Shown: one piece after another, positions 1-64,000 of the stretch
Layout of the letters: each line of letters starts with the position of its first letter
Numbering within the stretch: position 1 is the first letter of the stretch
Sequence record: OR083247.1
Direction: 5' to 3' (one strand)
Origin: Escherichia phage Bf23
Length of the DNA stretch: 64,000 nt
Made by a program: the position numbers and the translations under genes
Notes under the pieces: model-generated
The model's database searches: none
Told to the model about the DNA's origin: nothing
Seen by the model: the letters and a program-made list of their open reading frames with translations, nothing else

Positions 1-55
1 CGAACCCCCAACTTCTGGTTGGCAACCAAAAATTATACCCTTTAACTACGAACGC
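1..55 (-). tRNA. tRNA-Gly(GCC), 3' part cut by window edge
   Basis: Minus-strand fold: acceptor GCGTTCG, D-arm GTTA/AAGGGTA/TAAT, anticodon stem TTTGG/CCAGA (one G-U), loop TTGCCAA; T-loop runs off the window start. Confidence 0.5.
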
Positions 56-64
56 AAAATAAGT

Positions 65-186
65 CATTCTAGGCAGGATTCGAACCTGCTATCACTTGTG
101 CGGACTTACGAGAACCATTCTTTCACTCGAATCGAACGAGCTTCTGCCCTAGCCAAGCTGGTTTCCCCATCAACCACGCTAGAATG
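65..186 (-). ncRNA. tRNA-like element, non-canonical (about 121 nt, no encoded CCA)
   Basis: T-arm GCAGG/TTCGAAT/CCTGC at 73-89; perfect 7-bp acceptor-like pairing between 66-72 and 179-185; D-arm-like TGGT..ACCA; no canonical anticodon arm found. Confidence 0.3.
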
Positions 187-307
187 TTTGATTGTTTTCA
201 GTGCAAGAGTCCGAGTCTTGGACACGACCGCTTCGCAAGTACATAGGCAGCTTATCATGAGTCAGCACTTCCGAATTGCTAGCTCCGTGTTCTGCACTGA
301 AATTTTA

Positions 308-655
308 TTAGTTTAACCGTAAAGTATTATCTACTTCACCATTAATTGTTCGGCATTCCTCTGGGATTGTCGGAGTGGCCTTGTATTCCCACCACTCAGC
401 ACCGTCATACTCCCCACGTTCTAGCCAAGTTCCATCGGCAAACCATACATTACCATAAAGTAATTGTCCACCGTATCCAGAATCATATTCAAAGTCTAGG
501 TTATTAAGAAAATCCTCAATATCTTCTTCTGTATAGCCTAAAGGTAGTACCCAAACTTTTTTATCCCCATAATACCCGAATTCTATTTTAATACACTTAA
601 CTTCAGAATTAGTATTTTTTAAGGCAAGTAACAACTCTTCTTTGGCATTACGCAT
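308..655 (-). CDS. hypothetical protein (115 aa)
   Basis: ORF on the same strand as neighbouring early genes; no recognised motif. Confidence 0.45.
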   Translation of the reverse strand: MRNAKEELLLALKNTNSEVKCIKIEFGYYGDKKVWVLPLGYTEEDIEDFLNNLDFEYDSGYGGQLLYGNVWFADGTWLERGEYDGAEWWEYKATPTIPEECRTINGEVDNTLRLN

Positions 656-680
656 AGTATATTCTCATACTGAATTATTT

Positions 681-757
681 TGGCGCGACCGATGGGATTT
701 GAACCCACATTCTCTCCCGTGACAGGGGAGTACCATTACCAAGCCAGCCCCGGTCGC
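681..757 (-). tRNA. tRNA-Asp(GTC)
   Basis: Acceptor GCGACCG/CGGTCGC, anticodon stem CTCCC/GGGAG, loop CTGTCAC, T-arm GTGGG/TTCAAAT/CCCAT, discriminator G, CCA encoded (TGG at 681-683 on plus). Confidence 0.8.
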
Positions 758-766
758 ATAATTTAT

Positions 767-952
767 TTACTCAGCTTTGAGTTTTTCAATAGCTGCATTA
801 AGTTCTTTAAGAAACTCTTTTCGTACATTAAGACGATTGAGACTTACTAGTATATCATGTTTAAGTTCTTCGATGTATTTCTTCTCAACTTCAATATTGT
901 TGATAGTGCTATCACGATGAACCTCTAGCTGTGCAATTACGTTCTTAGACAT
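767..952 (-). CDS. hypothetical small coiled-coil protein (61 aa)
   Basis: ORF track; charged heptad-like sequence. Confidence 0.35.
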   Translation of the reverse strand: MSKNVIAQLEVHRDSTINNIEVEKKYIEELKHDILVSLNRLNVRKEFLKELNAAIEKLKAE

Positions 953-1054
953 ACTTATTTCCTCAGTTATTAATGAAAATGGTATCTGTGGCTGAATTCG
1001 ATGTCAGCAATGATAGCTGGTTGGCTACCGGTTTACTTAACTCTACACAGAATT

Positions 1055-1132
1055 TGGCGGTTCCTGCTGGATTCGAACCAGCAACCCTCAACTTAACAAG
1101 ATGCCGCTCTAACCAATTAGAGCTAAGGAACC
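1055..1132 (-). tRNA. tRNA-Asn(GTT)
   Basis: Acceptor GGTTCCT/AGGAACC, D-arm GCTC..GAGC, loop TTGTTAA, T-arm GCTGG/TTCGAAT/CCAGC, discriminator G, CCA encoded; anticodon stem has mismatches (3 of 5 pairs). Confidence 0.6.
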
Positions 1133-1627
1133 ATATAAGTCAGAACTAGAGTTAATACGTTCTAGATATTTACTAAGATCTCTAGAATTTATACTAAACC
1201 ACTCATGTTCTTTTAAATCTTTGAAATACTGGTGAATTAGTTTTTCACCTTTTCGTTTGTCAAACCAAAAAGACCAATGCTCTAACTTATAATCCCTATA
1301 AGGGGAATAAGTCTGATATTGAGCTAATCTCTCTTTTGGATTTTGACTCATGCCTATTTTATACTGATTTTTCCATGCAGGATTACTAATACAGTATACA
1401 AAACCTTCAGAAATAGGAAGTTTATTTTCCTGCTTAAACTTTATAAAGGAAAGTGCAGCAAGTTTTCTCGAATACATAGTATTTGTATTCTTTTTGGTAT
1501 TACCATTGGTTCCTGAAAGATTTATATATTCTTCCATAAATCTTTGGATTAGTTCTGCAGTTATATAGAAGGGCTCATTAGTAACAACGCCTTTCTTTAC
1601 CAAACTATCAAAAACTTTTGTATGCAC
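1109..1627 (-). CDS. GIY-YIG / T5orf172-like domain protein (172 aa)
   Basis: Motif GFVYCISNP..YKIGMSQNP..RLAQYQT matches the GIY-YIG-like T5orf172 pattern; 3' end overlaps tRNA-Asn by about 24 nt. Confidence 0.55.
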   Translation of the reverse strand: MHTKVFDSLVKKGVVTNEPFYITAELIQRFMEEYINLSGTNGNTKKNTNTMYSRKLAALSFIKFKQENKLPISEGFVYCISNPAWKNQYKIGMSQNPKERLAQYQTYSPYRDYKLEHWSFWFDKRKGEKLIHQYFKDLKEHEWFSINSRDLSKYLERINSSSDLYGSLALIG

Positions 1628-1648
1628 TACGCCTTTCCTTTAGTAATT

Positions 1649-1724
1649 TGGACGACCGCATGAGATTTGAACTCACATAAAAAGGATTTGCAATCCTTCG
1701 CCTAAGCCATTCAGCCAACGGTCG
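1649..1724 (-). tRNA. tRNA-Cys(GCA)
   Basis: Anticodon stem AAGGA/TCCTT, loop TTGCAAA, T-arm GTGAG/TTCAAAT/CTCAT, acceptor 7 bp with one G-U, discriminator U73 (Cys identity element), CCA encoded. Confidence 0.8.
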
Positions 1725-1902
1725 ATTTATCTTGTTTTTCGAGATCTTCAAATTCTAAATCATTGAAGTTCCCTAGAGTACGGGAGTAGAACCCGTCTCC
1801 TGCGTCATAGCCTGATTTGCCACAATCACACATTTTAAATTCACGAAGATGTGTAAAAACATGTTCAGAACCACAACACTTAAATCTAACTAATCGTTTC
1901 AT
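1711..1902 (-). CDS. small Cys-rich protein, possible zinc ribbon (63 aa)
   Basis: CC..H..C.C spacing in the translated ORF; stop overlaps the tRNA-Cys 5' end. Confidence 0.4.
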   Translation of the reverse strand: MKRLVRFKCCGSEHVFTHLREFKMCDCGKSGYDAGDGFYSRTLGNFNDLEFEDLEKQDKSTVG

Positions 1903-1931
1903 TAGCTTCTCCAGTTCAATTTATGTAATTA

Positions 1932-2240
1932 TTATATAGAACTTTTGGAAACTAAGCAACTACATTTTTTTAAGAATTTGATGCCTTTCTTTTTCTTCTT
2001 ATATTTCCACGTTAATGGATTTTGTCGATTATGAACGCTTGAGATCTTTGTCTCGTCAAAGTTCTTCAATATCATGTAATCACAGGATAATTGTTTTAGT
2101 GGAATGTGATCCCCGTCAAAAGCGTATACATAAGGCTGTTGACTAGCACGATAATGATAGACTTTGTTAATTCTACGTTTCAGCGACTTATCCGCACAGT
2201 AAATAAAGAAGTTTTCAGGATGCACTAGCATCTCCTTCAA
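1932..2240 (-). CDS. hypothetical protein (102 aa)
   Basis: ORF track; lysine-rich C-terminus. Confidence 0.4.
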   Translation of the reverse strand: MKEMLVHPENFFIYCADKSLKRRINKVYHYRASQQPYVYAFDGDHIPLKQLSCDYMILKNFDETKISSVHNRQNPLTWKYKKKKKGIKFLKKCSCLVSKSSI

Positions 2241-2242
2241 TT

Positions 2243-2317
2243 TGGTGCACCCTGTTCGAATTGAACGAACCTCTCAAGCTCTTCAGGCAAGCGCTAATCC
2301 ATCTCAGCTAAAGGTGC
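2243..2317 (-). tRNA. tRNA-Phe(GAA)
   Basis: Acceptor GCACCTT/AGGGTGC (one G-U), D-stem GCTG/TAGC, loop CTGAAGA, T-arm GTTCG/TTCAATT/CGAAC, discriminator A73, CCA encoded; anticodon stem carries two U-U mismatches. Confidence 0.55.
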
Positions 2318-2323
2318 AAATTT

Positions 2324-2394
2324 TGGCAGGGGTAAAGGTATTCGAAACCTTTTCATGGGTTTTGTAGGCCCATTTGCAACCTATGCGTACCCCA
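2324..2394 (-). tRNA. tRNA-like gene, anticodon unassigned (short, possibly degenerate)
   Basis: CCA encoded, T-arm AAGGT/TTCGAAT/ACCTT, 6-bp acceptor GGGGTA/TACCCC; middle region only 35 nt and no canonical 7-nt anticodon loop resolved. Confidence 0.35.
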
Positions 2395-2403
2395 ATTGTT
2401 AAT

Positions 2404-2480
2404 TGGCGTCCTGTGCGGGGATCGAACCCGCAAACCCTACCTTGAAAGGGTAGTGACTTTACCCGTTTGTCTAACAGGAC
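2404..2480 (-). tRNA. tRNA-Glu(TTC)
   Basis: Perfect acceptor GTCCTGT/ACAGGAC, anticodon stem CTACC/GGTAG, loop CTTTCAA, T-arm GCGGG/TTCGATC/CCCGC, discriminator G, CCA encoded. Confidence 0.8.
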
Positions 2481-2486
2481 TTAAAT

Positions 2487-2574
2487 TGGTAGGGGAGGAT
2501 GGAGTCGAACCACCCGAGTCGCAATGACAACTAATTTACAGTCAGCTCTGCTACCACTTACAGAATACTCCCCC
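2487..2574 (-). tRNA. tRNA-Tyr(GTA), type II with long variable arm
   Basis: Anticodon loop CTGTAAA with stem GCTGA/TTAGT (two G-U), variable arm about 15 nt, T-arm GGTGG/TTCGACT/CCATC, discriminator A73, CCA encoded; 88 nt. Confidence 0.65.
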
Positions 2575-2699
2575 ATATTTGAATGAAAAGTAAGTCGGTT
2601 AAACTCAAGGTGGAATATTTCAGGATTTCCTGACTTTACCCCTCAAAGCAGCTCGCTTAGTTACTTCTCATTCAGATATGTTTTCCAAATTAGATAACT

Positions 2700-2728
2700 A
2701 TTATACCAAGTTTTAGGGCACTGAGCAA
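2700..2728 (-). promoter_or_regulatory. sigma70-type promoter reading into the tRNA cluster (-35 TTGCTC, 17-nt spacer, -10 TATAAT)
   Basis: Hexamers read on the minus strand immediately upstream of tRNA-Tyr. Confidence 0.5.
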
Positions 2729-2756
2729 GTCAGATTTTGAAGAACTTGCTCAGTGC
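2718..2756. terminator. 12-bp perfect hairpin GCACTGAGCAAG/CTTGCTCAGTGC downstream of ORF 2765-3040
   Basis: Inverted repeat with 15-nt loop; overlaps the -35 of the tRNA promoter; no strong U-tract, so could be a processing or attenuation structure. Confidence 0.4.
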
Positions 2757-2764
2757 TGTATTAG

Positions 2765-3040
2765 TTAGTCGAACTTAGGAGTGACAGCTAAGGAAAACGG
2801 AAGTTCAAAAATTTCTTCGCCCTCATTACTAACGGTAACTACACGACCTTTAAGTTCAGACATTGAAATATCAATATCAGCTTTTGCATCTGGAGCCATG
2901 CCAGCTTCAATACACTTAGCTTTAACTTCCGGTAAAAGCTCTACATTATAGAGATAGAGCCACTCAATCTCACCTTCCCAGTCTTCCCAGGATTTACAGA
3001 TTGCACTTTCAATACCAGTTGCTACAACACGATTTTGCAT
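2765..3040 (-). CDS. hypothetical protein (91 aa)
   Basis: ORF track; same-strand context. Confidence 0.5.
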   Translation of the reverse strand: MQNRVVATGIESAICKSWEDWEGEIEWLYLYNVELLPEVKAKCIEAGMAPDAKADIDISMSELKGRVVTVSNEGEEIFELPFSLAVTPKFD

Positions 3041-3130
3041 TAGTTAACTCCTTCATCAATTTATATAACTATTATATCAGAAATTTAAAGCAAAAGGCAA
3101 GTACATTTTTAAAAATTCTATTCGGAGGAG

Positions 3131-3337
3131 CTAAACTCCAGATTCTTCGGCCAAGTCTAGGCTAATAAGAGTTATAGCCATAATTGCTGCACCGTGTTCT
3201 TTTTCTCCGGTGTTTTTAGCAGAGTCTATAATATCCTTAATCTGCTCGTAATAACTTTTTACTTCTTGTTCAATGCCCGCCTCGGCTATCATGCCTTTAG
3301 TCATGAGTCGTTGCATGGTAATTTCAGGATTAGCCAT
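3131..3337 (-). CDS. hypothetical protein (68 aa)
   Basis: ORF track. Confidence 0.4.
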   Translation of the reverse strand: MANPEITMQRLMTKGMIAEAGIEQEVKSYYEQIKDIIDSAKNTGEKEHGAAIMAITLISLDLAEESGV

Positions 3338-3526
3338 GTTGTTTCTCCAGTTTCATTTTTAATAGTTTACAAATGAAGTCAATATCTTCATCTGTGCCTA
3401 AGTCTCTATCCTCAAGGGTCGCCTTGAAGTTTTTCGTCAATTCCATGAGGATGACCTCTCTAGAACGACGTGTTGGTGGCGGAGGAGATCTATACATCTT
3501 AATTCCTTAATTTGGTAGGGGTTATA

Positions 3527-4210
3527 TCATCTATTTTTCTTAATACTTTTAGGATCTTTCCCTGTTAGGGACTTATACCTTTTCCTTAATCCAGTATCAG
3601 ACAATCCTAGTTCTTTGGAGGCACGAATCCAGGAATATTTAGATACCCAGTACTCTATTTGCTCCACAGTAATATCTGGATTTATAGTTATCTCTTTAGG
3701 AGTACATGATTTACAGTGTGTTGCTCTTGAGCTAATTTCGCAGTGACAAATAGCACACGTATTTACAGTCCTTTCTGTATACCTGCCAATATTTTTGCCT
3801 GCATGAGTAGGTGTTAGTGCATGGCAATTTGGGCATAGGAGGGCTAAGTTATCCCATTCATTATTATAGTGATTTCCATCCTTATGTTCAAGTTCTAAAG
3901 GAATTGGTTTATCTAACCAACTTTCTAAGCCACAACTCTCACATTTATGTGGTTTTAGCCCCTCGTTAAGAATTTTATTCTTTAGTTTATAGGAAGAAAT
4001 AGGGCTGCCGTTATATAAATACTCTGTTGCAGACTTATATTTATTATCATACTGCCTATTCGCAGGAATAACTACTATTCCTAGTTTTCCTAAATATGCT
4101 TCCAAAGTGTTCGAGGAGCAGGATAGCATTCTTGCTATCTCTGCTTTAGATTTTCCCTGAGCTATCCACTGAGCTATTTCTTCCTTTCTATCTAGTATAT
4201 CAGTTCTCAT
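3527..4210 (-). CDS. HNH homing endonuclease (227 aa) with N-terminal HTH
   Basis: HNH core ELEHKDGNHYNNEWDNLALLCPNCHA plus additional Cys clusters; free-standing gene beside the tRNA cluster. Confidence 0.75.
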   Translation of the reverse strand: MRTDILDRKEEIAQWIAQGKSKAEIARMLSCSSNTLEAYLGKLGIVVIPANRQYDNKYKSATEYLYNGSPISSYKLKNKILNEGLKPHKCESCGLESWLDKPIPLELEHKDGNHYNNEWDNLALLCPNCHALTPTHAGKNIGRYTERTVNTCAICHCEISSRATHCKSCTPKEITINPDITVEQIEYWVSKYSWIRASKELGLSDTGLRKRYKSLTGKDPKSIKKNR

Positions 4211-4233
4211 AGTTTATGACTTTATAATTAAGT

Positions 4234-4272
4234 TGGTGGCTCCCCGAGGATTCGAACCTACATCTTCCACCA
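4234..4272 (-). ncRNA. tRNA-like minihelix (T-arm-like hairpin with encoded CCA)
   Basis: TGG, then stem TGGTGG/CCACCA enclosing a GGATTCGAACC T-loop motif; no partner acceptor strand or anticodon arm found; lies in the ORF-free 4211-4568 region. Confidence 0.3.
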
Positions 4273-4531
4273 GTTACGGCTTGATAATACCAATTATACT
4301 AGGACGGCAGTGTTACTACATAAGTGATTTCCACACCCCACTATTTATAAATTAGAGAAGAGTTTAGGGGAGAGGTTTCAGACGCCCCATTTTATACGTT
4401 CTAGCCACTAACCGGGATTGCCGCCCCCTGTGTACTAGTTTTACAACTAACCCACCGACTCTATTCAGTGCACTCCGGTTGGGATTCTGCACTCAGCGTA
4501 ATCGGCTCGCTGTTCCCTAATTTATGAATAT

Positions 4532-4560
4532 ATTATACAGAATTTATAAGCATTTAGCAA
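4532..4560 (-). promoter_or_regulatory. early promoter (-35 TTGCTA, 17-nt spacer, -10 TATAAT)
   Basis: Consensus hexamers on the minus strand inside an AT-rich block. Confidence 0.6.
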
Positions 4561-4568
4561 ATGAATTT

Positions 4569-5003
4569 TTAGAAAAATTCACTAGCGATCAAAGCAGTTG
4601 TTTTACCGTCATAACGTCCAGGAAATTCTGCCTTAATAGTTTTCATTAATAGAGCTTTGGTAATACCTGGGTTTAATTTAACCAGTTCTGCAAAATACTC
4701 ACGAATTTCAGTTTCAGTCAGTTGACTTGGCTGATACTCTTGCAGCATGGAATAAAGCAGTTGCTCATAGTCCACATCAGTAGGAACTTTCGTACCAACT
4801 TTAATGGCGCGCTGTTTTGCATTTTCTAGAGCCTTAATCTGAGCTTTCAGATAGGCTACAAACTCGATTCGAGTAACAATGTCTTTATCAATACGTTGCA
4901 GGTCGCCAATCATGGTCTGAAGATTAAGTGCCCGCTCTTTATCACCGTGAGTACGTGCTAGACTAAGCAGTCCACGAAGGGTCATTAGGATATTTTCACC
5001 CAT
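4569..5003 (-). CDS. hypothetical protein (144 aa)
   Basis: ORF track. Confidence 0.5.
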   Translation of the reverse strand: MGENILMTLRGLLSLARTHGDKERALNLQTMIGDLQRIDKDIVTRIEFVAYLKAQIKALENAKQRAIKVGTKVPTDVDYEQLLYSMLQEYQPSQLTETEIREYFAELVKLNPGITKALLMKTIKAEFPGRYDGKTTALIASEFF

Positions 5004-5169
5004 TATTTCATCCCCAATGCTTGGTTAAAAGATTGTTCTGTCATAACTGCTGAGACTTTGGCGAAATCAAACTTTTTAGGGTTCGTAGTGATCTCAGCAA
5101 CGTTGGAAGTTTTAACAGTTTTCGTAGTACGAATACCGCGAGTGTTAACACCAATGACGATCAAGTTCT

Positions 5170-5859
5170 TCATAAACTACCCCCTTTCTGTACTATTGTG
5201 GCCCCCTCTTTCAAGAGGAATTCTTCTGCCTCTTCGGGGGAAATATTAAAGTATTCAGTAGATCCAGCAAATCCACTATAACCACAATTATGACTTTTAA
5301 AATACATATGTGCCTTCTTCTCTAAAGCAAGGGTTTCTGATTTAGAAGAGCTACCATATGTATAGTGGCCATAATACTTAGCTGTGGGATCCCCGGATGC
5401 AGTAATCAAATCCCTTAACCTACGAGCAGGAGAATTAGTAATTCCTATTTTTGTACCTAATGAACTAGTTATTATATAAAGTATCCCACCATCGCTCCAT
5501 ATATTGGAGCACTCAGGGCATCTATTACCCATATTTTTTATGGCACTAAAAGTGGTAATCCATACATGCCCCTTACTACAAGTAAGTTGTAGCTTAGAGT
5601 TATTATTTATATATTTGGTAATGGTGTAATATCCTAAACTACGCAAATATTCAGATACTTGTTCTTGAGTGTACCTAACATTTCCATAGCAGTAGGGACA
5701 ACCTCTTCCGTTCCTAATATTATTTAGGGTAGCATTAAAAACATGTCCATAGGTGCAACAGAACTGCATTTTAGTCCTAGTATTAGTATACTTATCATTA
5801 GTGAATAAGCCTCTACTAACTAGGTAACTCTCTACTTCTTCTTGTGTTAATTTTTTCAT
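5170..5859 (-). CDS. T5orf172 / GIY-YIG-like domain protein with N-terminal tandem zinc-ribbon repeats (229 aa)
   Basis: Two repeats of C..GH..(N20)..CP(Y/E)C followed by GGILYIIT..KIGITNSPARRLRDL. Confidence 0.55.
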   Translation of the reverse strand: MKKLTQEEVESYLVSRGLFTNDKYTNTRTKMQFCCTYGHVFNATLNNIRNGRGCPYCYGNVRYTQEQVSEYLRSLGYYTITKYINNNSKLQLTCSKGHVWITTFSAIKNMGNRCPECSNIWSDGGILYIITSSLGTKIGITNSPARRLRDLITASGDPTAKYYGHYTYGSSSKSETLALEKKAHMYFKSHNCGYSGFAGSTEYFNISPEEAEEFLLKEGATIVQKGGSL

Positions 5860-5870
5860 TTAATAAATTT

Positions 5871-6338
5871 TTAAGTTTTAGTGACAACAGGTTTATAAAA
5901 CGTATGTCCCTTAATCTTAGTTGTTTTCTTAAACTTCTTTGTCCAGTAAGGTTTATCTTTACCACTATGGAAGTATAAAGCTCCATGTGTAGGATCTTGT
6001 GGTAAATCAACGTAGTATATCACTCTAGCTAAATTCTTGGCGGTTTGCCAAGCCTCATCGGTTTTATCAACTTTTGGCCTCTTAGATACCCAAGAGAACT
6101 GGTTAGACTGATATACTACTTTACAGTAGGAATCTGGAAATTTGCCGGAGTTTACACGGTTTTTAGTAACATGTGCAATCGCCGTCATTCCCTTTATGCC
6201 CTCACCACGACTTTCGAAATAGATATTTTTAGCAATGCAATCTATTTCTTTTGCATCGTGCGATGCCTGACTACTAAAGCTGAAGGTAAGGGCAGCTACT
6301 AAAAGCAAAGCTGCCTTCATTCGTTTTACTCCTGCCAA
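5871..6338 (-). CDS. secreted SleB/CwlJ-like cell-wall hydrolase (155 aa)
   Basis: N-terminal signal peptide (hydrophobic LLLVAALTFSFSSQA), then IYFESRGEG..G..AIAHVTKNR resembling the Hydrolase_2 core. Confidence 0.5.
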   Translation of the reverse strand: MAGVKRMKAALLLVAALTFSFSSQASHDAKEIDCIAKNIYFESRGEGIKGMTAIAHVTKNRVNSGKFPDSYCKVVYQSNQFSWVSKRPKVDKTDEAWQTAKNLARVIYYVDLPQDPTHGALYFHSGKDKPYWTKKFKKTTKIKGHTFYKPVVTKT

Positions 6339-6643
6339 TCGTATTCAATACGATTAGGGTTTTCTTTGTACCCCAAGTCAAGCAAATCATTACGCATAGT
6401 TTGCTTAGCTACGGGATTCGAGGTTACTAGTACCACTTTCTTTGGTCTCTGCCCAAATTCTAAGAGTAAACGAAGAATTTGATAACCTTCCATACCATCT
6501 ACAGCCAAATCGTTATCGAAATAAACAAAATGGCCAGTGGTATCAGTCTTATTCAGAAACTCAACAGCGGCTTCTGGGGTTCGAATGATAATGTCCATTC
6601 CGTGAAGATTACGCACATCATCAATCAAAATGTGAAAAGTCAT
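6326..6643 (-). CDS. CheY-like receiver (REC) domain-like protein (105 aa)
   Basis: HILIDDV .. FDNDL..DGMEGYQILRLL .. VVLVTSN pattern resembles receiver-domain acidic pocket, phosphoacceptor and T/S positions. Confidence 0.4.
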   Translation of the reverse strand: MTFHILIDDVRNLHGMDIIIRTPEAAVEFLNKTDTTGHFVYFDNDLAVDGMEGYQILRLLLEFGQRPKKVVLVTSNPVAKQTMRNDLLDLGYKENPNRIEYDWQE

Positions 6644-6673
6644 AATAGCCTCGTTTCATCAATTTAAAAATAT

Positions 6674-6702
6674 ATTATACAGAGAACTTAATAAATTAGC
6701 AA
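6674..6702 (-). promoter_or_regulatory. early promoter (-35 TTGCTA, 17-nt spacer, -10 TATAAT)
   Basis: Consensus hexamers upstream of the 6326-6643 gene. Confidence 0.6.
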
Positions 6703-7085
6703 ATACATTTTTAAATTGTGAAACTAGTAAACCGATAAACAGCCTAGAGGCGCCACAGGCCATATCTTACGAGCCATGTACCTTTGATCTAGGGTTTGAA
6801 TCATCAACGAATACTTTGCATCTTTTAGCTTTAGAAGTTTAGAAGTTTGAGTTCTTTAAACTTTTCAGCTTTCATACTTAAATGTTGATCTTTGAAGTTG
6901 TGTCGGTAATATCAACGACTCTTTGTTTTTACGTGTCAGATTAAATGTCTGATGTAATAAACATAATCTCCAATAGATTATACTTTATAGTATGGTTAGC
7001 GGTCTTATTTAACCTCGTATTTCAACCGCTGCTGCGAGGTAAGATGCTTGGGCTTTCGTCTACCGATTTACTAGCTTTTAAATTA

Positions 7086-7724
7086 TTACTCTACTTCAAT
7101 GAAAGTAGAGGCGTTAGACTCGGACAGAACAAAATCAACATTTGTTGCAAAGTCCTGGTATTCCTCGTCATGCTGTTTAATCAGCTTCTCCAGTTCCAGC
7201 GGATCAATCAAGAATGGAGTATTCTTGAGTTCCAACAGGTTGAGCTGCATTTTAACTTCATCTTCGGAAGTTTTCTTATCGCGGGTAGCCATGCTATCCT
7301 GCAAACGCTCATATTTAGCATCAAACTGTGCTTTCTGCGTATTAAACTTAACCGTAGCGGCATGGAACTGCTTACGCATATTAGCCAGCAACTGAGCTTT
7401 AAGCTCCATAGAACGTTTAGCTTCAATTGCTTCTGCAACAGTCATTTTACGAGAACCAATCTCAACGATTGTTTCCGCATTGCTCTTAATCAAAGCAGCT
7501 TTGATTCGGTCACGCTGGGACATCATATCCAGCAGAGACTGGAAATCTGTCTTAATACGATTAGACAGATCTTCTACTTCGATTGCAGCGCCAACTACAA
7601 CCTGGTTTTTATCCTTACCCTCACCAACAGCGATCAGAAGCTGTTGTTCAGTAGCTTTACGGATTTTAGCTTCCAGAGATTTGATGGTTGCCAGAGCACG
7701 AGTTTTAGAAATACGAGTGGTCAT
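7086..7724 (-). CDS. hypothetical coiled-coil protein (212 aa)
   Basis: Charged heptad-rich sequence; co-directional with neighbours; preferred over the overlapping plus-strand ORF 6945-7742. Confidence 0.55.
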   Translation of the reverse strand: MTTRISKTRALATIKSLEAKIRKATEQQLLIAVGEGKDKNQVVVGAAIEVEDLSNRIKTDFQSLLDMMSQRDRIKAALIKSNAETIVEIGSRKMTVAEAIEAKRSMELKAQLLANMRKQFHAATVKFNTQKAQFDAKYERLQDSMATRDKKTSEDEVKMQLNLLELKNTPFLIDPLELEKLIKQHDEEYQDFATNVDFVLSESNASTFIEVE

Positions 7725-7776
7725 TGTTTCTTCCTTATATGAAGTTTAAGATTTGAATTTATTTAAAGTTGGCCTA

Positions 7777-7959
7777 TTACAGACCCATTGCCAGTAAGGT
7801 ACGCAGAACAGTATCTTTACTGTTATCAATTTTAGGGTTAGCACGATTTAGCAGATCAAAGATTTTCTGGACACCTGATTGACGTTCAACCATACGACGG
7901 ATACCCAGATTACGAGTAGCTTTCTTACCATTTTTACGAACATTTTTAGATACTGGCAT
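7777..7959 (-). CDS. small basic protein (60 aa)
   Basis: ORF track; K/R-rich. Confidence 0.4.
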   Translation of the reverse strand: MPVSKNVRKNGKKATRNLGIRRMVERQSGVQKIFDLLNRANPKIDNSKDTVLRTLLAMGL

Positions 7960-7999
7960 ATTTGTTTTCCTTTTATTGTTTTCTCAAATTTATGAATAT

Positions 8000-8028
8000 A
8001 TTATACAGAATTTTGGAGCCGGAAGCAA
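8000..8028 (-). promoter_or_regulatory. early promoter (-35 TTGCTT, 17-nt spacer, -10 TATAAT)
   Basis: Consensus hexamers on the minus strand. Confidence 0.6.
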
Positions 8029-8029
8029 A

Positions 8030-8731
8030 TCAAATTTTCATTTTTTCGATCATAGCTGCAACACAATAGCTCTCAACTAAGGCATCAAATGCTGGGTCGT
8101 GCTTAACCGGATAGATTCCATAACGAATGGTGTCCATCTTCTCCATCTTAGCTTTTGCCCAGCTAATCCCCTCTGCTTCTAGGTCTTTGTAACTATAACC
8201 AGCCTGCATCCAGAGATTGCGGAGAGATCGAACATTACCCAAATTCCAGAATTTCCACGGAATTATTTCCTCATGGGTTCCAGCATGAAACGTATTTGCA
8301 GAATAGATAGTCATATCAAATTCTGGGCCATTACCGTAGTATAGAGCATTTTCACCTAGAGCCAACTCCATAATGTTTTTAGCCATAGAATAAGCTGCAT
8401 AGTTAGAGCCGAGCTTATTAGTACAGTGATGTTTACCGTCTTGAAAAGCAATCAGCTTTGGATTGCATTCCTTCATAGCTTCCATAATATGTAGAGCTGA
8501 TGGGCTATTTTTAGCTTGATCCATCCAGAATGCTAGGGTAGATGCCGTAACTTTAGCTCCAGAATTAAGCTGATCTTGTACATCCAAAGTAACAAACACT
8601 AGATCAGGATCTTTATCAATTCCATGCATAGCCACAAAAGCGAAAGAAGGCATTACGATATGAGTAGTACCGCAATCTCCCGGAGTTCCTAGAGATTCAA
8701 TATCTAACATACCAAATGGTTTTACTTTCAT
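8030..8731 (-). CDS. DEDDh-type 3'-5' exonuclease-like protein (233 aa)
   Basis: Exo I-like MLDIESLG, Exo II-like N..PEFD, Exo III-like HDPAFDA. Confidence 0.5.
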   Translation of the reverse strand: MKVKPFGMLDIESLGTPGDCGTTHIVMPSFAFVAMHGIDKDPDLVFVTLDVQDQLNSGAKVTASTLAFWMDQAKNSPSALHIMEAMKECNPKLIAFQDGKHHCTNKLGSNYAAYSMAKNIMELALGENALYYGNGPEFDMTIYSANTFHAGTHEEIIPWKFWNLGNVRSLRNLWMQAGYSYKDLEAEGISWAKAKMEKMDTIRYGIYPVKHDPAFDALVESYCVAAMIEKMKI

Positions 8732-8759
8732 AACTTATCCTTTATTGTGTAGAAAACTA

Positions 8760-8996
8760 TTAAAGAGCTGTCTCTTTAATAGACTCCCACTTCTTGGGGT
8801 CTTTAAAACCAGGAAGCATATCTTCACTAACATCCCAGTTTTCTTCCATAGAAAAGTCTGGCCATTCATTCCAGCTACCTTCTAGCTCTTCATAACAGGT
8901 ATCCATTACCTCATGACTAGAAAGTCGTGTATAATCTCTAGCGGACTTATGAGTGCTAGCACGGTTAAAATCATTCTTTGCTACAAAATTACGCAT
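8760..8996 (-). CDS. hypothetical acidic protein (78 aa)
   Basis: ORF track. Confidence 0.4.
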   Translation of the reverse strand: MRNFVAKNDFNRASTHKSARDYTRLSSHEVMDTCYEELEGSWNEWPDFSMEENWDVSEDMLPGFKDPKKWESIKETAL

Positions 8997-9037
8997 AGTT
9001 TCTCCGAACTAAGAGGGGCTTTCGCCCCTCTTATCTA

Positions 9038-9553
9038 TTACTTCGCTTTACGTTTACGAGCTGGTTTAGCAGATTTACGAGCAGAATCACCCGTGAACTT
9101 AATGCCTACACCGTAACACAGAGCACGAACATTATCTTTACTATACTCTACGCCAAAGATATTTGGCTTAACAGAACCAAACTGTCCACGAGTATCACGC
9201 AATACATCTGCCGTTGGTTTGCGTTTCTGGTTAACTGCTTTCTCGTAATCTTTCATGGCCATGCCATTACGAGGGAACAATTCTGCTCCAGCATTGAAAC
9301 TCAGTGTTACTGGAACAGATTTGTGACCATAACCCTGTACATAGGTCACAAGGCGGGCTACAGAACGAGTAGCATTCTTAGCCTTCGGCTTTTGACGAAT
9401 CGGAGCCGGATGATTCAGTGCCTGTGCAGCTTGAGCATCAGTAGGGTGCTTGCGCAGGTGGCGTTCCAGACGAGCTTTGCGGTTAGCCTCAGTCTGCGGG
9501 AAAGTTTTAACTGTAGTAGCTGCTTGAGTTTTTGCGTTTTTCTGCTTAGCCAT
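9038..9553 (-). CDS. hypothetical basic protein (171 aa)
   Basis: ORF track; Lys/Arg-rich termini. Confidence 0.5.
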   Translation of the reverse strand: MAKQKNAKTQAATTVKTFPQTEANRKARLERHLRKHPTDAQAAQALNHPAPIRQKPKAKNATRSVARLVTYVQGYGHKSVPVTLSFNAGAELFPRNGMAMKDYEKAVNQKRKPTADVLRDTRGQFGSVKPNIFGVEYSKDNVRALCYGVGIKFTGDSARKSAKPARKRKAK

Positions 9554-9591
9554 TATTTGTTTTCCTTTTTGTTTATCAATTTATGAAGTAT

Positions 9592-9620
9592 ATTATACGA
9601 GAATTTGAAGCGTTTAGCAA
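9592..9620 (-). promoter_or_regulatory. early promoter (-35 TTGCTA, 17-nt spacer, -10 TATAAT)
   Basis: Consensus hexamers upstream of the 9038-9553 gene. Confidence 0.6.
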
Positions 9621-9636
9621 ATGAATTTTTTAAAAA

Positions 9637-9915
9637 TTATCTGCCGACCAGCTTAGCTTGTTCTTCATCAGAAACGTATTGATATGCACCCTTGTTATAC
9701 GCCGGAGCAGTACACATTTTCTTACGCTCAATCTCTTCTTGAGCTTTTCTTTCGCGTTCAGCTAATTCTTCATCCAGATAAACTAAACGTTGTTCTGGAG
9801 GAGGTGGAAGACGTGTTTCTGGCTCACCAATATTAGCCTTTCTTATTTGACGAGGTGATTGTGCACGTTTTCTCAACGGTTTAAATCCTAATGAATTTGA
9901 GTTATAAATTCGCAT
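9637..9915 (-). CDS. hypothetical protein (92 aa)
   Basis: ORF track. Confidence 0.4.
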   Translation of the reverse strand: MRIYNSNSLGFKPLRKRAQSPRQIRKANIGEPETRLPPPPEQRLVYLDEELAERERKAQEEIERKKMCTAPAYNKGAYQYVSDEEQAKLVGR

Positions 9916-9991
9916 AAAGCCCTCCTCACTTTCAATATGAATATTATACTAAATTAGAGGGCTTTAAGCAAGAAGATTTTTAATTTATTTA

Positions 9992-10468
9992 TCACATCTC
10001 AGCAAGTTCTTGCTCAGTAATAACTGTATTACATAGTGCATCTACAGCTTCATTACCACTAATTCCTGAGTGCCCTTTTACCTTAATAAAAGTAGGATTA
10101 GTATTGTGGAAGTTAATGTATTGCTGAGTTAATTTAAATGCTTCTTGCCAAAGCTCTAGATTAAGAGGGATTTCACCATCTGCTTTCTTCCAGCCTTTCC
10201 TCTGCCAAGAAAACATCCAACTTTCCATACCATTTTTGCAATAAGCAGAATCAGTATAGATAACAATTGGTCTATTATCTTTTTTAACTGACCAACGTAG
10301 AGCCTCTACAATAGCCGTGAGTTCCATCTCATTATTTGTAGTTTTAGGACTATATCCAGATTTAGAACCTAGACGATCGTCGTTATCATCATAGACAATA
10401 AAACCCCAAGCACCTAAACCCGGATTGCCTTTACATGCACCATCTGTATATATATGAAATGTACTCAT
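9992..10468 (-). CDS. rnh: ribonuclease H
   Basis: IYTDGACKGNPG..TNNEMEL..YTDS..G..W..W..KGH clearly aligns with RNase HI. Confidence 0.85.
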   Translation of the reverse strand: MSTFHIYTDGACKGNPGLGAWGFIVYDDNDDRLGSKSGYSPKTTNNEMELTAIVEALRWSVKKDNRPIVIYTDSAYCKNGMESWMFSWQRKGWKKADGEIPLNLELWQEAFKLTQQYINFHNTNPTFIKVKGHSGISGNEAVDALCNTVITEQELAEM

Positions 10469-11010
10469 CTATTAAGTTCCTCTAATGTAGGATAATAGTT
10501 ATTATAAAATGTTTCTTCTACAGCATCTTTACCATGTAACTCATGTCGCAAGGTATTTGCTTTTAATACGGCGTTCTCTAAATCTAGATATTCGAATATT
10601 CCACCATAAATATTCTTACCCTCACAATTTATTATCTGTACTTGCCACTTTTGTAGCTGTTTATTCCAATGTACTCCTAAGTACCCTGATTTGCTAGAGG
10701 CAGTGCAGTTTCTATTATTAATTTGACTAGTAGATTCTCTTAAATTTTTCCATCTATTATCTGACCGTATACGATTTATATGATCTACTAAGTCAGGAAT
10801 ACTTCCTGTCATATACAGAAATGCCAGTCTATGGGCTAGATAATCTACCTTATCTATTTTTATAGTTATATAACCATCTTTTCTTAAATAGCCAGCAACT
10901 GCTCCGGCTTTACCTCCCCTACCTCTACTTATTTTATTAGTAAATATTCCAGTATCGGGATCATAATTTAGAAGTTCTTTTAATCTCTCTAGTGTCGGTT
11001 GTTTACTCAT
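10465..11010 (-). CDS. HNH endonuclease with AP2-like DNA-binding domain (181 aa)
   Basis: HNH-like DHINRIRSDNRWKNL and AP2-like GYLGVHWNKQLQKWQVQI; sits between rnh and the thyA side. Confidence 0.65.
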   Translation of the reverse strand: MSKQPTLERLKELLNYDPDTGIFTNKISRGRGGKAGAVAGYLRKDGYITIKIDKVDYLAHRLAFLYMTGSIPDLVDHINRIRSDNRWKNLRESTSQINNRNCTASSKSGYLGVHWNKQLQKWQVQIINCEGKNIYGGIFEYLDLENAVLKANTLRHELHGKDAVEETFYNNYYPTLEELNR

Positions 11011-11386
11011 CCAACCATCCTATGTCTATACTAAGTAATGCTTTTATTCCTGTAATACCTGTACCATAAGTATTATATCGAATAGCACTTCTGCTCTTTA
11101 CTTCAAGTATATTTTCATGCTCTGTATTTTCTAGAATTTCTGTAGATATACCTAAATATCCTGATTGATCTTCCTCGTCCCAACCCATATCTTCTAGAAG
11201 ATTTAGACGTAATTCTACCTTCTCATCTCCATTGCCTACAGAGTAGTAGTCTTCTAAAGTCCTGAATTTAGAAGTGATAGAGTCTAGTATTAATAATATC
11301 TGTTCCTTAGTAATAGTTTCTTTATCGCCATGCAAGTAATTGGAGTAATTCAGAAGGGCTTGTTCTAATTCAATTTCTTTACTCAT
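11003..11386 (-). CDS. hypothetical acidic protein (127 aa)
   Basis: ORF track; strongly D/E-rich. Confidence 0.5.
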   Translation of the reverse strand: MSKEIELEQALLNYSNYLHGDKETITKEQILLILDSITSKFRTLEDYYSVGNGDEKVELRLNLLEDMGWDEEDQSGYLGISTEILENTEHENILEVKSRSAIRYNTYGTGITGIKALLSIDIGWLDE

Positions 11387-11485
11387 TTTATTATCCTTTT
11401 GTACTTATTGAGTATATTATACTTAAAATTTCACTAAATAAGCAAATGAAATTTTAAATATAATAGCCCCGAAGGGCTATTTAAT

Positions 11486-12325
11486 TTAAGAGGACATTTT
11501 AGCTTTAAGAGCTGGATGAGGATCATACCCCTCTAAATGGAATGACCAAGCTGCTGTATTATTTTCTAATAAATCGTAAAGATCTACAAACTCTGGCATT
11601 ACTAGAGTTGGCAGAGGGCGTGGCTTGCGTTTTACCTGTTCTTCTACCTGTTCCATGTGGTCATTATAGATATGAGTATCACCGCCACTAAAGATAAGAT
11701 AACGAGGTTTTAATCCTGTCAGTTTTGCTAATATATGCGTTAATAAAGCATAACTAGCAATATTGAAAGGTAAACCGAGGAAACAATCCACAGAACGTTG
11801 TGTCCATTTAAGATCTAGGTATCCATCGTTACTTACATAGCACTGGAAGCCGTAGTGACAGGGTGGTAATGCCATTTTATCAAGTTCAGCTACGTTCCAT
11901 GCAGAAACTAGATGTCTGCGGCCATGAGGATTATTCTTGAGTCCTTCAATAAGTTCTAGAATCTGATCTCGCCCACCAAAGTTGCGCCACTGTTTACCAT
12001 ATACTGGTCCTAGATTACCCTTATCATACCCCATACTTATAGCTTGGTCTTCATAATTTGGAGTCCAGATGGTCCACTGTCCTTCGTCACGACCAAATGT
12101 GAATACACGTAGATCATGGAGATTTGTGGAACCAGACAAGAACCATAAGAGTTCTCCTACTACTGATTTCCAGGCCAGGCGTTTAGTAGTTACAGCCGGG
12201 AATCCCTCACGTAGGTCGAACTTAGCATAGGAATCAAAAATCGAAACTGTGCCCGTTCCTGTACGATCGTTACGTGGTTCACCTAGTAAAATTACATCTG
12301 TCAAAATTTTTAAGTATTGTTGCAT
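11486..12325 (-). CDS. thyA: thymidylate synthase
   Basis: Conserved PPCH..FQ and LPFNIASYALLTH..GGDTHIYNDH motifs. Confidence 0.9.
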   Translation of the reverse strand: MQQYLKILTDVILLGEPRNDRTGTGTVSIFDSYAKFDLREGFPAVTTKRLAWKSVVGELLWFLSGSTNLHDLRVFTFGRDEGQWTIWTPNYEDQAISMGYDKGNLGPVYGKQWRNFGGRDQILELIEGLKNNPHGRRHLVSAWNVAELDKMALPPCHYGFQCYVSNDGYLDLKWTQRSVDCFLGLPFNIASYALLTHILAKLTGLKPRYLIFSGGDTHIYNDHMEQVEEQVKRKPRPLPTLVMPEFVDLYDLLENNTAAWSFHLEGYDPHPALKAKMSS

Positions 12326-12858
12326 TAATAAGTAACCAATTCCTGTACAAATCGCAGGCTGTTATCACTGTTTGCGCCAGTTGCGTAAACTAAACGAGTA
12401 GATTCATAGTTGTAATCTAGAATCGTATTATCCAGATGTACATCTGCCTCTAGTTTTTGATCACTAAAGATTGTGGATACAAAAGCACTTTCAATATGTC
12501 CATGAATATACATTTCTAGAAGAAGGTTAGCCCCACCTAGAACTACTGTCTGCTGATCTTTCAGAAATGTAGGTAAAGCATCCCCAATCTTAGAAATTGG
12601 AGTGTAAATATCATGTGTAATATCGTCTGGCAGTGGACGATCAGCACGAATAAATAGGTCAGAAGCTCCAATCATACGTTCTCTAACGGCGTATGGAAGA
12701 GCTAAATAAGTACCCGCACCAATGATGATGTTATCTGGATTCAACACGTCCAGTTGAGAATAGAAAGCATCTAGTTCTTCTTTGAAGGAACCCCATGGAA
12801 GTTTACCGCGGAGGCCGAACTCCCCATTCGGCCCAACTGCATACATTGCTGTAATCAT
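12325..12858 (-). CDS. frd: dihydrofolate reductase
   Basis: DHFR-like N-terminus MITAMYAVGPNGEFGLRGKLPW, about 177 aa; coupled to thyA and nrdB by overlaps. Confidence 0.8.
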   Translation of the reverse strand: MITAMYAVGPNGEFGLRGKLPWGSFKEELDAFYSQLDVLNPDNIIIGAGTYLALPYAVRERMIGASDLFIRADRPLPDDITHDIYTPISKIGDALPTFLKDQQTVVLGGANLLLEMYIHGHIESAFVSTIFSDQKLEADVHLDNTILDYNYESTRLVYATGANSDNSLRFVQELVTY

Positions 12859-14000
12859 AAGAAATCTCCAAATTCATTACCTAGATCTTTCAGAGTATCA
12901 GCAGAGGTCTCAGTTACCTGACCTACACGGTAAGCTGCACCAATCTGGATTTCTTGCGGAGCAGGCTGTAGAGAAGTAGTATCCAACCAGTTCATGATCC
13001 ATGGAATAGGGTTTTTGGTGATTACTGGTAAGTGACTAGGCCATTCTACACCGATGTGCATAAATGCATTACGCCCCACAAAGTACAGATATTCTTCTAG
13101 AAGTTCTGCATTCAAGCCAATCAGACTACGACCTTTGAAAATGAAATGACCCCATTCAATTTCAGTTTTCAGAGTTTTCAGGAGCTGTGCTGGTGCTTTA
13201 GCCACTGCTTCATCTACCAGATCTTTGTCAAACTGCTGGAACATAATCTGGATGATTGCTTTAGACATCTGAGTGTGCAGAGCTTCATCTTTAGCGATTA
13301 ATTGCAGATTTTTAGCAATACCTTGCAGAATATCGTTCTCTGCTAATGCAAAGGTACATGCAAAGGATGCGTAAAACTGCATTGCTTCCAGACCATAGAT
13401 CGCAAAGTAAGCGTCTAATAGCTTAGCCTGAGTTTCACGTTTAACCTCAGGGAACTCAGTTTCTGGATATGTATTGTCGCCACGATGATCGCGTACTGCG
13501 ATGAAATACTGACCTAACTGGTACAGTTCATCGAATAGTTCAACAGAATCAGCGATGCGTGCGAATGCTTCTTGGTTTTTGGTTACAGAATCAATAAATT
13601 CTGCTGGATCAGTCAGAACATTACGAATAATATTGCTATAAGCACGACTATGCAGGTCTTCAAAATAGCTCCACTGTTTGAGCATACCTTCCAGTTCTGG
13701 ACGACTTACAAGCGGCATAATAGCTGCTTCAGGGGCACGACTGATAAAGGAATCAGTTTGAGTCTGCCATGCTAAGTTCAGGAGTGTGATTTCCTGGATT
13801 TCACGTGGGAGATTGGGCCATTGTTTCTTATCTGCTTCCAGACTGATTTCAGTTTCAGTCCAAAATTGAGAGCGTTGCAGAAGTGCCAGACGTTCTAGTT
13901 CTGGATGTGCTACACGTACATAATCTGCGATACCTAGAGAATCGCCCAGGAAAAGATCAGCGTTAGTATGATCCCAATTCAGGTTTAGTAAAGTAGTCAT
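12855..14000 (-). CDS. nrdB: ribonucleotide reductase small subunit (class Ia)
   Basis: 381 aa, ferritin-like, adjacent to nrdA. Confidence 0.85.
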   Translation of the reverse strand: MTTLLNLNWDHTNADLFLGDSLGIADYVRVAHPELERLALLQRSQFWTETEISLEADKKQWPNLPREIQEITLLNLAWQTQTDSFISRAPEAAIMPLVSRPELEGMLKQWSYFEDLHSRAYSNIIRNVLTDPAEFIDSVTKNQEAFARIADSVELFDELYQLGQYFIAVRDHRGDNTYPETEFPEVKRETQAKLLDAYFAIYGLEAMQFYASFACTFALAENDILQGIAKNLQLIAKDEALHTQMSKAIIQIMFQQFDKDLVDEAVAKAPAQLLKTLKTEIEWGHFIFKGRSLIGLNAELLEEYLYFVGRNAFMHIGVEWPSHLPVITKNPIPWIMNWLDTTSLQPAPQEIQIGAAYRVGQVTETSADTLKDLGNEFGDFL

Positions 14001-14031
14001 TGATTTTCCTCTTTCTCACTATTTCAGGAAT

Positions 14032-14060
14032 ATTATAGCAAATCAGGTAGCGATTAGCAA
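14032..14060 (-). promoter_or_regulatory. early promoter (-35 TTGCTA, 17-nt spacer, -10 TATAAT) upstream of nrdB
   Basis: Consensus hexamers on the minus strand. Confidence 0.6.
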
Positions 14061-14061
14061 G

Positions 14062-14100
14062 TAAAATTTCAAAGAAAAAGGAGACCCGAAGATCTCCTTG
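14062..14100 (-). terminator. rho-independent terminator after nrdA
   Basis: Hairpin AGGAGA..TCTCCT flanked by T-runs on both strands. Confidence 0.55.
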
Positions 14101-14107
14101 TTTTTTA

Positions 14108-16438
14108 TTATAACTGGCAACCACCCGAAGCACAACCCGCTGCTTCTTCACCAGCCCCACCACCATTTGCAGTGTTGAAGTTTGCGTAGTACCAAGTCTT
14201 CCAACCATATTTAACAGCAGTCATGAAATCACGAACTACTACCGGGCCAGGAATGATTTCATTCTCAAACTTGGTGTAGTCATAGTACATATTAGTACTG
14301 ATAGACTGGCTGAAGAATTTCTGCATAGTTGCTACCCATTTGATCCATTCAATACGATCTACATCATAAGCCAGTTTATAGCTCATTAACGTTTCCCAGT
14401 CGGTTGCACCTGGAGCAATTGCAATTACTTTATTCACTGCACTACCCTTGATAGATACAATCTTACGAGGTGGTTCAATAGAGTTAGTAACCCCTAACAG
14501 AACGGAAGAACTTTCTCCCGGCATCTGCGCAGTCAGAACAGAATTACGCATACCGTACTTCAGAATGTCTGCACGCAGAGATTCCCAATCCATTTCTAGA
14601 CCTACGGATACCAACTCATCAACAGTTTTCTTATACGTGTCGATTACCAGGATTCCTTTGGATGGTTTAGTACGATTAAACCATTCACATGCACCTTGCT
14701 CTTTGGCTAGACGTACAGAGGCTTTATGCAGGAAGTAGGACAATTTTTCAGCTTCACGATGAATCCAGTTACGAGCCTCAATACCTTCATAAGCCAGACC
14801 TTCTGCTGCCATTGCACCTGCTGCGTTCATAAGGCCAATACCAACGTTACGACGTTTCTTAGCTGTATATTCCATGGTCGGGAACGGATAGTCCTGAATT
14901 TCAATAATTGTATCAACGAATTTCAGGAGGATGTAGCAGGTTTTTTCCCACTCAGCCAGAGATTCCATGCGTCCAAGTACAACACCACCTAAGTTACACA
15001 GAGATACTTCACCAATATCCTCCGGCTTCATTTGATCAAGTTGTTCTTTTGTTTTATACAGTTCCGTGATATGATGGAACGGGCGTGTAGGTTGAGTAAT
15101 TTCAACACAAAGGTTTGTCATACGGATCGGATCAAGGAAGTTACCGTGACGATTAGATTCCCCGATGTGGTGAGCATACATACGTCCTGTTTCCATTCGG
15201 ATACGTAGCCAAGTATCTAGGATTTCTTTTGCAGAGACTTTAGGAGCTGCTGGAACTGTTTTTCCTTCGTGGTCGATCTTTGTAAGAGATGCCACACGTT
15301 TCTCCGCTGCCACATAGATTTCTTCAAATTTAGCCTCGTCATCACTATAAAACGCTTCATGAACTTCTGGAGCATAGAAGTATGACATTAGCGTAATATC
15401 TTCATTTTTCAGATAACGTTTTAACAAAAGATTGTTGAAGCTCAGAGAATAATCCATCTTATCGATTTTATTCTCATCTGTAGCACGTTGTTGCTTAACC
15501 TGCATCAATTGAATGATTTCAGGGTCAAAGTATGGATAAGACACTGTAGCAGAACCACCACGAGTTTGCTGAGTATTGGCCTTTACTGAGCGGTCAATGT
15601 GTCGATAATATGGCAGTTTTCCGGAATGCGGGAATGCCCCATTTCGCACCGGATCAGCAATTGATCGGCTTTCAAGATGATACCCGATTCCCGCTCTGGC
15701 TGCGACCATTTTGAAGACGATGTGCTCGGCGGTGTCGATTGAATCCAACGTGTCAGTGGAATCCACGAGGCAGCAACTAGCAAATCCACGGTCACTAGAG
15801 CGCAGACCAACCAGTGGCGGCGTAGGAACGTTGATTTTGTGGAGCGACATTGCGTTGTAGAGGTCGATTGCATCTAGAATTGTCCAGTTAGGTTGAGATA
15901 ACATCGCCATTGCCATACCCATGTAGGCAAACTGCGGAGTTTCATAAATTTCACCAGTGGCTATGTTGCGGCGGGAATACTTATCAAAGAACTGCTTCAG
16001 TCCACCACTAGTAAAAAGACGGTCACGATCATGGTCGATAACCTGATTCAGAGCTTCAAATTGCTCATCGGTAATCCATGCACTCATGTCTTCCCATGCA
16101 CCTACGCTAACCATGTGGTCATGGAAGAAGCGCAGAGAAGGTGGTTCGAAAGAATCATAAAGGCGTTTACGCATTTGCGCAAGACGTAATTCCTTTGCTG
16201 GCACATCGTATGCTGGGTTATCTTTGATAAGACTTTCAGCAGCCTTAATTAATGCGTCCATCAGAGTGTCGGAATCTACAACCCCTTTAGGCAGAGTTTT
16301 TTGAGCAGCCATAGTAATGGCTGACCAACTTACATCAACTGTTTTGCAACCATACTCTGCCCAACCATTGAGTTTTTCAGGAGCAAAGTCTTCTACAGTA
16401 CCGTCACGTTTAATTACTTTTTCAATGCGATGGCTCAT
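14108..16438 (-). CDS. nrdA: ribonucleotide reductase large subunit (class Ia)
   Basis: About 776 aa; start moved to MSHRIEKV (ATG at 16436-16438) because of an AAAGGAAAG RBS; the ORF-track start lies 35 codons upstream. Confidence 0.9.
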   Translation of the reverse strand: MSHRIEKVIKRDGTVEDFAPEKLNGWAEYGCKTVDVSWSAITMAAQKTLPKGVVDSDTLMDALIKAAESLIKDNPAYDVPAKELRLAQMRKRLYDSFEPPSLRFFHDHMVSVGAWEDMSAWITDEQFEALNQVIDHDRDRLFTSGGLKQFFDKYSRRNIATGEIYETPQFAYMGMAMAMLSQPNWTILDAIDLYNAMSLHKINVPTPPLVGLRSSDRGFASCCLVDSTDTLDSIDTAEHIVFKMVAARAGIGYHLESRSIADPVRNGAFPHSGKLPYYRHIDRSVKANTQQTRGGSATVSYPYFDPEIIQLMQVKQQRATDENKIDKMDYSLSFNNLLLKRYLKNEDITLMSYFYAPEVHEAFYSDDEAKFEEIYVAAEKRVASLTKIDHEGKTVPAAPKVSAKEILDTWLRIRMETGRMYAHHIGESNRHGNFLDPIRMTNLCVEITQPTRPFHHITELYKTKEQLDQMKPEDIGEVSLCNLGGVVLGRMESLAEWEKTCYILLKFVDTIIEIQDYPFPTMEYTAKKRRNVGIGLMNAAGAMAAEGLAYEGIEARNWIHREAEKLSYFLHKASVRLAKEQGACEWFNRTKPSKGILVIDTYKKTVDELVSVGLEMDWESLRADILKYGMRNSVLTAQMPGESSSVLLGVTNSIEPPRKIVSIKGSAVNKVIAIAPGATDWETLMSYKLAYDVDRIEWIKWVATMQKFFSQSISTNMYYDYTKFENEIIPGPVVVRDFMTAVKYGWKTWYYANFNTANGGGAGEEAAGCASGGCQL

Positions 16439-16559
16439 TTGGCTTTCCTTTTTATAGTTATCAGGATTTAAGGAATATTCTACTTTATTATCGGTCATTA
16501 GGCAAATAAAATTTTCTGATAGAAAAGGCCCGAGTATTTTCATACCCAGGCCCTGTATA

Positions 16560-16802
16560 TTACCAGTCTAGCTTTTTAGCTTGTTCAATTACTTTAGCTC
16601 TAGCTACTTCTTTTAATAGAATATCTATAGAGGTGCTCAGCTCGTTATAATTGAATGGTTTATTTGGATTTGAGGTTACAATTTTCCACGCTAGGGTTGT
16701 CTTAGGACTTTCTTCCCCTTCCTTACGTGTAATCATATTAGCAGCACTCAGTGAAGTACGATGTATTTTAGTTTTACGGCTCAGATGAACGACGTTTCCC
16801 AT
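16560..16802 (-). CDS. hypothetical protein (about 81 aa)
   Basis: Start taken at internal MGNVVHL, which overlaps the phoH stop. Confidence 0.4.
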   Translation of the reverse strand: MGNVVHLSRKTKIHRTSLSAANMITRKEGEESPKTTLAWKIVTSNPNKPFNYNELSTSIDILLKEVARAKVIEQAKKLDW

Positions 16803-16803
16803 A

Positions 16804-17556
16804 TTACACCTTCCCCATGTCTTTAAAAATATCATAGAATGCTTTAGACTCAACAGAACGAACGTTATCAATCAATTCGATCATTGAGAAGGGGGCATTT
16901 TCGTATTTCTCATAGACTTCCATAAGTAGTGCTAGACCTGAGTCACCTTTAATGTCTTTCTGAGCTATATCTCCGCAGATAATTAAACGGCAGTCTTGCC
17001 CTACACGAGTTAGGAGACAAATCATTGCCTCAACGGAAATATTCTGAGCTTCATCGACAATTACATAGGAGTTGTTGAAAGTTCTGCCACGAGCATGTTC
17101 GACAGCCAAAAATTTAATTTTCTGACGTTCGACATATCCTTTATATGCATGATCGCCGATGGCCCATTTCATACCATCAGCTATTGGCTCTAACCAAGGC
17201 TCTAGCTTTTCCGCTAGATCACCAGGAAGCATACCAAGAGACTTACCTAGAGGTTCATTAGGACGTACGAGGATCACTTGCTCAATATCTGAGTGAATGT
17301 CTACGAGTTCCTGAGCTGCAAGAACAGACGGGATAAAGGTTTTACCAGTACCTGGCTCACCAATACCCACAGTCACTGTGTTGTTCTTGATCATATTGAT
17401 ATATGATTTTTGCTCGCGGTTTTTACCTACTAGGGATTTAGCAACTGGGTTAGCGTAATCATTAGAAAAATCAGCCTGAATTACGTTATTCTCATATTTG
17501 TTGCCACGCTTTCTTGAACCATTGCGGTTCTCTCTTTTTTGACGTGCTTTTCCCAT
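16804..17556 (-). CDS. phoH: PhoH-like ATPase
   Basis: Walker A GEPGTGKT and PhoH-like core; start at MGKARQ with an AGGAG RBS 8 nt upstream. Confidence 0.85.
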   Translation of the reverse strand: MGKARQKRENRNGSRKRGNKYENNVIQADFSNDYANPVAKSLVGKNREQKSYINMIKNNTVTVGIGEPGTGKTFIPSVLAAQELVDIHSDIEQVILVRPNEPLGKSLGMLPGDLAEKLEPWLEPIADGMKWAIGDHAYKGYVERQKIKFLAVEHARGRTFNNSYVIVDEAQNISVEAMICLLTRVGQDCRLIICGDIAQKDIKGDSGLALLMEVYEKYENAPFSMIELIDNVRSVESKAFYDIFKDMGKV

Positions 17557-17629
17557 AAATAACACTCCTATAGTGTACTTCGCTAACAGAGGATCAACAA
17601 AAAGATCTTGTTTATCAACTTACAAATAT

Positions 17630-17658
17630 ATTATACCAATATATACAGTAAAAAGCAA
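17630..17658 (-). promoter_or_regulatory. early promoter (-35 TTGCTT, 17-nt spacer, -10 TATAAT) upstream of phoH
   Basis: Consensus hexamers in the divergent phoH/nrdD intergenic region. Confidence 0.6.
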
Positions 17659-17809
17659 CTACAATTTTAAATAAGCCTATGATATTGCATTTAAATAAAA
17701 AATTTGCTTGCTTTTAACGTGAGATGTGTGATACTAGATAATCATTTTATATCGCGTGCACGAGTGCGTGATTATACAATTTTTAATAGAGATTGGCAAA
17801 TAAAATTTT

Positions 17810-17823
17810 TTGACTCAGATCAT
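17810..17823 (+). promoter_or_regulatory. FNR-box-like palindrome TTGAC-N4-ATCAT upstream of nrdD
   Basis: Matches TTGAT-N4-ATCAA at 8 of 10 positions. Confidence 0.3.
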
Positions 17824-17850
17824 GTTACAGAACTTTATAGTAAAATATTG

Positions 17851-17879
17851 TTGACATCCGCCCTCGAATGAGTTATAAT
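17851..17879 (+). promoter_or_regulatory. nrdD promoter (-35 TTGACA, 17-nt spacer, -10 TATAAT)
   Basis: Perfect consensus hexamers followed by RBS GAAGGAGAG and the ATG at 17909. Confidence 0.65.
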
Positions 17880-17908
17880 AGTAGTCTTAGTTAGAGAAGG
17901 AGAGTATA

Positions 17909-19783
17909 ATGAATCGTAATGAAGAACTAAAGTATAAAGAAATGCAGGCGTTAATTAGAAACTGCAAAGAGATTATCGAAGGATCAGCAGATGAAGAGCT
18001 GCTGTTTAATAATGCCAATAAACCCTCAGAACGTTTCCCTACACAAAGGGATATGCTTGCAGGGGAATTGAGTAAATATCTGATTCTAGAAGAAATGCCA
18101 ATTCAGATTCGAAATGCTCATATGATTGGAGATATTCATTTCCATGATGCTGATTACGCTGCTTTAGGTATGACTAACTGTTGTCTAGTAGCTCTGGAAG
18201 ATATGCTAAAAAATGGTATGAAAGTTGGTAATGCTGAAATTAGTACACCAAATTCTATTACTACTGCGGCTGCTATTACAGCTCAGATTATCACACAGGT
18301 TAGCTCCCATCAGTATGGCGGTACTTCTGTAGACCGATTAGATGAAGTATTGGCTCCTTATGTTCGTAAGTCTTATGATAAGAATCATGCGTTTGCAAAA
18401 CGTTGGACTAAGGATGAAGCCAAAGCATCAGTAATGGCTACTGAGATGACTGAAAAAGAAGTCTATGATGCTTGTCAGGGTCTAGAGTATGAAATCAATA
18501 CGATGTTCAATTCTAATGGTCAGAGTCCATTTATTACCTTTGGTTTTGGTCTAGGAACTTCTTGGGAAGCACGTCTAGTACAGAAAGCAATACTGAAAGT
18601 ACGTATGGATGGCCTAGGCATCAATAAACGTACAGCTATCTTTCCGAAACTGGTGTTTGTTCTGCGTGATGGCGTAAATATGAAGCCAGGAGATGTTAAT
18701 TATGACATCAAGAAGTTAGCTATGAAATGTACTGCTGAACGTATGTATCCCGACTATATCAGCTACGATAAGGTTGTGGAAGTTACTGGTGACTATAAAG
18801 TTTCTATGGGCTGCCGTTCATTCCTGGCTGCTACAGAGGATGGTGAAACTGCCGGTCGTAATAACTTAGGTGTTGTTTCTGTAAACTTGCCTAGAATTGC
18901 TATCGAAGCTGAAGGGAATATTGATCTATTCTTTGATTTGCTTGAGCTACGTGTGGATACAGCGTTAAAAGCATTGGAGTGGAGAGTTGATCGCTTAAAA
19001 TACATTCAAGCTAAAGCTGCGCCTATCCTCTATATGTCAGGAGCCTTTGGATTACGCTTAGGGCCTGATGAATATGTATTCGATCATTTCTATAACCGTG
19101 CTTCTGTATCTCTGGGGTATATTGGTTGCCATGAAATGCTACAGTTCATGTTTGGCAAAGATGTAGATACAATGTCTGAGACCTGCATCAAGTTTGTTCA
19201 GCGTGTGCTGCAGTACATGCGGGATAGGGTCGATCAGAAGAAGGAAGAGACTAAGTTAGGTTATAGCCTGTATGCTACACCATCAGAGTCCCTATGTGAT
19301 CGCTTTTGTCGTCTAGACCGTGAATATTTCCCGGAGCATGAAGATATTCTGTCCAAAGGATACTACACTAACTCTCACCACCTTGATGTGGAACGTAAAG
19401 TTGCTCCTAACGTGAAATTTGATTATGAATCTAACTTTACTCCGATTGCTTCTGGTGGATGTATCTCTTATGTAGAACTACCAGATATGAAACGATTCCC
19501 GGATGCACTGGAATGGGTTATTAATTATGCTGCTAGTAAGGTTCATTACTTCGGTATTAATACTCCAGTGGATTCCTGTGGTAAATGTGGATTCTTAGGT
19601 GAAACAGTAGCATCCGAAGATGGATTCAAGTGCCCTATCTGTGGTAATCATGACCCTGAAACTCTTGAAGTAACTCGTCGAGTTTGTGGGTATCTTGGAA
19701 ATCCAGGTGCTCGTCCGTTTAACCCAGGAAAACAACATGAGGTTATGGGCAGGGTGAAACATCAGGATATTCGAGCTAAATAA
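17909..19783 (+). CDS. nrdD: anaerobic ribonucleoside-triphosphate reductase (class III)
   Basis: C-terminal glycyl-radical motif RVCGYLG and zinc ribbon CGKCGF..CPICG. Confidence 0.9.
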   Translation: MNRNEELKYKEMQALIRNCKEIIEGSADEELLFNNANKPSERFPTQRDMLAGELSKYLILEEMPIQIRNAHMIGDIHFHDADYAALGMTNCCLVALEDMLKNGMKVGNAEISTPNSITTAAAITAQIITQVSSHQYGGTSVDRLDEVLAPYVRKSYDKNHAFAKRWTKDEAKASVMATEMTEKEVYDACQGLEYEINTMFNSNGQSPFITFGFGLGTSWEARLVQKAILKVRMDGLGINKRTAIFPKLVFVLRDGVNMKPGDVNYDIKKLAMKCTAERMYPDYISYDKVVEVTGDYKVSMGCRSFLAATEDGETAGRNNLGVVSVNLPRIAIEAEGNIDLFFDLLELRVDTALKALEWRVDRLKYIQAKAAPILYMSGAFGLRLGPDEYVFDHFYNRASVSLGYIGCHEMLQFMFGKDVDTMSETCIKFVQRVLQYMRDRVDQKKEETKLGYSLYATPSESLCDRFCRLDREYFPEHEDILSKGYYTNSHHLDVERKVAPNVKFDYESNFTPIASGGCISYVELPDMKRFPDALEWVINYAASKVHYFGINTPVDSCGKCGFLGETVASEDGFKCPICGNHDPETLEVTRRVCGYLGNPGARPFNPGKQHEVMGRVKHQDIRAK

Positions 19784-19792
19784 GCTAAACAG

Positions 19793-19825
19793 CCAGGTTG
19801 CTAGTCGACCTGGCTTTTATTTTAT
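19793..19825 (+). terminator. rho-independent terminator after nrdD
   Basis: Hairpin CCAGGT..ACCTGG followed by a T-rich tract. Confidence 0.7.
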
Positions 19826-19854
19826 TTGCTTTCAGCTAAAAATATATGTATAAT
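19826..19854 (+). promoter_or_regulatory. T5-type early promoter (-35 TTGCTT, 17-nt spacer, -10 TATAAT, downstream ATAAATTTGAGAGG box)
   Basis: Near-identical architecture to the PN25-like promoter at 26525. Confidence 0.7.
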
Positions 19855-19882
19855 AGATTTATAAATTTGAGAGGAGAAAGAT

Positions 19883-20164
19883 ATGAGCGAATTGCTTCCG
19901 AAAGTAGATATTTCTCATCTTGGAGAGCCTAGTGAAGAACGTAAGGCTCTTGATTGGCTAGGTTACTTTGATTATCGTCGTGTTGTTGCAACATGGAATG
20001 ATAAGAAAGTTAAGAAGTTTCGGGTACATTATGTAGGTAAAGACAAGTGGCTCTGGATTGATTATGAAGAATCGAAGGGGTCTACTAAGGCTGTGAAAAT
20101 TTATTGTATGTATGGGTATTATTATGCTCACTGTGATAAGAATGAATTTACAGTACAGAACTAA
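19883..20164 (+). CDS. hypothetical protein (93 aa)
   Basis: ORF with RBS GAGGAGAAAG directly after the promoter. Confidence 0.5.
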   Translation: MSELLPKVDISHLGEPSEERKALDWLGYFDYRRVVATWNDKKVKKFRVHYVGKDKWLWIDYEESKGSTKAVKIYCMYGYYYAHCDKNEFTVQN

Positions 20165-20173
20165 GGAACAAGA

Positions 20174-20377
20174 ATGAAAAACGTAAAACATCTTAAATAT
20201 CGCTTAATCTATAATGGACGTATGGAAACTGAAGAGCTAGCTCAATTAGCTATTAACTCTAATGAGGTTATGGTGCGTGCGCTAGCAATTGAAAAGTTGC
20301 GGGCTTCTTATGAAAGTCGTATTATGGAACTAGAGGAGAAACTTTATGGCATTCTCGAAGCCGATGCTACCCGATAA
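20174..20377 (+). CDS. hypothetical protein (67 aa)
   Basis: ORF track. Confidence 0.4.
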   Translation: MKNVKHLKYRLIYNGRMETEELAQLAINSNEVMVRALAIEKLRASYESRIMELEEKLYGILEADATR

Positions 20378-20567
20378 TGGCTTAAATGCTGCGCTGGAAA
20401 ATGCATTGATGCAGCAGTGGGAGGCTGGATATAAGGATGGGGTTGAATCTTGTGCGAAAATAATGGATATAATGGCTAATTCTGTAGTTGGGAAAGCCCA
20501 TCCAGAAGTATCTGATATACTCCATAACCTTAGTAAAAACTTCAGAGAGCAGGTGAAAAATGCGTAG
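20346..20567 (+). CDS. hypothetical protein (73 aa)
   Basis: ORF track; overlaps the previous ORF in another frame. Confidence 0.4.
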   Translation: MAFSKPMLPDNGLNAALENALMQQWEAGYKDGVESCAKIMDIMANSVVGKAHPEVSDILHNLSKNFREQVKNA

Positions 20568-21396
20568 ATTAATTATTATTAGTGGTGCAGGTTTGAGTGT
20601 TGAAAGTGGTGTACGAGCCTTCCGTACTGATACTGCTAGTGGTAAAGCATTGTGGGATGATTATGACTTAGAAGAGGTATGTAATATTCATGCCTTTCGT
20701 GGTAATTTTTATCATAAAACCCACACGTTTTACAACAAACGTCGTGAAGAGTTAGAAACTGTTGAACCCAATCTTGCACACCTGCGTATTGGTGAATGGT
20801 ATAAGAAATATCCGGGTCAAGTAGTAAACTTAACTACCAACGTTGATGACCTTATTGAGCGTGCTGGCGTTCCACATAGTGACATTCTGCACATTCATGG
20901 GTATTTAAAAGAGATTGTTGTAGCTGATAGCTACAATAGTAGCAATAAACGAGTTATTGATGTTGGGTATAACTCTATTGACCCAGATGATTATAAATGG
21001 GTTAAACCTAATGTAGTCTTCTTCGGAGAACATGCTCCAGCATATGCAGAAATGTACAATGTTTTTGATGGTATTACCAGTCAAGATATGATCATTGTGG
21101 TTGGTTGCTCTAACCAAGTAATTAACTTCTACTGGGAATTATTCCCTGTTCTTAATCTGACTGCTGCAAAACTTATGGTAGTTAACTACTACGATAGTGC
21201 CTTAGCGGCGGAACCAGGCTATCAAGGTATGACTCGTAGTGATATGTACCAACTGGAAGATCGTGGTATTCCTTACTGGAGTAAAGGTGCGGTAGATGCT
21301 TTCAGTGACCCTGGTTTTATTGCTCGTGTGGAAGCTCATCTAGAGGGTAGGCCTTATGTGCCGGAGAGAAGGGGAAACAGATATGTCCATAGTTAA
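20560..21396 (+). CDS. Sir2-like (sirtuin-family) NAD-binding protein (278 aa)
   Basis: N-terminal GAGLSVESGVRAFR matches the sirtuin NAD-binding signature GAGIS.ESGI..FR. Confidence 0.65.
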   Translation: MRRLIIISGAGLSVESGVRAFRTDTASGKALWDDYDLEEVCNIHAFRGNFYHKTHTFYNKRREELETVEPNLAHLRIGEWYKKYPGQVVNLTTNVDDLIERAGVPHSDILHIHGYLKEIVVADSYNSSNKRVIDVGYNSIDPDDYKWVKPNVVFFGEHAPAYAEMYNVFDGITSQDMIIVVGCSNQVINFYWELFPVLNLTAAKLMVVNYYDSALAAEPGYQGMTRSDMYQLEDRGIPYWSKGAVDAFSDPGFIARVEAHLEGRPYVPERRGNRYVHS

Positions 21397-21565
21397 ATCT
21401 GTATATACACATCCCGATGATATATTTGTATGGGCGGATGGTAGTTGGTGCTATCGATGTGAGCTATGGGAAATGGACTATAAATCCGATGACTATGGTG
21501 TCATATATGTTGATACAGTTGAGTATGATACGTTCTTAGAAAGGGACAAAAATGAAAATAAGTAA
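21356..21565 (+). CDS. hypothetical protein (69 aa)
   Basis: ORF track. Confidence 0.35.
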   Translation: MCRREGETDMSIVKSVYTHPDDIFVWADGSWCYRCELWEMDYKSDDYGVIYVDTVEYDTFLERDKNENK

Positions 21566-22058
21566 TACTCCAATTATTTTTCTAGATATTGATGGGGTGC
21601 TCAACTCGAGCATCTCCCATCACCATGCACCTGATGATGAAAAGATTTTCTTTGGAAGTGACTGGGTCTTTAAACCGCTTCTCAAGGCTTTTCAGGACTT
21701 TATTCGTCCTTCTCCAATAATGATTGTTGGGGTATCTTCATGGTTCTCTGTTAGGAATGAGGTGGAGAACGTTCAGATTATGACCGGATTAGATCTTATC
21801 GATCGTTTTCTTGGTACAACGGATTTTACTGGTGGTGGATTATCTAGAGGTAATTCTGTTCTTCGCTTCGTTGAAAAGCATAAGCTCAAACATTGGTGTG
21901 TGCTGGATGACGCTGGTGCTATGATGTACCAGTATCCAACGGTTATAGTCAACGGTAGAACTGGAATAAATCTTCAAGATTTAAGAGCTGTTAGCTATAT
22001 GCTAGAATTTAGCCCAGATCTTGAAATGTGTAAATCCTTACAACAATTTAAGGTGTAA
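21552..22058 (+). CDS. HAD-superfamily hydrolase-like protein (168 aa)
   Basis: HAD motif I IIFLDIDGVLNS and a later VLDDAG aspartate pair. Confidence 0.5.
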   Translation: MKISNTPIIFLDIDGVLNSSISHHHAPDDEKIFFGSDWVFKPLLKAFQDFIRPSPIMIVGVSSWFSVRNEVENVQIMTGLDLIDRFLGTTDFTGGGLSRGNSVLRFVEKHKLKHWCVLDDAGAMMYQYPTVIVNGRTGINLQDLRAVSYMLEFSPDLEMCKSLQQFKV

Positions 22059-22060
22059 AT

Positions 22061-22489
22061 ATGTTCAATAATGTATTCTCTAAAGAAGCTAACCCAATTT
22101 TGGTTAATTTTTGGCGTACTCTTCCAGCCAACCTGTACAATGAGGCTATTAATGCTCTGAAAATATGGTGTGAGAATAATGAAATCTCCTTTGCTTTTAA
22201 GGGTGAGATTGAAGAAGCTCCCTGTATTGGTTTAATTGTGCAGGTAGAGGATGGTTTGGAAGAGATTGTCGGCTGGAAAGAGTTGGATGAAATGGGGTTG
22301 GTTTTTGCATTAAACTATAAGCTATTTATGCCCAATAAACACCGTATTGTTGTTAACTATAAAACCAGTGAATCTCCGGGCTTTCAAGTTAATGAACATT
22401 ACGGTTGGTCTTACTCACCGGAAGAAGTAAATGATGGTATCCAAAAACTTCGTCGTTTTGGTTATCAAATTCCGGGTTTAACCGCCTAA
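22061..22489 (+). CDS. hypothetical protein, paralogue A of a tandem pair (142 aa)
   Basis: Shares PCIGL, ELDEMGLVFALNYKLFMP and C-terminal YQIPGL with the next ORF. Confidence 0.5.
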   Translation: MFNNVFSKEANPILVNFWRTLPANLYNEAINALKIWCENNEISFAFKGEIEEAPCIGLIVQVEDGLEEIVGWKELDEMGLVFALNYKLFMPNKHRIVVNYKTSESPGFQVNEHYGWSYSPEEVNDGIQKLRRFGYQIPGLTA

Positions 22490-22498
22490 GGGGGCACA

Positions 22499-22891
22499 AT
22501 GGAACAAGTATATTGGCGTCAGATTGATCCTAGTTTGGTGAAGCGTGCGGAGAAGCTGCTACAACGTTGGTTGGGGGTAAGACAAGCCTCCTTCACTTTT
22601 CCGGAGCAGCAAATAGACGATCCCTGTATTGGTGTTTTCCTATCAGGCTACGCTAGGGAATGGGAATTGGATTGGAATGAGTTGTCTGCTATGGGTTTAA
22701 TTGTTGCACTAAATTTCTCTTTGTTCCATCCACGTGGTTTGGCCCTATGTCGTGTGCCTGATGACGGTTGTTCGCCCCATCTTTTACAGGTGGAAGATGA
22801 TATTTGGGAGTACACTCCAGATATTCTCAAAGAAGCTAAAGAACAGTTAAACCATGTTGGGATCTATGTTCCAGGCTTGAATGATGAATGA
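22499..22891 (+). CDS. hypothetical protein, paralogue B of a tandem pair (130 aa)
   Basis: PCIGV, ELSAMGLIVALNFSLFHP and C-terminal IYVPGL mirror the previous ORF. Confidence 0.5.
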   Translation: MEQVYWRQIDPSLVKRAEKLLQRWLGVRQASFTFPEQQIDDPCIGVFLSGYAREWELDWNELSAMGLIVALNFSLFHPRGLALCRVPDDGCSPHLLQVEDDIWEYTPDILKEAKEQLNHVGIYVPGLNDE

Positions 22892-22982
22892 TTTTTATTA
22901 GCTGAACTCTGATTACCGAGTCATTTTGGCTCGGTTTTCTCTGTGCTTAAAGACACTGATAGCACCTTTGGGAAAAATTTAC

Positions 22983-23011
22983 TTGCATGATGCCCAAAAT
23001 CTTGATATAAT
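22983..23011 (+). promoter_or_regulatory. T5-type promoter (-35 TTGCAT, 17-nt spacer, -10 TATAAT) with no ORF directly downstream
   Basis: Hexamers plus downstream ATTTATATTGAATTGAGAG box; next CDS begins at 23509. Confidence 0.6.
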
Positions 23012-23508
23012 ATTTATATTGAATTGAGAGACATTAGTAAAAATTGATTTTGCTAATTTTTCTTGTTTACAATCCGCGATACGGAACAGTTAGGCTGCCC
23101 CATTAAGGGTTGTTTTAACTATTACTAGTGTTTATATTGCATTAGTTAATCTTCAATTAAGTGATCTGTGTACCCTGAATTCGGAAAGGTAAATCCAAAC
23201 CGTGCATATTTAGCTCGTTATATAGGCAGAGTTTTATATGGGGGTGCGAACGAAAAGAGCAGCGAATGGCGGCACGTACAGTAGTCACCTACCAATAGGA
23301 TAGTGAGGACAAATAGAATCGGCTTAGCGGCCAATGACCTAGGTTCTATTCTGTATATGAGCGAAGAGAGCACAGCACTGAGATATGATAACTTATTCAT
23401 ATTGTTTGATGATAATTGATGTTTACGTAAATAGTAGTAATAGTTGTTCTATTCTTTCTGAATAGTCCTAAAGAAAAGATTTCGATTAACCAACATAGGA
23501 GTATTGTT

Positions 23509-26298
23509 GTGTTTTCTATCCTCCAAGGTCACGCCGGGTTTTCTCGTGATTTAGCAACAGGTATTTGGCGAGAAATCAAAGCGGAAGATTATACCTTTGC
23601 CAAGCGATTCTCGAAAGAGCATCCAGAAGGTAAACCAGCTTCTATGCCCTTCAAATTTGATGTAATAGAAGAGCACGACCCACAAAGCCTTGCCGAAATG
23701 TTACCCCTTATGAGACGTTTAACGTCTGATCCTCATATCGTTGCGGTACGAGGTCGATGTCTTGCACCTAAAAATAATGTGCGGCGTAAGAAAGGTAACT
23801 TTAATGTATCTAATCCTAGTAATATTATTGCTATGGACGTGGATGGTATCCTAGATACCGGTGGGTACGACAAATTTAATCTTGTTGGTATGGCTCGCCA
23901 CATTATTAAGATGTTGAATAGTATTAGTGAGGATATGTTCCCTCTTGATGCAGGCTTTATAGCTCATGCATCGTCTTCGGCTGGGCTAAAACCAGGTATC
24001 CGAATGCACTTAATGCTAGAATCTAATGTCAAGGTAACTCAGGGTCAGCTAAAGTTCTTATTTACATCTATCAACGATAGTAGTAAGCAAAAATTTGGTT
24101 TTGATATTGCCGACCTAGCTTATTATTCATCTGTCCAGCTCCACTATTTTGCCGACCCCTTATTTAGCGATGGTATTGTTGATCCGTTTAAAGCGGAGAG
24201 TAAGCCACGTCTGGTGTATGTTAAAGGTTCGAAAGTAAATTTGCCCAATAATCTGGTTGACTATGAAACAACTAGAGGGGAGTTTAAGGAAGAGTTTTAT
24301 TCCTTACTTGATCAAATTAAAGGCAAAAAGATTGCTTCTGATAAAGTAGAAGAAACCATCAGCGAGTTAGAAGAGGCTGATGATGGGGTGTATTTGCGTA
24401 TTATCCCCAAACTATACCATAGAGCATTAGAGGATGGGGTTGATTTTGCATGGCTAGAACGTGAGATTAAACCAGCTTTATCTGAATATATTGCAACTAA
24501 AGATAACAGTCGTAATATTCAAGATTACTTTAATAACGGTCGTAAGCAGGCTCTCAAAGCGTTTGTTAATAATTCTAAACGTGAGATTCCATTAAATCTG
24601 AAAGGTGTTCCACTTAAGAAATTAGAAGTGGATTCTCCACCAGAAGTTCCATACCTGAAGATTAACATTGTGCCCCCCAAAGGCCATATAACATTTGTTA
24701 AGGCAAGTCTTGGTACTGGTAAAACTACGGCAGTAACTAAATGGCTGGACGCAGGTGTTCTTCCGGGCAACTTTTTAGCAGTTACAAATACTAGAGCACT
24801 GGTATCTTCAAATGCCAAGAAATTTAGTGCAGGACAATACGATAAGTCTGTAGATATGCTCAACTTTAAACGTGGAGCTATTGATCGTATGTCCACAACT
24901 ATTCACTCTTTGCATAAGTTCAAAAGTTTTATTGGGCAAATAGACACCATTTTTATTGATGAATGTGACGCTGTAATGAATGACCTATTATTCGCCCCTG
25001 TTGTTAAACAACGTCGCGAGTGTATTCAAGTTCTACGTGACATCCTCATGACAGCTAAGACTGTAATCTTATCCGATGGTGATATTAGCGCTGAGACGAT
25101 TGAAGCATATGGTTCTCTAATTGATTTTGATAAACCAGTAGCATTTTATAATCATCACCGTAAAATGCTGTCAAAAGCACACGCTTATGAGTTCCCTGAT
25201 GAATCCAGTATTTGGGTTGCACTTCAGACTTCTCTAGAGATGGGTGAGAAATCTATTCTAGTATCTGATTGTGGTCCTGATGAGCTGAATGAGAAGGGTA
25301 TGGCACTACGTCGTAATACTGGTGCGTTAGTTAAGGAAATCCATTCAAACTCTACGTCAGATGTGGATATTCGACGTATTCTGGATTATACAACTAATGA
25401 GCTAATTGATCAACAAATTGATTGCTTATTATGTAGCCCATCCGTAACGAGTGGTGTTGACTTTAACTACTTTGATAACGTATTTGTTATTACTAGAACC
25501 AGTAATCAAGCGCCAAACATGCGTTTCCAAGCAATCAGGCGCGACCGTGGTGCTCAGAATATCTATTATTTTATTGATAAATCCACTAGTGGGTTCTCCG
25601 CAGGTTCTGAACAATATAATATTGATGAAGGTTGGCTGGAGTTAGCACAGCAATTATACGCACGTCGCAGGGAACTGGAATCCAGGAACTATACTAGTAC
25701 TTTACGTTATTACTTGCTTGATCAAGGTGCAACTATTGATATTTTCAGCGAAAGCTGGGGAACTATTGAAGGTGCTGGTAAAGAGTACACAGAAGAGCGA
25801 ATCAAAGCTATTCTGCATTCAACTCCAGATTATTGTGCTCCACGTCATGCGGATGCGTATGAAGCTAAACTACTTCTTGTTCGCTATTATCATCTTGAGT
25901 CTATTAAAGATGTAACAGTTGAGCATGTTGAACAATATATCAAAGATAAACCGAATGATCGAGCTGCATTCTTCCATAAGATGCACGAGATGTTTTGGGA
26001 AGATATTAAGAAGTGTTCAAACGTCACTATCAAACCATTCATAGAAGCTCTGAAAGGTAAGAAGAAAGATTTCTTCCTTAAAACAGGTCAGAGTGCTAAT
26101 GCAAAATATGCTAGAATGTATCTTGGTATGATGGGCATTGGTAAAGATATGAACACGGAGAATATTGTAGACTGGTATAGAACCTATTGTAAAATCGAGT
26201 GTATGCCAATTCCTTATAAGTTCATGACTGACGAGGAAAAACATATGCATGATGAAGCAATGTCAGAGCTAGGTGCTAGAAATGACAGTGAAGAATAA
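23509..26298 (+). CDS. Walker-type ATPase/helicase, putative replication-origin-binding protein (929 aa), GTG start
   Basis: Walker A SLGTGKTT, Walker B FIDECDAV; AGGAG RBS 8 nt upstream of GTG. Confidence 0.65.
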   Translation: MFSILQGHAGFSRDLATGIWREIKAEDYTFAKRFSKEHPEGKPASMPFKFDVIEEHDPQSLAEMLPLMRRLTSDPHIVAVRGRCLAPKNNVRRKKGNFNVSNPSNIIAMDVDGILDTGGYDKFNLVGMARHIIKMLNSISEDMFPLDAGFIAHASSSAGLKPGIRMHLMLESNVKVTQGQLKFLFTSINDSSKQKFGFDIADLAYYSSVQLHYFADPLFSDGIVDPFKAESKPRLVYVKGSKVNLPNNLVDYETTRGEFKEEFYSLLDQIKGKKIASDKVEETISELEEADDGVYLRIIPKLYHRALEDGVDFAWLEREIKPALSEYIATKDNSRNIQDYFNNGRKQALKAFVNNSKREIPLNLKGVPLKKLEVDSPPEVPYLKINIVPPKGHITFVKASLGTGKTTAVTKWLDAGVLPGNFLAVTNTRALVSSNAKKFSAGQYDKSVDMLNFKRGAIDRMSTTIHSLHKFKSFIGQIDTIFIDECDAVMNDLLFAPVVKQRRECIQVLRDILMTAKTVILSDGDISAETIEAYGSLIDFDKPVAFYNHHRKMLSKAHAYEFPDESSIWVALQTSLEMGEKSILVSDCGPDELNEKGMALRRNTGALVKEIHSNSTSDVDIRRILDYTTNELIDQQIDCLLCSPSVTSGVDFNYFDNVFVITRTSNQAPNMRFQAIRRDRGAQNIYYFIDKSTSGFSAGSEQYNIDEGWLELAQQLYARRRELESRNYTSTLRYYLLDQGATIDIFSESWGTIEGAGKEYTEERIKAILHSTPDYCAPRHADAYEAKLLLVRYYHLESIKDVTVEHVEQYIKDKPNDRAAFFHKMHEMFWEDIKKCSNVTIKPFIEALKGKKKDFFLKTGQSANAKYARMYLGMMGIGKDMNTENIVDWYRTYCKIECMPIPYKFMTDEEKHMHDEAMSELGARNDSEE

Positions 26299-26515
26299 AA
26301 AATGGGAAACAAGGAAGTTTCCAGTAAAGGAACGTAAAGTTCCTGTTTATGATACTTCGGAAAAGCTATGTAGGGTGGTACCACATAGATTAGCTGGTAT
26401 CCCTAACATATCCGAGTGGTTACTTAAACAACGGAGGACTAACGTATCTCTTCGCATAGGGTTTGAGTTAGATAAAGTATATGCTGAACTTTCTTCTTTG
26501 CTCAAAGAATCATAA
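26273..26515 (+). CDS. hypothetical protein (80 aa)
   Basis: ORF track. Confidence 0.35.
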   Translation: MLEMTVKNKKWETRKFPVKERKVPVYDTSEKLCRVVPHRLAGIPNISEWLLKQRRTNVSLRIGFELDKVYAELSSLLKES

Positions 26516-26524
26516 AAAATTTAT

Positions 26525-26553
26525 TTGCTTTCAGGAAAATTTTTCTGTATAAT
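26525..26553 (+). promoter_or_regulatory. T5 PN25-type early promoter (-35 TTGCTT, 17-nt spacer, -10 TATAAT)
   Basis: The stretch TTTGCTTTCAGGAAAATTTTTCTGTATAATAGATTTATAAATTTGAGAGAGGAG is almost identical to the classical PN25 promoter as I recall it. Confidence 0.9.
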
Positions 26554-26584
26554 AGATTTATAAATTTGAGAGAGGAGTTTAAAT

Positions 26585-27289
26585 ATGGCTGGTTCTCGCA
26601 GAAAGAAACATATCCATGAAATCCCGGATGAAGTCTTTAAAAAAGTTATAGAGCATCTGGAGAACGGTGGTACTAAGAAAGCAGCATGTGAAATGCTCGG
26701 GGTATCATCCAACCCAACTATGGAAAGGATGATAGAAGAATGGCAAGATCGCCAAATTCAAGTTGCCGAGATGAAGAAAAAGAAACGTGGTACACTCATT
26801 GAAGGTATTGAGTTGGCCAACGTTATTGAACAGTATCTATCTGGCGATTCTTTTGAAGAGATTGCCGATCGTAATTACCGCTCTGTAGCAATGGTTAAAT
26901 CTGTTCTGGAACGATATGGTGCTCTACTTCGTTTGAACGATATTGTAGACCCATTGAATCCTCCAATTATCCCTGACGATGCTGTAGCAGAAGAATTTGA
27001 AGTTGGAGAACTAGTTTGGGTTCCTGGATACCAGTGTATCGGTGAAATCAAAAAAGCAATGGATAATCCTGTTGGTTGTTATCGAGTCTGGTTACTATCG
27101 GAAGGCAAACAACAGAACGTTCATTATATGAATTATGAGCTGGCTTCTGTTAAACATCTGGAAAAGTTAGGGGTTGACGTAAAATCTCTGGGGTACAAGT
27201 GGACTCGTGAAGAAGTTATTACGTTGATTAACGAAGCTGTTAAGGCTGCCCTGAAACTTGATAAAGAAAAAGGAAAACGCCGTGAGTAG
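26585..27289 (+). CDS. hypothetical protein with N-terminal HTH-like region (234 aa)
   Basis: First gene after the PN25-like promoter; KKAACEMLGVSSNPTMERMIEEW resembles a helix-turn-helix. Confidence 0.55.
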   Translation: MAGSRRKKHIHEIPDEVFKKVIEHLENGGTKKAACEMLGVSSNPTMERMIEEWQDRQIQVAEMKKKKRGTLIEGIELANVIEQYLSGDSFEEIADRNYRSVAMVKSVLERYGALLRLNDIVDPLNPPIIPDDAVAEEFEVGELVWVPGYQCIGEIKKAMDNPVGCYRVWLLSEGKQQNVHYMNYELASVKHLEKLGVDVKSLGYKWTREEVITLINEAVKAALKLDKEKGKRRE

Positions 27290-27533
27290 ACTAACCGATT
27301 TACTTAAAGATGGGGAAGTAAAAACACTATATCGTAGAAGCTGGGATAACGATAATAACGGCTTAGTGTTATTAACTTTAGATGCTGACTCAGATGTAGC
27401 TACTCAGCATACCTGGGTAGCGGGTAACTATCCCTATAGCGAGATTGTTCCATTAACAGTATGCGAAGCTATTGCGGACGATTGGGAGGTTGCCAGCATT
27501 GATGATATGCTCGCTGTTGGCCTGGTGGAGTAA
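27258..27533 (+). CDS. hypothetical protein (about 91 aa; start uncertain, possibly GTG near 27285)
   Basis: ORF overlaps the 3' end of the previous gene. Confidence 0.4.
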   Translation: MIKKKENAVSRLTDLLKDGEVKTLYRRSWDNDNNGLVLLTLDADSDVATQHTWVAGNYPYSEIVPLTVCEAIADDWEVASIDDMLAVGLVE

Positions 27534-27636
27534 CTACTTAAAAATTTCAGTTGCTTAATCCTACAATTCTTGATATAATATTCTCATAGTTTGAAAGAAC
27601 TATTCTGTTTAATTCTTAATTAAGGAAATATAAAAT

Positions 27637-28047
27637 ATGACTACTCCAACTCAGTGGACTGATGAACTGTTCGAAAAAATGTCTTCCGAATACGTTGCTC
27701 GTATGGAGCAATTCCCAGAGGATGAACGTCCGGGTGTTAGCATGGAAATTGTTAGCGAAATTGCCCAGGAAAATGGTGTAACTCCGAACGGTTTTCGTAT
27801 GAAGCTGACTAAAGCAGGTTTGTATATCAAGAAAGCTGCTGGCTCTGCTTCTAAATCTAGCGCATCTACTGGAGAAAAAGCTTCCGGTGGTTCTCGTACC
27901 TCCAAAGCTCAAGCCCATGCCGACCTTCGTTCAGCTTTCTCTGATGCTGGCTTAGCACCAGATTTTCTGGATGATGCAATTATCGACAAACTGACCGGTA
28001 AAGCGGCTGCTCATCTGGCAGAAGCAATCCGAGCTATCACTAAGTAA
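27637..28047 (+). CDS. hypothetical protein (136 aa)
   Basis: ORF with RBS AAGGAAAT; codon usage typical of the well-expressed genes here. Confidence 0.55.
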   Translation: MTTPTQWTDELFEKMSSEYVARMEQFPEDERPGVSMEIVSEIAQENGVTPNGFRMKLTKAGLYIKKAAGSASKSSASTGEKASGGSRTSKAQAHADLRSAFSDAGLAPDFLDDAIIDKLTGKAAAHLAEAIRAITK

Positions 28048-28084
28048 TATTTAGATAAATCCACCAACAAAAGGAACTATAGCT

Positions 28085-28381
28085 ATGACTAAAGCTGAAA
28101 TTATTGCACAGTGCGAAAAATTTGGTGAGTTTTATCTTCATTACGAGAAACTTCGTCAGAAAGGAACCACGTACCTTCAGGGTACAATGGAATTTGATCC
28201 GGCCCAAGATAAATATCTGGCTGAGCGTATTAAACGTGAACGTATTCGTAAAGCGAAAGATGATGAAATCCTTGTCTTCTCTCGTACTAATGATAGCTTC
28301 CGTTTTATTCCTGTCGAGAAAGTTCGTCGTGTGACTAGCCTCCAATCAGAGTTAGATCGTGCTTCTCCAGTAGGCCGATAA
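28085..28381 (+). CDS. hypothetical protein (98 aa)
   Basis: ORF track. Confidence 0.5.
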   Translation: MTKAEIIAQCEKFGEFYLHYEKLRQKGTTYLQGTMEFDPAQDKYLAERIKRERIRKAKDDEILVFSRTNDSFRFIPVEKVRRVTSLQSELDRASPVGR

Positions 28382-28391
28382 GAAAACAATT

Positions 28392-28413
28392 AGCCCCTAT
28401 ATGGGGCTTTTTG
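28392..28413 (+). terminator. rho-independent terminator
   Basis: Hairpin AGCCCC-TATAT-GGGGCT followed by TTTTT. Confidence 0.6.
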
Positions 28414-28431
28414 TGTATTTGGGATATGTAA

Positions 28432-28740
28432 ATGAGCGAACAGGTAAATCAAAACTATGAAGGACACGTTGATGACCAGTCCATCATACTTTGGGAGAAG
28501 GAGGGGGAACAAGTAAGATTAACAGTATCTGAATTTCGTGGGAATCTATACATGGGTATTCGTTACTGGCTTCTTGATATTAATGATGAATGGTTTCCAA
28601 CGAAATCTGGCTTCTCTTTTCCTTACACCCTAGAAACAACATCACAGCTTTTCTATGCGTTTACACAGATTCTTAGCGAATCTGAGGTTTTACATGAAGT
28701 ACAGAAACGAGCTGAAGAACTCAAAGCCAAGAATGCCTAG
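28432..28740 (+). CDS. hypothetical protein (102 aa)
   Basis: ORF track. Confidence 0.5.
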   Translation: MSEQVNQNYEGHVDDQSIILWEKEGEQVRLTVSEFRGNLYMGIRYWLLDINDEWFPTKSGFSFPYTLETTSQLFYAFTQILSESEVLHEVQKRAEELKAKNA

Positions 28741-28767
28741 TTCTTGGCTTTTTCTTTATAAATGTAT

Positions 28768-28796
28768 TTGCTTTCAACTCAGTTTTGTTATATAAT
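28768..28796 (+). promoter_or_regulatory. T5-type early promoter (-35 TTGCTT, 17-nt spacer, -10 TATAAT) upstream of ligase subunit A
   Basis: Consensus hexamers plus downstream ATAAATTAATGAGAG box. Confidence 0.7.
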
Positions 28797-28827
28797 ATTT
28801 ATATAAATTAATGAGAGATATAAATAA

Positions 28828-29799
28828 ATGACCAATGTAAAAGAATTTATTAAACGCTGTCAAGAAGCATATTATCAAGGTATGTCTTTAATCTCTGATG
28901 AGGAGTATGATTGCCTAGTAAAACGCTTCCCGTTAGAGGAAGAGATCGGGCCTAAGGGTGATATTCCACATCTGTATCGTATGTATTCTTTACAGAAAGT
29001 TTACTATAACCGTGGAGATAAACCACCATTCAATCCTTTAGGTCAGGTGGAAACCGATAAGTTAGATGGTTGTGCAATTTCTCTGCTATATATTAATGGC
29101 GAATTTGTTCAAGCACTAACTCGTGGTAATGGTATTCTGGGGAATGATGTCACAAGCAACATAAGATTGCTGAACATCCCTAAAAAGATTTCCCAAAAAG
29201 TACCTACTCAAATCACTGGTGAAGTTCTAATTACAAAAGAAGTAGAAAATAAACGTAACTTTGCCTCTGGTGCTATTAACCTCAAAGATAGCGATGATTT
29301 CGTACAACGTATCGGGGAAGGTGGTTTAATCTTTGTTGCTTATGGTATCCAATGTTCTGCTGAATCTGTGGGTATTACAGAAGCATATTTAAAAGATATG
29401 CTTTGGCTAGAGAATGAGAACTTCTTAACAGTTGTTAATGTGCGTTCCTTCTTTAAATGGATTCCGACGGACGGTAAAGTTGTTCGTATTAATGACAACA
29501 ACAAATTCTTCCGTGAAGGCTGGACTAATAAATTCCCTCGTGGAGCATTCGCCATTAAAGAGGATGAAGAAGGCGAGATTACAACTCTTACTAAGGTTGA
29601 ATGGCAGGTAGGGGCTTCTGGTAAAGTAACTCCAGTTGGTTATTTCGAACCGGTAATTATTGATGATGCTACAATTGTTAAAGCGACTCTTAATAACGTT
29701 GATTATATTAACTCTCTCGATCTAGAGATCGGTTGCCAGATTCGAGTGATTCGTGCTGGTGGTGTAATCCCGTGCATAGTAGAGCGAGTATACGATTAA
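28828..29799 (+). CDS. NAD-dependent DNA ligase, N-terminal adenylation part (subunit A, 323 aa)
   Basis: KxDG adenylation motif in ETDKLDGCAISL; OB-fold-like C-terminal region. Confidence 0.8.
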   Translation: MTNVKEFIKRCQEAYYQGMSLISDEEYDCLVKRFPLEEEIGPKGDIPHLYRMYSLQKVYYNRGDKPPFNPLGQVETDKLDGCAISLLYINGEFVQALTRGNGILGNDVTSNIRLLNIPKKISQKVPTQITGEVLITKEVENKRNFASGAINLKDSDDFVQRIGEGGLIFVAYGIQCSAESVGITEAYLKDMLWLENENFLTVVNVRSFFKWIPTDGKVVRINDNNKFFREGWTNKFPRGAFAIKEDEEGEITTLTKVEWQVGASGKVTPVGYFEPVIIDDATIVKATLNNVDYINSLDLEIGCQIRVIRAGGVIPCIVERVYD

Positions 29800-29942
29800 T
29801 ACATAATCCTTTGCTACCCATCTACCATATCGGAATTATAAAGTGGTTATTGACATTTTCGCCGCTTAGGTATATACTATTATCATTCAGTTGAGGGATA
29901 GAAAGTTATGGCGAGGGTAAGCAAAGTTAGTTAAAATTGTAG

Positions 29943-29971
29943 TTGCTAAATGCTTAAATACTTGCTATAAT
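29943..29971 (+). promoter_or_regulatory. T5-type early promoter (-35 TTGCTA, 17-nt spacer, -10 TATAAT) between the two ligase parts
   Basis: Consensus hexamers plus downstream ATAAATTGATAAGGAAG. Confidence 0.7.
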
Positions 29972-29998
29972 ATTTATATAAATTGATAAGGAAGAAAT

Positions 29999-30781
29999 TT
30001 GATGAAAATCGAAATTCCAACACAATGTCCCTCTTGTGGTTCTAAGCTAGATCTTGTCAACGGACAATTATTTTGTCGTAATAAGTCCAACTGTCCAGCG
30101 CAATCAAGTAAGTTAATTGAGAACTTCTGTACAAAAATGAAGTTAAAGGGTTTTGGCCCGAAAACTATTGAGAAGCTGGAGCTGACGAAGATTTCAGAAC
30201 TATTTTACCTAACCGAAGAAGATTTGGTTAGAGCCGTGGGTAGCAAGGTTGCCGCTAAGTTAATTAGCGAATTAAATACTAAAGTTCGCGGAGACATTGA
30301 CTTTGGTTCAGTTCTCGGTTCTTTAGGAATCTCTCTAATTGGAGAGGTTGCAGCAAAGAAATTATCCCAAAATTGCACTAGCTTCCACGATGTGAAGGCT
30401 GACGGCAAGGCTGGAGAAAACTATAAAGCCTGGCTAAATTCCCCACAAGGCAAGGATGTTATCGAATTACCGTGGAAATTCACAACTGGTATTAAAGGTG
30501 CTAAAGCTGACATCATCATTACTGATGGTCTAGTAGCCCAACCAAACGGAATAACGGTATGTATTACCGGATCTTTGCAAGATTTTGCAAATAGAACGGA
30601 TGCAACAAACTATTTAGAAGGTCTAGGATATACGGTTAAGAAATCCGTTACCAAAGACGTCAAATACCTAATCTGTGAGGATGAATCGAAGCGTTCTTCC
30701 TCATCTTATAAGAAAGCCGAAACGAATGGGATAGAAATCCTGTCGATTAAAGAACTATTGGAGAAAAATAATAATGTCTAA
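29999..30781 (+). CDS. NAD-dependent DNA ligase, C-terminal part (subunit B: zinc finger, HhH, BRCT-like; 260 aa)
   Basis: Zn finger CPSCGS..C..C, helix-hairpin-helix-like GFGPKTIEKL. Confidence 0.75.
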   Translation: MMKIEIPTQCPSCGSKLDLVNGQLFCRNKSNCPAQSSKLIENFCTKMKLKGFGPKTIEKLELTKISELFYLTEEDLVRAVGSKVAAKLISELNTKVRGDIDFGSVLGSLGISLIGEVAAKKLSQNCTSFHDVKADGKAGENYKAWLNSPQGKDVIELPWKFTTGIKGAKADIIITDGLVAQPNGITVCITGSLQDFANRTDATNYLEGLGYTVKKSVTKDVKYLICEDESKRSSSSYKKAETNGIEILSIKELLEKNNNV

Positions 30782-31541
30782 ACTGAACTGGAACGTAGAA
30801 GGTGTAACCGAGTCTCTGAAAGCAAAAGCCACTGCTCTGGGTGTTGATGTAATCTCTCAAGAACAAGTAGCTGCTATCGCCGCTGAACTGGCTGCTGAAA
30901 CTGGCAAAGACGTTACCGCTCGCTCTGTTGGCTCTAAGCTGCGTAAAGAAGGTTTCGAAGTACAGAAAGCTAACGAAGTACAGAAATCCCCGTGGACTCC
31001 TGAGCAGGAAGCTGAACTGGTTGATTTCCTGAACGCTCACGCTGGTCAGTATACCTATGCTGAAATCGCTGCTGCTGTAGCTGGTGGTCAGTTCGGTGCT
31101 AAACAGGTACAGGGTAAGATCCTGAGTCTGGAAATGACCGCTTCTGTTAAACCAACTGAAAAAGCTGCTGCTGTTCGTTCCTTCACTCCGGATGAAGAAA
31201 CTGATTTTGTTAATCAGGTTGTTGCTGGTGCTACTATTGAAGCTATCGCTGCTCACTTCGGTCGTAATATCAAGCAGATCCGTGGTAAAGCTCTGAGCCT
31301 GCTTCGTGAAGGTCGTATCGCTGCTATGCCGGTACAGGAAACCTCAAGTGCTAAAACTCGTGAAGATCTGTTAGAAGGTCTGGATCTGGTTAACATGACT
31401 GTTGCTGAGATCGCTGAGAAAACTGGTAAATCTGAGCGCGGTGTTAAATCTATGCTGTCTCGTCGTGGTCTGGTTGCTAAGGACTATGATGGTGCCGCTA
31501 AGCGTGCTAAACTGGATGCAAAAGCTGCGGCTGCTGAATAA
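30774..31541 (+). CDS. abundant DNA-binding protein (T5 D5-like) with four internal HTH-like repeats (255 aa)
   Basis: Four repeats of an (I/V)AxIAxxxG(K/R)..(K/R)xxGKxLSL pattern; codon usage typical of highly expressed genes. Confidence 0.55.
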   Translation: MSKLNWNVEGVTESLKAKATALGVDVISQEQVAAIAAELAAETGKDVTARSVGSKLRKEGFEVQKANEVQKSPWTPEQEAELVDFLNAHAGQYTYAEIAAAVAGGQFGAKQVQGKILSLEMTASVKPTEKAAAVRSFTPDEETDFVNQVVAGATIEAIAAHFGRNIKQIRGKALSLLREGRIAAMPVQETSSAKTREDLLEGLDLVNMTVAEIAEKTGKSERGVKSMLSRRGLVAKDYDGAAKRAKLDAKAAAAE

Positions 31542-31558
31542 TCTGGTAAATTAAACCT

Positions 31559-31591
31559 AAGGGGAGGGGGCTATGCTCCTTCCCCTTTTTG
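31559..31591 (+). terminator. rho-independent terminator
   Basis: Hairpin AAGGGGA..TCCCCTT followed by TTTTT. Confidence 0.6.
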
Positions 31592-31623
31592 CATTTAGAA
31601 GGCACGAAAGCGTGCAAAGGAGA

Positions 31624-33096
31624 ATGACCTTGTTTAACGTGCAAGCTGTAGTGTTGAAGATGCTTCTAGCTTCCGAACAGAAGCAAATAGCATTGGAAAC
31701 ATTCTCAAAACTGCATAAAGATCATTTTAATGACGCTTTCTCCTCAATTTACCAAGCCGTCCAGAATTATTATAAAAAATATAACACAATGCCGTCCATT
31801 GACGCACTTATGCTTGAAGCTAATAGGAACGCCCGCCTTTCTCAAGCTCTAGTCGTCTTAGCTAACACTCAAATTCCAGAAGTGAGCATGGAACAGGCAC
31901 TTGAAGTCCTAGAGGCTGAATATACACAGGATTTATTCCTGAAGCTTCTAGAAACAGACGTGCTTCAAGATTTAACAATGCTGGATCAGGGAGAAATTCT
32001 CAACCGAGTTGCCTCCCTTCACTTAAAATTAGAAGAGAAAGTAACGAATACTGGAAAAGTATTCAACGCAGATAACATGCGTATTTTCCAGAGAGAAGAA
32101 GATACCAAACTGAACTTAATCGCTCTTGGTATTTGTAATGAGTTCGACGCTCAAATTGGTTTAGCTCGCACAGAAACGTTACTGCTTGGTGGTTGGCGTG
32201 GTACTGGTAAATCCATTATCTGTTCAAACATACAGGTTCAGCAATATTTGAATGGGGATATTGCTCCATACTTCTCAATTGAGATGAAAGAACATGAAGT
32301 ATTTAGACGTAATCTAGCCATGTTAGCTGGTGTATCAGCACTAGCAATGCGTAATAATACTCTAGAAGGTGCGGCTCTGTTGAGATTAGCCAGAACTAGA
32401 GCTAGGATGTTTAACGGTGGTGAAGAGCTTTTCGATAACTTCGTTAAACAGTACACAATGGCTAAGATGAGTGATTTCTACGATATGGAAAGTAAGCTAA
32501 TAGAAGGGTATGAGCTACATACTCCTATGATTATTGTTTATGATCCTGAGCTGTCTATTACAACAGTTGACGTAGAATTAAATAAATTAGTTGCTAGATA
32601 TGGGGATAAAGTTACAGTAGCTTTACTTGACTATATTAACCAAACCCGACTTCCAGATTCTAAAACCATTGATATGTATGACTGGAAAGAACAGATGGTT
32701 GTTAGCTCGTCTTTCAAATCTATCTGTCAGAAACATAACGTGGCTGGTGTAGCTCCTTACCAGATCGATCAAGATGGTAGAACACGTATGTCAAAAGGGA
32801 TTCTTGATTCCGCAGACATGGCTGCTAATCTTAACGCTGCAAAAGCTGATAATGGTCAAGGTGCTATTATGTTTGACTTCGTTAAGACTCGTTCTTCTGA
32901 TAGCGTGAAGTTTATGCCTAAAATGAACTGGGAAACCCTGCGGATGGATAACACTACCAACCTAGCAATGGAAGATATATCTCAAATGGAAGCTGAGTTC
33001 GTTATCCCTATTGAGAAGGATAAGCCGGCTCAATCTAAACGTGCTAAGAAAGACAAAGCTGAAAATTCAACAGGTGAACAGGCCAGCGATATATGA
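31624..33096 (+). CDS. RecA-fold ATPase / DnaB-like replicative helicase (about 490 aa)
   Basis: Walker A-like GGWRGTGKS; start moved to the ATG at 31624 after an AAGGAG RBS. Confidence 0.6.
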   Translation: MTLFNVQAVVLKMLLASEQKQIALETFSKLHKDHFNDAFSSIYQAVQNYYKKYNTMPSIDALMLEANRNARLSQALVVLANTQIPEVSMEQALEVLEAEYTQDLFLKLLETDVLQDLTMLDQGEILNRVASLHLKLEEKVTNTGKVFNADNMRIFQREEDTKLNLIALGICNEFDAQIGLARTETLLLGGWRGTGKSIICSNIQVQQYLNGDIAPYFSIEMKEHEVFRRNLAMLAGVSALAMRNNTLEGAALLRLARTRARMFNGGEELFDNFVKQYTMAKMSDFYDMESKLIEGYELHTPMIIVYDPELSITTVDVELNKLVARYGDKVTVALLDYINQTRLPDSKTIDMYDWKEQMVVSSSFKSICQKHNVAGVAPYQIDQDGRTRMSKGILDSADMAANLNAAKADNGQGAIMFDFVKTRSSDSVKFMPKMNWETLRMDNTTNLAMEDISQMEAEFVIPIEKDKPAQSKRAKKDKAENSTGEQASDI

Positions 33097-33983
33097 GTAG
33101 AATAACAGAACTACTTGATCTGAAAGGCATTGAATATAAAGACACAGGTGGGGACATCCTCATCTGTTGTCTCAATCCAGATCATGACGATAAACACCCA
33201 AGTTTGCGTATTGACCCTGAAACAGGTATTATGCACTGCTTGAGTTGTGGCTTCGGTAAGGGTATACCGAGCATTTACCATTATTTTAATGAGACTCAGT
33301 ACCGACAGTCCCCAAGGCTATCGCAAGTACGTAAAAAGATTTCAGAGATTAGGAATGGATCAACGAATCTTGCAATCCCTGAATCTGCTTACCTTTTCGA
33401 AGGTGATTTCCGAGGTATAAGTTCTAAGACCTTGAAGAAATATTTTGCTTTCCAACACCAAGCAGACTGGGAAGGCAGAATTGTATTCCCAATCACAGAT
33501 GCTGTTGGACGCAATATCCTATTTTTGGGTCGTTCTATAAACAGTTCTGCCCCTCCTAAATACTTAGTAAAACCAAAACAAGTTTCACCACCAATTTTTC
33601 CTGTACGATATAATACTCCAGTCCTTATTCTAGTTGAAGGCATCTTTGATATGCTAAACCTAGAGGATAATGGTATAGACTATGCTTCTTGTTGCTTTGG
33701 TACACATCAGTTTACTTCGGATAACATTGCAGATAAGTTCAGTCCTTATATTATTGCCGGCGTAAAAGTTGTTGTTATCTTACTAGATAATGATGCTTCT
33801 GGTAATAAAGCTGCACAAGCATTGGCCAAGCTAATTCGTACAAAAACGCGTTTAACACCTATAGTTGCTAACTTTCTTCTGCCTGAAGGTAAAGACCCTG
33901 GTGACTTAAATAAAGAAGAGATTGATATGTTAGCAAAACGTATTGAAATTTTAGTTGCTGAATCGCTTAAAGATTTGGTATAA
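33093..33983 (+). CDS. DnaG-like DNA primase (296 aa)
   Basis: Zinc-binding CC..H..H..C..C N-terminus and Toprim-like LVEGIFD, LLDND motifs. Confidence 0.75.
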   Translation: MSRITELLDLKGIEYKDTGGDILICCLNPDHDDKHPSLRIDPETGIMHCLSCGFGKGIPSIYHYFNETQYRQSPRLSQVRKKISEIRNGSTNLAIPESAYLFEGDFRGISSKTLKKYFAFQHQADWEGRIVFPITDAVGRNILFLGRSINSSAPPKYLVKPKQVSPPIFPVRYNTPVLILVEGIFDMLNLEDNGIDYASCCFGTHQFTSDNIADKFSPYIIAGVKVVVILLDNDASGNKAAQALAKLIRTKTRLTPIVANFLLPEGKDPGDLNKEEIDMLAKRIEILVAESLKDLV

Positions 33984-34009
33984 TAGTCCTAAATAACTGA
34001 GGAGCTACT

Positions 34010-34339
34010 ATGGAATATGTATATATTTATGAGGATGTTCCAGTATACGATAGTATAACACACGAAGAGGTTAAACTAGAGCTGTTTACAGTACTAGAGT
34101 CCCTTAATAAACGGAAGGATTTTCATTTATTTGGTGATCCTAAATTACCTGCATCTTATATTTTCTTTAAAGTAAAAGATACAGGTCAAGAGGTGTATCT
34201 AACTTATGATTGGGCTGTTGTAGAAAATACTGAGCAATCTATGAAAGTGTTAGGCGCTTTTCTGCGTATAGATGAAGAATTTCAGGCACTAGAAAAGCAG
34301 CGCAATGAAATGCGTAAATTACTACATACCTATAAATAG
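34010..34339 (+). CDS. hypothetical protein (109 aa)
   Basis: ORF with RBS GAGGAG. Confidence 0.5.
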   Translation: MEYVYIYEDVPVYDSITHEEVKLELFTVLESLNKRKDFHLFGDPKLPASYIFFKVKDTGQEVYLTYDWAVVENTEQSMKVLGAFLRIDEEFQALEKQRNEMRKLLHTYK

Positions 34340-34342
34340 TAT

Positions 34343-34371
34343 TTGCTATTATCCCAATATTTTGATATAAT
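34343..34371 (+). promoter_or_regulatory. T5-type early promoter (-35 TTGCTA, 17-nt spacer, -10 TATAAT) upstream of the DNA polymerase
   Basis: Consensus hexamers. Confidence 0.7.
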
Positions 34372-34432
34372 ATATTGGTAAGTTAGAGAAGAAACACTGA
34401 AGTTATACTTACTTACCAAGAGGAGATTAAAT

Positions 34433-37000
34433 TTGAAAATCGCAGTAGTTGATAAAGCTCTAAACAACACTCGTTATGATAAACATTTCCAGCTATACGG
34501 CGAGGAAGTTGATGTATTCCATATGTGTAACGAGAAGTTATCCGGTCGTTTGCTCAAAAAGCATATTACCATCGGGACTCCGGAAAACCCATTTGACCCA
34601 AATGATTATGATTTTGTTATACTGGTAGGTGCCGAACCTTTCCTGTACTTTGCAGGTAAGAAAGGTATTGGTGATTATACCGGTAAACGTGTAGAGTATA
34701 ATGGATATGCTAACTGGATTGCGAGTATCAGCCCAGCCCAGTTACACTTTAAACCTGAAATGAAACCAGTTTTTGATGCAACAGTAGAGAATATCCACGA
34801 TATTATCAACGGTCGTGAGAAGATTGCAAAAGCTGGTGATTACCGTCCTATTACTGACCCTGATGAGGCAGAAGAATATATCAAGATGGTGTATAATATG
34901 GTTATCGGACCTGTCGCATTCGACTCCGAAACCTCAGCACTATACTGTCGAGATGGTTATCTGCTTGGTGTTTCTATGTCTCACCAAGAGTATCAGGGTG
35001 TATATATCGATTCTGATTGTCTCACAGAGGTTGCAGTATATTATCTCCAGAAAATTCTGGATAGTGAAAACCACACTATTGTTTTTCACAACTTGAAGTT
35101 TGATATGCACTTTTATAAGTACCATCTGGGGCTTACTTTTGATAAAGCACATAAAGAACGCAGGCTCCATGATACCATGTTGCAGCACTATGTTCTAGAT
35201 GAACGTCGTGGTACTCATGGCTTGAAGTCTCTAGCAATGAAGTATACCGATATGGGTGACTATGACTTTGAACTGGATAAGTTCAAAGATGATTACTGCA
35301 AAGCACATAAAATCAAGAAAGAAGATTTCACCTATGATTTAATTCCGTTTGATATTATGTGGCCTTACGCTGCGAAAGATACAGATGCCACCATACGTTT
35401 GCACAACTTCTTCTTACCAAAGATTGAGAAGAATGAAAAACTTTGCAGTCTGTATTACGATGTTTTGATGCCTGGTTGCGTATTCTTGCAACGTGTTGAA
35501 GATCGTGGTGTACCTATTTCTATCGATCGTTTAAAAGAAGCTCAGTATCAGTTAACCCATAATCTGAATAAAGCCCGTGAGAAACTGTACACTTATCCAG
35601 AAGTTAAACAGCTAGAACAAGATCAGAATGAAGCGTTTAACCCGAACTCTGTTAAGCAACTTCGTGTTCTTCTGTTCGATTATGTTGGTTTGACTCCAAC
35701 TGGTAAGTTAACAGATACTGGGGCAGATTCTACGGATGCAGAAGCTCTGAATGAACTGGCTACGCAGCATCCGATTGCTAAAACTCTTCTAGAGATTCGT
35801 AAGCTGACTAAGCTAATCTCTACTTATGTTGAGAAGATTCTTCTGAGTATTGATGCAGATGGTTGCATTCGTACTGGTTTTCATGAACATATGACTACTT
35901 CTGGTCGTCTGAGTTCTTCTGGCAAACTGAACCTGCAACAGTTACCCCGTGATGAATCTATTATCAAAGGTTGTGTAGTAGCTCCTCCTGGGTATCGTGT
36001 AATCGCGTGGGACTTAACAACTGCGGAAGTTTATTATGCTGCTGTTCTATCTGGGGATAGAAATATGCAACAGGTATTTATCAACATGAGAAATGAACCT
36101 GATAAATACCCAGACTTCCACTCTAACATCGCACACATGGTGTTTAAGCTGCAATGCGAACCCCGTGATGTTAAGAAGTTGTTCCCAGCACTACGTCAGG
36201 CAGCTAAGGCAATTACCTTTGGTATTTTGTATGGTTCTGGCCCAGCTAAAGTAGCTCATTCTGTTAATGAGGCTCTTCTGGAACAGTCTGCTAAAACAGG
36301 CGAACCGTTTGTTGAATGTACTGTTGCGGATGCGAAGGACTATATCGAAACTTACTTCGGTCAGTTCCCACAGCTTAAGCGTTGGATTGATAAGTGCCAC
36401 GATCAGATCAAGAATCATGGATTTATCTATAGTCACTTTGGTCGTAAACGTCGTCTGCATAATATCCATTCCGAAGACCGTGGCGTTCAGGGTGAAGAAA
36501 TTCGTTCTGGATTTAACGCAATCATTCAGTCTGCTTCTTCTGATAGTCTCCTTTTAGGTGCTGTAGATGCAGATAATGAGATCATTTCTCTTGGCTTAGA
36601 ACAAGAGATGAAGATTGTTATGCTGGTTCATGACTCCGTAGTTGCTATTGTTCGCGAGGATTTGATCGACCAGTACAATGAAATCCTGATTCGTAATATT
36701 CAGAAAGACCGTGGTATCAGTATTCCTGGCTGTCCTATTGGTATTGATTCAGATTCTGAAGCTGGAGGTTCTCGTGACTATTCTTGTGGTAAGATGAAGA
36801 AACAGCACCCATCAATCGCTTGTATTGATGATGATGAATATACTCGTTATGTCAAGGGTGTATTACTTGATGCAGAGTTCGAGTATAAGAAACTAGCTGC
36901 AATGGATAAAGAGCATCCAGACCACAGCAAGTACAAGGATGATAAGTTTATTGCTGTATGTAAAGATCTGGATAACGTGAAAAGGATTCTCGGTGCTTAA
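34433..37000 (+). CDS. DNA polymerase, family A (T5 DNA polymerase-like, 855 aa), TTG start
   Basis: 3'-5' exonuclease motifs; motif A-like DL..AE, motif B KAITFGILYG, motif C LVHDS; length matches the T5 polymerase as I recall it. Confidence 0.9.
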   Translation: MKIAVVDKALNNTRYDKHFQLYGEEVDVFHMCNEKLSGRLLKKHITIGTPENPFDPNDYDFVILVGAEPFLYFAGKKGIGDYTGKRVEYNGYANWIASISPAQLHFKPEMKPVFDATVENIHDIINGREKIAKAGDYRPITDPDEAEEYIKMVYNMVIGPVAFDSETSALYCRDGYLLGVSMSHQEYQGVYIDSDCLTEVAVYYLQKILDSENHTIVFHNLKFDMHFYKYHLGLTFDKAHKERRLHDTMLQHYVLDERRGTHGLKSLAMKYTDMGDYDFELDKFKDDYCKAHKIKKEDFTYDLIPFDIMWPYAAKDTDATIRLHNFFLPKIEKNEKLCSLYYDVLMPGCVFLQRVEDRGVPISIDRLKEAQYQLTHNLNKAREKLYTYPEVKQLEQDQNEAFNPNSVKQLRVLLFDYVGLTPTGKLTDTGADSTDAEALNELATQHPIAKTLLEIRKLTKLISTYVEKILLSIDADGCIRTGFHEHMTTSGRLSSSGKLNLQQLPRDESIIKGCVVAPPGYRVIAWDLTTAEVYYAAVLSGDRNMQQVFINMRNEPDKYPDFHSNIAHMVFKLQCEPRDVKKLFPALRQAAKAITFGILYGSGPAKVAHSVNEALLEQSAKTGEPFVECTVADAKDYIETYFGQFPQLKRWIDKCHDQIKNHGFIYSHFGRKRRLHNIHSEDRGVQGEEIRSGFNAIIQSASSDSLLLGAVDADNEIISLGLEQEMKIVMLVHDSVVAIVREDLIDQYNEILIRNIQKDRGISIPGCPIGIDSDSEAGGSRDYSCGKMKKQHPSIACIDDDEYTRYVKGVLLDAEFEYKKLAAMDKEHPDHSKYKDDKFIAVCKDLDNVKRILGA

Positions 37001-37490
37001 TTTCAATCTGCCCGTCTATGCGTTACGGGCGTTTGTATCAATTGAGCAAGAAGGTGATTATTCCGTAATTACAACAAGATATAATAAATATGTGCTAGAT
37101 AACAGGAAGTTGCCTGGCACGTTTTCTCAACGTAGGCTTATTCTATTTGAGAAACGGAAAGAATTACCATACAAGCTCTATCCTATTAGGGGCAGAATAT
37201 CAATGTTGTCTCAATTAGTTGGGTCAAAGCGTAACCAATTTATAGATTCTGATGGAAATCTTATTAATTGGAAGAAAACTACGTTCTATGATGTTGTCAC
37301 CTCTAAAGTTTTACATTCAGCTAGAATTTATAATGGAAAATACCAATGCTATGTGGCTAAAGTCCCTTATCCATTTGTATTATCCTATGTTCCAGCTTAT
37401 ATAAGCTATATTCTGGTAAATAATAGCCCTGTTATTTATCAAGTCCATCAAGAGGAGCCTGAAATTCCTAGACTTAGAATAAAATTATGA
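36993..37490 (+). CDS. hypothetical protein (165 aa) with atypical codon usage
   Basis: Overlaps the polymerase stop and the helicase start; enriched in AGG/AGA/ATA/CTA codons compared with neighbours. Confidence 0.45.
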   Translation: MLNFNLPVYALRAFVSIEQEGDYSVITTRYNKYVLDNRKLPGTFSQRRLILFEKRKELPYKLYPIRGRISMLSQLVGSKRNQFIDSDGNLINWKKTTFYDVVTSKVLHSARIYNGKYQCYVAKVPYPFVLSYVPAYISYILVNNSPVIYQVHQEEPEIPRLRIKL

Positions 37491-38839
37491 AGGTTGTTAT
37501 ATCTAATAAAGCCTATTTCAAGCCCGATGATGAACTTTGGGATTATTGTAGTAAGCAAACCACTTATCACATAGAGACAATGACTAGTAAATACCCTATC
37601 ATGTATAAGAATAGTGGTGTTGTTGCCAAAGAGATTAAGTGGATTCCTATTACGCGTCTGGACTTACTAGATGCTAAAGGAGTAAAATACGAATTAGTCG
37701 ATAAACGCACATTAGCTCCGGTAGATATACCAAAACCTAAGTTCAAGCTGCGTGAAGAAGATCAGCTTCCAATATACGAAGAATGCGATGATACCTGTAT
37801 TATTAATGGTAAGCCTGGATTTGGTAAAACTATCCTAGCCCTTGCACTTGCGTATAAATTTGGCCAGAAAACTTTGGTAATCTGTACGAATACATCCATT
37901 CGTGAAATGTGGGCGGCAGAAGTTCGTAAATGGTTTGGGTTTGAACCAGGCATCATAGGTTCTGGGAAATACAATATTGATCCACCAATTGTAGTCAGTA
38001 ATATTCAAACAGTGAATAAACATGCGAATAATCTTTCTAAAGTATTCGGTACTGTTATAGTTGATGAAGTTCACCATTGTGTGGCTACAACTTTCACTAA
38101 CTTCCTAGAAATATCATGTGCTCGCTATAAAATTGGACTATCTGGTACACTAAAACGAAAAGATGGTTTACAAGTTATGTTCAAAGATTTCTTTGGATAT
38201 AAGATATTTAGCCCACCGGTTAATAATACTGTTGCACCTACAATCCATAGGTACTCCGTGCCTGTTGAGCTATCAGGAAACCAAAACGTACCGTGGGCAT
38301 TACGTGCTAACGATGTGTATAACCATCCTGAATATCGAGAGACTATTATAAACCTAGCACATTTATATGTGAATATGGGACATAAAGTACTCATTGTAAG
38401 TGATAGAACAGAGTTAATCCAAACAGTACTAGAAGCACTATCTCAGCGAGGAGTCACAACCTATGAGATTATTGGCGCAACCCACTTAGATGACCGATTA
38501 AAAATTCAGGAAGATATAGCAAAAGGTGGGCCTTGTGTGCTTGCAGCAGCTCAAAGTATCTTCTCGGAAGGTATTTCCCTTAATGAGCTATCTTGTTTAA
38601 TAATGGGAAGCCTCATTAATAATGAATCTCTCATTGAACAGCTTGCAGGCCGTGTTCAACGTATTGTTGATGGTAAACTCGACCCTATTGTTGTAGATCT
38701 AATTATGAAAGGTGGCACTGGGCTAAGACAGGCTTCTGGACGTATGGCAGTATATCGTAACAATGGGTGGAAAACTATTACTATGACTCCGGAGAAAGCA
38801 GTTCAATTAGCTAAAATTGCATTTGGCAACAGCTCATAA
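37487..38839 (+). CDS. SF2 DNA helicase (T5 D10-like, 450 aa)
   Basis: Walker A GKPGFGKT, DEAH-like VDEVHH, helicase C-terminal motifs. Confidence 0.8.
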   Translation: MKVVISNKAYFKPDDELWDYCSKQTTYHIETMTSKYPIMYKNSGVVAKEIKWIPITRLDLLDAKGVKYELVDKRTLAPVDIPKPKFKLREEDQLPIYEECDDTCIINGKPGFGKTILALALAYKFGQKTLVICTNTSIREMWAAEVRKWFGFEPGIIGSGKYNIDPPIVVSNIQTVNKHANNLSKVFGTVIVDEVHHCVATTFTNFLEISCARYKIGLSGTLKRKDGLQVMFKDFFGYKIFSPPVNNTVAPTIHRYSVPVELSGNQNVPWALRANDVYNHPEYRETIINLAHLYVNMGHKVLIVSDRTELIQTVLEALSQRGVTTYEIIGATHLDDRLKIQEDIAKGGPCVLAAAQSIFSEGISLNELSCLIMGSLINNESLIEQLAGRVQRIVDGKLDPIVVDLIMKGGTGLRQASGRMAVYRNNGWKTITMTPEKAVQLAKIAFGNSS

Positions 38840-38851
38840 ATGATGTATAAT
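38823..38851 (+). promoter_or_regulatory. promoter (-35 TTGGCA, 17-nt spacer, -10 TATAAT) followed by a hairpin terminator
   Basis: Hexamers overlap the helicase 3' end; downstream box ATAAATTTGAGAGAG then hairpin TTCGGA..TCCGAA and an A/T-run. Confidence 0.6.
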
Positions 38852-38923
38852 ATATACATAAATTTGAGAGAGAAAGTTTCGGATTGATAAGAAAGTCCGA
38901 AGCAGAAAAATAAAAATTTTAGT

Positions 38924-38952
38924 TGCTAAATTCTCTCGAAATCTAGTATAAT
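38924..38952 (+). promoter_or_regulatory. promoter (-35 TTGCTA, 18-nt spacer, -10 TATAAT)
   Basis: Consensus hexamers plus downstream ATAAATTCGAGGAG. Confidence 0.55.
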
Positions 38953-39059
38953 ATATACATAAATTCGAGGAGAAAACAAAAATTAAATTCTTCGATTATG
39001 AAAAGCTATACTTACTAGCTAGAGGAAATTCCGACCTAATTATTAAGCTCTTTAAAAGA

Positions 39060-39344
39060 ATGCTTACAGAGCCTGATGCTCACCAATTATTGGTCGGTTC
39101 CTCATTCATTTTGAATGAATCAACAATAGTTGATAATACAAATAAATTGTCTAATAGACAACTGGCAGAATATCTAGGAATTTTAAGTCTACGAAATTAT
39201 GCCGAATACAAGTTTACAAACGATCCTAGCTTGGACATACAATATGTTCCAGTATGGATACCACGTTTAGTAATCGACACTAACCCACTAATCGCAATTA
39301 ACAAATCGAAATTAATCTTTAAAGAGGAAATAAAATATGGCTAA
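39060..39344 (+). CDS. hypothetical protein (94 aa), weakly supported
   Basis: ORF track; no clear RBS, AT-rich codons. Confidence 0.3.
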   Translation: MLTEPDAHQLLVGSSFILNESTIVDNTNKLSNRQLAEYLGILSLRNYAEYKFTNDPSLDIQYVPVWIPRLVIDTNPLIAINKSKLIFKEEIKYG

Positions 39345-40110
39345 GTCTTGGGGCGAAACTACTGGCGGTTCTAACGATAAAATCGAATTCCTGAAGTTCA
39401 ACAACGGTATCACTCGTGTTCGTATCGTTTCTGGTGTTCTTCCACGTTATGTCTATTGGCTGACTAATAAAGAAGGTAGCGTAGCTCCTTTCGAATGTCT
39501 CCGTTTTAACCGCGACAAAGAGAGCTTTGTTCGTGGTAAAGCTGATCCGGTTCATGAGATGGGCTTCTTTGAGAAAGAGCTAGATAAAGATGGTAATCGC
39601 GTTCCGCTGAAACCAAAGAAAAACTATATCGCTTTTGTTATCGACCGTTCTGATAACAAACTGAAAGTAATGGAAGTCAAAGCTACTATTCTGAAAGGCA
39701 TCCAGTCTATCATGAAGCAGTTGAATCTGGCAACTCCGTTTGATATTGATATTTCTATCGAGAAAAAAGGCAAAGGTTTCGATACTGAGTATGATGTACA
39801 ACAGATTGCTGCTATGCAGTTCCAGATTAAGCTGCAAGATCCTAATAGTGCAGAATCTAAGCAATATGCTGCTGATGTAGATCTGATCGGTGAAGCTATG
39901 TGTGACGAAGATGGCGACATCATTAAGTTCGAAAAAGTTCCTTCTCTGGAACAAACCTATCCGGTTCCTACCTATGAAGAGCAGAAAGAAGCAATTCAAG
40001 CCTTCATGGAAGGTCGCGAGAATAAAGATGATGATGCCAAATCTGGTAACAGCAATGCTGGTTCCCAGAAAGGTATTGATCACGAAGCTGCAAGCGATCT
40101 GGATGACTAA
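39337..40110 (+). CDS. putative ssDNA-binding protein (acidic C-terminal tail; 257 aa)
   Basis: High-expression codon usage; acidic tail EAASDLDD typical of SSB-type proteins; replication-module context. Confidence 0.45.
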   Translation: MAKSWGETTGGSNDKIEFLKFNNGITRVRIVSGVLPRYVYWLTNKEGSVAPFECLRFNRDKESFVRGKADPVHEMGFFEKELDKDGNRVPLKPKKNYIAFVIDRSDNKLKVMEVKATILKGIQSIMKQLNLATPFDIDISIEKKGKGFDTEYDVQQIAAMQFQIKLQDPNSAESKQYAADVDLIGEAMCDEDGDIIKFEKVPSLEQTYPVPTYEEQKEAIQAFMEGRENKDDDAKSGNSNAGSQKGIDHEAASDLDD

Positions 40111-40117
40111 TAGATAG

Positions 40118-40141
40118 AGGGGCTTCGGCCCCTTTCTTTTT
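40118..40141 (+). terminator. rho-independent terminator
   Basis: Hairpin AGGGGC-TTCG-GCCCCT followed by a T-run. Confidence 0.65.
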
Positions 40142-40146
40142 AACTT

Positions 40147-41124
40147 ATGAGAATATTATTTAGTGCTGATCATCATATCAAACTAGGACAAGATAAAGTT
40201 CCAAAGGAATGGCAGAAGCGTCGCTTCCTGATGCTAGGAGAACGGTTAAATGATATATTCCATAATCATAACTGTGATCTTCATATTGCTGGTGGTGATA
40301 TACTTGATGTTGCCGACCCGTCGTCAGAAGAAATAGAACTGCTTGAACAGTTCATGTCAAGACTTGACCATCCAGGCAAAATCTTTACTGGAAATCATGA
40401 AATGTTAACTAAAACCATTTCGTGTCTGTATCATTACGCGGGGGTTATTAATAAAGTAACTAGTGGGAAGTGGGAAGTAATTACCAAACCATATCGTTCC
40501 CCTGAATTTGATATTGTTCCATATGATGAGATCCATAAATCTAAGTGGAAACCTCCTGTATCAAAACTATGTTTCACGCATGTTCGTGGTGAAATCCCTC
40601 CACATGTAAAACCAGAAATTGATCTAACTAAGTACAACTGTTATGATACTGTAATTGCTGGCGATTTACATTCTTATACTAATAGCCAGACTATCGGATC
40701 TACTAGACTTCTCTACCCAGGATCTCCATTAACTACATCGTTCCATAGAGAACGCACAAAAGGTACAAATGGTTGTTTTATCGTTGATACCGACACATTA
40801 AAAGTAGAATGGATTGAACTAGGTGATTTACCACAACTGATTCGTAAAACAATCGGAGCAGGTGAAGAGATGGAACCTAGTGATTATGATCGTGTAGTCT
40901 ACGAAGTTACTGGTGACGTTGTTCAATTAAAGTCTATTAAAGACTCTGATTTATTAGATAAGAAGATTAACCATCGAGTTACTAAAGATGCTAAGTTAAA
41001 TCTTGTTGATCTTGATATGTTGGGCGAACTTGAACTTTACTTCCGTGAAGTCGAGAAGCTATCTCAAGGCGACATTGATAGAATCTTGGCTAGAGCTGCG
41101 AAATATGTCAAAGATTACAATTAA
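40147..41124 (+). CDS. SbcD/Mre11-like nuclease (T5 D12-like, 325 aa)
   Basis: Metallophosphoesterase motifs DHH, GD..D, GNHE. Confidence 0.8.
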   Translation: MRILFSADHHIKLGQDKVPKEWQKRRFLMLGERLNDIFHNHNCDLHIAGGDILDVADPSSEEIELLEQFMSRLDHPGKIFTGNHEMLTKTISCLYHYAGVINKVTSGKWEVITKPYRSPEFDIVPYDEIHKSKWKPPVSKLCFTHVRGEIPPHVKPEIDLTKYNCYDTVIAGDLHSYTNSQTIGSTRLLYPGSPLTTSFHRERTKGTNGCFIVDTDTLKVEWIELGDLPQLIRKTIGAGEEMEPSDYDRVVYEVTGDVVQLKSIKDSDLLDKKINHRVTKDAKLNLVDLDMLGELELYFREVEKLSQGDIDRILARAAKYVKDYN

Positions 41125-42943
41125 GACACTAAAATTTAGTAACGTTATGTCTTACGGTAAGGACATCGTAATTCATTTCGATAAGAATCCAGTTACTCAA
41201 TTAATTGGTGGCAATGGGCTAGGGAAGTCCACCATCGCCACGGTTATCGAGGAATTGTTTTATAACAAGAACTCTCGAGGTATCAAGAAGGATGCTCTAT
41301 TCTCCTGGGCTTCTCCGAAGAAAGAGTATGATATGCACGCTTACTTCTCAAAAGATGAAGATGAGTATGAATTGCATAAAGTAGTTAAATCAACTGCTAA
41401 GATTACACTCATTAAGAATGGGGAAGATATTAGCGGACATACGGCAACCCAAACATATAAGATGATTGAAGAAATTATGGGTGGTGACTTTCAAACATTC
41501 ACCAAACTGATTTATCAATCAGTGGGTTCCAACCTAGATTTTCTAAAAGCAACAGATGCAACACGTAAGGCTTTTCTTGTTAATTTGTTCAATCAAGAAC
41601 AGTACAAAGAAATGTCGGAAACTATTAAGGCTGACCGTAAAGAAATAGCAAATACCTTAAATAATTTGCAGGGCCAAATGGCTGTAATTACAAAAATCCT
41701 TAATGGAAAAAATAATCTAGGAACTTTGCAGGAACCTGTAGAAGTACCGGAGTTTGATGAAGAGCCATTAGCACAAGAACTTACTGAATCGAAAATTAAG
41801 GCGGCATTAGCCAAGTCTCAAGAGGCTAATATTACTAAGTTGCGTAATTTGGACAAAGCTGTACAAGTTGCCGAACAATCTTTCGAACCTTTCAAAAATT
41901 TGCCCGCGCCCACCGACCTAAATGAAGAGATCTCGAGTGTTACGCGTGACCTAACGATTGTGACCTCACGTGCGAGCGAAGTTAAGAAACGTTATCAGAA
42001 GTTCAAGCAAGAGGCTTCAAATACTGAATGTCCTACTTGTGGTACTCATCTGGATACAACTGCTGCTCAAAAAGCAATGGATATGGCTAGAGTAGAATAT
42101 GATCCTCTGTTCAAAGAGAAGCAATCTCTTGAAGCTAAGCTAGAACAGTTGAAGAAAGAACAACTTGAGTACGTTGCGTATACTAGAGCAAAGGATGCTT
42201 TGGATAAAGCAGTGGTAGCTAGAGACGAGTTCAAAAATTCAATGAGTGATGCTTCTTTTGAAGAACTCAATGTGCAAATCCTACAGGTGCAAATCCGACA
42301 ACTAGAACAGGAAATCGCTGATGGCCGCTCTAAGGTTGCAATTGCCAAAGAGCATAATGCAAATGTCGAATTAGCCAATGCAAAATATAAAGCAAAGTTA
42401 GAGCAGATTGAGAAAGCAGAAGCAGAAATGACTGAGATTACTTCCAAACTTGATGGAGTAGCCGAAGCTGTAGCTGATCTCGATATTCTAATTGCTGCAT
42501 TGAAAAATCTGGTGGGGTATAAACTAGAGCATAGTGTGAAAGTATTTGAAGAGCTAATTAATAAATACCTTTCTATTATGACTGGCGGTAAATTCGCACT
42601 TGGATTTGAACTAGATGAAACTAAATTACAAGTAGTAATCTTCAATGATGGAAATCGTACCAGTATGGAGAACTGCTCTACTGGTCAGCAAAGTCGAATC
42701 AACCTAGCAACTCTGTTAGCGATTCGTATGCTGTTAACATCTATTAGTAAAGTTAATATTAATCTTCTATTCCTTGATGAAGTAATTAGCTTTATTGATA
42801 CGAAAGGGCTTGATACTCTCGTTGAACTATTAAATGAGGAAGAAAGTCTAAATTCTATCATTGTTTCTCATGGGCATACGCATCCATTAGCTCATAAGAT
42901 TACTGTCAAAAAAGATGCAGAAGGATTTTCCTACTTAGAATAA
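41105..42943 (+). CDS. SbcC/Rad50-like ATPase (T5 D13-like, about 612 aa)
   Basis: Walker A GGNGLGKST, long coiled-coil, Walker B LLFLDEV; start placed at MSKITIK. Confidence 0.8.
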   Translation: MSKITIKTLKFSNVMSYGKDIVIHFDKNPVTQLIGGNGLGKSTIATVIEELFYNKNSRGIKKDALFSWASPKKEYDMHAYFSKDEDEYELHKVVKSTAKITLIKNGEDISGHTATQTYKMIEEIMGGDFQTFTKLIYQSVGSNLDFLKATDATRKAFLVNLFNQEQYKEMSETIKADRKEIANTLNNLQGQMAVITKILNGKNNLGTLQEPVEVPEFDEEPLAQELTESKIKAALAKSQEANITKLRNLDKAVQVAEQSFEPFKNLPAPTDLNEEISSVTRDLTIVTSRASEVKKRYQKFKQEASNTECPTCGTHLDTTAAQKAMDMARVEYDPLFKEKQSLEAKLEQLKKEQLEYVAYTRAKDALDKAVVARDEFKNSMSDASFEELNVQILQVQIRQLEQEIADGRSKVAIAKEHNANVELANAKYKAKLEQIEKAEAEMTEITSKLDGVAEAVADLDILIAALKNLVGYKLEHSVKVFEELINKYLSIMTGGKFALGFELDETKLQVVIFNDGNRTSMENCSTGQQSRINLATLLAIRMLLTSISKVNINLLFLDEVISFIDTKGLDTLVELLNEEESLNSIIVSHGHTHPLAHKITVKKDAEGFSYLE

Positions 42944-42946
42944 AAC

Positions 42947-43429
42947 ATGGCTGTAGATAGTAGAGATAAAGGTAAACGTGGTGAATATCAGGTAAGAGAT
43001 ATTCTACGTGAGCGTACAGGTCTTGAGTGGGAACGTGTTCCTGGCTCTGGTGCTTTTGGCCAGAGCCACGGACTGAAAGGTGACATCTACCTTCCACCAC
43101 AAAGTGGACACATTAGTAAATACTGCTTCGAAGTTAAGTGGTATAAAGATGATAATATATCAAGTAATTTATTTAATGTTGGTGAATCCACTCTAGAGAA
43201 GTGGTGGCAGCAGTGCTCACGTGAAGGTGAGCAGATGAACTCCAAACCTGCATTAATATTCAAAAAAGACAGAGGACAGTGGTTAATAGCTTTGGATAGC
43301 TCAGACCCGATGGTTGACAACTTAATGAGTCGTACCCATATGGTGTTAAATAAGAAAGGCATGGAAATCGTAATCGGTTTATTTGAGCCGTGGCTACATA
43401 ATGCATCTGTTGAGGACTTAATTAAATAA
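42947..43429 (+). CDS. hypothetical protein (D14-position, 160 aa), possibly nuclease-like
   Basis: ORF between the SbcC-like gene and the flap endonuclease. Confidence 0.5.
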   Translation: MAVDSRDKGKRGEYQVRDILRERTGLEWERVPGSGAFGQSHGLKGDIYLPPQSGHISKYCFEVKWYKDDNISSNLFNVGESTLEKWWQQCSREGEQMNSKPALIFKKDRGQWLIALDSSDPMVDNLMSRTHMVLNKKGMEIVIGLFEPWLHNASVEDLIK

Positions 43430-44304
43430 TGAGTAAATCCTGGGGAAAATTTATTGAAGAAGAGGAAGCTGAAATGGCTTCCCGTCGTAACCTAATGATT
43501 GTCGATGGAACTAACTTAGGCTTTCGCTTCAAACATAACAACAGTAAAAAACCATTTGCCTCAAGTTATGTTTCCACTATCCAGTCTCTAGCAAAATCTT
43601 ATTCTGCTAGAACTACAATAGTTTTAGGGGATAAAGGGAAGTCTGCATTCCGCTTAGAGCATCTTCCTGAGTATAAGGGGAATCGAGATGAGAAATACTC
43701 GCAGCGTACGGAAGAGGAGAAAGCACTAGATGAGCAGTTCTTCGAGTATTTGAGAGATGCTTTCGAATTATGTGAAACTACATTCCCAACTTTCACTATT
43801 CGTGGTGTAGAAGCAGATGATATGGCGGCTTATATTGTTAAACTCATTGGGCATCTATATGATCATGTTTGGTTAATCTCTACAGACGGTGACTGGGATA
43901 CTTTACTAACAGATAAAGTTTCTCGTTTTTCTTTCACAACACGTCGTGAATATCATCTTCGTGATATGTATGAGCATCATAATGTTGACAATGTAGAGCA
44001 GTTTATCTCTCTAAAAGCAATTATGGGGGATCTAGGAGATAATATTCGTGGTGTTGAAGGTATTGGGGCAAAACGCGGATATAATATTATTCGTGAGTTT
44101 GGCAACGTACTGGATATTATTGATCAGCTCCCACTACCTGGAAAACAGAAATATATACAGAATTTAAATGCTTCGGAAGAATTGCTTTACCGAAACCTAA
44201 TTCTGGTTGATTTACCTACCTACTGTGTGGATGCTATTGCTGCTGTAGGTCAAGACGTATTAGATAAGTTTACAAAAGATATTTTGGAGATTGCAGGACA
44301 ATGA
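43429..44304 (+). CDS. D15: flap endonuclease / 5'-3' exonuclease (291 aa)
   Basis: Sequence MSKSWGKFIEEEEAEMASRRNLMIVDGTNLGFRFKH... matches the T5 D15 5'-exonuclease as I recall it. Confidence 0.9.
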   Translation: MSKSWGKFIEEEEAEMASRRNLMIVDGTNLGFRFKHNNSKKPFASSYVSTIQSLAKSYSARTTIVLGDKGKSAFRLEHLPEYKGNRDEKYSQRTEEEKALDEQFFEYLRDAFELCETTFPTFTIRGVEADDMAAYIVKLIGHLYDHVWLISTDGDWDTLLTDKVSRFSFTTRREYHLRDMYEHHNVDNVEQFISLKAIMGDLGDNIRGVEGIGAKRGYNIIREFGNVLDIIDQLPLPGKQKYIQNLNASEELLYRNLILVDLPTYCVDAIAAVGQDVLDKFTKDILEIAGQ

Positions 44305-44747
44305 TTAAAATTAAATTAACTCATCCAGATTGTATGCCTAAGATTGGTTCCGAAGATGCCGCAGGTATGGATCTGCGGGCATTCTTTGGTACTAACCCTG
44401 CAGCGGATTTACGTGCTATTGCACCAGGCAAATCCCTAATGATTGACACCGGTGTTGCGGTAGAAATTCCGCGAGGTTGGTTCGGTTTAGTGGTTCCGCG
44501 TAGTTCTTTAGGAAAGCGCCATTTGATGATCGCAAACACCGCAGGAGTGATCGACTCAGACTATCGTGGAACTATTAAGATGAACCTGTTCAACTACGGT
44601 TCTGAAATTCAAACTCTGGAGAATTTCGAGAGACTTTGTCAACTAGTGGTACTACCACATTACTCAACCCATAATTTTAAAATCGTTGACGAACTAGAGG
44701 AGACTATTCGTGGAGAAGGTGGATTTGGAAGCTCAGGAAGCAAGTAA
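44301..44747 (+). CDS. dut: dUTPase
   Basis: Motifs AGMDLRA, G..D.DYRG, RGEGGFGSSG. Confidence 0.85.
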   Translation: MIKIKLTHPDCMPKIGSEDAAGMDLRAFFGTNPAADLRAIAPGKSLMIDTGVAVEIPRGWFGLVVPRSSLGKRHLMIANTAGVIDSDYRGTIKMNLFNYGSEIQTLENFERLCQLVVLPHYSTHNFKIVDELEETIRGEGGFGSSGSK

Positions 44748-44973
44748 TTTTGTTGATCCTAGTATGATAGGTATTGATACTAATATGTCAACTTATCGAA
44801 CTAAAACTACAGAACCAGAAACATTTGTACTAAAAACAGACAAAGAAGGTAATGTTACTTTCTGGGATCCTGAAGGTTTTGTAGAGCTTTGTAATAATAC
44901 AGATAATGAGCAGTTAAAATTACTACTAACTATTTATAATCTTGGTATTATAGAAGGTTGTAGAAGCAAATAA
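44710..44973 (+). CDS. hypothetical protein (at most 87 aa; true start possibly the internal ATG near 44764)
   Basis: ORF overlapping the dut 3' end. Confidence 0.3.
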   Translation: MEKVDLEAQEASNFVDPSMIGIDTNMSTYRTKTTEPETFVLKTDKEGNVTFWDPEGFVELCNNTDNEQLKLLLTIYNLGIIEGCRSK

Positions 44974-44978
44974 TAGAA

Positions 44979-45016
44979 AAACCCCAGTGGACAAAATCCA
45001 CTGGGGTTTCTTTTTA
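44979..45016. terminator. bidirectional rho-independent terminator between convergent early and late units
   Basis: Hairpin AAACCCCAGTGGA..TCCACTGGGGTTT flanked by A- and T-runs. Confidence 0.7.
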
Positions 45017-45019
45017 TAT

Positions 45020-48000
45020 TTAACTATTTTTCATAGTAGTCAACAAGTGCTCTACTACAGTTTTCAAATCTTCCACATCTTTCTCAAGTTTATTAATACG
45101 TTCGGTTTTCTCCTCATCCCGTTGTGCTAATACTTTTATAGCACATAGCGCGTCTAGTAAAAGAACGTTATTATCTAGAACGATCCTTTCCTTCGTATCA
45201 GTATACCCTTGAACAACCCCATCATCATCAACAATGGGTTCCCCACATGGTTCATATGTGTGCTTGACGTATGTAGGATCTATCTCCTCAATCTGTTGAG
45301 CAATGACCCCTCTGCGAGTACGTTTTTTCTCATCATCCTTAAATACAAAAGTAACAAGATCCATAGCCTTAATATTTTCTATGGAACGAATACCATCATA
45401 TTCTTCTATGTTAGTCTTGTAGTTAATGTCAGATGTTCCACTTAATGCAAGTGTACCCGCCGCTGTAGGAAAGTTAATGATCCATTGTCCAGTATTGTTA
45501 GCATTATTACGACGTGCTACATATAATGCACCATCGGGAGATACTTCAAATAAGTTACGTGTACCAACTGTCGCATCACCTTTAGCAGTAGTAGTAATAG
45601 CAATGCCACTATATCTTGTAGTAGTTACATCTACAGAACCTTTAGACGTCCATCCCTGCTCAAACCTAGTATTTAGAGTAAAGTAAGAACTTACCCCCAA
45701 TTTAAGCTCGTTCTGAGTACGACTATAGTTGAATAGTTCAGCTCCAGCAGTGCTATCTCTATTAAGTCTAAACCCACCACCATCTGCTACAAACATGTAA
45801 GTAGAGTTATCTGCGTCAGACTCCACAAATGATAGCGTTGGATTACCAGACTTAAGAGTAAGCGGATTGGCAGCACTACATAGAATATCTCCAAGAAAAG
45901 TATTACTTCCTGTGAATCTATTATCCAGCTCTAGCATCGCAGCACTTTTCCAAGGAACATCCGTTTTTGAGGTTGTAGGCTGATTAGTTGTTAGAAATCT
46001 GCTGTAGAGTCTTCCAGCACCATCAATCCAGCTCTGCATAATGCGGTTTTCAGCATAACTAGACTGAAAACCACCACCGTTGCTAGGTGCCCAGGAAGGG
46101 TCCCCCGCGTTATCACTGATGAAACCATCTCGTGCATCCGTAGGAATTTTAGGGGCTAATGTAGCAGTAATAAGTTTTAACCATTCACCTACAGTACCCC
46201 CTTCAATACTTCTAGCAAAGAATTTTGAGTTACGTCCGGCAAATTGGGTTGCGTATGTGCCGCTAAATCCAACATGAAAACCACCATAAGTTATGCTGCT
46301 TTCAGGTGTGTTAAGATTCCCGGCAATAGCTTTAAATTTGTTTACGCCGTCTGACTGCTGAGCGTTCCAGTCCTGGTCTGAATACGTTCCCAATCCGTTT
46401 GGTGGCTGTATAATTCCGTTTGCTTGTACAACCTGGTAAGAGTCACCATACTTATTGCGGTATGTATCGCTGCAATAAAATCCTGTTGCACCCGATGTAA
46501 AATCAAGTAAATTTCCGTATATACCTAGACCACCGTCAATGCCGTCACTTGCATCTGAGATACCCCATTTATAAACAGGAGCATCACTTGCAGTTGCTGG
46601 CGACCAATCTGCTGTAGGAATGGTGATAGTAGATCCTACTGTTGCAGCAAGTCTAATTGGGAAAGCGTCACCGCGAACATAGATCGCGTTATGTGGATAG
46701 TATGCCTTGTCAGTACCACGCACGCAAAGTATAGCTACCTCACCAGAATCATAGCAATGGTAGTGCCCAAAAGCTCCCTGACCCATATCAGACCAACCAG
46801 CATCACGAATCCACATATGTATCATGTTACAGTTTGGCTCCTGTGATCCACTAAGAGATCGTGTACGCATTGATACTTCTACAAATGCATCGCCATTCCA
46901 TCCTGCCGGATGACTAATAATTACTGGGTAATACTTTTTAGCTTCAGCTCCTGCGGGGGCATTATAGTCATACCAACGAGATAATCCAGTATTAGGAATT
47001 AATAGACTATCTTTTGTTTGTTGCAATTTTGCTTTGGGAACGGATAGAAGAGCAGCCTGTACATTTGGTAAATCAATCTGGTCATTTTTATAGCTATAAC
47101 CTATTACGTATTCACCATTATACCCGTCTCCATCTTTTTGTATACGCCAGTTACCACCATCAAAAATGAAGTTGTAGTAAGGGGCATTAGCTGGGCGATC
47201 AGTTTCATTGAATTGGATCGTAGGATGCTGGCTTGTCAGAGTTAGTGGGTTACTTACATTAGATCTTAATTCAGCACTAGAACCAATAAATTTTCCATTA
47301 GTGGCTACGTTGCCATCTTCGTCCATTCCAAGATACTGATTTTTATCGCCAGTTTGTAGATGCAAGGTAGCCCATCCGCGGTTATCTCCTCGAAATTCTG
47401 GGTATAAGCGAAGCCTCGTTCTTTGTGTACCGGCACCATTATTTAGAATGCACTGTAATATACCACCAGCCACCTGATTTGCATCGGAAGATCTTACAAG
47501 ATTAAGAGCGTAGAATTGTGGAGTACTTGTCCAATCATATGACTGAAAAATCTTCCACTCGGTCCACTCCCAGCCAGTTGTCGAGGATTGCTTGATATAT
47601 TGGCGCATATAGAACGAACCATTAATGGAGTTGTAAGGAAAGTATAGCTGAGTACCTCCTTGCGGGCCATTAGCGTTATTCTGCATTACAAGAAGTGCAC
47701 CAGCACTAGTTACAGGGAAGTGGTTCGCCGACGTAGCACCAGCATTGGCACCTTGATGATAAAAACCTGCCCTAGTACCATCAAGCGTGTTAAGATCAGT
47801 ACCATTAAGATCTGCTTTTTGGTCTCTCATTGCATTAAGATTGGTTAACGCAGAATTATAGTCACGTGCACCAGTACCACCCTGCTCTATTGCTAATGGC
47901 TTCCAATTTTGATCAGCTGGACTGTAATATCCCCATCTTCCACTAGCATCAAGCTGTAAATAACACCCTGTACTTTTATCGTCAGATGAAAATATAACTG

Positions 48001-48817
48001 TTCTTTCGCTGGAGCTATGACTGAATCTCGAAACCTCATCTTTACGTGCATGACGTGTCCACTGTGGGCCTAGATTGCTTGCCCAACGATAGGTGTATAA
48101 TGAGCGACTACTCCATCCCTGAAAAATACCAGTATAAGAAGGAGAGCCATCATTAATAGATATAAAACCTGTTAAGTAGGCTTCTCCCGATGCAATAGAA
48201 GGCCACCCAGGCACACCCTCACGAATACGCATAAAACCAATATACGCAGAAGGATTACCGGAAATATCCGGGCAATCACGAACTGAATTACCAAGGCCTA
48301 TAGAAGCTTTCATACCAGAAGCTACATTTTCAGCTTTAGTAGCAGATGCCGCCGCATTAGTTTCTGAGGTCTTAGCATTGGTTTCTGATGCTTTAGCAGC
48401 ATTAGCACTGTTAGCAGCAGCAGTTTTACTATTATTAGCATTAGTTTCTGAAGTTTTAGCAGCCGTCTCACTAGCTTTTGCGTTAGTCTCAGAAGTCTTA
48501 GCAGCTTTAGCACTATTAGCAGAAGCAGTAGCAGAAGAAGCAGACTGAGTTGCAGACTGCTGGGAAGATGCCGCAGAAATTTCTGCTTCATTCTCAGAAT
48601 CTTTGGCATTTAGCTCTGACTGTTTTGCATTAATTTCAGATTGTTTAGCTGCTGCTGCAGAAGTCTTAGAGGATTCTATTGCAGTAGTTAGCTCACCAGC
48701 AGTGATAGAACTAATAGAATTAGAAAGCACAACTGTATACTTAGGATATTTACTTGCAGTTATACTATTCTGGTCCATAGTGACCATTTGCTGTAGAATT
48801 ATTTTAGTTATAGCCAT
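45020..48817 (-). CDS. ltf: L-shaped tail fibre protein (pb1-like, 1265 aa) with C-terminal intramolecular chaperone domain
   Basis: N-terminal Ala/Ser/Thr-rich repeats, long beta-rich shaft, C-terminal chaperone-like segment (DINYKTNIEEYDG..GVIAQQIEEIDPTYV). Confidence 0.8.
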   Translation of the reverse strand: MAITKIILQQMVTMDQNSITASKYPKYTVVLSNSISSITAGELTTAIESSKTSAAAAKQSEINAKQSELNAKDSENEAEISAASSQQSATQSASSATASANSAKAAKTSETNAKASETAAKTSETNANNSKTAAANSANAAKASETNAKTSETNAAASATKAENVASGMKASIGLGNSVRDCPDISGNPSAYIGFMRIREGVPGWPSIASGEAYLTGFISINDGSPSYTGIFQGWSSRSLYTYRWASNLGPQWTRHARKDEVSRFSHSSSERTVIFSSDDKSTGCYLQLDASGRWGYYSPADQNWKPLAIEQGGTGARDYNSALTNLNAMRDQKADLNGTDLNTLDGTRAGFYHQGANAGATSANHFPVTSAGALLVMQNNANGPQGGTQLYFPYNSINGSFYMRQYIKQSSTTGWEWTEWKIFQSYDWTSTPQFYALNLVRSSDANQVAGGILQCILNNGAGTQRTRLRLYPEFRGDNRGWATLHLQTGDKNQYLGMDEDGNVATNGKFIGSSAELRSNVSNPLTLTSQHPTIQFNETDRPANAPYYNFIFDGGNWRIQKDGDGYNGEYVIGYSYKNDQIDLPNVQAALLSVPKAKLQQTKDSLLIPNTGLSRWYDYNAPAGAEAKKYYPVIISHPAGWNGDAFVEVSMRTRSLSGSQEPNCNMIHMWIRDAGWSDMGQGAFGHYHCYDSGEVAILCVRGTDKAYYPHNAIYVRGDAFPIRLAATVGSTITIPTADWSPATASDAPVYKWGISDASDGIDGGLGIYGNLLDFTSGATGFYCSDTYRNKYGDSYQVVQANGIIQPPNGLGTYSDQDWNAQQSDGVNKFKAIAGNLNTPESSITYGGFHVGFSGTYATQFAGRNSKFFARSIEGGTVGEWLKLITATLAPKIPTDARDGFISDNAGDPSWAPSNGGGFQSSYAENRIMQSWIDGAGRLYSRFLTTNQPTTSKTDVPWKSAAMLELDNRFTGSNTFLGDILCSAANPLTLKSGNPTLSFVESDADNSTYMFVADGGGFRLNRDSTAGAELFNYSRTQNELKLGVSSYFTLNTRFEQGWTSKGSVDVTTTRYSGIAITTTAKGDATVGTRNLFEVSPDGALYVARRNNANNTGQWIINFPTAAGTLALSGTSDINYKTNIEEYDGIRSIENIKAMDLVTFVFKDDEKKRTRRGVIAQQIEEIDPTYVKHTYEPCGEPIVDDDGVVQGYTDTKERIVLDNNVLLLDALCAIKVLAQRDEEKTERINKLEKDVEDLKTVVEHLLTTMKNS
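48300..48720 (-). repeat. in-frame coding repeats within the ltf N-terminal region
   Basis: Repeated AK(T/A)SETNA peptide units from repeated GCAGCAGAAGCAGTAGC-type DNA. Confidence 0.6.
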
Positions 48818-49239
48818 TATTGAGTTACTCCATCACTAATATAAACCTTGCCTTCCATAATACGGAAAGAACTAGCAGCACTACCAACAGCTGTTCTAGT
48901 AATAATTACATCATAGTATCCAGCCAATCTCTGTCTAGGGTTATATCTATCTCTTTCTTTGGATGCTTTGGAAGCAATAGTAGTTACAGCACTAACAGGT
49001 AGACTTATAGAGGCTACTCCTTGTGCAGCATCAACAATAGATGTAGTAAAAGATGCTAAAGTTTCAGCCCCGTCTTCTAAGCTACTTTTAATACTTCCTC
49101 TAAGAGAAAAGCCAGTAAGATCTACCGGCTTAGATGTAGCAGGATAAACACTATCATCTACATCCATAAATTGCATAAGTAAACCATAAGGTACGTTCTC
49201 ATCTACTACTAAATCAATAACTCTATTTTCTGTACTCAT
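48817..49239 (-). CDS. tail collar protein (p132-like, 140 aa)
   Basis: Size and position between ltf and pb4. Confidence 0.5.
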
Positions 49240-49243
49240 TATT

Positions 49244-51364
49244 TTACCTTATATGGATATACCCGTTTTGCAGGTCTATCTTCATTTTGTAAGATCCCTC
49301 TGGATTAGAGGATAGTGCTGCTGCACGATCATATATAATATTTACACCAATTTGTGATAAGAAAGCATTGTTAGCAACAATTTTACTGGCAGTTACCGTA
49401 CCATTAACTATCATATCTCCATGTAAAACCATTGCAGGGCTAGTCCATGCTGAACCATTCCACTGCCTAGTAAACGCTGTTCCTGGTGCCCCACTTTTAT
49501 ACTCAGTTAATACATCATATTTAACAGGACCAGTACCAAAGTTAGATGTAAAAAACGCATTAGCCTGAGAATCGTTCCATGCCGTTAAATTAGCAATAGC
49601 AAGAGAGTACATTCCAGGACCACGTTGTCCATTATCACCTGGTCGTCCATCTGCTCCTGGTTTACCATCAGCTCCTGGTTTACCATCCGCTCCGGGTCTA
49701 CCATCAACACCTTCTGTACCACTCCATTGAACTACGTCTGACCAGCTAGTTCCAGATACTAATTGATTAGTAACAGGATCTAAAGTACCTGTAGAACAGT
49801 AAATATTTTGAGTATTAGATGTTCTATTGGGTGGAGTTTTTGACCAGCCTGAAGGCGGATATGCAGGGCTTGTAGGCTTAGCAGGTAGTGAGGTTCCTAG
49901 AGTATAGATAAATACTGTTTGCTTACCTTGTATACCTGTTGCTATATCGATGTCACCGTTAGGTGTACCAATTACAACCCCACTAGAGATTCTTAATGTA
50001 TCACCGTCATAACGAATGTACTGGGTAGCATTGCCAATATCCAGTTTTGGTTTAGCAGTAGCATTATCCATACCCATCCAGATACCAGATCTTGTATCAC
50101 CCCAAGTTTTGCCTTGAGTATAAATTGCTGGGTTATCTTGACCGGTTAAATTAGTCATGACAAAGTTAGCAGCGTTAATAGTTTTAGTTATTACACTTCC
50201 ATCAACGTTAACTATCTTTTTAATAGGGTCAAAGGATATTGGAGCTTTTCCTTCCGCATCTAGAAGACCTATATTAATAGCACCAGTAGCAGCATCTATC
50301 AGGAAAGTTTGTTTCCAAGTAGAACCATCTTTGATCTTACCTTTAATATACGCGTAGTTTACCTCAATACCAGTTTCATTTACAAAACTATTATCTAGTG
50401 GAGTATCCTCCTTTAGTATAAAAGTTTGTACAGCAGAGTCGGTAATATCCTGCTTACTTGGCCCCCAGGCAATAGACGACACTTTAAATTTATGCTCTAC
50501 TTTCCACGGGAATGATATAATTGTTGCTGATTGGGCAGCACCCACGTTAATTTTTTGTGCTTTAGTCCATCCAGTTCTTGCAAACTCTGCTGAATCTATA
50601 TAGGATAGAACAAACTCACGAACATTAGCCCCTGCACCTCTATTCCAATCCCACTGAACACGCAAATCATAGCGTTCTTTACCGTCGGCTATACGTGCTG
50701 CTTTAAACTCAATATTAGTAGGTGCGGTAGGAGGAACAAAATTATAGTTAACTTCAAAGACAGTAGGATACTCATAGTATCCAGATGAATCAATAGTAAC
50801 ACCGTCTGGTAGGCTTATTTGACCAGAAATTCTTACTTTATAGAATCCGATTGGCACGCCCCCAAACATAATAGTTGGCATTAGTGCACCAACGTAATAT
50901 TTAACCCACGGATTATTAGCATTAGAATTGTTTTTTAACTCTATAGTACAATAATCAGCTTCTCCAGTAGTATCGATAAAAACTATGGGTGCTCCAACAC
51001 CAACATCTACTGGTTCTGACTCACATCGAGCGCCAGTGATTCTGGGTGCTGATTTCATTTTAAGAGTTTGTTTGTCAGATAAATTAATACCTATCTGAGC
51101 ATTAAGTAGTTCAGAGTCTATTATAGAATCATAAAATGCACCCTGAACTTCATAAGTTGTTGTAGGTTTTAGGTTATTAATAGTTACAGAGAAGGTATCA
51201 ACTCCAGTAAAATCTCTACGAGTAACGTTGCTACCTTCTTTAAGCCAAAAAGATCTGCCTATAACGTCATAATCAGAATAGATAGAATGCTGGATATACG
51301 CCAACGTATATCCAGTTAAGACGCTATTTAGGACCATTTTAGCTGGTGCATTATTTGAAATCAT
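49244..51364 (-). CDS. baseplate/central fibre protein (pb4-like, 706 aa) with collagen-like G-X-Y stretch
   Basis: [30 protein letters not shown] segment; position in the tail module. Confidence 0.6.
49618..49712 (-). repeat. collagen-like Gly-X-Y repeat coding region inside the pb4-like gene
   Basis: Ten consecutive G-X-Y triplets in translation. Confidence 0.6.
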
Positions 51365-54214
51365 TTAAATAGTAGCCCAACCAACAGATTGCTCACCATT
51401 TTCCCCTTCTGCTCTAATCCTAAATCGTAGTTTACGATTAATTCCTAAAGCACCAGAGTTTAATAGTGCAAAATCCGCCTTATTATATGTTAATAGATAG
51501 TCATAAGTACAGGCATCCTCTATCCTAATACTACGAAGCATTCTATCCTGAGAATCATGTATTTCTAGAGTATAATAAATTTCTGGAATTATTTCTTCCT
51601 CAGGTATCTTATCCCAAGCAAGTTTCACGTCTGGTCCAACAAATTCAGTCACGTCTCCAGAAGCTGTATTAGTTACTCTAAAGTTACTAACTACACTTAA
51701 GTTTCTAGCAGAATTAAGATCCACGGAAAGAGTAACAGGAGAACTACGTCTACCATTAATATCAACGGCACGTAATTCAAAAATAGCTAAACCAGCAGGC
51801 TCACCTATAATCTCCTGAATCATCCTTTCATTAGGATTATTCTCTAATTGCTGAATTATGTAAGGATCTACATGACCTGAATGAGCTATAGAGTAATATA
51901 CTACGTTATTAGTAAAACTAGGTAGCCAAGATAGTTCCCCATTTTTACCTATAGCACCTATCGTACCACCAGGAGTTGGTGTATACTTAAAGTCTCTAGG
52001 AGGAAGAACATTATTACTAATATCTGGAATATCATTACCACTATTATCTACTTGATCAGAGTTGATAAATACATCTTCACCATACTCTTGTAGTGTTAAG
52101 TTAATCCTACCATCACGAGTATTTTCTACTTCATCTACTAGGAAGAACTTGTCTTTCCACCCATAACGCTCATAAGTAAACGCAATCGGATCATTTGGCT
52201 CTATACCAATGAATTTATAAGGTACTGAGAAGCTAAGCGTACGTGAGTATCTAGATTTTTTAAGCTCCCTATCTGCATAACTACGAGCAGTGTAGTAGTT
52301 AGTAATATTTGCAAAAGATAGCTGAAGTTTTTTATCCAAGCCCTTGTCTTGTTCTTTAAACTTAGAGTTATAGAATGTAATAGAGTTTGTTTTCCAACTT
52401 AGCGCAGGGTCTACTAGGGATGCTTGTACTGAGTTAAACTTATTTCTACCAGTAGTATCAGATAAGTCTAAGTCCCCATAAGTATCTAGAAAACTTATAT
52501 TCAAAGGAGTTGTAGAGTGCTTCTCTACAGTTATTCTATACTCACCAGATAAGTTATTTATAGCTCCTCCAAAAGAATCCAGTACTCCTTGAACATTTTT
52601 AAATACTGATTCGGAGGTATCTAATATAGTGTTTAACTGAACTACTTGGCGATGTTCAGAAATAGAATCACTCCAACCAACATATCTCCAATATGGTTGC
52701 CAGCTAATCTGATAAGATTCATCAATTATATCTAGAATTTTTGCTTCTGATATAATCTTTTGTAGGGGGAACTGATCTAGAGTTATATTAGCTCCATAAC
52801 GTTCAGAGGTTAGATAGTCCATAAGCTGCCAGATACCGTTAAGGCTAGTTTTATCAGCTTTAACAGACCCATCAGAACTATATACTTTGACTTTCTTACC
52901 TTGTACTTCAGCACTAATTTCTGGAATTTCAGTTCTATTCTCATTAATAGTAAATCTAACTACAGCGTAGGCTGTGTCTAAGAGCTTATAACGAGAATCC
53001 CAGTATTCAGGTCCATTGCCGTTTTGATTCTGTAAATAGAAACCTTTTCTTTTAGCAATATCCACTAATACTTGAGCTGCTGTCTGGTCTGGTTTGCCAT
53101 GAAAGGTCCATATTCTTATGTCACCATTACCATCATTATACTTATACTCCTGACCATGAACAGAAGGTTGAGAAGTACTTGTACCCGCAGCTAGTCTATG
53201 CATTGTATCACCCACTAGTTTCTTACGACCGAAGCAGGTTCTAGTATTGGAATCCGTTTCATCGAAACAGATCATTGGGCTGTCCCCAATATAGAAATCC
53301 AGGAATCCGTCTATTTCTCCTTCCGAAAAAGCATAGACTACATACACTATATTAGGGTTATTTAGCTCAGTATCTGCAAAAATAGGGATACCAGGAATTT
53401 TCTGAACCCCATATACAACAGGTATAAATTTAGCTGCTAAGTTAAAGTCCAGGTCCACTTCTTTAGTTACAGTCTCATAATACTTTTTAAGACTGTAACT
53501 TCTTGATAGACCAAAGAGCTTCTTCTTGGACTGAAGTTTATAGCGTTCTTCTTTTACTTGATACTTAGCTAAGATAGTGGTACTTTTATTAGAGTGGAAG
53601 AATCCATAGTCTTCTTGATATTCAGGACGTTTAGCACCATTAGAAGGTTGTAATTGTCCATTAACAACTTCAAGTCCTCGGTGGGAAGCATCATCGGTAT
53701 AACGACCATTCACCCTATCAAAGTCATAGAACTGGTTGGAACAGTTCCATGTGATAACAGAAGTTCCTATTCCTGAAGTAGTAACATTATCTTTTATTCC
53801 GCCTCCGGTAATTCTACCACGGAAGAATAATAAAGGGCCGTCTGTACTAGGATCTACTGGAAGAATATTTCCTTCTTCATCAATTATCGCTTGATGTATA
53901 GTAATAGTTCTATCTAAGAAAGATACCCCATTTTGAACTAGTTTTAATACTTCATCTTCTGCTGTACCAGTTATAGTGAAAGATAAACTACCAATAGATA
54001 ATTGACGGTTCTGCTTATGGGAGCTTATACTTTTTACTTTACCTGATCTATATAAGATTCCGCTATAAGTAACATCTCTAAAATAGTCTGTCAGGTAGAT
54101 ATAAGTAGCTGCGGAACCAGATGAACTAGGAAGCTCTAAAGCTATAAGACAAGCTGTTTTTAGCTTGTCATGAGTATTAAGATATGTTTTAGCACTATCG
54201 AGTATCTGCTTCAT
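51365..54214 (-). CDS. baseplate hub protein (pb3-like, 949 aa)
   Basis: Size and position immediately upstream of pb4. Confidence 0.65.
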   Translation of the reverse strand: MKQILDSAKTYLNTHDKLKTACLIALELPSSSGSAATYIYLTDYFRDVTYSGILYRSGKVKSISSHKQNRQLSIGSLSFTITGTAEDEVLKLVQNGVSFLDRTITIHQAIIDEEGNILPVDPSTDGPLLFFRGRITGGGIKDNVTTSGIGTSVITWNCSNQFYDFDRVNGRYTDDASHRGLEVVNGQLQPSNGAKRPEYQEDYGFFHSNKSTTILAKYQVKEERYKLQSKKKLFGLSRSYSLKKYYETVTKEVDLDFNLAAKFIPVVYGVQKIPGIPIFADTELNNPNIVYVVYAFSEGEIDGFLDFYIGDSPMICFDETDSNTRTCFGRKKLVGDTMHRLAAGTSTSQPSVHGQEYKYNDGNGDIRIWTFHGKPDQTAAQVLVDIAKRKGFYLQNQNGNGPEYWDSRYKLLDTAYAVVRFTINENRTEIPEISAEVQGKKVKVYSSDGSVKADKTSLNGIWQLMDYLTSERYGANITLDQFPLQKIISEAKILDIIDESYQISWQPYWRYVGWSDSISEHRQVVQLNTILDTSESVFKNVQGVLDSFGGAINNLSGEYRITVEKHSTTPLNISFLDTYGDLDLSDTTGRNKFNSVQASLVDPALSWKTNSITFYNSKFKEQDKGLDKKLQLSFANITNYYTARSYADRELKKSRYSRTLSFSVPYKFIGIEPNDPIAFTYERYGWKDKFFLVDEVENTRDGRINLTLQEYGEDVFINSDQVDNSGNDIPDISNNVLPPRDFKYTPTPGGTIGAIGKNGELSWLPSFTNNVVYYSIAHSGHVDPYIIQQLENNPNERMIQEIIGEPAGLAIFELRAVDINGRRSSPVTLSVDLNSARNLSVVSNFRVTNTASGDVTEFVGPDVKLAWDKIPEEEIIPEIYYTLEIHDSQDRMLRSIRIEDACTYDYLLTYNKADFALLNSGALGINRKLRFRIRAEGENGEQSVGWATI

Positions 54215-54825
54215 AGACTTTCCCTCAAGGAAAGTGAAATACCAGAATAAGTACCATTGTTATTTAGGGTAGAACCGAAGGAATCTCCGTTCATTAGCTT
54301 AGTTCTAAATAAGATACCATTAAAAACTGGTTTTTCACTACCCGTAGTAGTAATAAATAGATCAGGATATAGGGAAATATTCCATACGTTTCCTGAGCTA
54401 CTAAAATTTGTTATTTTATAAACTTTAGGATGATTAGATAACTTAAATAAATCCCCAGCTTTTGGCTGCCCAGTCAAGGTTCCATTAGTATTTAGTATAA
54501 TTTGAGAACCTTTTTGACCGGCAGGTATGGTAACACTCTTAGTATCACCACGTACTCTAAATGCTTCATACTGAGGCAGGAGTACATCTAAATAATCTCC
54601 AGTTCTTTTATATTCTAAAAGCCTAGAGTCTAGAAATGCATATTCATCCGGGAAAAGTTCCGGGTATGAGATATTAATTCCCCAGTATTGAGCAGATATT
54701 TTAACCTCTTTGACTTTACCATTAGGTAATTCATCACGAATCATAGGGTCGTTATCTACTAAATTGACGCTTTCAAAACCTAACCCTGGGTACTCTGGGT
54801 TCGTGTATGGATCTGGTAGTCTCAT
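54211..54825 (-). CDS. distal tail protein (pb9-like, 204 aa)
   Basis: Size and position; strong RBS GAGGAGAAA. Confidence 0.6.
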   Translation of the reverse strand: MRLPDPYTNPEYPGLGFESVNLVDNDPMIRDELPNGKVKEVKISAQYWGINISYPELFPDEYAFLDSRLLEYKRTGDYLDVLLPQYEAFRVRGDTKSVTIPAGQKGSQIILNTNGTLTGQPKAGDLFKLSNHPKVYKITNFSSSGNVWNISLYPDLFITTTGSEKPVFNGILFRTKLMNGDSFGSTLNNNGTYSGISLSLRESL

Positions 54826-54852
54826 AGTTAATTTCTCCTCTTTAATAACAAT

Positions 54853-54881
54853 ATTATAATAGTATTGGAAAATTTTATCAA
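54853..54881 (-). promoter_or_regulatory. sigma70-like promoter (-35 TTGATA, 17-nt spacer, -10 TATAAT) upstream of the pb9-like gene
   Basis: Hexamers read on the minus strand. Confidence 0.5.
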
Positions 54882-54889
54882 GAAATTTT

Positions 54890-54930
54890 TATTTTTCCAT
54901 AAAGAAAAGGAGGACATAAAGTCCTCCTCC
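54890..54930 (-). terminator. rho-independent terminator after the tape measure gene
   Basis: Hairpin GGAGGAC-TTTAT-GTCCTCC followed by a T-rich tract on the minus strand. Confidence 0.6.
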
Positions 54931-54934
54931 AATA

Positions 54935-57900
54935 TTAAGAATTACCAAGAGATTTCAGGGTGGTTCCATTCTCATTAAGAGCCAGTTCCACGGCATCCCT
55001 GAAAGCAGTACTATTATTCGATGCAAAATCTCTGAAGCTTGCTGCATCCATAGTGCTGATATTCAGGATAATAGGTCTACCAGAAGAGGACCTTGATCCT
55101 TCGGAAAGCTGATCATTAGGCGTAGCTTTCATAGGAACCATAGGAGTAATTACCTCGGTACCATGCTCACCCATTTGATAGCTTACTCCAGGATACATCA
55201 TACCGCCTTCCGCACGTGGAACAAAGGAGTTAGCATTACCGATACCTTTATCACCACGTAGATAGGATAATTCTCCTGAGCTAGCTTGCATAGATACATC
55301 AACGTTCTTCTGTCGTTCACCTAGAGTTAAGTACTGAGTAGTATCTGCCCCAGAATCCGCAATAGAAGACATGCCAGATGCAGAAGATGCTTGAGCAAGA
55401 GCTAACGCACCTGCTAAACCTGCCGCCACCATCAAAGGAATAGAGAACGGATATGGTACAGCTGTTGCTGCTTGCATTACTGCTACTGCTGTCTGGATGA
55501 TGATCTGTTTCTTAGCTGCATCTTGCTGAATCTTCAGCTTTTCAGCTTCTAATTTTTTCAGCTTAGCTTTAGATGCCTCAGATTTGCCATCACGCTTCTG
55601 CTCTGCTGCAATAGCCTGATCAATTGCACTAACCTGCTGACTAGTACTGTATTGAATCATAGAAGCCACAGTCTGCATACCAGAAGCAATCATAGATGTA
55701 GTATCTAAAGACCCCTGGGAGAACTGAATCATAGAGTTGGTTAAATTACCCATACTCTGAGCCACCGCGGTTGCTTCAGAATTTAATTCAGATAGCTTAG
55801 AGATCGCCTGGTCATAGGAGGCCATTCTATTCTGCATATCAGCAAAATCTTTATCCTCTCCAGATAGCCCAGTTGTAGGAGTATACGTAGCTCCCACAGA
55901 AGATCCTACTTGTTGCTGCATCTGACTTTCTCTCTGCTTTCTAAGTTGCTCTAAAGCGGCAGCAGTTTTATAAATCTCATTACGATACTTAAGCTCTTCT
56001 TCTGTATTACCCTTAGATAGCTCCAGCTGTTGCTGCAGAATGGATAATCTTTCCGTAAGAATTTGGGATTGGCCAGTAACATTTCTTTGTGTTTGGCTGA
56101 CTTCTAGTGCATCCATGAGAGCTGATACATGTGAGGCAGTTGCCTGCTTTTCTGCTTCCCATAGCTCTCTACTTATCTGTGCCTGAGCACGTCTTGACTG
56201 TTCTACCTTAGCTTGACCATCCGCTTGTTTAGAGTATAACTTCGCTTTTTCCTGCTCTAACTGCAGCTCTAGTCTTAACTGCGCCAAACGATACTGAGTA
56301 CTCGTCATAGTGCGGTCATTCAGAAGAGCTATTTCTCTGTCAACACCAAGAATCTTATCAGTATAGTCTTTAACTTTCTTCTGAGCTTCCATACCCTGAT
56401 TGGTAAGTTTAAGTTTCTCTAGCTGAATTTTTTCAATTTCTTTCTCAACAGCTTTATTCCCCTGGTTTGTTTGAAGAACACGGCGTAAAGCAGCTTCTTG
56501 CTCTTCTAACTGTTGCAACTCTAAACGTCTACCAGCTTCCTGAGCTTTTTCCTTATCCTTAGTTTGATTATATACATCAGCTATCTTCTGTTGAACTGCT
56601 AACTGATTTTTAGTCTCATTACCTGTTAATTTAACATATTCAGATAGAGCTTGAGAAGCAGTTTTCATTTCAGATAGGGTATTAAACCCTAAGTTAAGAT
56701 TTTTAACATACTCATCCGCACTCTTACCAGTTCCTGCGGAGAGAGATTCTACATTTCTAATTACCTCTTCAAAAGTTGCACTAGTTTTAGCAGCGGTATC
56801 TGTACTACTAGCTATATTTTGAAAGTCATTAGCTAAATCACTAGACGTTTTCTTAGTTTGGTTATATGCTTTTTGTTGCTCTGTCAGACCTTTTAGAGCA
56901 GCAGAATTAAAGTCATATACAGCATCTGGGTCATATATATCTTTCTGTAGGTTAATCTGTTTCTGGAACTCTGGGTTAGCTTTTGTAGCAGCAGCCCCCG
57001 CGGTTTGAAATGCAGATTTCCAGGCATTGAGGTTCTCGGTAGAATCAGTAACTTCTTTATCCAAGCGTGCTACTTGTAGACCCATAGCTGCAGTTTCTGC
57101 TACAAATTGCTTATTGGCCTCCGAAGCACCTGCTGCTGCAAGACCAACAGGAATACCTTCACCAACTTGACGTATAGCTAATTTTGTATAGAAATCTGCT
57201 TGTTCCATTCGTTTATCGAACTCAGATTTTAGCTTATTACGCTTATCAAGGGATTCCCTATACATATCTAGAGCTTTATTATATCCTTCCTCAGAAGCAG
57301 CCAAACTTAAAGCAACAGCACCAACGTTGGTAGGATCTATCTGTTTATTAGTTTTTTCTTGAGCTCTAGCTGCCTCAGCAGATACAGAAGCCTGAGATAT
57401 ATAGAATACCGTATTGATGGCATCGACTACTGGCCCTAAATACTTAGCAGCAGCTTGTTGTATTGTTCTTAGTGCAGCATCTGCGTTAGCAGCAAACTGC
57501 TCCCACGGAGTAGCACGCAGAACTTCATCTAGATATCCGAATTGTTTAGTAGATTCTGCTATAGCAGCCTTAGCGTATGCCTGCTGTTTCTGGAAAGTAG
57601 TAAGACTATTAATGTTATAAGTTATACCCGTGTTAGCAGCATTTAGCTGTTTAACATAGTCAGCATAAGCATCGTTAAGACGAATAGTAATACCAAGTTC
57701 ATCCATAAGTTCGATTTCTTGTTTAGATATACCCTTAATTACACGGTTAAGTGCATCAGTCATATCAACACCAAGAACAGCAGCTGCACGACGTGCTATC
57801 AAACCAAACTGCTCCAGTTGTTCCCTGTCAAATCCATAAGCGGAGGCAGTAGATGCTTGCCTCATAGCTTCTTCAAAAGAGATTGCATAGCCAGCTGCCT

Positions 57901-58615
57901 CTTGTAGTGATCTAGCAAGGGACTGAACAGGAGTACCTGTTATGGTGCCAACAATAGTACCAAACTGTTCTAACCTGTTTAGCTGATCACCTACTTTTAG
58001 GCTCTCAAAAGCAGTCTGTAGGACGAATACGTTAGAAGCAATAGCAGCGTATAATATTGGTAAACCACCACCAACTTTAGCCATTGCAGCAAAGTCACGA
58101 GTAGCTCCGCGTGCGGAACCGGAAGTATTACCTAAAGCTCTAGAAGCCCTACCAGCAGCACCAGCAGTGTCATTAAAACCTCTAGTTGTACCGCCTAAAA
58201 CTCTATTGGTGTCATACAATCTATCTTGAACTTTCTCTGTTGCAGCTGCAACATCATTACCCATTGCTTTAACAGATCTAGAAACTCCATCAAATCCAAT
58301 TTCTAGTTTATCTGTTACTTCAATAAGTTGGATAGCCAGGTAATCTAGCTTATCACCAATACCATCAATGGATTTAGTGATGCCAGCCATACCCCTACTA
58401 GCTTGCATTTTAGTAAGACTTTTTGCTGCCCTGTCTGCTGCCCTCTCAATGGAGTATAGAGTTTTGGGCATTTTACCTAACTGTTCATTTGTCAGTTCGG
58501 AAGCAGCAGCAGCATTTTCTAATGCATCAGATACGTTTTCAATAGACTTTGCAGTACGGGTTGCCCCCTTCTGTTTAACGTCTATCAGTAATTCTCGTAT
58601 TAGCTTATCAGTCAT
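54935..58615 (-). CDS. tail tape measure protein (pb2-like, 1226 aa)
   Basis: Very long coiled-coil-rich protein with hydrophobic Ala/Gly-rich segment. Confidence 0.85.
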   Translation of the reverse strand: MTDKLIRELLIDVKQKGATRTAKSIENVSDALENAAAASELTNEQLGKMPKTLYSIERAADRAAKSLTKMQASRGMAGITKSIDGIGDKLDYLAIQLIEVTDKLEIGFDGVSRSVKAMGNDVAAATEKVQDRLYDTNRVLGGTTRGFNDTAGAAGRASRALGNTSGSARGATRDFAAMAKVGGGLPILYAAIASNVFVLQTAFESLKVGDQLNRLEQFGTIVGTITGTPVQSLARSLQEAAGYAISFEEAMRQASTASAYGFDREQLEQFGLIARRAAAVLGVDMTDALNRVIKGISKQEIELMDELGITIRLNDAYADYVKQLNAANTGITYNINSLTTFQKQQAYAKAAIAESTKQFGYLDEVLRATPWEQFAANADAALRTIQQAAAKYLGPVVDAINTVFYISQASVSAEAARAQEKTNKQIDPTNVGAVALSLAASEEGYNKALDMYRESLDKRNKLKSEFDKRMEQADFYTKLAIRQVGEGIPVGLAAAGASEANKQFVAETAAMGLQVARLDKEVTDSTENLNAWKSAFQTAGAAATKANPEFQKQINLQKDIYDPDAVYDFNSAALKGLTEQQKAYNQTKKTSSDLANDFQNIASSTDTAAKTSATFEEVIRNVESLSAGTGKSADEYVKNLNLGFNTLSEMKTASQALSEYVKLTGNETKNQLAVQQKIADVYNQTKDKEKAQEAGRRLELQQLEEQEAALRRVLQTNQGNKAVEKEIEKIQLEKLKLTNQGMEAQKKVKDYTDKILGVDREIALLNDRTMTSTQYRLAQLRLELQLEQEKAKLYSKQADGQAKVEQSRRAQAQISRELWEAEKQATASHVSALMDALEVSQTQRNVTGQSQILTERLSILQQQLELSKGNTEEELKYRNEIYKTAAALEQLRKQRESQMQQQVGSSVGATYTPTTGLSGEDKDFADMQNRMASYDQAISKLSELNSEATAVAQSMGNLTNSMIQFSQGSLDTTSMIASGMQTVASMIQYSTSQQVSAIDQAIAAEQKRDGKSEASKAKLKKLEAEKLKIQQDAAKKQIIIQTAVAVMQAATAVPYPFSIPLMVAAGLAGALALAQASSASGMSSIADSGADTTQYLTLGERQKNVDVSMQASSGELSYLRGDKGIGNANSFVPRAEGGMMYPGVSYQMGEHGTEVITPMVPMKATPNDQLSEGSRSSSGRPIILNISTMDAASFRDFASNNSTAFRDAVELALNENGTTLKSLGNS

Positions 58616-58618
58616 AAT

Positions 58619-58663
58619 TTATTTTTCCCAATAAAAAAGGCTCTGGGCAAATCACCCAGAGCC
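58619..58663 (-). repeat. conserved 22-nt element TTATTTTTCCCAATAAAAAAGG plus GC hairpin immediately upstream of the tape measure start (copy 1)
   Basis: Identical 22-mer recurs at 63624-63645. Confidence 0.6.
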
Positions 58664-58698
58664 AAGCCTCATCGTGGAACGCCCATTGGAGGAAACTT

Positions 58699-59067
58699 TT
58701 ACCGTGCGCGAGATCTAGCATGTGGCTTAACGTTAGGAATCCTTCCGTTTTGCGGTTTATGCTTCTCAGCACGTTTACGTGCAGCATCTACAGCTTTAGC
58801 ATCAAATATATTGATAATGTGTAGAACAAATTCTTTTTCTATGGGATCAGTAATCCCATAAATATCAAATAAAACACCTAAAGCAGCCTTGTCTTTACCT
58901 ATAAAAATAGGGAAGTCACCAGGTATGAAACAGTCAACTAGACTATTATAAATATTCATACTAATAGCTACAATAGGTGGAAAGTCTTCAAGTTCAACAG
59001 GCATAGCTTTAGGATCAGGCTCTATACCCATTGATTCACAAAGTATTAAATATTGTTGTTTAGTCAT
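58699..59067 (-). CDS. tail assembly chaperone, downstream part (122 aa from first ATG; frame open further upstream)
   Basis: Frame is open from 59154 and overlaps the upstream chaperone ORF by about 25 nt in the +1 frame; no SD upstream of its ATG. Confidence 0.45.
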   Translation of the reverse strand: MTKQQYLILCESMGIEPDPKAMPVELEDFPPIVAISMNIYNSLVDCFIPGDFPIFIGKDKAALGVLFDIYGITDPIEKEFVLHIINIFDAKAVDAARKRAEKHKPQNGRIPNVKPHARSRAR

Positions 59068-59128
59068 TTTAGATGCTGAGCTTTTAATACACTTATCTGC
59101 AAAATCAGCAACAGCATCTAGTAATTCT

Positions 59129-59533
59129 TTACGCTTTTGAGCTACGAAAAGTATCTAAGTGGAACACTGTCTGGTTGATCCAAGAATCAAACGCAGCAGA
59201 GTTCTGCATAAGCATTACAGCATTATCACGACTAAATGGAACTTCAGTAGCAGGATCAGCATCTGTTTCAATCAGCATGAGTTTTTCAACGTCACCTACA
59301 GTCAAACCAGTCCAACCTTTAATCGCAGCATCAACGAAAGCTTCAATGAACTTATCATCATCCTGTACCTGAATCAAAGTACCATTAACCCACTCATCAC
59401 GCTTAGCAGAGGTGATAACTCGTTTAGAAGTAGCACGAGACATATAATTAAGCTCTAGCTTAAAGTTTGGCATACCTGGGTATGCAAGAGTGACAGTACG
59501 AGTTTCTAAAGTAATATCTTTTAAGTTAATCAT
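59129..59533 (-). CDS. tail assembly chaperone (134 aa)
   Basis: Position between tail tube/p140 and the tape measure gene. Confidence 0.5.
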   Translation of the reverse strand: MINLKDITLETRTVTLAYPGMPNFKLELNYMSRATSKRVITSAKRDEWVNGTLIQVQDDDKFIEAFVDAAIKGWTGLTVGDVEKLMLIETDADPATEVPFSRDNAVMLMQNSAAFDSWINQTVFHLDTFRSSKA

Positions 59534-60429
59534 TATTTTCTTTCTCCAAAGAAGTTTATTTCTACAGGATCTGAATCAGCAGTAGGAATTACATCATACT
59601 CTACCTGATACAAATCTGAGAATTTTAGGCGTTTTGAAATACGTGCTAAAGGAAATGTTACAGAAACATATTTATTTTTAATAATTAGTGGAGTTCTTGT
59701 TTCAGGATCTAGATTCAAGAACTTATCTCCTACCAATCTCTTAACGTAATAGAAAGCTAACGTTGCAGAAGCATTCATTTCATTGACATAAGCTCGTTTA
59801 TTAGTATAAACTTTATTTATATCAAATATACTTCTATCTTCTCTCCAAGAACATTGTTGCTGGAAGGACATAGATGCTGAAACTAATGCAGGCAATGGTG
59901 CGCTATTAGTATACACAGCTGGAGGACTATATGGGAGTACTTCACCTTGTGTAATCGTATATCCATCACGGAAAGTAGATACTTCAGAGAATTTTCCAGA
60001 CTCAATACCAACATTTAGGATCGGTATACTCTTATCTAGAGAAAAGTCAACTGTTGATACATAACAGTTTTCAAAGTAAATACAGCTATTATTACGGTTA
60101 ATAATATACATATTGAACATAATAGGTTCAATATTGGGAGTATTTCTTGGCAAAAATAAAGAATTTCCCTCACGCGTGAATCCCATCCAATCAAAGAAGT
60201 TAGATTCAATAAGCGTAGTACTGAAATTTATTGCCAATGAAATAGATGAAGGATCTTGAGCATTAATAATAGAGTCTGCATAGTTTGTACGATTATGAAT
60301 AGTACGTCTAAGAGTTTTAAACTCTTGAAAAGACGTACTAGCGTCATAGTTAGAGAGGGCATCGAAATGATACCCTCTACCGTCGTACTCAATAACTATT
60401 TTAGACTCTCGCATGAGAGAATAAAACAT
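59533..60429 (-). CDS. minor tail protein (p140-like, 298 aa)
   Basis: Size and position directly downstream of the tail tube gene. Confidence 0.5.
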   Translation of the reverse strand: MFYSLMRESKIVIEYDGRGYHFDALSNYDASTSFQEFKTLRRTIHNRTNYADSIINAQDPSSISLAINFSTTLIESNFFDWMGFTREGNSLFLPRNTPNIEPIMFNMYIINRNNSCIYFENCYVSTVDFSLDKSIPILNVGIESGKFSEVSTFRDGYTITQGEVLPYSPPAVYTNSAPLPALVSASMSFQQQCSWREDRSIFDINKVYTNKRAYVNEMNASATLAFYYVKRLVGDKFLNLDPETRTPLIIKNKYVSVTFPLARISKRLKFSDLYQVEYDVIPTADSDPVEINFFGERK

Positions 60430-60433
60430 TTAA

Positions 60434-61828
60434 TTAACCACCTGCTGTTACAGTAATAACTTTAGTGCCTTTAACACCAGAGCCATCTTTAGCCGTAGCT
60501 TCAACAGTTACCGCACCTGTTTTACTAGCATCTGCTGTTAACAGTCCTGTTGCATTGATAGTAGCTGCATCACCGGCAGTGATAGCCCAAGTAACTTCCT
60601 TATTCTTTGCGGAAGAAGGAGTAACTTCAACACTCATCTGAAGAGTAGCTGATCTATTTAATGTAGCAACATTTCCAGCAGACTTAACAGTAATTGCGGT
60701 TACAGCTTCAGAAGCACCGTCACCATTAACAATTAGATTATTAATAGTTGTTCTAGTATACTTACTAGAGAAGCCTAAGTAACCTTCGTCACCAGCATCC
60801 AGATCTGACGGAATAGCCTTAAATTCTACTGAAGTACCAAGCACATCATCAGTCTCAATAGTAGGAATATTAACGTGCGCCTGTTTAGCTACCAGAATGG
60901 CAGCAGGACGTTCCTCGTCATATTCGCCACCAAGTACTAGAGCAATTTCGAAGCGGTTAACTACCTTCAGAGTTTTGATAAGATCTTTATATAGTTCCAT
61001 AGAACCAAGAGATTTATCATTCAGGTAAGCAGTTAATGAACCAGTTAACTCAAAAGCACCAGTAAATGAGCCGATCGGAATAGTAACACGAGACATTACG
61101 TTAGGTGTTAGGTAAGTAATGTTGTTGTTAATAGTAAAAGTACCACCGGTAATCGGTATATCATAAGACTTATCGGTATCCATGTCCTTGATCTTCAAGA
61201 TCGTTAGTTTGTTCTTAATGTAAGAACCCTGGATAGTCATATAAGTTTCGTCATCAATACCTATTTGATCTGGATCAAATGGTTGCTCATCCAGTGGGAT
61301 TAGCTGGTTACCATTACCAGACCAAGTTACACGACCAATATCTTCAATATCAACGTTAACTTCTGCCTGATTAATCTGACAGGAATCGATATAACTCCAT
61401 GTTTTATCAGTCAGAATGTAAATATGTAACATTGCTAACTCATGATAGGAGTTATCTTTAAAGTTAACCATGAAGTTAGTAGCATTATTATGTGCTCCAG
61501 TAGTTCCTTCAAGATTAATAGCTCTACCACTAGAAAGTGCATGCCATAACATATAGTCAGGAACAATTTGTTTGCTAGTAGTTTTATCTTTATACGGCAG
61601 GATGTAAGTAGAGAAACTCCACTCAGCTGCGTTTAAAGAGTCGTTAAAACGTTTAGAACCACGAGTTGGACGCGGACCAGCTTCATTAACAGTAATATCT
61701 GTTGAGTTACTGTCCTGACCCCAAGAAATATCATCCTGAACTAGAATCTCTTGCGTGTTGGTCTTATTGTGACCAGTCTTAACCGTAGACACGAAGATTC
61801 GAGTATTACGTAATAGTTGTAAAGACAT
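60434..61828 (-). CDS. major tail tube protein (pb6-like, 464 aa) with C-terminal Ig-like domain
   Basis: Length matches pb6 as I recall it; C-terminal region resembles bacterial Ig-like decoration domains. Confidence 0.75.
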   Translation of the reverse strand: MSLQLLRNTRIFVSTVKTGHNKTNTQEILVQDDISWGQDSNSTDITVNEAGPRPTRGSKRFNDSLNAAEWSFSTYILPYKDKTTSKQIVPDYMLWHALSSGRAINLEGTTGAHNNATNFMVNFKDNSYHELAMLHIYILTDKTWSYIDSCQINQAEVNVDIEDIGRVTWSGNGNQLIPLDEQPFDPDQIGIDDETYMTIQGSYIKNKLTILKIKDMDTDKSYDIPITGGTFTINNNITYLTPNVMSRVTIPIGSFTGAFELTGSLTAYLNDKSLGSMELYKDLIKTLKVVNRFEIALVLGGEYDEERPAAILVAKQAHVNIPTIETDDVLGTSVEFKAIPSDLDAGDEGYLGFSSKYTRTTINNLIVNGDGASEAVTAITVKSAGNVATLNRSATLQMSVEVTPSSAKNKEVTWAITAGDAATINATGLLTADASKTGAVTVEATAKDGSGVKGTKVITVTAGG

Positions 61829-61854
61829 TTAATTATTTTCTCCTAATCTGTAAC

Positions 61855-62340
61855 TTATCTGCGAAGTGACCTACGTGGAGGCTGATACCTCACTGTTACA
61901 TTTATTTCTGCTAAACCATATGGGGCCAGTAGACCCTCATCTGTACTAACTGATGTAATGATCATATCAGTTGCCTCACATGGGAAGGTCGATCCATTAG
62001 GTTTACTAACAGTATATTCTAAATTTCCACCTGTGTCAATAACGGTTTTTATATCCGCTACGAGTTTTTCAAGTTGCTCTTGAATGTCTGTTTTCTCTTT
62101 ATCGTACACCAGGATTGGAAGTTCTAAAAACATCCACTGTTGGCCTGAAGGAAGATACTGCCCAGTTTCAGTTCCGATATGAACTGCTACATAAGGAAAC
62201 TCTCGTATTTCCTCAAATTTATAAGTTTGACGAGAAACGTTTCCATATAGGTTATTAAAATATTCGTCAGGTTGAGAACCATCCATTTGTTTAGAGATTC
62301 GGTCAACCATAGCTTGTGCAATACTTGTTCTATGGTCCAT
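61855..62340 (-). CDS. tail terminator/completion protein (161 aa)
   Basis: Position immediately upstream of the tail tube gene. Confidence 0.45.
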   Translation of the reverse strand: MDHRTSIAQAMVDRISKQMDGSQPDEYFNNLYGNVSRQTYKFEEIREFPYVAVHIGTETGQYLPSGQQWMFLELPILVYDKEKTDIQEQLEKLVADIKTVIDTGGNLEYTVSKPNGSTFPCEATDMIITSVSTDEGLLAPYGLAEINVTVRYQPPRRSLRR

Positions 62341-62343
62341 TTA

Positions 62344-63111
62344 TTAGGTTCCTTGATTAACCTTAATTTTATATCTGGAGTGAATCAGGTCTCTTGCAGC
62401 TTTTGCTATAGCCTCACCAATAAGTTTTTGTGGGTTTCTAGCGCCAGGATAAGGTCGTAGAGATAATCTTCTATATGTAGATACTGCTGGGTTGAATACA
62501 GAATATGGACGAGTCATATAATTATATGTTACGTTTAATTCAGGAGAGCCTTTACTAATTTCAGAATCACGAAGCATAACATCTTTAATTTTTAAAGAGT
62601 TTGCAAAGCGACCAGTTCTAAATTTTAACGGTGCTCCAGCTTTTTTCATATCCTTTATTAAGTATTCTTTAGCAACTATCTCTAATATAATTTTCATATT
62701 GCTGTTAGACACGAAACGTCCAGAAGCACCTGTTACTGCACCAGAATATCCATCTTCAACATCACTAGGATCACCAAAGTTTACCTGCACTCTACCAGTA
62801 GAACGTTTTTTACCTACTGAGGATTTTTTACCAGCGGTTGCTTGTATTAGGCTCTCCAGAGCACCTAAATCTCCAGAAAGATCTAAACTAGAGGATATAG
62901 CCTTTAATATAGAAGCTGTTCTAATGTTAAGGAGATCTTGTGATACAGGTTTTGAAAACTTAAAAGATACTTGAGCAACAGTACCATCTCTAGTAGGATC
63001 TTTTAATCCTGTTTCAACAGAGTATACAACAGTATTCTTATTGTTCTCAGATCGGCTTGCAGTATCTAGCTGCTCTTTAATAATTTGTCTAGCTAGATCA
63101 GAAAGAGACAT
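62344..63111 (-). CDS. head-tail joining / tail completion protein (255 aa)
   Basis: Position in the neck module. Confidence 0.4.
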   Translation of the reverse strand: MSLSDLARQIIKEQLDTASRSENNKNTVVYSVETGLKDPTRDGTVAQVSFKFSKPVSQDLLNIRTASILKAISSSLDLSGDLGALESLIQATAGKKSSVGKKRSTGRVQVNFGDPSDVEDGYSGAVTGASGRFVSNSNMKIILEIVAKEYLIKDMKKAGAPLKFRTGRFANSLKIKDVMLRDSEISKGSPELNVTYNYMTRPYSVFNPAVSTYRRLSLRPYPGARNPQKLIGEAIAKAARDLIHSRYKIKVNQGT

Positions 63112-63623
63112 TATACTCTCCTATATACTTCAATAATAGTACGAATATGCTCTGGAATACCAGATTTAGTATTATTGAATGTTACTGTTTCACCACCAAT
63201 TGTTTTAGCTTGGCGATAATCTTGTTTGTGCCAATGATCTACTAGCATACATGCTGCAAGTTTGAGATCTTCAGGCATTGGATTAAATCCACCTTGTGTA
63301 TATTCTACGTCCATATAACCTTCCGGAGGGTTAAATTTAAGAAGTATAACCCCATCAGAATACAGCTTATACTGTTCGGGATCTATCTCCTTATCATTAA
63401 TAGTCATTTTGGTTACTGAAGTAGCTGAGGGAGAACTTAAAAAGTATTTTTTTCGAGCAGGTTTTGTATTGATTAACTGGTCTACCGCATCAGCATCATC
63501 CATACCTAAAAGGCTAGTAATCAGCGCATTGGCAGCAGTAATCATCACCTCTACTCCAGATTCTAGTTCCGGTCGTTTTAACCCGCCGTATAATCTATAG
63601 TCTTCAGCTGTGATTATTTGCAT
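63111..63623 (-). CDS. head completion / adaptor protein (170 aa)
   Basis: Position in the neck module; preceded by the conserved 22-nt element. Confidence 0.45.
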   Translation of the reverse strand: MQIITAEDYRLYGGLKRPELESGVEVMITAANALITSLLGMDDADAVDQLINTKPARKKYFLSSPSATSVTKMTINDKEIDPEQYKLYSDGVILLKFNPPEGYMDVEYTQGGFNPMPEDLKLAACMLVDHWHKQDYRQAKTIGGETVTFNNTKSGIPEHIRTIIEVYRRV

Positions 63624-63668
63624 TTATTTTTCCCAATAAAAAAGGAGAGCCGAAGCTCTCCTTATCGG
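63624..63668 (-). repeat. conserved 22-nt element TTATTTTTCCCAATAAAAAAGG plus GC hairpin (copy 2); terminator of the upstream structural gene
   Basis: Identical 22-mer to 58619-58640; hairpin AAGGAGAGC-CGAA-GCTCTCCTT. Confidence 0.6.
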
Positions 63669-63682
63669 CTGAAAAGCCTGTA

Positions 63683-64000
63683 TTAAGATGCAGCGTAAGT
63701 ACCAGATACAACGCCATTATTAAAGTAACGTTGCAGGTTAACACGCTGAGTAACGTAGTATGCATCACGCTGTTTACCAGCTTGGCGCTCACGTTCAACA
63801 GTAACAGCACGCTGACGCGGCATTACGAAGTTATCTTTATAAACAATAACTGCGAACTCTGCTGAGTTAGCTTTAGCTGGGAAGAATTCAGAAACTACAA
63901 CCGGCAGACCATAAATACGACCAACCTGACCTTGCAGTTTAACAGCATCGTTACCAACCTGTGCAACATCCTGCCATTCTTCATCTTCCAGCAGATCGTA
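63683..64000 (-). CDS. virion structural protein, C-terminal fragment (possibly capsid-associated), truncated by window edge
   Basis: Minus-strand frame open from 64000 to a TAA at 63683-63685; high-expression codon usage; not in the ORF track because no start lies in the window. Confidence 0.45.
   Translation of the reverse strand, partial: YDLLEDEEWQDVAQVGNDAVKLQGQVGRIYGLPVVVSEFFPAKANSAEFAVIVYKDNFVMPRQRAVTVERERQAGKQRDAYYVTQRVNLQRYFNNGVVSGTYAAS

What the first reader, a model, noticed from the sequence alone, without database searches (positions are those of the whole stretch)
5871..6338. Secreted SleB/CwlJ-like cell-wall hydrolase encoded in the early region
The ORF has an N-terminal signal peptide followed by a segment resembling the catalytic core of SleB/CwlJ-type peptidoglycan hydrolases. 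It is separate from any lysis cassette seen in this window. An early, exported peptidoglycan hydrolase could act in entry, superinfection exclusion or periplasmic remodelling.
Basis: inference. Interest (0 to 1): 0.5.

Follow-up and report, generated by a model that had tools for sequence, protein, structure and literature searches.

The report
Exported SleB-type wall hydrolase of T5
This is the already-annotated T5.083 gene of T5-like phages: a small wall-cutting enzyme with an export signal that is strongly conserved, has never been tested experimentally, and is most likely a second lysis enzyme.

Summary
It has a textbook Sec signal peptide (MKAALLLVAALTFSFSSQA|SHD) followed by a full-length Hydrolase_2 (SleB/CwlJ-type) domain: Pfam 89.7 bits against a cut-off of 27. 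The AlphaFold model (pLDDT 92) matches only SleB catalytic domains in the PDB. The catalytic Glu (E36) is invariant in 41 homologues.

The window is a T5-like phage. The gene is the orthologue of T5.083 (97% identity) and is 100% identical to deposited proteins already named 'SleB putative cell wall hydrolase'. About 440 phage records carry it. Mature-domain dN/dS is 0.06-0.10, and one lineage swapped in an unrelated signal peptide, so export itself appears to be selected.

The canonical T5 lysis cassette (holin, M15 endolysin, spanins) is not in the window; it lies about 22 kb away in T5, also in the early region. The most likely role is a holin-independent, periplasm-preloaded lytic transglycosylase that assists lysis. 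This is inferred, not shown. A non-lysis periplasmic role is not excluded. The gene, its annotation and its distance from the holin are already published, so novelty and interest are low.

The parts
5871..6320 (-). CDS of 149 aa plus stop; orthologue of T5.083 (exported SleB-type cell-wall hydrolase)
   Evidence: ORF. 97.3% identical to T5.083 over 149/149 aa. 100% identical to proteins of T5_ev219 and EH4. Pfam Hydrolase_2 89.7 bits. PHROG 938 'endolysin', E = 5.5e-30.
6264..6320 (-). Codons 1-19: predicted cleavable Sec signal peptide MKAALLLVAALTFSFSSQA, with cleavage predicted after SQA
   Evidence: n-h-c layout; Kyte-Doolittle maximum 2.61 over 11 residues; no Gly in the h-region; small residues at -3 and -1; no lipobox. 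The pattern is kept in diverged homologues while the sequence is not. Not run through SignalP.
5874..6263 (-). Mature domain (130 aa, about 15 kDa, pI 9.7) with the SleB/CwlJ catalytic fold and a Lys-rich C-terminus
   Evidence: Pfam covers residues 39-142. phmmer hits 4F55 and 4FET. AF2 pLDDT 92, and Foldseek finds only SleB catalytic domains, TMt 0.71-0.80. pI and charge. dN/dS 0.06-0.10.
6213..6215 (-). Codon GAA for Glu36, the predicted catalytic glutamate in YFESRGE
   Evidence: Aligns with the E of 'YGESRGE' in SleB 4F55/4FET. Invariant in 41 homologues. The glutamate is essential in SleB and in a SleB-fold T6SS toxin (PMC12331253; PMC11148199). The exact residue equivalence is by alignment only.
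6329..6333 (-). Shine-Dalgarno AGGAG, 8 nt upstream of the ATG, immediately before the stop codon of the upstream gene
   Evidence: Read directly from the sequence. The upstream ORF's stop is at 6326-6328, leaving a 5-nt gap to the ATG.
6326..6643 (-). Upstream gene, probably co-transcribed (T5.084 orthologue; cREC_REC domain). Context only; no functional link is shown.
   Evidence: 99% identical to T5.084. Pfam PF20274, 55.5 bits.
6674..6702 (-). Sigma-70 promoter-like site TTGCTA-17-TATAAT upstream of the T5.084/T5.083 pair
   Evidence: Consensus scan, 10/12 matches. It falls where the T5 record annotates a promoter (T5 43067-43141). The scan as a whole is not enriched over shuffles.

Best explanation
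The ORF encodes the T5.083 protein of a T5-like phage.

Shown or strongly supported:
- It is a 149-aa precursor with a cleavable Sec-type signal peptide.
- The mature part is a basic, single-domain protein of about 15 kDa with the SleB/CwlJ (Hydrolase_2) lytic-transglycosylase fold.
- The catalytic glutamate is intact.
- The gene is under strong purifying selection.

Inferred:
- It is transcribed with T5.084 from a sigma-70 early promoter.
- It is exported by Sec into the periplasm, independently of the holin.
- It is possibly stabilised there by a C28-C66 disulfide.
- It cuts the MurNAc-GlcNAc bonds of ordinary E. coli/Salmonella peptidoglycan.
- Its most likely role is a pre-positioned accessory lysis enzyme. 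It would attack glycan strands, complementing the cytoplasmic, holin-dependent L-Ala-D-Glu peptidase Lys (T5.040). It would become destructive when holin triggering collapses the membrane potential and wall synthesis stops.
- It is probably dispensable in the laboratory.
For: Identity: (Hydrolase_2 89.7 bits; the only PDB matches are SleB catalytic domains). E36 is invariant, along with Y34, R55, Q74 and H139.

Export: the n-h-c signal with an SQA|S site. Most of the 41 aligned homologues carry a hydrophobic N-terminus of different sequence. The Epseptimavirus SE3 orthologue has an unrelated signal peptide on a mature domain with dN about 0.045. C28 and C66 are present in every homologue that spans them, but are absent at the aligned positions of cytoplasm-made Bacillus SleB.

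Selection: dN/dS is 0.06-0.10 in the mature domain. The gene is found in 440 phage records.

Activity on Gram-negative walls: the rV5-like CB7_83 (SleB-like, with a signal peptide) is toxic in E. coli, and CR3_087 is implicated in lysis (PMC7344957). A SleB-fold T6SS effector rounds and bursts E. coli, and mutating its glutamate abolishes this (PMC11148199).

Family use: Hydrolase_2 is a common catalytic domain of lysins from Gram-negative phages, and these have high positive charge (PMC8223927). The mature protein here has pI 9.7 and a C-terminal 30-mer with 10 K/R against 1 D/E.

The canonical Lys is a peptidase, so the two bond specificities are complementary (PMC10487532, PMC8140593).
Against: There is no experimental datum on T5.083 itself; a full-text search for 'T5.083' found nothing. 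The gene is not next to the holin, endolysin or spanins. Its neighbours are unrelated: cREC_REC, a homing endonuclease and DUF7616.

A translational knock-down screen of T5 scored T5.083 'Not Fit' (PMC11879866 supplement). This fits dispensability but equally fits no role in lysis. That screen is low-recall: 17 Fit genes in T5, and it misses the T4 endolysin e.

Bacillus SleB needs muramic-delta-lactam (my knowledge), which E. coli lacks, so activity on ordinary peptidoglycan is assumed by analogy. What would keep a free periplasmic transglycosylase harmless until lysis is not known. Signal-peptide cleavage was not predicted with a trained tool. The C28-C66 distance could not be measured, because model coordinates are not returned.
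Confidence: 0.5

Rival explanations
1. A non-lysis periplasmic role early in infection. The exported transglycosylase would remodel or loosen the sacculus. Possible purposes are interfering with DNA injection by superinfecting phages, altering cell growth or shape, or generating anhydromuropeptides. Final lysis would be left to holin, Lys and spanins.
For: The gene sits in an early-promoter operon away from the lysis genes. Relatives in other large virulent phages also lie in early or nucleotide-metabolism modules rather than next to holins: beside rIIA/rIIB in EmilHeitz, among ligase, dCMP deaminase and phosphohydrolases in PAK_P1, and beside Metallophos/ThyX in metagenomic phage contigs. Conservation is strong despite apparent dispensability in the laboratory.
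Against: No phenotype or partner gene points to exclusion or remodelling. T5 already has Llp for exclusion (listed as such in the table). The T5 canonical lysis genes are also 'early', so position does not discriminate. The closest functionally commented relatives are linked to lysis or toxicity.
Confidence: 0.25
2. A membrane-tethered (SAR-type or signal-anchored) endolysin. The N-terminal hydrophobic segment would not be cleaved, and would hold the enzyme inactive at the inner membrane until depolarisation releases it.
For: N-terminal signals predicted in lysins of Gram-negative phages are often read as SAR domains (PMC8223927). The PAK_P1 relative has a longer N-terminal hydrophobic segment preceded by an acidic residue. 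Tethering would neatly explain latency.
Against: The uncharged run is only 15 residues, Leu/Phe-rich with no Gly. It is followed by a canonical small-x-small site (SQA|S, SHA|T, AYA|T, SYA|S in orthologues). SAR domains are longer and rich in Gly/Ala/Ser (my knowledge of P1 Lyz and phage 21 R).
Confidence: 0.12
3. A virion-associated entry lysin that opens the wall for DNA injection.
For: Hydrolase_2 domains do occur inside proteins of more than 1000 aa in some phages (Rhizobium phage Palo, Agrobacterium phage Atu_ph03).
Against: This is a free 149-aa protein with a Sec signal, encoded in the early region and not among the late structural genes. Virion proteomics of AKFV33 did not list it, but only 4 proteins were identified there. 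A periplasmic protein cannot join cytoplasmic virion assembly.
Confidence: 0.03
4. A catalytically inert or decaying remnant: a peptidoglycan-binding protein or a gene on its way out.
For: 'Not Fit' in the T5 knock-down screen. A 96-aa truncated copy exists in one Klebsiella phage record (P0033).
Against: dN/dS is 0.06-0.10. The catalytic Glu and 9 other positions are invariant. The gene is full length in T5, Epseptimavirus and Sugarlandvirus (153 aa in vB_Kpn_B01).
Confidence: 0.03

Closest known systems
T5.083 (YP_006911) and its orthologues in Tequintavirus, Epseptimavirus and Sugarlandvirus, annotated 'cell wall hydrolase SleB', 'spore cortex-lytic enzyme precursor' or 'endolysin'
   Same: Same gene. 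97.3% identical to T5.083 and 100% identical to the T5_ev219 and EH4 proteins. Same position between the T5.084 and T5.082 orthologues. Same length and start.
   Different: Four substitutions relative to T5. In this window a 229-aa GIY-YIG/T5orf172 homing-endonuclease ORF is inserted directly downstream.
Bacillus SleB (catalytic domain, PDB 4F55 and 4FET) and CwlJ, the germination-specific cortex-lytic enzymes
   Same: Same fold (TMt 0.71-0.80, rmsd 2.4-2.9 A) and 28-31% identity. Same E-x-R-G-E catalytic motif with the glutamate conserved. CwlJ is likewise single-domain (PMC12331253).
   Different: No N-terminal PG_binding_1 domain. The score is far below the SleB equivalog cut-off (50 against 236.5 bits). 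There is no YpeB-like partner nearby. The substrate cannot contain muramic-delta-lactam. A Cys pair (C28/C66) is present that Bacillus SleB lacks at the aligned positions.
SleB-like, signal-peptide-bearing hydrolases of Vequintavirinae (rV5-like) phages, e.g. CB7_83, CR3_087 and EmilHeitz bas49_0065
   Same: Single Hydrolase_2 domain behind an N-terminal signal peptide, about 41% identity over the core, encoded outside a classical lysis cassette. Reported toxic in E. coli or implicated in lysis (PMC7344957).
   Different: In those phages it is treated as the likely main endolysin. T5-like phages also carry a characterised holin-linked M15 peptidase. The C66-equivalent Cys is absent in EmilHeitz.
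Secreted (Sec-dependent) endolysins such as Lys44 of Oenococcus phage fOg44, and SAR endolysins (P1 Lyz, phage 21 R) (from my knowledge)
   Same: Holin-independent export of a muralytic enzyme, with activity thought to be unleashed on membrane depolarisation. This is the working model proposed here.
   Different: Different catalytic families. Latency and triggering are undemonstrated for T5.083. The N-terminus here looks cleavable rather than SAR-like.
SleB-fold T6SS effector T6EC3 (PMC11148199)
   Same: A SleB-like fold acting in the Gram-negative periplasm, dependent on the equivalent glutamate.
   Different: It was found by structure rather than sequence. It is delivered by T6SS and paired with an immunity protein. 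No immunity-like partner is seen next to T5.083.

Membership tests
Pfam PF07486 Hydrolase_2 (SleB/CwlJ-type cell-wall hydrolase domain) | Score above the curated gathering threshold, over the whole domain | tested here: met
   89.7 bits against 27; profile positions 1-100 of 100 on residues 39-142.
Pfam PF07486 Hydrolase_2 (SleB/CwlJ-type cell-wall hydrolase domain) | Conserved catalytic glutamate in the E-x-R-G-E motif | tested here: met
   E36 aligns to the E of YGESRGE in 4F55/4FET and is invariant in 41 homologues.
Pfam PF07486 Hydrolase_2 (SleB/CwlJ-type cell-wall hydrolase domain) | SleB catalytic-domain fold | tested here: met
   AF2 model pLDDT 92, pTM 0.84. Foldseek against the PDB returns only 4F55 and 4FET below E = 1e-3, TMt 0.71-0.80.
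Pfam PF07486 Hydrolase_2 (SleB/CwlJ-type cell-wall hydrolase domain) | Lytic transglycosylase activity (1,6-anhydroMurNAc products) | not testable with these tools
   Needs purified protein, sacculi and muropeptide analysis.
SleB proper (NCBIfam TIGR02869 equivalog, spore cortex-lytic enzyme) | Equivalog score cut-off | tested here: not met
   50.3 bits against 236.5; only profile positions 79-201 are matched.
SleB proper (NCBIfam TIGR02869 equivalog, spore cortex-lytic enzyme) | N-terminal peptidoglycan-binding domain and a YpeB partner | tested here: not met
   Hydrolase_2 is the only Pfam hit in the 149-aa protein. Neighbours are cREC_REC, GIY-YIG/T5orf172, DUF7616 and YqeY-like.
Sec/SPase I cleavable signal peptide | Positive n-region, hydrophobic h-region of 7-15 residues, small residues at -3 and -1, no lipobox, no twin-arginine | tested here: met
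   M-K / AALLLVAALTFSF / SSQA|SH; first Cys at residue 28. The pattern is kept in orthologues with different sequences, and SE3 has a swapped signal. This is rule-based only.
Sec/SPase I cleavable signal peptide | Prediction by a trained tool (SignalP/LipoP) and experimental cleavage and export | not testable with these tools
   No such tool is available here; it needs PhoA/BlaM fusions or N-terminal mass spectrometry.
Canonical holin-endolysin lysis cassette member | Adjacency to holin and spanin genes | tested here: not met
   tblastn with T5 Lys, holin and both spanins finds nothing in the window. In T5 they lie at 19.9-23.2 kb, against 42.3 kb for T5.083.
Canonical holin-endolysin lysis cassette member | Required for host lysis | not testable with these tools
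   The only indirect datum is 'Not Fit' in the CRISPRi-ART T5 screen. That screen also scores T5 lys 'Not Fit' and misses T4 e.
SAR (signal-anchor-release) endolysin | Long, weakly hydrophobic, Gly/Ala/Ser-rich N-terminal segment without a signal-peptidase site | tested here: not met
   15-residue uncharged run, 0 Gly, Leu/Phe-rich, followed by SQA|S. The criterion itself is from my knowledge of P1 Lyz and phage 21 R.

The most novel reading that the evidence does not exclude
T5.083 is not a lysis enzyme at all. It would be an early, Sec-exported peptidoglycan-remodelling factor acting in the periplasm during infection, for example to block injection by competing phages or to reshape the sacculus. 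That would explain two findings: Hydrolase_2 genes with export signals recur in early or nucleotide-metabolism modules of several unrelated large virulent phages, and export is kept even when the signal peptide is swapped.
Probability: 0.15. Interest if true: 0.5.

Novelty: already known. Interest (0 to 1): 0.2.

Why it matters
T5 is a classic model phage, and T5-like phages are widely proposed for biocontrol. All of them keep a second wall-degrading enzyme that is exported and under strong purifying selection, and nobody has tested it. Two papers explicitly leave open which 'endolysin' these phages use (PMC11180984, PMC3326045).

If it is an accessory lysis enzyme delivered without the holin, it would add a Gram-negative example to secreted endolysins. 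It would also offer a small, basic, single-domain transglycosylase as an enzybiotic scaffold. As it stands this is an ordinary, correctly annotated gene, and the scan finding adds no new kind of system.

Tried and rejected
- A full-text search for 'T5.083' found nothing. The Li 2012 and Jing 2012 SleB structure papers are not held, so the catalytic-Glu statement rests on secondary citations plus alignment.
- I looked for expression data in the Bas33 (Tequintavirus) omics supplements and found no hit. HIDEN-SEQ and phage Tn-seq papers do not cover T5-like phages.
- In the CRISPRi-ART screen the holin is Fit but both lys and T5.083 are Not Fit. I considered reading this as evidence that the two hydrolases are redundant, and rejected it. 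The same screen misses the essential T4 endolysin e and calls only 17 T5 genes Fit.
- I considered that Klebsiella T5-like phages carry a truncated, decaying copy, based on tblastn coverage of 1-119 and the 96-aa P0033. I rejected this because vB_Kpn_B01 has a full 153-aa ORF with a diverged C-terminus.
- I wanted the C28-C66 distance in the AF2 model to test the disulfide idea. Coordinates are not returned, so it stays an inference.
- I looked for a conserved partner or immunity gene. Neighbours differ between T5, SE3, Sugarlandvirus and this window, so none was found.
- The promoter scan is not enriched over shuffles (7 found, 9.9 expected). Only the site that coincides with the T5-annotated promoter is used.

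Full report
**What is there.** The mechanical ORF 5871-6338 lies on the minus strand. Its TTG start is almost certainly not used. An ATG at 6320-6318 sits 8 nt downstream of AGGAG (6333-6329), and that AGGAG immediately precedes the stop codon (6328-6326) of the upstream gene. The resulting 149-aa protein has the same start and length as annotated T5.083.

It begins MKAALLLVAALTFSFSSQA|SHDAKE. That is one Lys, then a 15-residue uncharged Leu/Phe-rich stretch without Gly, then small residues at -3 and -1. There is no Cys before residue 28 and no twin-arginine. Residues 39-142 match Pfam Hydrolase_2 over the whole profile: E = 2.2e-25, 89.7 bits against a cut-off of 27. PHROGs places it in phrog_938 'endolysin'.

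**Where it comes from.** The region is 92-97% identical to many T5-like phages (Demerecviridae: Tequintavirus and Epseptimavirus).
- The protein is 100% identical to proteins of Escherichia phage T5_ev219, where it is annotated 'SleB putative cell wall hydrolase', and of Salmonella phage EH4. It is 97.3% identical to T5.083.
- 440 phage records carry the gene at the nucleotide level.
- In T5 it lies at 42.3-42.7 kb, in the early region between the tRNA cluster and the nucleotide-metabolism genes, and is flanked by annotated sigma-70 promoters.
- A TTGCTA-17-TATAAT site at 6702-6674 (-) coincides with the T5-annotated promoter upstream of T5.084.
- The upstream gene (6326-6643, T5.084 orthologue) carries a cREC_REC domain and ends 5 nt before the ATG, so the two are probably co-transcribed and translationally coupled.

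**Family membership.**
- phmmer against PDB sequences finds only the SleB catalytic domains of B. cereus (4F55) and B. anthracis (4FET). YFESRGE aligns to YGESRGE.
- An AlphaFold2 model built on 41 homologues is confident (pLDDT 92, pTM 0.84). Foldseek against the PDB returns only those SleB entries below E = 1e-3, with TMt 0.71-0.80.
- In the 41-sequence alignment, E36 is invariant, together with Y34, G44, R55, C66, V68, V69, Q74, H139 and F141.
- The glutamate is reported as essential for SleB's lytic transglycosylase activity (PMC12331253). It is also essential for the toxicity of a SleB-fold T6SS effector in E. coli (PMC11148199).

The protein is not SleB proper. It scores 50 bits against the equivalog cut-off of 236.5, it lacks the N-terminal peptidoglycan-binding domain, and it has no YpeB-like neighbour. 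It is best described as a single-domain, CwlJ-sized Hydrolase_2 enzyme.

**Evidence that export matters.**
- Most of the 81 relatives found in the large protein collection carry a hydrophobic N-terminus. The sequence varies while the n-h-c pattern and small-x-small sites persist: SHA|T, AYA|T, SYA|S, VQA|Q, AIA|S.
- Pairwise Nei-Gojobori estimates give dN/dS of 0.06-0.10 for the mature domain between Tequintavirus and Epseptimavirus copies.
- The SE3 orthologue carries an entirely different signal peptide (MLKVLLLLATTISSLPAYA) on an otherwise conserved mature domain. That is what one expects if export, not a particular sequence, is selected.
- Two cysteines (C28 and C66) are present in every homologue that spans those columns. 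At the aligned positions Bacillus SleB has Leu and Ser. A periplasmic disulfide is a reasonable inference, but I could not measure the distance.
- The mature protein is basic (pI 9.7) with a Lys-rich C-terminus. This is a trait reported for Hydrolase_2 lysins of Gram-negative phages (PMC8223927).

**Relation to lysis genes.** tblastn with T5 Lys (T5.040), holin (T5.041) and the two spanins finds nothing in the window. In T5 they lie at 19.9-23.2 kb, about 22 kb from T5.083. However, the canonical lysis genes are themselves in the early region (PMC3326045), so position says little about function. The canonical endolysin EndoT5 is an L-alanoyl-D-glutamate peptidase. A glycan-strand-cleaving enzyme would therefore be complementary to it.

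**What is already published.**
- The AKFV33 genome paper listed 'lysozyme, holin and cell wall hydrolase SleB' in the early region in 2012.
- A 2024 paper on Salmonella phages noted endolysin-like ORFs with a SleB domain 'far from holin', and left open which endolysin these phages use (PMC11180984).
- For rV5-like phages, the SleB-like CB7_83 was reported to have a signal peptide and to be toxic when expressed in E. coli. The homologue CR3_087 is cited there as implicated in lysis (PMC7344957).
- In the genome-wide dCas13d knock-down screen of T5, T5.083 is 'Not Fit' (PMC11879866 supplement). The holin is Fit and lys is Not Fit. The screen calls only 17 T5 genes Fit and misses the T4 endolysin e. 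I therefore take it only as weak support for dispensability in the laboratory, and not as evidence for redundancy.

**Context in other phages.** Relatives with export signals lie in early or metabolic modules rather than beside holins:
- in Vequintavirus EmilHeitz, directly upstream of rIIA/rIIB;
- in Pakpunavirus PAK_P1, among DNA ligase, dCMP deaminase and phosphohydrolases;
- in two metagenomic phage contigs of 85-95 kb, beside Metallophos, ThyX and dGTP_diPhyd_N genes.

Some of these may be distant relatives of T5, so the recurrence is not clearly independent. The BFVD search shows the fold is widespread in phages. It occurs as small free proteins and, in a few cases, inside virion-sized proteins of more than 1000 aa.

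**Mechanism.**
- Shown or strongly supported: a real, selected gene encoding a Hydrolase_2 enzyme with an intact active-site glutamate behind a signal-peptide-like N-terminus.
- Inferred: early sigma-70 transcription with T5.084; Sec export and cleavage after A19; a C28-C66 disulfide; lytic transglycosylase action on ordinary peptidoglycan.
- Proposed role (about 0.5): an accessory enzyme loaded into the periplasm ahead of lysis, which speeds breakdown of the sacculus once the holin fires, alongside the holin-dependent peptidase.
- Rivals: an early non-lysis remodelling or exclusion role (about 0.25); a membrane-tethered SAR-like enzyme (about 0.12); a virion entry lysin or an inert remnant (about 0.03 each).

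**Verdict.** The feature is a known, already annotated gene of a classic phage family, so novelty is 'already known' and interest is low. The only open question is its biological role, which needs simple genetics and biochemistry rather than more sequence analysis.

Noticed in passing
window 5173-5859 (-): A 229-aa ORF with treble-clef zinc-finger (DUF4379), CapR, and T5orf172/MUG113/GIY-YIG-like domains, i.e. a free-standing homing-endonuclease-type gene. It is inserted 11 nt downstream of the hydrolase gene, between the T5.083 and T5.082 orthologues. It is absent from T5 and T5_ev219, and the spot is annotated as a putative homing endonuclease in HMD-P5 and SelmaRatti. The insertion lands in the region where T5 annotates promoter P-D/E 33.
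   Followed up: partly
window ~4269-4514: Relative to T5, about 4.4 kb is missing here (T5 37.1-41.6 kb). The missing stretch covers tRNA-Ile2, tRNA-Ser3, T5.076-T5.080 including the 315-aa lipoprotein, tRNA-Arg and stable RNAX. The hegA orthologue (3527-4210) is thereby brought close to the T5.081 orthologue.
   Followed up: partly
window 2318-2403 (-): An 86-nt slot between tRNA-Glu and tRNA-Phe, where the collinear T5_ev219 record annotates tRNA-Trp. Here it is called neither by ARAGORN nor by Rfam at gathering threshold.
   Followed up: no
L006 (Salmonella phage SE3) 1968-2950: The SE3 orthologue has a completely different signal peptide on a conserved mature domain, and about 530 nt of extra unannotated sequence between the T5.084 orthologue and the hydrolase gene. 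This looks like a recombinational swap of the 5' module that preserved export.
   Followed up: partly
window 6326-6643 (-): The upstream, translationally coupled gene (T5.084 orthologue) carries a cREC_REC 'cyclic-phosphate processing receiver' domain (55.5 bits). The CRISPRi-ART supplement text lists T5.084 among Fit genes of unknown function, but its table says 'Not Fit'.
   Followed up: no
window 4572-5003 (-): The T5.081 orthologue (weak YqeY-like hit, below the Pfam cut-off) is only 60% identical to T5.081. Its neighbours are 97-100% identical to their T5 counterparts, so this is a locally divergent, mosaic segment.
   Followed up: no
window 10459-11413: About 950 nt are present here and in T5_ev219, where the collinear region includes an annotated HNH homing endonuclease, but are absent from T5 at this position. 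This may be another mobile-endonuclease polymorphism.
   Followed up: no
L012 (EmilHeitz) 2402-2902; L013 (PAK_P1) 2321-2881; L008, L009: Export-signal-bearing Hydrolase_2 genes in other large virulent phages also sit in early or nucleotide-metabolism modules rather than by holins: next to rIIA/rIIB; among ligase, dCMP deaminase and phosphohydrolases; next to Metallophos and ThyX.
   Followed up: partly

What the first reader, a model, noticed from the sequence alone, without database searches (positions are those of the whole stretch)
8030..8731. Early DEDDh-type 3'-5' exonuclease-like protein outside the replication module
The ORF shows three motifs reminiscent of DnaQ/oligoribonuclease-type exonucleases (DIE, N..PEFD, H..A.DA). 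It sits among small early genes rather than with the polymerase, whose own proofreading domain is intact. A stand-alone exonuclease could degrade host nucleic acids or defence-derived signalling oligonucleotides; the latter is speculation.
Basis: inference. Interest (0 to 1): 0.5.

Follow-up and report, generated by a model that had tools for sequence, protein, structure and literature searches.

The report
T5-type DexA-like 3'-5' exonuclease gene
The ORF is a real, well-conserved stand-alone 3'-5' exonuclease gene of a T5-like phage. It is the ortholog of T5 gene T5.087, a distant relative of phage T4 DexA, already labelled "exonuclease" in RefSeq, so it is ordinary although never studied at the bench.

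Summary

The gene is the last in an early operon driven by the T5 P-H207 promoter, after a basic DUF7022 protein and a small acidic DUF7230 protein. In Klebsiella T5-like phages DUF7230 is fused to the exonuclease. The operon lies beside RNase H, thymidylate synthase and ribonucleotide reductase genes, 26 kb from the polymerase.

The most likely mechanism is two-metal 3'-to-5' trimming of single-stranded nucleic acid ends to mononucleotides, serving phage nucleic-acid turnover. Whether the substrate is DNA or RNA is unresolved. Nothing supports degradation of cyclic signalling oligonucleotides. The old "metallopeptidase" label is an error. Low novelty.

The parts
8030..8731 (-). Exonuclease ORF, 233 aa, 26 kDa, pI 5.7. 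Ortholog of T5.087 (YP_006915.1). PF16473 Rv2179c-like / DexA-like DEDDh 3'-5' exonuclease.
8696..8704 (-). Exo I motif, codons D10-I11-E12, at the end of strand beta1 (residues 6-12 of the model).
   Evidence: Invariant in A1 and A3. Aligns to DexA D7/E9. Secondary structure.
8315..8332 (-). Exo II motif, codons N134-G-P-E-F-D139. D139 sits at the N-terminus of helix 138-148.
   Evidence: G133, N134, G135, F138 and D139 are invariant in A1. D139 aligns to DexA D119.
8084..8101 (-). Exo III motif, codons H211-D-P-A-F-D216 (H-x4-D, the 'h' subtype), at the start of the C-terminal helix 213-231.
   Evidence: Invariant in A1. Aligns to DexA H186/D191.
8738..8742 (-). Shine-Dalgarno AAGGA, 6 nt upstream of the ATG.
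   Evidence: Read directly from the sequence.
8760..8996 (-). Upstream partner ORF, 78 aa, acidic (pI 4.7). T5.088 ortholog. DUF7230-like conserved N-terminal peptide MRNFVAKNDFNRASTHKS. Fused to the exonuclease in other T5-like phages.
9038..9553 (-). First gene of the operon: DUF7022 protein, 171 aa, very basic (pI 10.8). T5.089 ortholog. Function unknown.
   Evidence: (PF22887, E=2.5e-77)
9592..9620 (-). Early promoter equivalent to T5 P-H207 (TTGCTA-17-TATAAT). The hexamers and surrounding sequence are the same as in T5; the 121-base comparison is 97% identical.
9010..9033 (-). G+C-rich hairpin (10-bp stem, GAAA loop) between DUF7022 and the DUF7230 gene, with no clear T-run on the coding strand. 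Possibly an RNA stability element or a leaky terminator.
8000..8028 (-). Next promoter (TTGCTT-17-TATAAT), starting 2 nt after the exonuclease stop codon. It corresponds to the promoter annotated at T5 44393-44467 and marks the 3' boundary of the unit.
   Evidence: Sequence read. T5 annotation.

Best explanation
The ORF encodes an active stand-alone DEDDh (DnaQ-like) 3'-to-5' exonuclease of the Rv2179c-like/DexA family. It is the T5.087 ortholog of a T5-like phage.

Mechanism (inferred from the family): D10, E12, D139 and D216 hold two Mg2+ ions, and H211 activates the attacking water. The enzyme removes 5'-mononucleotides one at a time from a free 3'-OH end of single-stranded nucleic acid.

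Expression (shown by homology to annotated T5 features): it is made early, from the P-H207 promoter, together with a basic DUF7022 protein and a small acidic DUF7230 protein. DUF7230 probably associates with the enzyme, because the two are one polypeptide in Klebsiella T5-like phages.

Role (inferred): the analogue of T4 DexA. It would degrade oligonucleotides and trim 3' ends during phage DNA replication, recombination and nucleotide supply, next to RNase H, Thy, DHFR and NrdAB. Whether DNA or RNA is preferred is not resolved.
For: Family and fold:
- PF16473 scores above the gathering threshold, and PHROG 255 'exonuclease' scores 1e-51.
- T4 DexA is itself a PF16473 member at 79.9 bits.
- The AF2 model has pLDDT 91 and pTM 0.91.
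- Foldseek's top PDB hit is RNase T, E=7.7e-5.

Catalytic residues:
- The five residues are invariant in the close subfamily.
- They align to DexA D7/E9/D119/H186/D191, which the DexA structure paper names as its catalytic set (PMC12153337).
- Extra family motifs are shared with DexA: T-x-x-F/W-W and P-W/C-K-F-W-N...R-S/T.

Selection and context:
- The protein is under purifying selection.
- Synteny nrdA-nrdB-(frd)-thy-...-rnh-...-DUF7022-(DUF7230)-exonuclease holds in T5, in a Klebsiella phage and in two distant metagenomic demerecvirus-like contigs.
- DUF7230::exonuclease fusions occur in 5 protein clusters, one with 136 members. PHROG 255 spans both parts.
- The promoter's hexamers and surrounding sequence match T5 P-H207.
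Against: - There is no biochemical or genetic datum on T5.087 or any ortholog in the searchable literature.
- The model's coordinates could not be inspected, so the clustering of the five residues is inferred from fold superposition and motif placement, not measured.
- Identity to DexA is only 17%, and the profile comparison gives 46% probability, E=2e-4. Orthology of function is therefore an analogy.
- The residues DexA uses for tetramer formation (S87, D90) and 5hmC recognition (D169) are not kept.
- From established T5 biology (my knowledge): host DNA is destroyed in the pre-early phase and its products are excreted. A DexA-style 'host DNA scavenging' role therefore fits T5 less well than T4.
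- The Pfam family is named after an exoribonuclease, so RNA may be the true substrate.
Confidence: 0.6

Rival explanations
1. It is mainly an exoribonuclease, like the family's founder Rv2179c or like RNase T/Orn. It would degrade RNA 3' ends: primer fragments released by the neighbouring RNase H, host RNA turned into NMPs that feed the adjacent ribonucleotide reductases, or 3' trimming of the phage's many tRNA precursors.
For: - The Pfam family is defined by an exoribonuclease.
- The gene lies 1.3 kb from rnh and next to nrdAB/nrdD.
- A tRNA cluster lies 5.5 kb away.
- T5 cannot reuse host DNA (my knowledge), so ribonucleotides are its precursor source.
Against: - DEDDh enzymes often act on both nucleic acids, so neither fold nor motifs discriminate.
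- There is no direct evidence.
Confidence: 0.25
2. It is a counter-defence nuclease. It would destroy nucleic acids made by host immunity (retron msDNA, DRT cDNA, linear oligonucleotide signals, or linearised cyclic signals), with the DUF7230 peptide targeting it.
For: - Neighbouring genes in this and related phages carry domains predicted to work in conflict or RNA repair: cREC_REC at 6326..6643, and NADAR and 'Sequestin' in L004/L005 (PMC9503650).
- The conserved, apparently disordered DUF7230 peptide looks like a protein-binding module.
Against: - A 3'-5' exonuclease needs a free 3'-OH, so intact cyclic oligonucleotides are not substrates (established knowledge).
- Known phage enzymes against such signals have other folds: 2H, MBL, ring nuclease (my knowledge).
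- There is no PADLOC hit and no literature link.
- Reported T5 escape mutants for retron Ec78 map to D15, not to this gene.
- The gene is found in all sampled T5-like lineages at a fixed position beside nucleotide-metabolism genes. That is unlike typical accessory anti-defence genes.
Confidence: 0.1
3. It is a metallopeptidase. This is the original GenBank annotation of T5.087 (match to IPR000834), still copied into many T5-like genomes.
For: Only the legacy annotation.
Against: - A Pfam scan to E=1 returns only PF16473 and no peptidase family.
- The fold is RNase H-like DEDDh.
- The one HxxE in the protein (H81-I-M-E84) is not conserved among homologs.
Confidence: 0.01
4. It is a trans-acting proofreading subunit (epsilon-like) for a polymerase.
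Against: The phage's family A polymerase has its own complete PF01612 exonuclease domain. The gene is 26 kb away on the other strand. The closest structure is DexA, not epsilon.
Confidence: 0.03

Closest known systems
Bacteriophage T4 DexA (exonuclease A; PDB 8kel; PMC12153337)
   Same: - Similar size, 233 vs 227 aa.
- All five catalytic residues align.
- Shared accessory motifs include the Trp equivalent to DexA W152 (W162 here).
- Both are early, non-polymerase phage exonucleases.
   Different: - Only 17% identity, and the profile match is weak (46% probability).
- DexA residues for tetramer switching (S87, D90) and 5hmC recognition (D169) are not conserved, consistent with T5 DNA being unmodified.
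- T4 has no DUF7230 or DUF7022 partner: dexA.1 and dexA.2 are unrelated.
- T5 does not recycle host DNA (my knowledge), so the physiological role may differ.
[not shown]
   Different: - Rv2179c is a shorter bacterial exoribonuclease (155 residues in the chain).
- The phage protein has about 60 to 80 extra residues, including a beta-hairpin at 92-106 and a helix at 181-199.
- In the 1.8-billion-protein library only 12 representatives match the T5.087 profile at E<=1e-30, against 844 at E<=1e-3. The T5.087 type is therefore a narrow subfamily.
E. coli RNase T / oligoribonuclease (REXO2) / DnaQ epsilon: classical DEDDh exonucleases
   Same: Fold and the three Exo motifs with an H-x4-D third motif.
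   Different: No detectable sequence similarity by phmmer or hmmsearch against the PDB. They belong to different Pfam families (PF00929).
T5.087 (YP_006915.1) of phage T5 and PHROG 255
   Same: 95% identical ortholog in the same genomic position. RefSeq already names it 'exonuclease'.
   Different: Nothing material: 11 amino-acid substitutions, five of them at residues 87-102 in and just before the variable hairpin.

Membership tests
DEDDh (DnaQ-like) 3'-5' exonuclease superfamily | RNase H-like alpha/beta fold | tested here: met
   [not shown]
DEDDh (DnaQ-like) 3'-5' exonuclease superfamily | Exo I motif D-x-E on the first beta strand | tested here: met
   D10/E12 are invariant. Strand 6-12.
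DEDDh (DnaQ-like) 3'-5' exonuclease superfamily | Exo II acidic residue at a helix N-terminus | tested here: met
   D139 is invariant. Helix 138-148.
DEDDh (DnaQ-like) 3'-5' exonuclease superfamily | Exo III motif H-x4-D (His rather than Tyr) | tested here: met
   H211 and D216 are invariant in A1 and at least 90% conserved in A3.
DEDDh (DnaQ-like) 3'-5' exonuclease superfamily | The five residues converge on a two-metal site | tested here: inconclusive
   Model coordinates are not exposed by the tools. Inferred only from superposition on DexA (2.8 A) and one-to-one alignment of the catalytic residues.
DEDDh (DnaQ-like) 3'-5' exonuclease superfamily | Mg2+-dependent 3'-5' exonuclease activity | not testable with these tools
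   Needs enzymology.
Pfam PF16473 Rv2179c-like | Score at or above the curated gathering threshold | tested here: met
   32.3 bits against 27, residues 8-180. Precomputed PF16473 on 25 of 29 homologs.
Pfam PF16473 Rv2179c-like | Exoribonuclease activity on RNA 3' ends | not testable with these tools
T4 DexA-type exonuclease (functional equivalence) | Closest solved structure and aligned catalytic set D7/E9/D119/H186/D191 | tested here: met
   DexA residues taken from PMC12153337.
T4 DexA-type exonuclease (functional equivalence) | Significant sequence-profile relationship | tested here: inconclusive
   hhalign probability 46%, E=2e-4, covering motifs I and II only. 17% identity in MAFFT.
T4 DexA-type exonuclease (functional equivalence) | 5hmC-recognition pair W152/D169 and tetramer residues S87/D90 | tested here: not met
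   W152 corresponds to W162 and is kept. D169 corresponds to K198, S87 to N90 and D90 to N105, none kept. The alignment is uncertain in these loops.
T4 DexA-type exonuclease (functional equivalence) | Role in oligonucleotide and host-DNA breakdown for nucleotide supply | not testable with these tools
   Needs genetics and pool measurements.
Phage nucleases of cyclic-oligonucleotide immune signals (Acb1, Apyc1, ring nucleases) | 2H, MBL or ring-nuclease fold; cleavage without need of a free 3' end | tested here: not met
   [not shown]
Peptidase M14 / metallopeptidase (legacy annotation) | Peptidase domain match and conserved zinc ligands | tested here: not met
   No peptidase family in Pfam to E=1. 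H81xxE84 is not conserved in homologs.

The most novel reading that the evidence does not exclude
The exonuclease and its DUF7230 partner (separate here, fused in Klebsiella T5-like phages) form a targeted nuclease. The conserved, apparently disordered N-terminal peptide would dock it onto a host or phage factor. Its real job would be counter-defence: removing 3'-ended nucleic acids made by host immunity (retron msDNA, DRT cDNA, linear or linearised oligonucleotide signals). It would work alongside the nearby cREC protein, and the NADAR and 'Sequestin' proteins of related phages, rather than in housekeeping nucleotide recycling.
Probability: 0.1. Interest if true: 0.6.

Novelty: already known. 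Interest (0 to 1): 0.2.

Why it matters
Mostly as a correction and a pointer.

1. The enzyme class is settled. It is a DexA/Rv2179c-type DEDDh exonuclease found in all sampled lineages of T5-like phages. The 'metallopeptidase' label that still spreads through many deposited T5-like genomes is wrong.
2. No one appears to have studied this protein, although it sits behind one of the strong classical T5 early promoters.
3. The gene fusion with DUF7230 and the fixed operon with DUF7022 give two uncharacterised proteins a testable functional link.

If the enzyme turned out to act on RNA or on defence-made nucleic acids, it would help explain how T5 obtains precursors after discarding host DNA, or how it resists many defence systems. 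Nothing here shows that.

Tried and rejected
- Sequence-only searches of the PDB, with the single protein and with the 24-sequence profile, found nothing meaningful: armadillo repeats and PCNA at E around 0.01 to 1. Only fold comparison linked the protein to solved structures.
- PADLOC and NCBIfam gave no hit for the exonuclease or its neighbours.
- Literature searches for T5.087, T5p085/086, T5.088/089, DUF7230, DUF7022, Rv2179c plus phage, DEDDh plus anti-defense, and T5 escape mutants found no study of this gene.
- I tested whether T4 dexA.1 or dexA.2, the small genes upstream of dexA, are DUF7230 homologs. They are not.
- I predicted the natural DUF7230::exonuclease fusion (P0025) to see whether the N-terminal part docks on the nuclease. 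Residues 1-80 came out with low confidence (pLDDT 38-63, apart from one helix), so no docking mode can be claimed.
- I looked for model coordinates to measure carboxylate distances. They are not available to scripts.
- One paper search ('Sequestin'/'cREC' with min_terms 1) returned only irrelevant hits.

Full report
**What the window is.** The region around the finding is about 95% identical in DNA to bacteriophage T5. Window 7000-10459 corresponds to T5 NC_005859 43419-46880, and the best match is Escherichia phage vB_EcoS_ESCO30 at 96.1%. The window is therefore a T5-like phage (Tequintavirus, Demerecviridae). The ORF in question corresponds to T5.087 (YP_006915.1). RefSeq calls it 'exonuclease'. 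The original GenBank record called it 'putative metallopeptidase', on a match to InterPro IPR000834.

**The observation.**
- ORF 8030..8731 on the minus strand is 233 aa, with an ATG start preceded by AAGGA six bases upstream.
- Compared with T5, the 44 nucleotide differences fall 8/2/34 by codon position, with 29 synonymous and 11 non-synonymous codon changes. The reading frame is therefore under purifying selection.

**Family assignment.**
- Pfam gives a single hit, PF16473 'Rv2179c-like 3'-5' exoribonuclease', at 32.3 bits against a gathering score of 27.
- PHROGs gives phrog_255 'exonuclease' at E=1.2e-51.
- No peptidase family appears even at E=1. The only HxxE in the protein (H81-E84) is not conserved in homologs. 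The 'metallopeptidase' name, still attached to many orthologs, is a propagated error.
- In 24 homologs down to 34% identity, D10, E12, D139, H211 and D216 are invariant.
- In a wider alignment bridging to T4 DexA, D10, E12 and D139 stay invariant, and H211 and D216 are kept in at least 90% of sequences.

**Structure.**
- An AlphaFold2 model built on that alignment has mean pLDDT 91.1 and pTM 0.91.
- The motifs sit where a DEDDh enzyme has them: D-x-E at the end of strand 6-12, D139 at the N-terminus of helix 138-148, and H-x4-D at the start of the last helix, 213-231.
- Next come RNase T (13.6), human REXO2 (13.6), ERI1 (13.6), the CBASS-associated exonuclease Cap18 (13.5), DnaQ epsilon (13.1), and an M. 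tuberculosis chain, 4hec_A (12.0), which I take from memory to be Rv2179c.
- Foldseek against the PDB gave RNase T, E=7.7e-5.
- Sequence-only PDB searches found nothing.
- T4 DexA is itself a PF16473 member at 79.9 bits.
- In the MAFFT alignment, DexA D7/E9/D119/H186/D191 fall on D10/E12/D139/H211/D216. The DexA structure paper names D7, D119, D191 and H186 as catalytic (PMC12153337).
- The two proteins also share non-catalytic motifs, such as STxxFWM / STIEWW and PWKFWN..R[ST] / PCKFWN..RT.
- I could not measure inter-residue distances because model coordinates are not exposed. The 'DEDD geometry' is therefore inferred from superposition and alignment.

**How wide the family is.**
- A full HMMER scan of 1.84 billion representatives gave 844 proteins at E<=1e-3, but only 34 at E<=1e-10 and 12 at E<=1e-30. 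The T5.087 type is a narrow subfamily inside the broad Rv2179c-like family.
- In the phage collection the protein is found in 584 records. At 88-99% identity these are mostly Escherichia and Salmonella T5-like phages.
- At 33-39% identity it occurs in Klebsiella and Serratia T5-like phages, and at about 27% in Escherichia jumbo phages.
- BFVD fold matches show DexA-like exonucleases across many phage groups.

**Genomic setting.**
- The phage DNA polymerase is at 34433..37000 (+), with PF00476 plus a complete PF01612 proofreading domain.
- The flap endonuclease D15, the SbcCD-like pair and the helicases are at 31-44 kb.
- It is not isolated, however. Upstream on the same strand lie RNase H (9992..10468), an HNH endonuclease, thymidylate synthase (11486..12325), and, by homology to T5, DHFR and NrdAB.
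- The order nrdA-nrdB-(frd)-thy-...-rnh-...-DUF7022-(small ORF)-exonuclease recurs in a Klebsiella T5-like phage and in two distant metagenomic contigs, whose exonucleases are only 36-43% identical.
- The immediate transcription unit starts at a promoter whose hexamers and surrounding sequence match T5's annotated P-H207: TTGCTA-17-TATAAT, 9620-9592.
- The unit contains three genes. The first is a very basic DUF7022 protein (9038..9553, pI 10.8), followed by a G+C-rich hairpin (9010-9033). The second is a small acidic protein with a DUF7230-type N-terminus (8760..8996, pI 4.7). The third is the exonuclease.
- A further promoter (TTGCTT-17-TATAAT, 8028-8000) begins two bases after the stop codon, matching a promoter annotated in T5.

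**A gene fusion.**
- Five homolog clusters (P0015, P0017, P0021, P0023 and P0025, the last with 136 member sequences) carry the DUF7230 protein as an N-terminal extension of the exonuclease.
- In Klebsiella phage vB_Kpn_K7_rec22 this is one 334-aa CDS annotated 'exonuclease'.
- PHROG 255's profile covers both parts.
- DUF7230 proteins and the exonuclease occur in almost the same set of phage records, 606 against 584. The motif also occurs alone in Phapecoctavirus phages, with no annotated exonuclease within 4 kb.
- The fusion argues that the two proteins act together.
- A model of the fusion gives the nuclease domain high confidence, but residues 1-80 score pLDDT 38-63 apart from one helix. 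The partner looks like a flexible peptide that folds on binding something. What it binds is unknown.
- T4's dexA.1 and dexA.2 are unrelated to it.

**Mechanism and role.**
- Shown: family membership, fold, conserved catalytic residues, purifying selection, operon structure and synteny.
- Inferred from the family: two-metal hydrolysis from a free 3'-OH, releasing 5'-mononucleotides, with His211 as general base.
- Inferred from analogy and context: a DexA-like job in phage nucleic-acid turnover. DexA degrades DNA 3'-5' and supports nucleotide supply and recombination in T4 (PMC12153337).
- Caveat: T5 differs from T4. From my knowledge of T5 biology, host DNA is destroyed and exported during the pre-early phase, and phage dNTPs come from ribonucleotide reduction. 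RNA (primer fragments, host RNA) is therefore a serious alternative substrate. The tools cannot decide between them.
- The residues DexA uses for 5hmC recognition (D169) and tetramer switching (S87, D90) are not kept, as expected for a phage with unmodified DNA.

- Degradation of defence-derived signalling oligonucleotides is not supported. A DEDDh exonuclease needs a free 3' end.
- The fold is unlike the known phage enzymes that cut cyclic signals (my knowledge).
- PADLOC gives no hit.
- The literature searches found nothing on this gene. Published T5 escape mutants for retron Ec78 lie in D15.
- A weaker version cannot be excluded: action on linear defence-made nucleic acids. It draws a little colour from nearby genes with predicted conflict or RNA-repair domains. 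These are cREC_REC in the window, and NADAR and 'Sequestin' in related phages. I give it about 10%.

**Verdict.** This is a correct reading of a real gene, but the gene is the known T5.087 exonuclease of a T5-like phage, in a known family, with a solved relative. The modest new points are the refuted peptidase label, the DUF7230 fusion with the DUF7022/DUF7230/exonuclease operon, and the complete lack of experimental work. Interest is low (0.2).

Noticed in passing
window 6326..6643 (-): The 105-aa ORF (T5.084 ortholog, 'hypothetical') matches Pfam PF20274 cREC_REC, 'cyclic-phosphate processing receiver domain' (E=9e-15, 55 bits). That domain is predicted, but not shown, to resolve 2',3'-cyclic phosphates on RNA ends or ADPr>P in phage RNA-repair and counter-defence contexts (PMC9503650). 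It stays within 2-3 kb of the exonuclease in two distant relatives (L004, L005), though in different order.
   Followed up: partly
window 8760..8996 (-); L004 8001-8975; L007 5001-6005; L006 4001-4171: The small acidic protein has a strongly conserved N-terminal peptide, MRNFVAKNDFNRA.THKS (DUF7230). It is a separate gene in Escherichia and Salmonella T5-like phages, fused to the exonuclease in Klebsiella T5-like phages, and present as a lone 56-aa protein next to a tRNA cluster in Phapecoctavirus phages. AlphaFold gives it low confidence, so it may be a binding peptide.
   Followed up: partly
window 9038..9553 (-): DUF7022 protein: 171 aa, pI 10.8, Lys/Arg-rich at both ends. It is the first gene behind the strong early promoter P-H207 and is always found just upstream of the exonuclease in related phages. 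Function unknown; it looks like a nucleic-acid-binding protein.
   Followed up: partly
window 10465..11010 (-): A 181-aa HNH endonuclease ORF (PHROG 99, E=7.5e-62) sits between rnh and thy and overlaps the rnh start by 4 bases. T5 has no gene there, and the T5 alignment stops at window 10459. It is probably a homing-endonuclease insertion specific to this lineage.
   Followed up: partly
window 7086..7724 (-): The T5.085 ortholog (212 aa) is labelled 'tail fiber protein' in RefSeq and PHROG 1491. It lies in the early region, on the early strand, among metabolic genes, and has no Pfam match. The structural label looks doubtful.
   Followed up: no
window 9010..9033: A perfect 10-bp G+C-rich hairpin with a GAAA loop lies between the DUF7022 and DUF7230 genes. 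There is no T-run on the coding strand. It may be a leaky terminator or an mRNA-stabilising or processing element that sets the ratio of DUF7022 to the two downstream proteins.
   Followed up: no
L004 5619-6107 and 7498-7695; L005 10803-11033: Distant T5-like contigs carry extra small genes in the same neighbourhood with Pfam NADAR (ADP-ribose processing) and 'Sequestin' (PF21825) domains. The window lacks them. This stretch seems to be a hot spot for accessory genes that may act in host-phage conflict.
   Followed up: no
window 681..2574 (-): Six tRNA genes (Asp, Asn, Cys, Phe, Glu, Tyr) from the T5-type tRNA cluster lie about 5.5 kb from the exonuclease on the same strand.
   Followed up: no

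What the first reader, a model, noticed from the sequence alone, without database searches (positions are those of the whole stretch)
17700..17908. Divergent phoH/nrdD control region with FNR-box-like palindrome and paired promoters
The nrdD gene has a perfect TTGACA-N17-TATAAT promoter and, 40 nt upstream, a TTGAC-N4-ATCAT palindrome resembling the FNR consensus. Bacterial nrdD is anaerobically induced through FNR. Inverted repeats rich in GCGTG lie further upstream. Phage control of an anaerobic reductase by a host oxygen sensor would be a tidy regulatory link.
Basis: inference. Interest (0 to 1): 0.4.

Follow-up and report, generated by a model that had tools for sequence, protein, structure and literature searches.

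The report
FNR box upstream of phage nrdD
In this T5-like phage, the gene for the oxygen-sensitive (anaerobic) ribonucleotide reductase has a perfect bacterial promoter with a probable docking site just upstream for FNR, the host's oxygen sensor; related phages keep that site or carry a site for a second host oxygen regulator, ArcA, at the same place, so the virus probably reads host oxygen status.

Summary
The window is a T5-like phage of Salmonella/E. coli (Demerecviridae). The 352-bp gap 17557-17908 separates leftward phoH-nrdA-nrdB (aerobic reductase) from rightward nrdD (anaerobic reductase).

- A 12/12 sigma-70 promoter, the only one in 64 kb.
- A divergent 11/12 promoter.
- TTGACTCAGATCAT at 17810-17823.

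By mismatch counting the FNR-like box is at chance level (70 matches vs 62 expected). Against the published E. coli FNR matrix, which I rebuilt exactly, it scores 12.62. That is above the authors' cut-off of 12.17. It is the only such site in non-coding DNA of the window (P about 0.014 for this region).

Comparison with relatives is the stronger evidence:
- Eight diverged haplotypes keep a box exactly 27 nt before the -35.
- TTGA..TCAA is 91% conserved against 43-55% for the linker, and six haplotypes score 14.8-16.8.
- Vibrio T5-like phages and an unrelated phage lineage carry perfect FNR boxes at nrdD.
- Proteus, Providencia and Pectobacterium relatives, and T5 itself, carry strong ArcA boxes in or next to the same slot.

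There are no NrdR boxes. Host oxygen-sensor control is therefore partly supported. Arguing against simple activation are the consensus core promoter and the unusual position of about -69.5. Nothing has been tested experimentally.

The parts
16804..17556 (-). phoH, first gene of the leftward unit. It is followed by DUF7430, nrdA (14108-16543) and nrdB (12855-14000), the aerobic class Ia reductase.
   Evidence: Pfam PhoH E 3.5e-61; Ribonuc_red_lgC E 1.4e-119; Ribonuc_red_sm E 3.8e-36.
17630..17658 (-). Proximal phoH promoter PL1: -35 TTGCTT (17658-17653), 17-nt spacer, -10 TATAAT (17635-17630).
   Evidence: Read from the sequence. The equivalent stretch is annotated 'putative early promoter T5P30' in T5 AY587007 and 'putative promoter' in S114.
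17704..17732 (+). Candidate distal rightward promoter PR2: TTGCTT, 17 nt, TGTGAT (TATGAT in some relatives). It mirrors PL1. Weak candidate, not annotated.
   Evidence: Inverted repeat I1 between the two promoter arms; alignment. Inference only.
17753..17770 (.). GC-rich block CGCGTGCACGAGTGCGTG. It contains the palindrome CGTGCACG (17755-17762) and two direct GCGTG copies. It lies at the predicted start region of PL2. Function unresolved.
   Evidence: Sequence. Hairpin not significant. Not reported by the repeat finder. An alternating purine-pyrimidine CG-rich tract is kept at this place in distant genera.
17771..17799 (-). Distal phoH-side promoter PL2: -35 TTGCCA (17799-17794), 17 nt, -10 TATAAT (17776-17771).
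   Evidence: 11/12 match. Hexamers kept in T5 as TTGCTA/TATAAT.
17810..17823 (.). FNR-type box TTGAC-TCAG-ATCAT. Its centre at 17816.5 is about -69.5/-70.5 from the predicted nrdD start and about -52.5 from the predicted PL2 start.
   Evidence: FNR PWM score 12.62 against a cut-off of 12.17. Same position in 8 haplotypes, six of which score 14.8-16.8.
17840..17850 (+). A/T-rich tract (GTAAAATATTG) directly upstream of the -35. It resembles an UP element and is a conserved island.
   Evidence: Column conservation. The UP-element function is inference.
17851..17879 (+). nrdD promoter PR1: TTGACA, 17 nt, TATAAT. Predicted start near 17886.
   Evidence: 12/12 and unique in the window. Hexamers are kept with different spacers in Pectobacterium and Proteus phages (TTGACA) and as TTGACT/TTGACC in My1 and Providencia phages. 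Annotated 'putative promoter (similar to T5st0mutant)' in S114.
17897..17902 (+). Ribosome-binding site AAGGAG of nrdD.
   Evidence: Sequence. The leader is almost invariant among relatives.
17909..19783 (+). nrdD, class III anaerobic ribonucleoside-triphosphate reductase (624 aa). It is followed by a terminator-like hairpin at 19791-19815.
   Evidence: Pfam NRDD E 5.5e-172 and Gly_radical E 7.4e-23; terminator scan.

Best explanation
The 14-bp box at 17810-17823 is a binding site for the host oxygen sensor FNR. It sits in a conserved regulatory slot 27 nt upstream of the -35 of the phage nrdD promoter.

**Proposed mechanism (inferred)**
- Under anaerobiosis the [4Fe-4S] FNR dimer, which survives T5-type host shut-off because it is a pre-made protein, binds the box.
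- From about -69.5/-70.5 it acts like a class I activator. It contacts the RNA polymerase alpha C-terminal domain positioned on the A/T-rich tract between the box and the -35.
- This raises nrdD transcription when the oxygen-sensitive enzyme can actually work.
- Because the box lies in the upstream A/T region of the divergent PL2 promoter, occupancy may also damp leftward transcription towards phoH-nrdA-nrdB.

**Shown:** the sequence features, the PWM scores, the conservation, the fixed spacing, and recurrence in other phages.

**Inferred:** FNR binding, the direction of the effect, and the transcription start site.

In this particular phage the box is the weaker allele (ATCAT). Any effect is probably a modest modulation of an already strong promoter.
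For: **The PWM is the published one.** An additive fit to the 186 PatSer-scored sites transcribed from Table S6 of Myers et al. 2013 (PMC3688515) leaves a maximum residual of 0.007.

**Scores in this window**
- The window box scores 12.62 against the authors' cut-off of 12.17.
- It is one of 3 sites above the cut-off in 64 kb. The other two (7480 and 61265) lie within open reading frames, the latter in the 464-aa ORF 60434-61828.
- P = 0.014 for a 352-nt region of this composition.

**Relatives**
- Scores at the same position: S114-type 15.62 (74 GenBank records), L016 14.83, mar003J3 15.49, NBEco002 16.78, KFSSM-type 14.83, NR01 15.49.
- E. coli's own nrdD site scores 15.68.
- Core TTGA..TCAA pairwise identity is 0.91, against 0.56 for the central six positions and 0.43-0.55 for the linker.
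- The 27-nt distance to the -35 is invariant, whereas the distance to PL2 varies from 10 to 18 nt.
- All variants keep T at position 1, which is FNR-type rather than CRP-type (G there costs 2.2 units in the matrix; the CRP preference is from my own knowledge).

**Recurrence elsewhere**
- Vibrio T5-like phages River4, Achelous and pVp-1 have perfect half-sites with three different N4 spacers at the nrdD promoter.
- Metagenomic phages L096/L099 have boxes scoring 16.07 and 16.54 in textbook class II geometry.
- Spacing control: 9 perfect N4 contexts against 0-1 for every other spacing. There is no such excess in the rest of the window.

**Host parallels**
- The host nrdDG operon is FNR-activated from sites at -64.5 and -33.5 (PMC10425943).
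- FNR directly represses host nrdAB (PMC3688515).
- ArcA boxes lie in or beside the same slot in other T5-like genera and in T5 itself, which suggests the slot is devoted to host oxygen regulators.
Against: - The core promoter is a perfect consensus with an A/T-rich upstream tract, so it should fire without an activator.
- The predicted centre of -69.5 is 2 bp off the class I optimum of -71.5 (own knowledge). It is also 5 bp (half a turn) from the host's -64.5 site.
- In E. coli 19 of 23 FNR-activated promoters have the site at -41.5 +/- 4, and only one is class I.
- The transcription start is predicted, not mapped.
- The window allele is weak. It is also the majority allele (192 records against 74).
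- T5-type phages have lost the left half-site (7.24), and DT571/2-type phages have no box.
- Only 63 of 187 predicted sites of this quality are occupied in E. coli.
- The haplotypes are related, so the conservation statistics overstate independence.
- In the Vibrio phages the box overlaps the -35 (centre about -28.5). Classically that would repress.
Confidence: 0.45

Rival explanations
1. The box is a decaying or neutral remnant in this phage. An FNR site was functional in an ancestor or in sister lineages. Here the ATCAT allele, next to a constitutive consensus promoter, has no measurable effect, and nrdD is simply an early gene transcribed regardless of oxygen.
For: - The window allele scores only 12.62, 3 units below the S114 allele, and is the commoner allele.
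- T5-type and DT571/2-type phages do without the box.
- The promoter is 12/12 consensus.
- Only about a third of predicted sites of this strength are bound in E. coli.
Against: - The score is still above the published threshold. Four ChIP-bound E. coli sites also end in T (carA, focA, ycgF, yfjH).
- The single change is at the least critical end position, and the rest of the core is intact.
- The exact 66-mer is identical in 192 records, which gives no sign of ongoing decay.
Confidence: 0.25
2. The main target is the leftward promoter PL2, not nrdD. The regulator (FNR here, ArcA in other genera) sits on the upstream A/T region of PL2. Under low oxygen it represses transcription towards phoH-nrdA-nrdB, mirroring host FNR repression of nrdAB.
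For: - The box spans about -46 to -59 of PL2.
- Host nrdAB is directly FNR-repressed (PMC3688515).
- ArcA, which fills the same slot in other genera, is said to bind mostly as a repressor (PMC3798270 abstract; partly own knowledge).
- In the ArcA-box phages the box lies 8-10 nt from the PL2-like -35.
Against: - The distance from box to PL2 varies (10, 17 or 18 nt), and PL2 is not evident in the NR01 type. The distance to the nrdD -35 is fixed at 27 nt.
- phoH and nrdA have further promoters of their own (T5P30 and T5P29), so repression of PL2 alone would have limited effect.
Confidence: 0.15
3. The conserved TTGA-N6-TCAA element binds something other than FNR. Candidates are CRP, another host CRP/FNR-family protein, or a phage-encoded dimeric DNA-binding protein.
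For: - The TGA-N6-TCA core is shared with CRP sites (own knowledge).
- Conservation alone does not name the protein.
- The box position is unusual for FNR.
Against: - All variants have T, not G, at position 1 and A or T at position 14. That is the FNR-specific feature, and G there costs 2.2 units.
- Variable positions are exactly the ones the FNR matrix tolerates (position 5 and N4).
- Independent phages with unrelated flanks also carry FNR-consensus boxes at nrdD.
- No CRP/FNR-like gene was noticed near the locus, but this was not searched systematically.
Confidence: 0.08
4. Pure coincidence: an A/T-rich, promoter-dense region throws up TTGA/TCAA words by chance.
For: - Crude 2-mismatch matches are at chance level (70 vs 62).
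- The total number of PWM hits in the window equals expectation (3 vs 3.0).
- A perfect FNR consensus occurs inside a coding region at 61265.
- Coding false positives were seen in PX29 and LAh_8.
Against: - P = 0.014 for this region alone, and 0.0006 for the S114 allele.
- The core is conserved and the spacing is fixed across 8 haplotypes.
- The excess near phage nrdD genes is specific to N4 spacing.
- Three independent phage lineages carry strong boxes upstream of nrdD, where about 0.02 would be expected.
Confidence: 0.07

Closest known systems
E. coli / Salmonella nrdDG promoter (FNR-activated, NrdR-repressed)
   Same: - The same enzyme class sits downstream.
- The FNR-consensus box upstream has comparable quality in relatives: phage 14.8-16.8 against 15.68 for E. 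coli.
- The essential host site is also at an unusual upstream position, -64.5 (PMC10425943; PMC3688515).
   Different: - The phage has one box, not two.
- The box is about 5 bp further upstream.
- The core promoter is a perfect consensus instead of a weak one.
- There are no NrdR boxes.
- No nrdG lies downstream.
- The flanking sequence is unrelated, so the site was not captured together with a host gene.
Class I CRP/FNR-dependent promoters (activator near -61.5 or -71.5 contacting the alpha C-terminal domain)
   Same: - A dimer site lies upstream of an intact -35 hexamer.
- An A/T-rich tract lies between the site and the hexamer.
- The distance to the core promoter is invariant.
   Different: - The predicted centre of -69.5/-70.5 is 1-2 bp off the optimum.
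- Natural class I FNR promoters are rare: 1 of 23 in PMC3688515.
- Dependence on the activator is doubtful with a 12/12 core.
Strong early promoters of bacteriophage T5 (own knowledge: classic high-efficiency sigma-70 promoters with an A/T-rich block upstream of the -35)
   Same: - Near-consensus hexamers, 17-nt spacing and an A/T-rich upstream block.
- The window holds 7 such promoters at 11/12 or better, against 0.8 expected.
- The promoter is annotated as putative in S114 by similarity to T5st0.
   Different: To my knowledge and in the searched literature, no host transcription-factor site has been described for these promoters.
Host-regulator control of phage auxiliary metabolic genes, such as PhoB boxes at cyanophage pstS/phoA (own knowledge)
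   Same: A virulent phage places a host global-regulator site in front of a metabolic gene. The gene's expression then follows the host's physiological state.
   Different: - The regulator (FNR or ArcA) and the signal (oxygen) are different.
- The evidence here is computational only.

Membership tests
FNR regulon promoter | Inverted repeat matching TTGAT-N4-ATCAA above a validated PWM threshold | tested here: met
   Score 12.62 against the cut-off of 12.17 from Myers et al. 2013, using a PWM rebuilt with residual <= 0.007. The margin is small in this phage. Six related haplotypes score 14.8-16.8.
FNR regulon promoter | Site centred at an activating position (-41.5 for class II; about -61.5 or -71.5 for class I) relative to a mapped start | tested here: inconclusive
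   The centre at 17816.5 gives -69.5/-70.5 from a start predicted 7-8 nt after the -10. The start is not mapped. The distance to the -35 is invariant in 8 haplotypes.
FNR regulon promoter | Core promoter that depends on the activator (poor -35 and/or -10) | tested here: not met
   TTGACA-N17-TATAAT, 12/12.
FNR regulon promoter | Site conserved among relatives beyond the neutral level | tested here: met
   Core 0.91 against linker 0.43-0.55; 6 of 8 haplotypes have an intact core. The site is lost in T5-type and DT571/2-type phages.
FNR regulon promoter | FNR binding, and fnr- and oxygen-dependent expression | not testable with these tools
   Needs gel-shift or footprint assays, reporter fusions, or infection transcriptomics.
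NrdR regulon (ribonucleotide reductase operons) | Two 16-bp NrdR boxes (acaCwAtATaTwGtgt) 15-16 bp apart, overlapping the promoter | tested here: not met
   No match with up to 3 mismatches anywhere in 17557-17908. The window total is 11 against 15.2 expected. Box architecture taken from PMC12176259.
ArcA regulon | 18-bp ArcA box: two direct repeats 11 bp apart | tested here: not met
   The best score in the window's control region is 10.1 bits, against a mean of 15.7 for E. coli boxes. Relatives score 16.4-23.8 in or beside the same slot.
T5-type early sigma-70 promoter | Near-consensus -35 and -10 with 17-nt spacing, an A/T-rich upstream block, located before an early gene | tested here: met
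   Annotated as a putative promoter in a relative. Hexamers are conserved, with diverged spacers, across genera.

The most novel reading that the evidence does not exclude
T5-like phages keep a dedicated regulatory slot centred near -69.5 between the divergent aerobic (phoH-nrdAB) and anaerobic (nrdD) reductase promoters. In different lineages evolution has refitted that slot with a site for whichever host oxygen regulator serves. E. coli/Salmonella phages carry an FNR box there. Vibrio phages carry an FNR box at the promoter itself. Proteus, Providencia and Pectobacterium phages carry an ArcA box in the slot, and T5 itself has one just upstream of it. A virulent phage that shuts off its host would then still use leftover host oxygen sensors to choose which dNTP-synthesis route to express.
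Probability: 0.35. Interest if true: 0.65.

Novelty: new member of a known kind. Interest (0 to 1): 0.5.

Why it matters
**Why it would matter if true.** T5 is a classic virulent phage. Its early promoters are textbook examples of strong, unregulated sigma-70 promoters, and it destroys host DNA early in infection. If host FNR (and ArcA in relatives) tunes its reductase genes, T5-like phages sense oxygen through the host. That matters for phage replication in the anaerobic gut, where Salmonella and E. coli phage therapy has to work. It would also add an enteric, oxygen-linked case to the few documented examples of host regulators controlling phage metabolic genes.

**Testability.** It can be tested directly with standard E. 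coli genetics. Natural strong (ATCAA), weak (ATCAT) and broken (T5) alleles already exist as controls.

**If false.** The region is simply an ordinary divergent early-promoter region.

Tried and rejected
- **Simple consensus counting.** Counting matches with up to 2 mismatches gave chance level. I replaced this with the published PWM.
- **NrdR boxes.** None found.
- **Known RNA families in 17300-18100.** Only a sub-threshold DnaX hit, E 0.088.
- **GCGTG inverted repeat as a hairpin.** Not significant.
- **TTGAC(T) of the box as the -35 of another promoter.** On either strand there is no acceptable -10 at 16-18 nt. TATAGT at 17836-17841 is 20 nt away (read).
- **Extra haplotypes from IMG/VR and metagenomes by DNA pattern.** Only known sequences were returned.
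- **High-scoring 'upstream' FNR boxes in Aeromonas phages PX29 and LAh_8.** These turned out to lie inside the NrdD ATP-cone coding sequence and were discarded. L109/L110 look bacterial and were set aside.
- **L103/L105.** A 17.42 box overlaps the nrdD stop codon. Its role is unclear and it was not used as support.
- **Literature.** No paper linking FNR to a phage nrdD or to T5 promoters and no T5 start-site map. Boston & Atlung 2003 is not held in the library.
- **CRP.** Compared only at consensus level, not with a matrix.

Full report
**What the window is.** The 3-kb stretch around the finding is 96-97% identical to many T5-like phages of Salmonella and E. coli (Demerecviridae, Markadamsvirinae). 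The intergenic part is 100% identical to Salmonella phage oldekolle. ORF 16804-17556 (-) is PhoH and 17909-19783 (+) is the class III anaerobic reductase NrdD. Leftward of phoH lie DUF7430, nrdA and nrdB, the aerobic class Ia reductase. The region therefore separates the aerobic and anaerobic reductase genes, which are transcribed in opposite directions.

**Check of the observation.**
- TTGACA(17851-56)-N17-TATAAT(17874-79) is 12/12. It is the only perfect match in 64 kb, and matches of 11/12 or better number 7 against 0.78 expected.
- A back-to-back minus-strand promoter is 11/12: TTGCCA 17799-94, N17, TATAAT 17776-71.
- A second phoH promoter nearer the gene corresponds to 'T5P30' of the T5 record and to a 'putative promoter' in S114: TTGCTT 17658-53, N17, TATAAT 17635-30.
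- The nrdD promoter itself is annotated as putative in S114.
- The FNR-like motif TTGAC-TCAG-ATCAT is at 17810-17823. It is not a true palindrome and matches the consensus at 8 of 10 positions.
- The 'GCGTG inverted repeats' reduce to an 8-bp palindrome and a direct repeat. Neither has statistical weight.

**Is the FNR-like box more than chance?**
- By mismatch counting, no: there are 70 matches with up to 2 mismatches, against 62 +/- 9 expected.
- A consensus count weights all positions equally, so I rebuilt the position weight matrix of Myers et al. 2013 (PMC3688515). I used the 186 PatSer-scored sites I transcribed from their Table S6 (the paper counts 187). An additive model reproduces every score within 0.007, and the matrix is symmetric.
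- On it the box scores 12.62. The authors' precision-recall threshold is 12.17, the maximum is 18.66, and E. coli's own nrdD site scores 15.68.
- The window has 3 sites above threshold, exactly the number expected (3.0). The other two lie within open reading frames.
- In random sequences with the composition of this 352-nt region, a site of 12.62 or better appears in 1.4% of trials.
- On its own, then, the box is suggestive but not compelling.

**Comparative evidence within E. coli/Salmonella T5-like phages.** I collected eight distinct haplotypes of the stretch between the two divergent promoters.
- All eight have a box at the same place, ending exactly 27 nt before the -35 hexamer of the promoter that drives nrdD. 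In three of them a T5orf172-type mobile ORF has been inserted just before nrdD.
- The scores are listed below.

| Haplotype | Box | Score |
|---|---|---|
| window | TTGACTCAGATCAT | 12.62 |
| S114 | TTGACTCAGATCAA | 15.62 |
| L016 | TTGACTAAAATCAA | 14.83 |
| mar003J3 | TTGAGCCAGATCAA | 15.49 |
| NBEco002 | TTGATTAAGATCAA | 16.78 |
| KFSSM type | TTGATTAAAGTCAA | 14.83 |
| NR01 | TTGATAAAAATCAA | 15.49 |
| T5 | TTAGCACAGATCAA | 7.24 |

- Mean pairwise identity is 0.91 for the eight core positions TTGA..TCAA, 0.56 for the six central positions, 0.43-0.55 for the 27-nt linker and 0.96 for the -35 hexamer.
- The positions that vary are the ones the FNR matrix tolerates.
- A sliding mask places the conservation maximum exactly in the FNR register.
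- The distance to the leftward promoter varies (10, 17 or 18 nt), whereas the distance to the nrdD promoter never does.
- In GenBank the exact window-type 66-mer occurs in 192 records and the strong S114-type 65-mer in 74.
- About 75 records match the region at only 80-90% identity, the band in which every sampled T5-type sequence falls.
- DT571/2-type phages have no box.

**Evidence from unrelated phages.** A profile of six NrdD proteins retrieved 80 phage loci.
- Perfect TTGAT-N4-ATCAA occurs in 9 distinct contexts. Every other spacing from N0 to N10 gives 0-1, and the everted arrangement gives 0-3.
- The rest of the 64-kb window shows no N4 excess.
- After removing coding false positives (the ATP-cone of PX29 and LAh_8), two further lineages retain strong non-coding boxes upstream of nrdD.
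  - Vibrio T5-like phages River4, Achelous and pVp-1 have perfect half-sites with three different spacers (scores 17.4-17.6). There the box overlaps the -35 of a TGCTATAAT promoter.
  - Metagenomic phages L096/L099 score 16.07 and 16.54. The geometry is class II: the box is centred 41.5 nt before an A, with TAACCT or TACCCT as the -10.
- From the window's background rate (0.28 sites of 14.8 or better per 64 kb), about 0.02 such sites are expected in 150 nt upstream of roughly 30 lineages. Three lineages have one, counting the Markadamsvirinae.

**An unexpected parallel.** The T5-like phages of Providencia, Proteus and Pectobacterium lack FNR boxes (hosts identified). At the same place, 25-26 nt before the -35, they carry TTGTTAAnnnnnTGT(T/A)A(C/T).
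- I built a matrix from 115 of the 128 E. coli ArcA boxes of Park et al. 2013 (PMC3798270). It reproduces their published scores within about 1 bit.
- On this matrix the phage elements score 17.7-23.8 bits. The mean for real boxes is 15.7 and the maximum is 21.5.
- T5 itself has an 18-bp insertion that destroys the left FNR half-site. That insertion carries a 16.4-bit ArcA box on the other strand.
- The whole window, both strands, has one hit of 15 bits or more.
- The window's own control region has no ArcA box; its best score is 10.1.
- So the slot, or in T5 the DNA beside it, holds a site for one or the other host oxygen-responsive regulator. This makes it harder to dismiss the FNR box as chance.

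**Mechanism.** The best-supported reading is that FNR binds the box and modulates the nrdD promoter from a class I-like position.
- The centre at 17816.5 is -69.5/-70.5 from the predicted start at 17886/7. A conserved A/T-rich tract lies between the box and the -35.
- The invariant spacing to the nrdD promoter favours this reading over repression of the leftward promoter. The two effects are not exclusive, because host FNR both activates nrdDG and represses nrdAB.
- Biologically it fits. NrdD is destroyed by oxygen and needs the activase NrdG. No ORF of 80 aa or more with a radical-SAM CxxxCxxC motif is present in this window. The phage enzyme may therefore depend on host NrdG, which is made only when FNR is active. 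That last step is inference.

**Against the mechanism.**
- A 12/12 promoter should not need an activator.
- Class I FNR promoters are rare (1 of 23).
- The position is 1-2 bp off the class I optimum and half a turn from the host's -64.5 site.
- The start site is not mapped.
- The window's allele is the weak one.
- The Vibrio arrangement looks repressive.
- No experiment exists, and searches found no paper on FNR and phage nrdD or T5 promoters.

**Verdict.**
- The promoter observation is right but ordinary for a T5-like phage.
- The FNR link is weak on this sequence alone. It gains real support from conservation, fixed spacing, spacing-specific enrichment near phage nrdD genes, and the FNR/ArcA alternation.
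- I rate a functional FNR site at about 0.45 for this phage, and higher for the S114-type relatives.
- It would be a new member of a known kind: an FNR-regulon promoter, and a host regulator controlling a phage metabolic gene.
- Interest is moderate at 0.5. The broader 'oxygen-regulator slot' reading would deserve more.

Noticed in passing
L076/L078 1112/1095; L080/L121 1110/1112; L075 1093; L077 1070; L002 about 1774-1791 (minus strand): T5-like phages of Providencia, Proteus and Pectobacterium carry strong ArcA boxes (17.7-23.8 bits) 25-26 nt before the -35 of the nrdD promoter. That is the same slot as the FNR-like box of the window. T5 itself has a 16.4-bit ArcA box in the 18-bp insertion that breaks its FNR half-site.
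   Followed up: partly
window 61265-61278: A perfect FNR consensus, TTGATCTGGATCAA (PWM 17.58; 0.003 expected per window), lies inside the 464-aa minus-strand ORF 60434-61828. It is probably a coding coincidence (repeated GAT codons). Conservation was not checked.
   Followed up: partly
window 17753-17770 and the equivalent place in L019-L022, L031, L032: A CG-rich tract of alternating purines and pyrimidines is kept across T5-like genera with little sequence identity. It is 10 nt in the window and 18-21 nt in distant genera, and is flanked by TATA-like A/T blocks. It lies between the -10 of the leftward promoter PL2 and a possible facing rightward promoter. It could be a Z-DNA-prone or supercoil-sensing element, or a GC-rich discriminator. 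Unresolved.
   Followed up: partly
window 17704-17732: A possible additional rightward promoter (TTGCTT-N17-TGTGAT; TATGAT in relatives) mirrors the proximal phoH promoter (inverted repeat 17648-17668 / 17698-17718). It would face PL2 head-on.
   Followed up: no
L092 528-1199; L015/L025 (insert between promoter and nrdD); L030/L061: Mobile-element ORFs have repeatedly landed in this control region. A T5orf172/DUF4379 ORF sits between the promoter and nrdD in NR01, NBEco002 and KFSSM-type phages. An HNH endonuclease gene sits on the other strand in SE19-type phages. The FNR-type box and its 27-nt spacing survive the first kind of insertion.
   Followed up: partly
window, all ORFs of at least 80 aa: No ORF with a CxxxCxxC radical-SAM motif was found, so no NrdG-like activase is visible in these 64 kb. 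The ORFs directly after nrdD have no Pfam match. The phage NrdD may rely on host NrdG.
   Followed up: partly
L003 1758-1921 (DT571/2): DT571/2-type phages carry a different nrdD allele (about 60% identity). Its consensus promoter is followed by an unusually long leader of about 130 nt, and there is no FNR or ArcA box.
   Followed up: no
L057 (Salmonella phage SE3), just left of the box: The A/T run before the box is expanded to 19 consecutive T. This could be a real length polymorphism or a homopolymer sequencing artefact.
   Followed up: no
L103 3006 and L105 3472: A near-perfect FNR box, TTGACCTAGATCAA (17.42), overlaps the nrdD stop codon in 75-77-kb phage genomes. It lies just before a terminator-like hairpin and the next gene. 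Its role is unknown.
   Followed up: no
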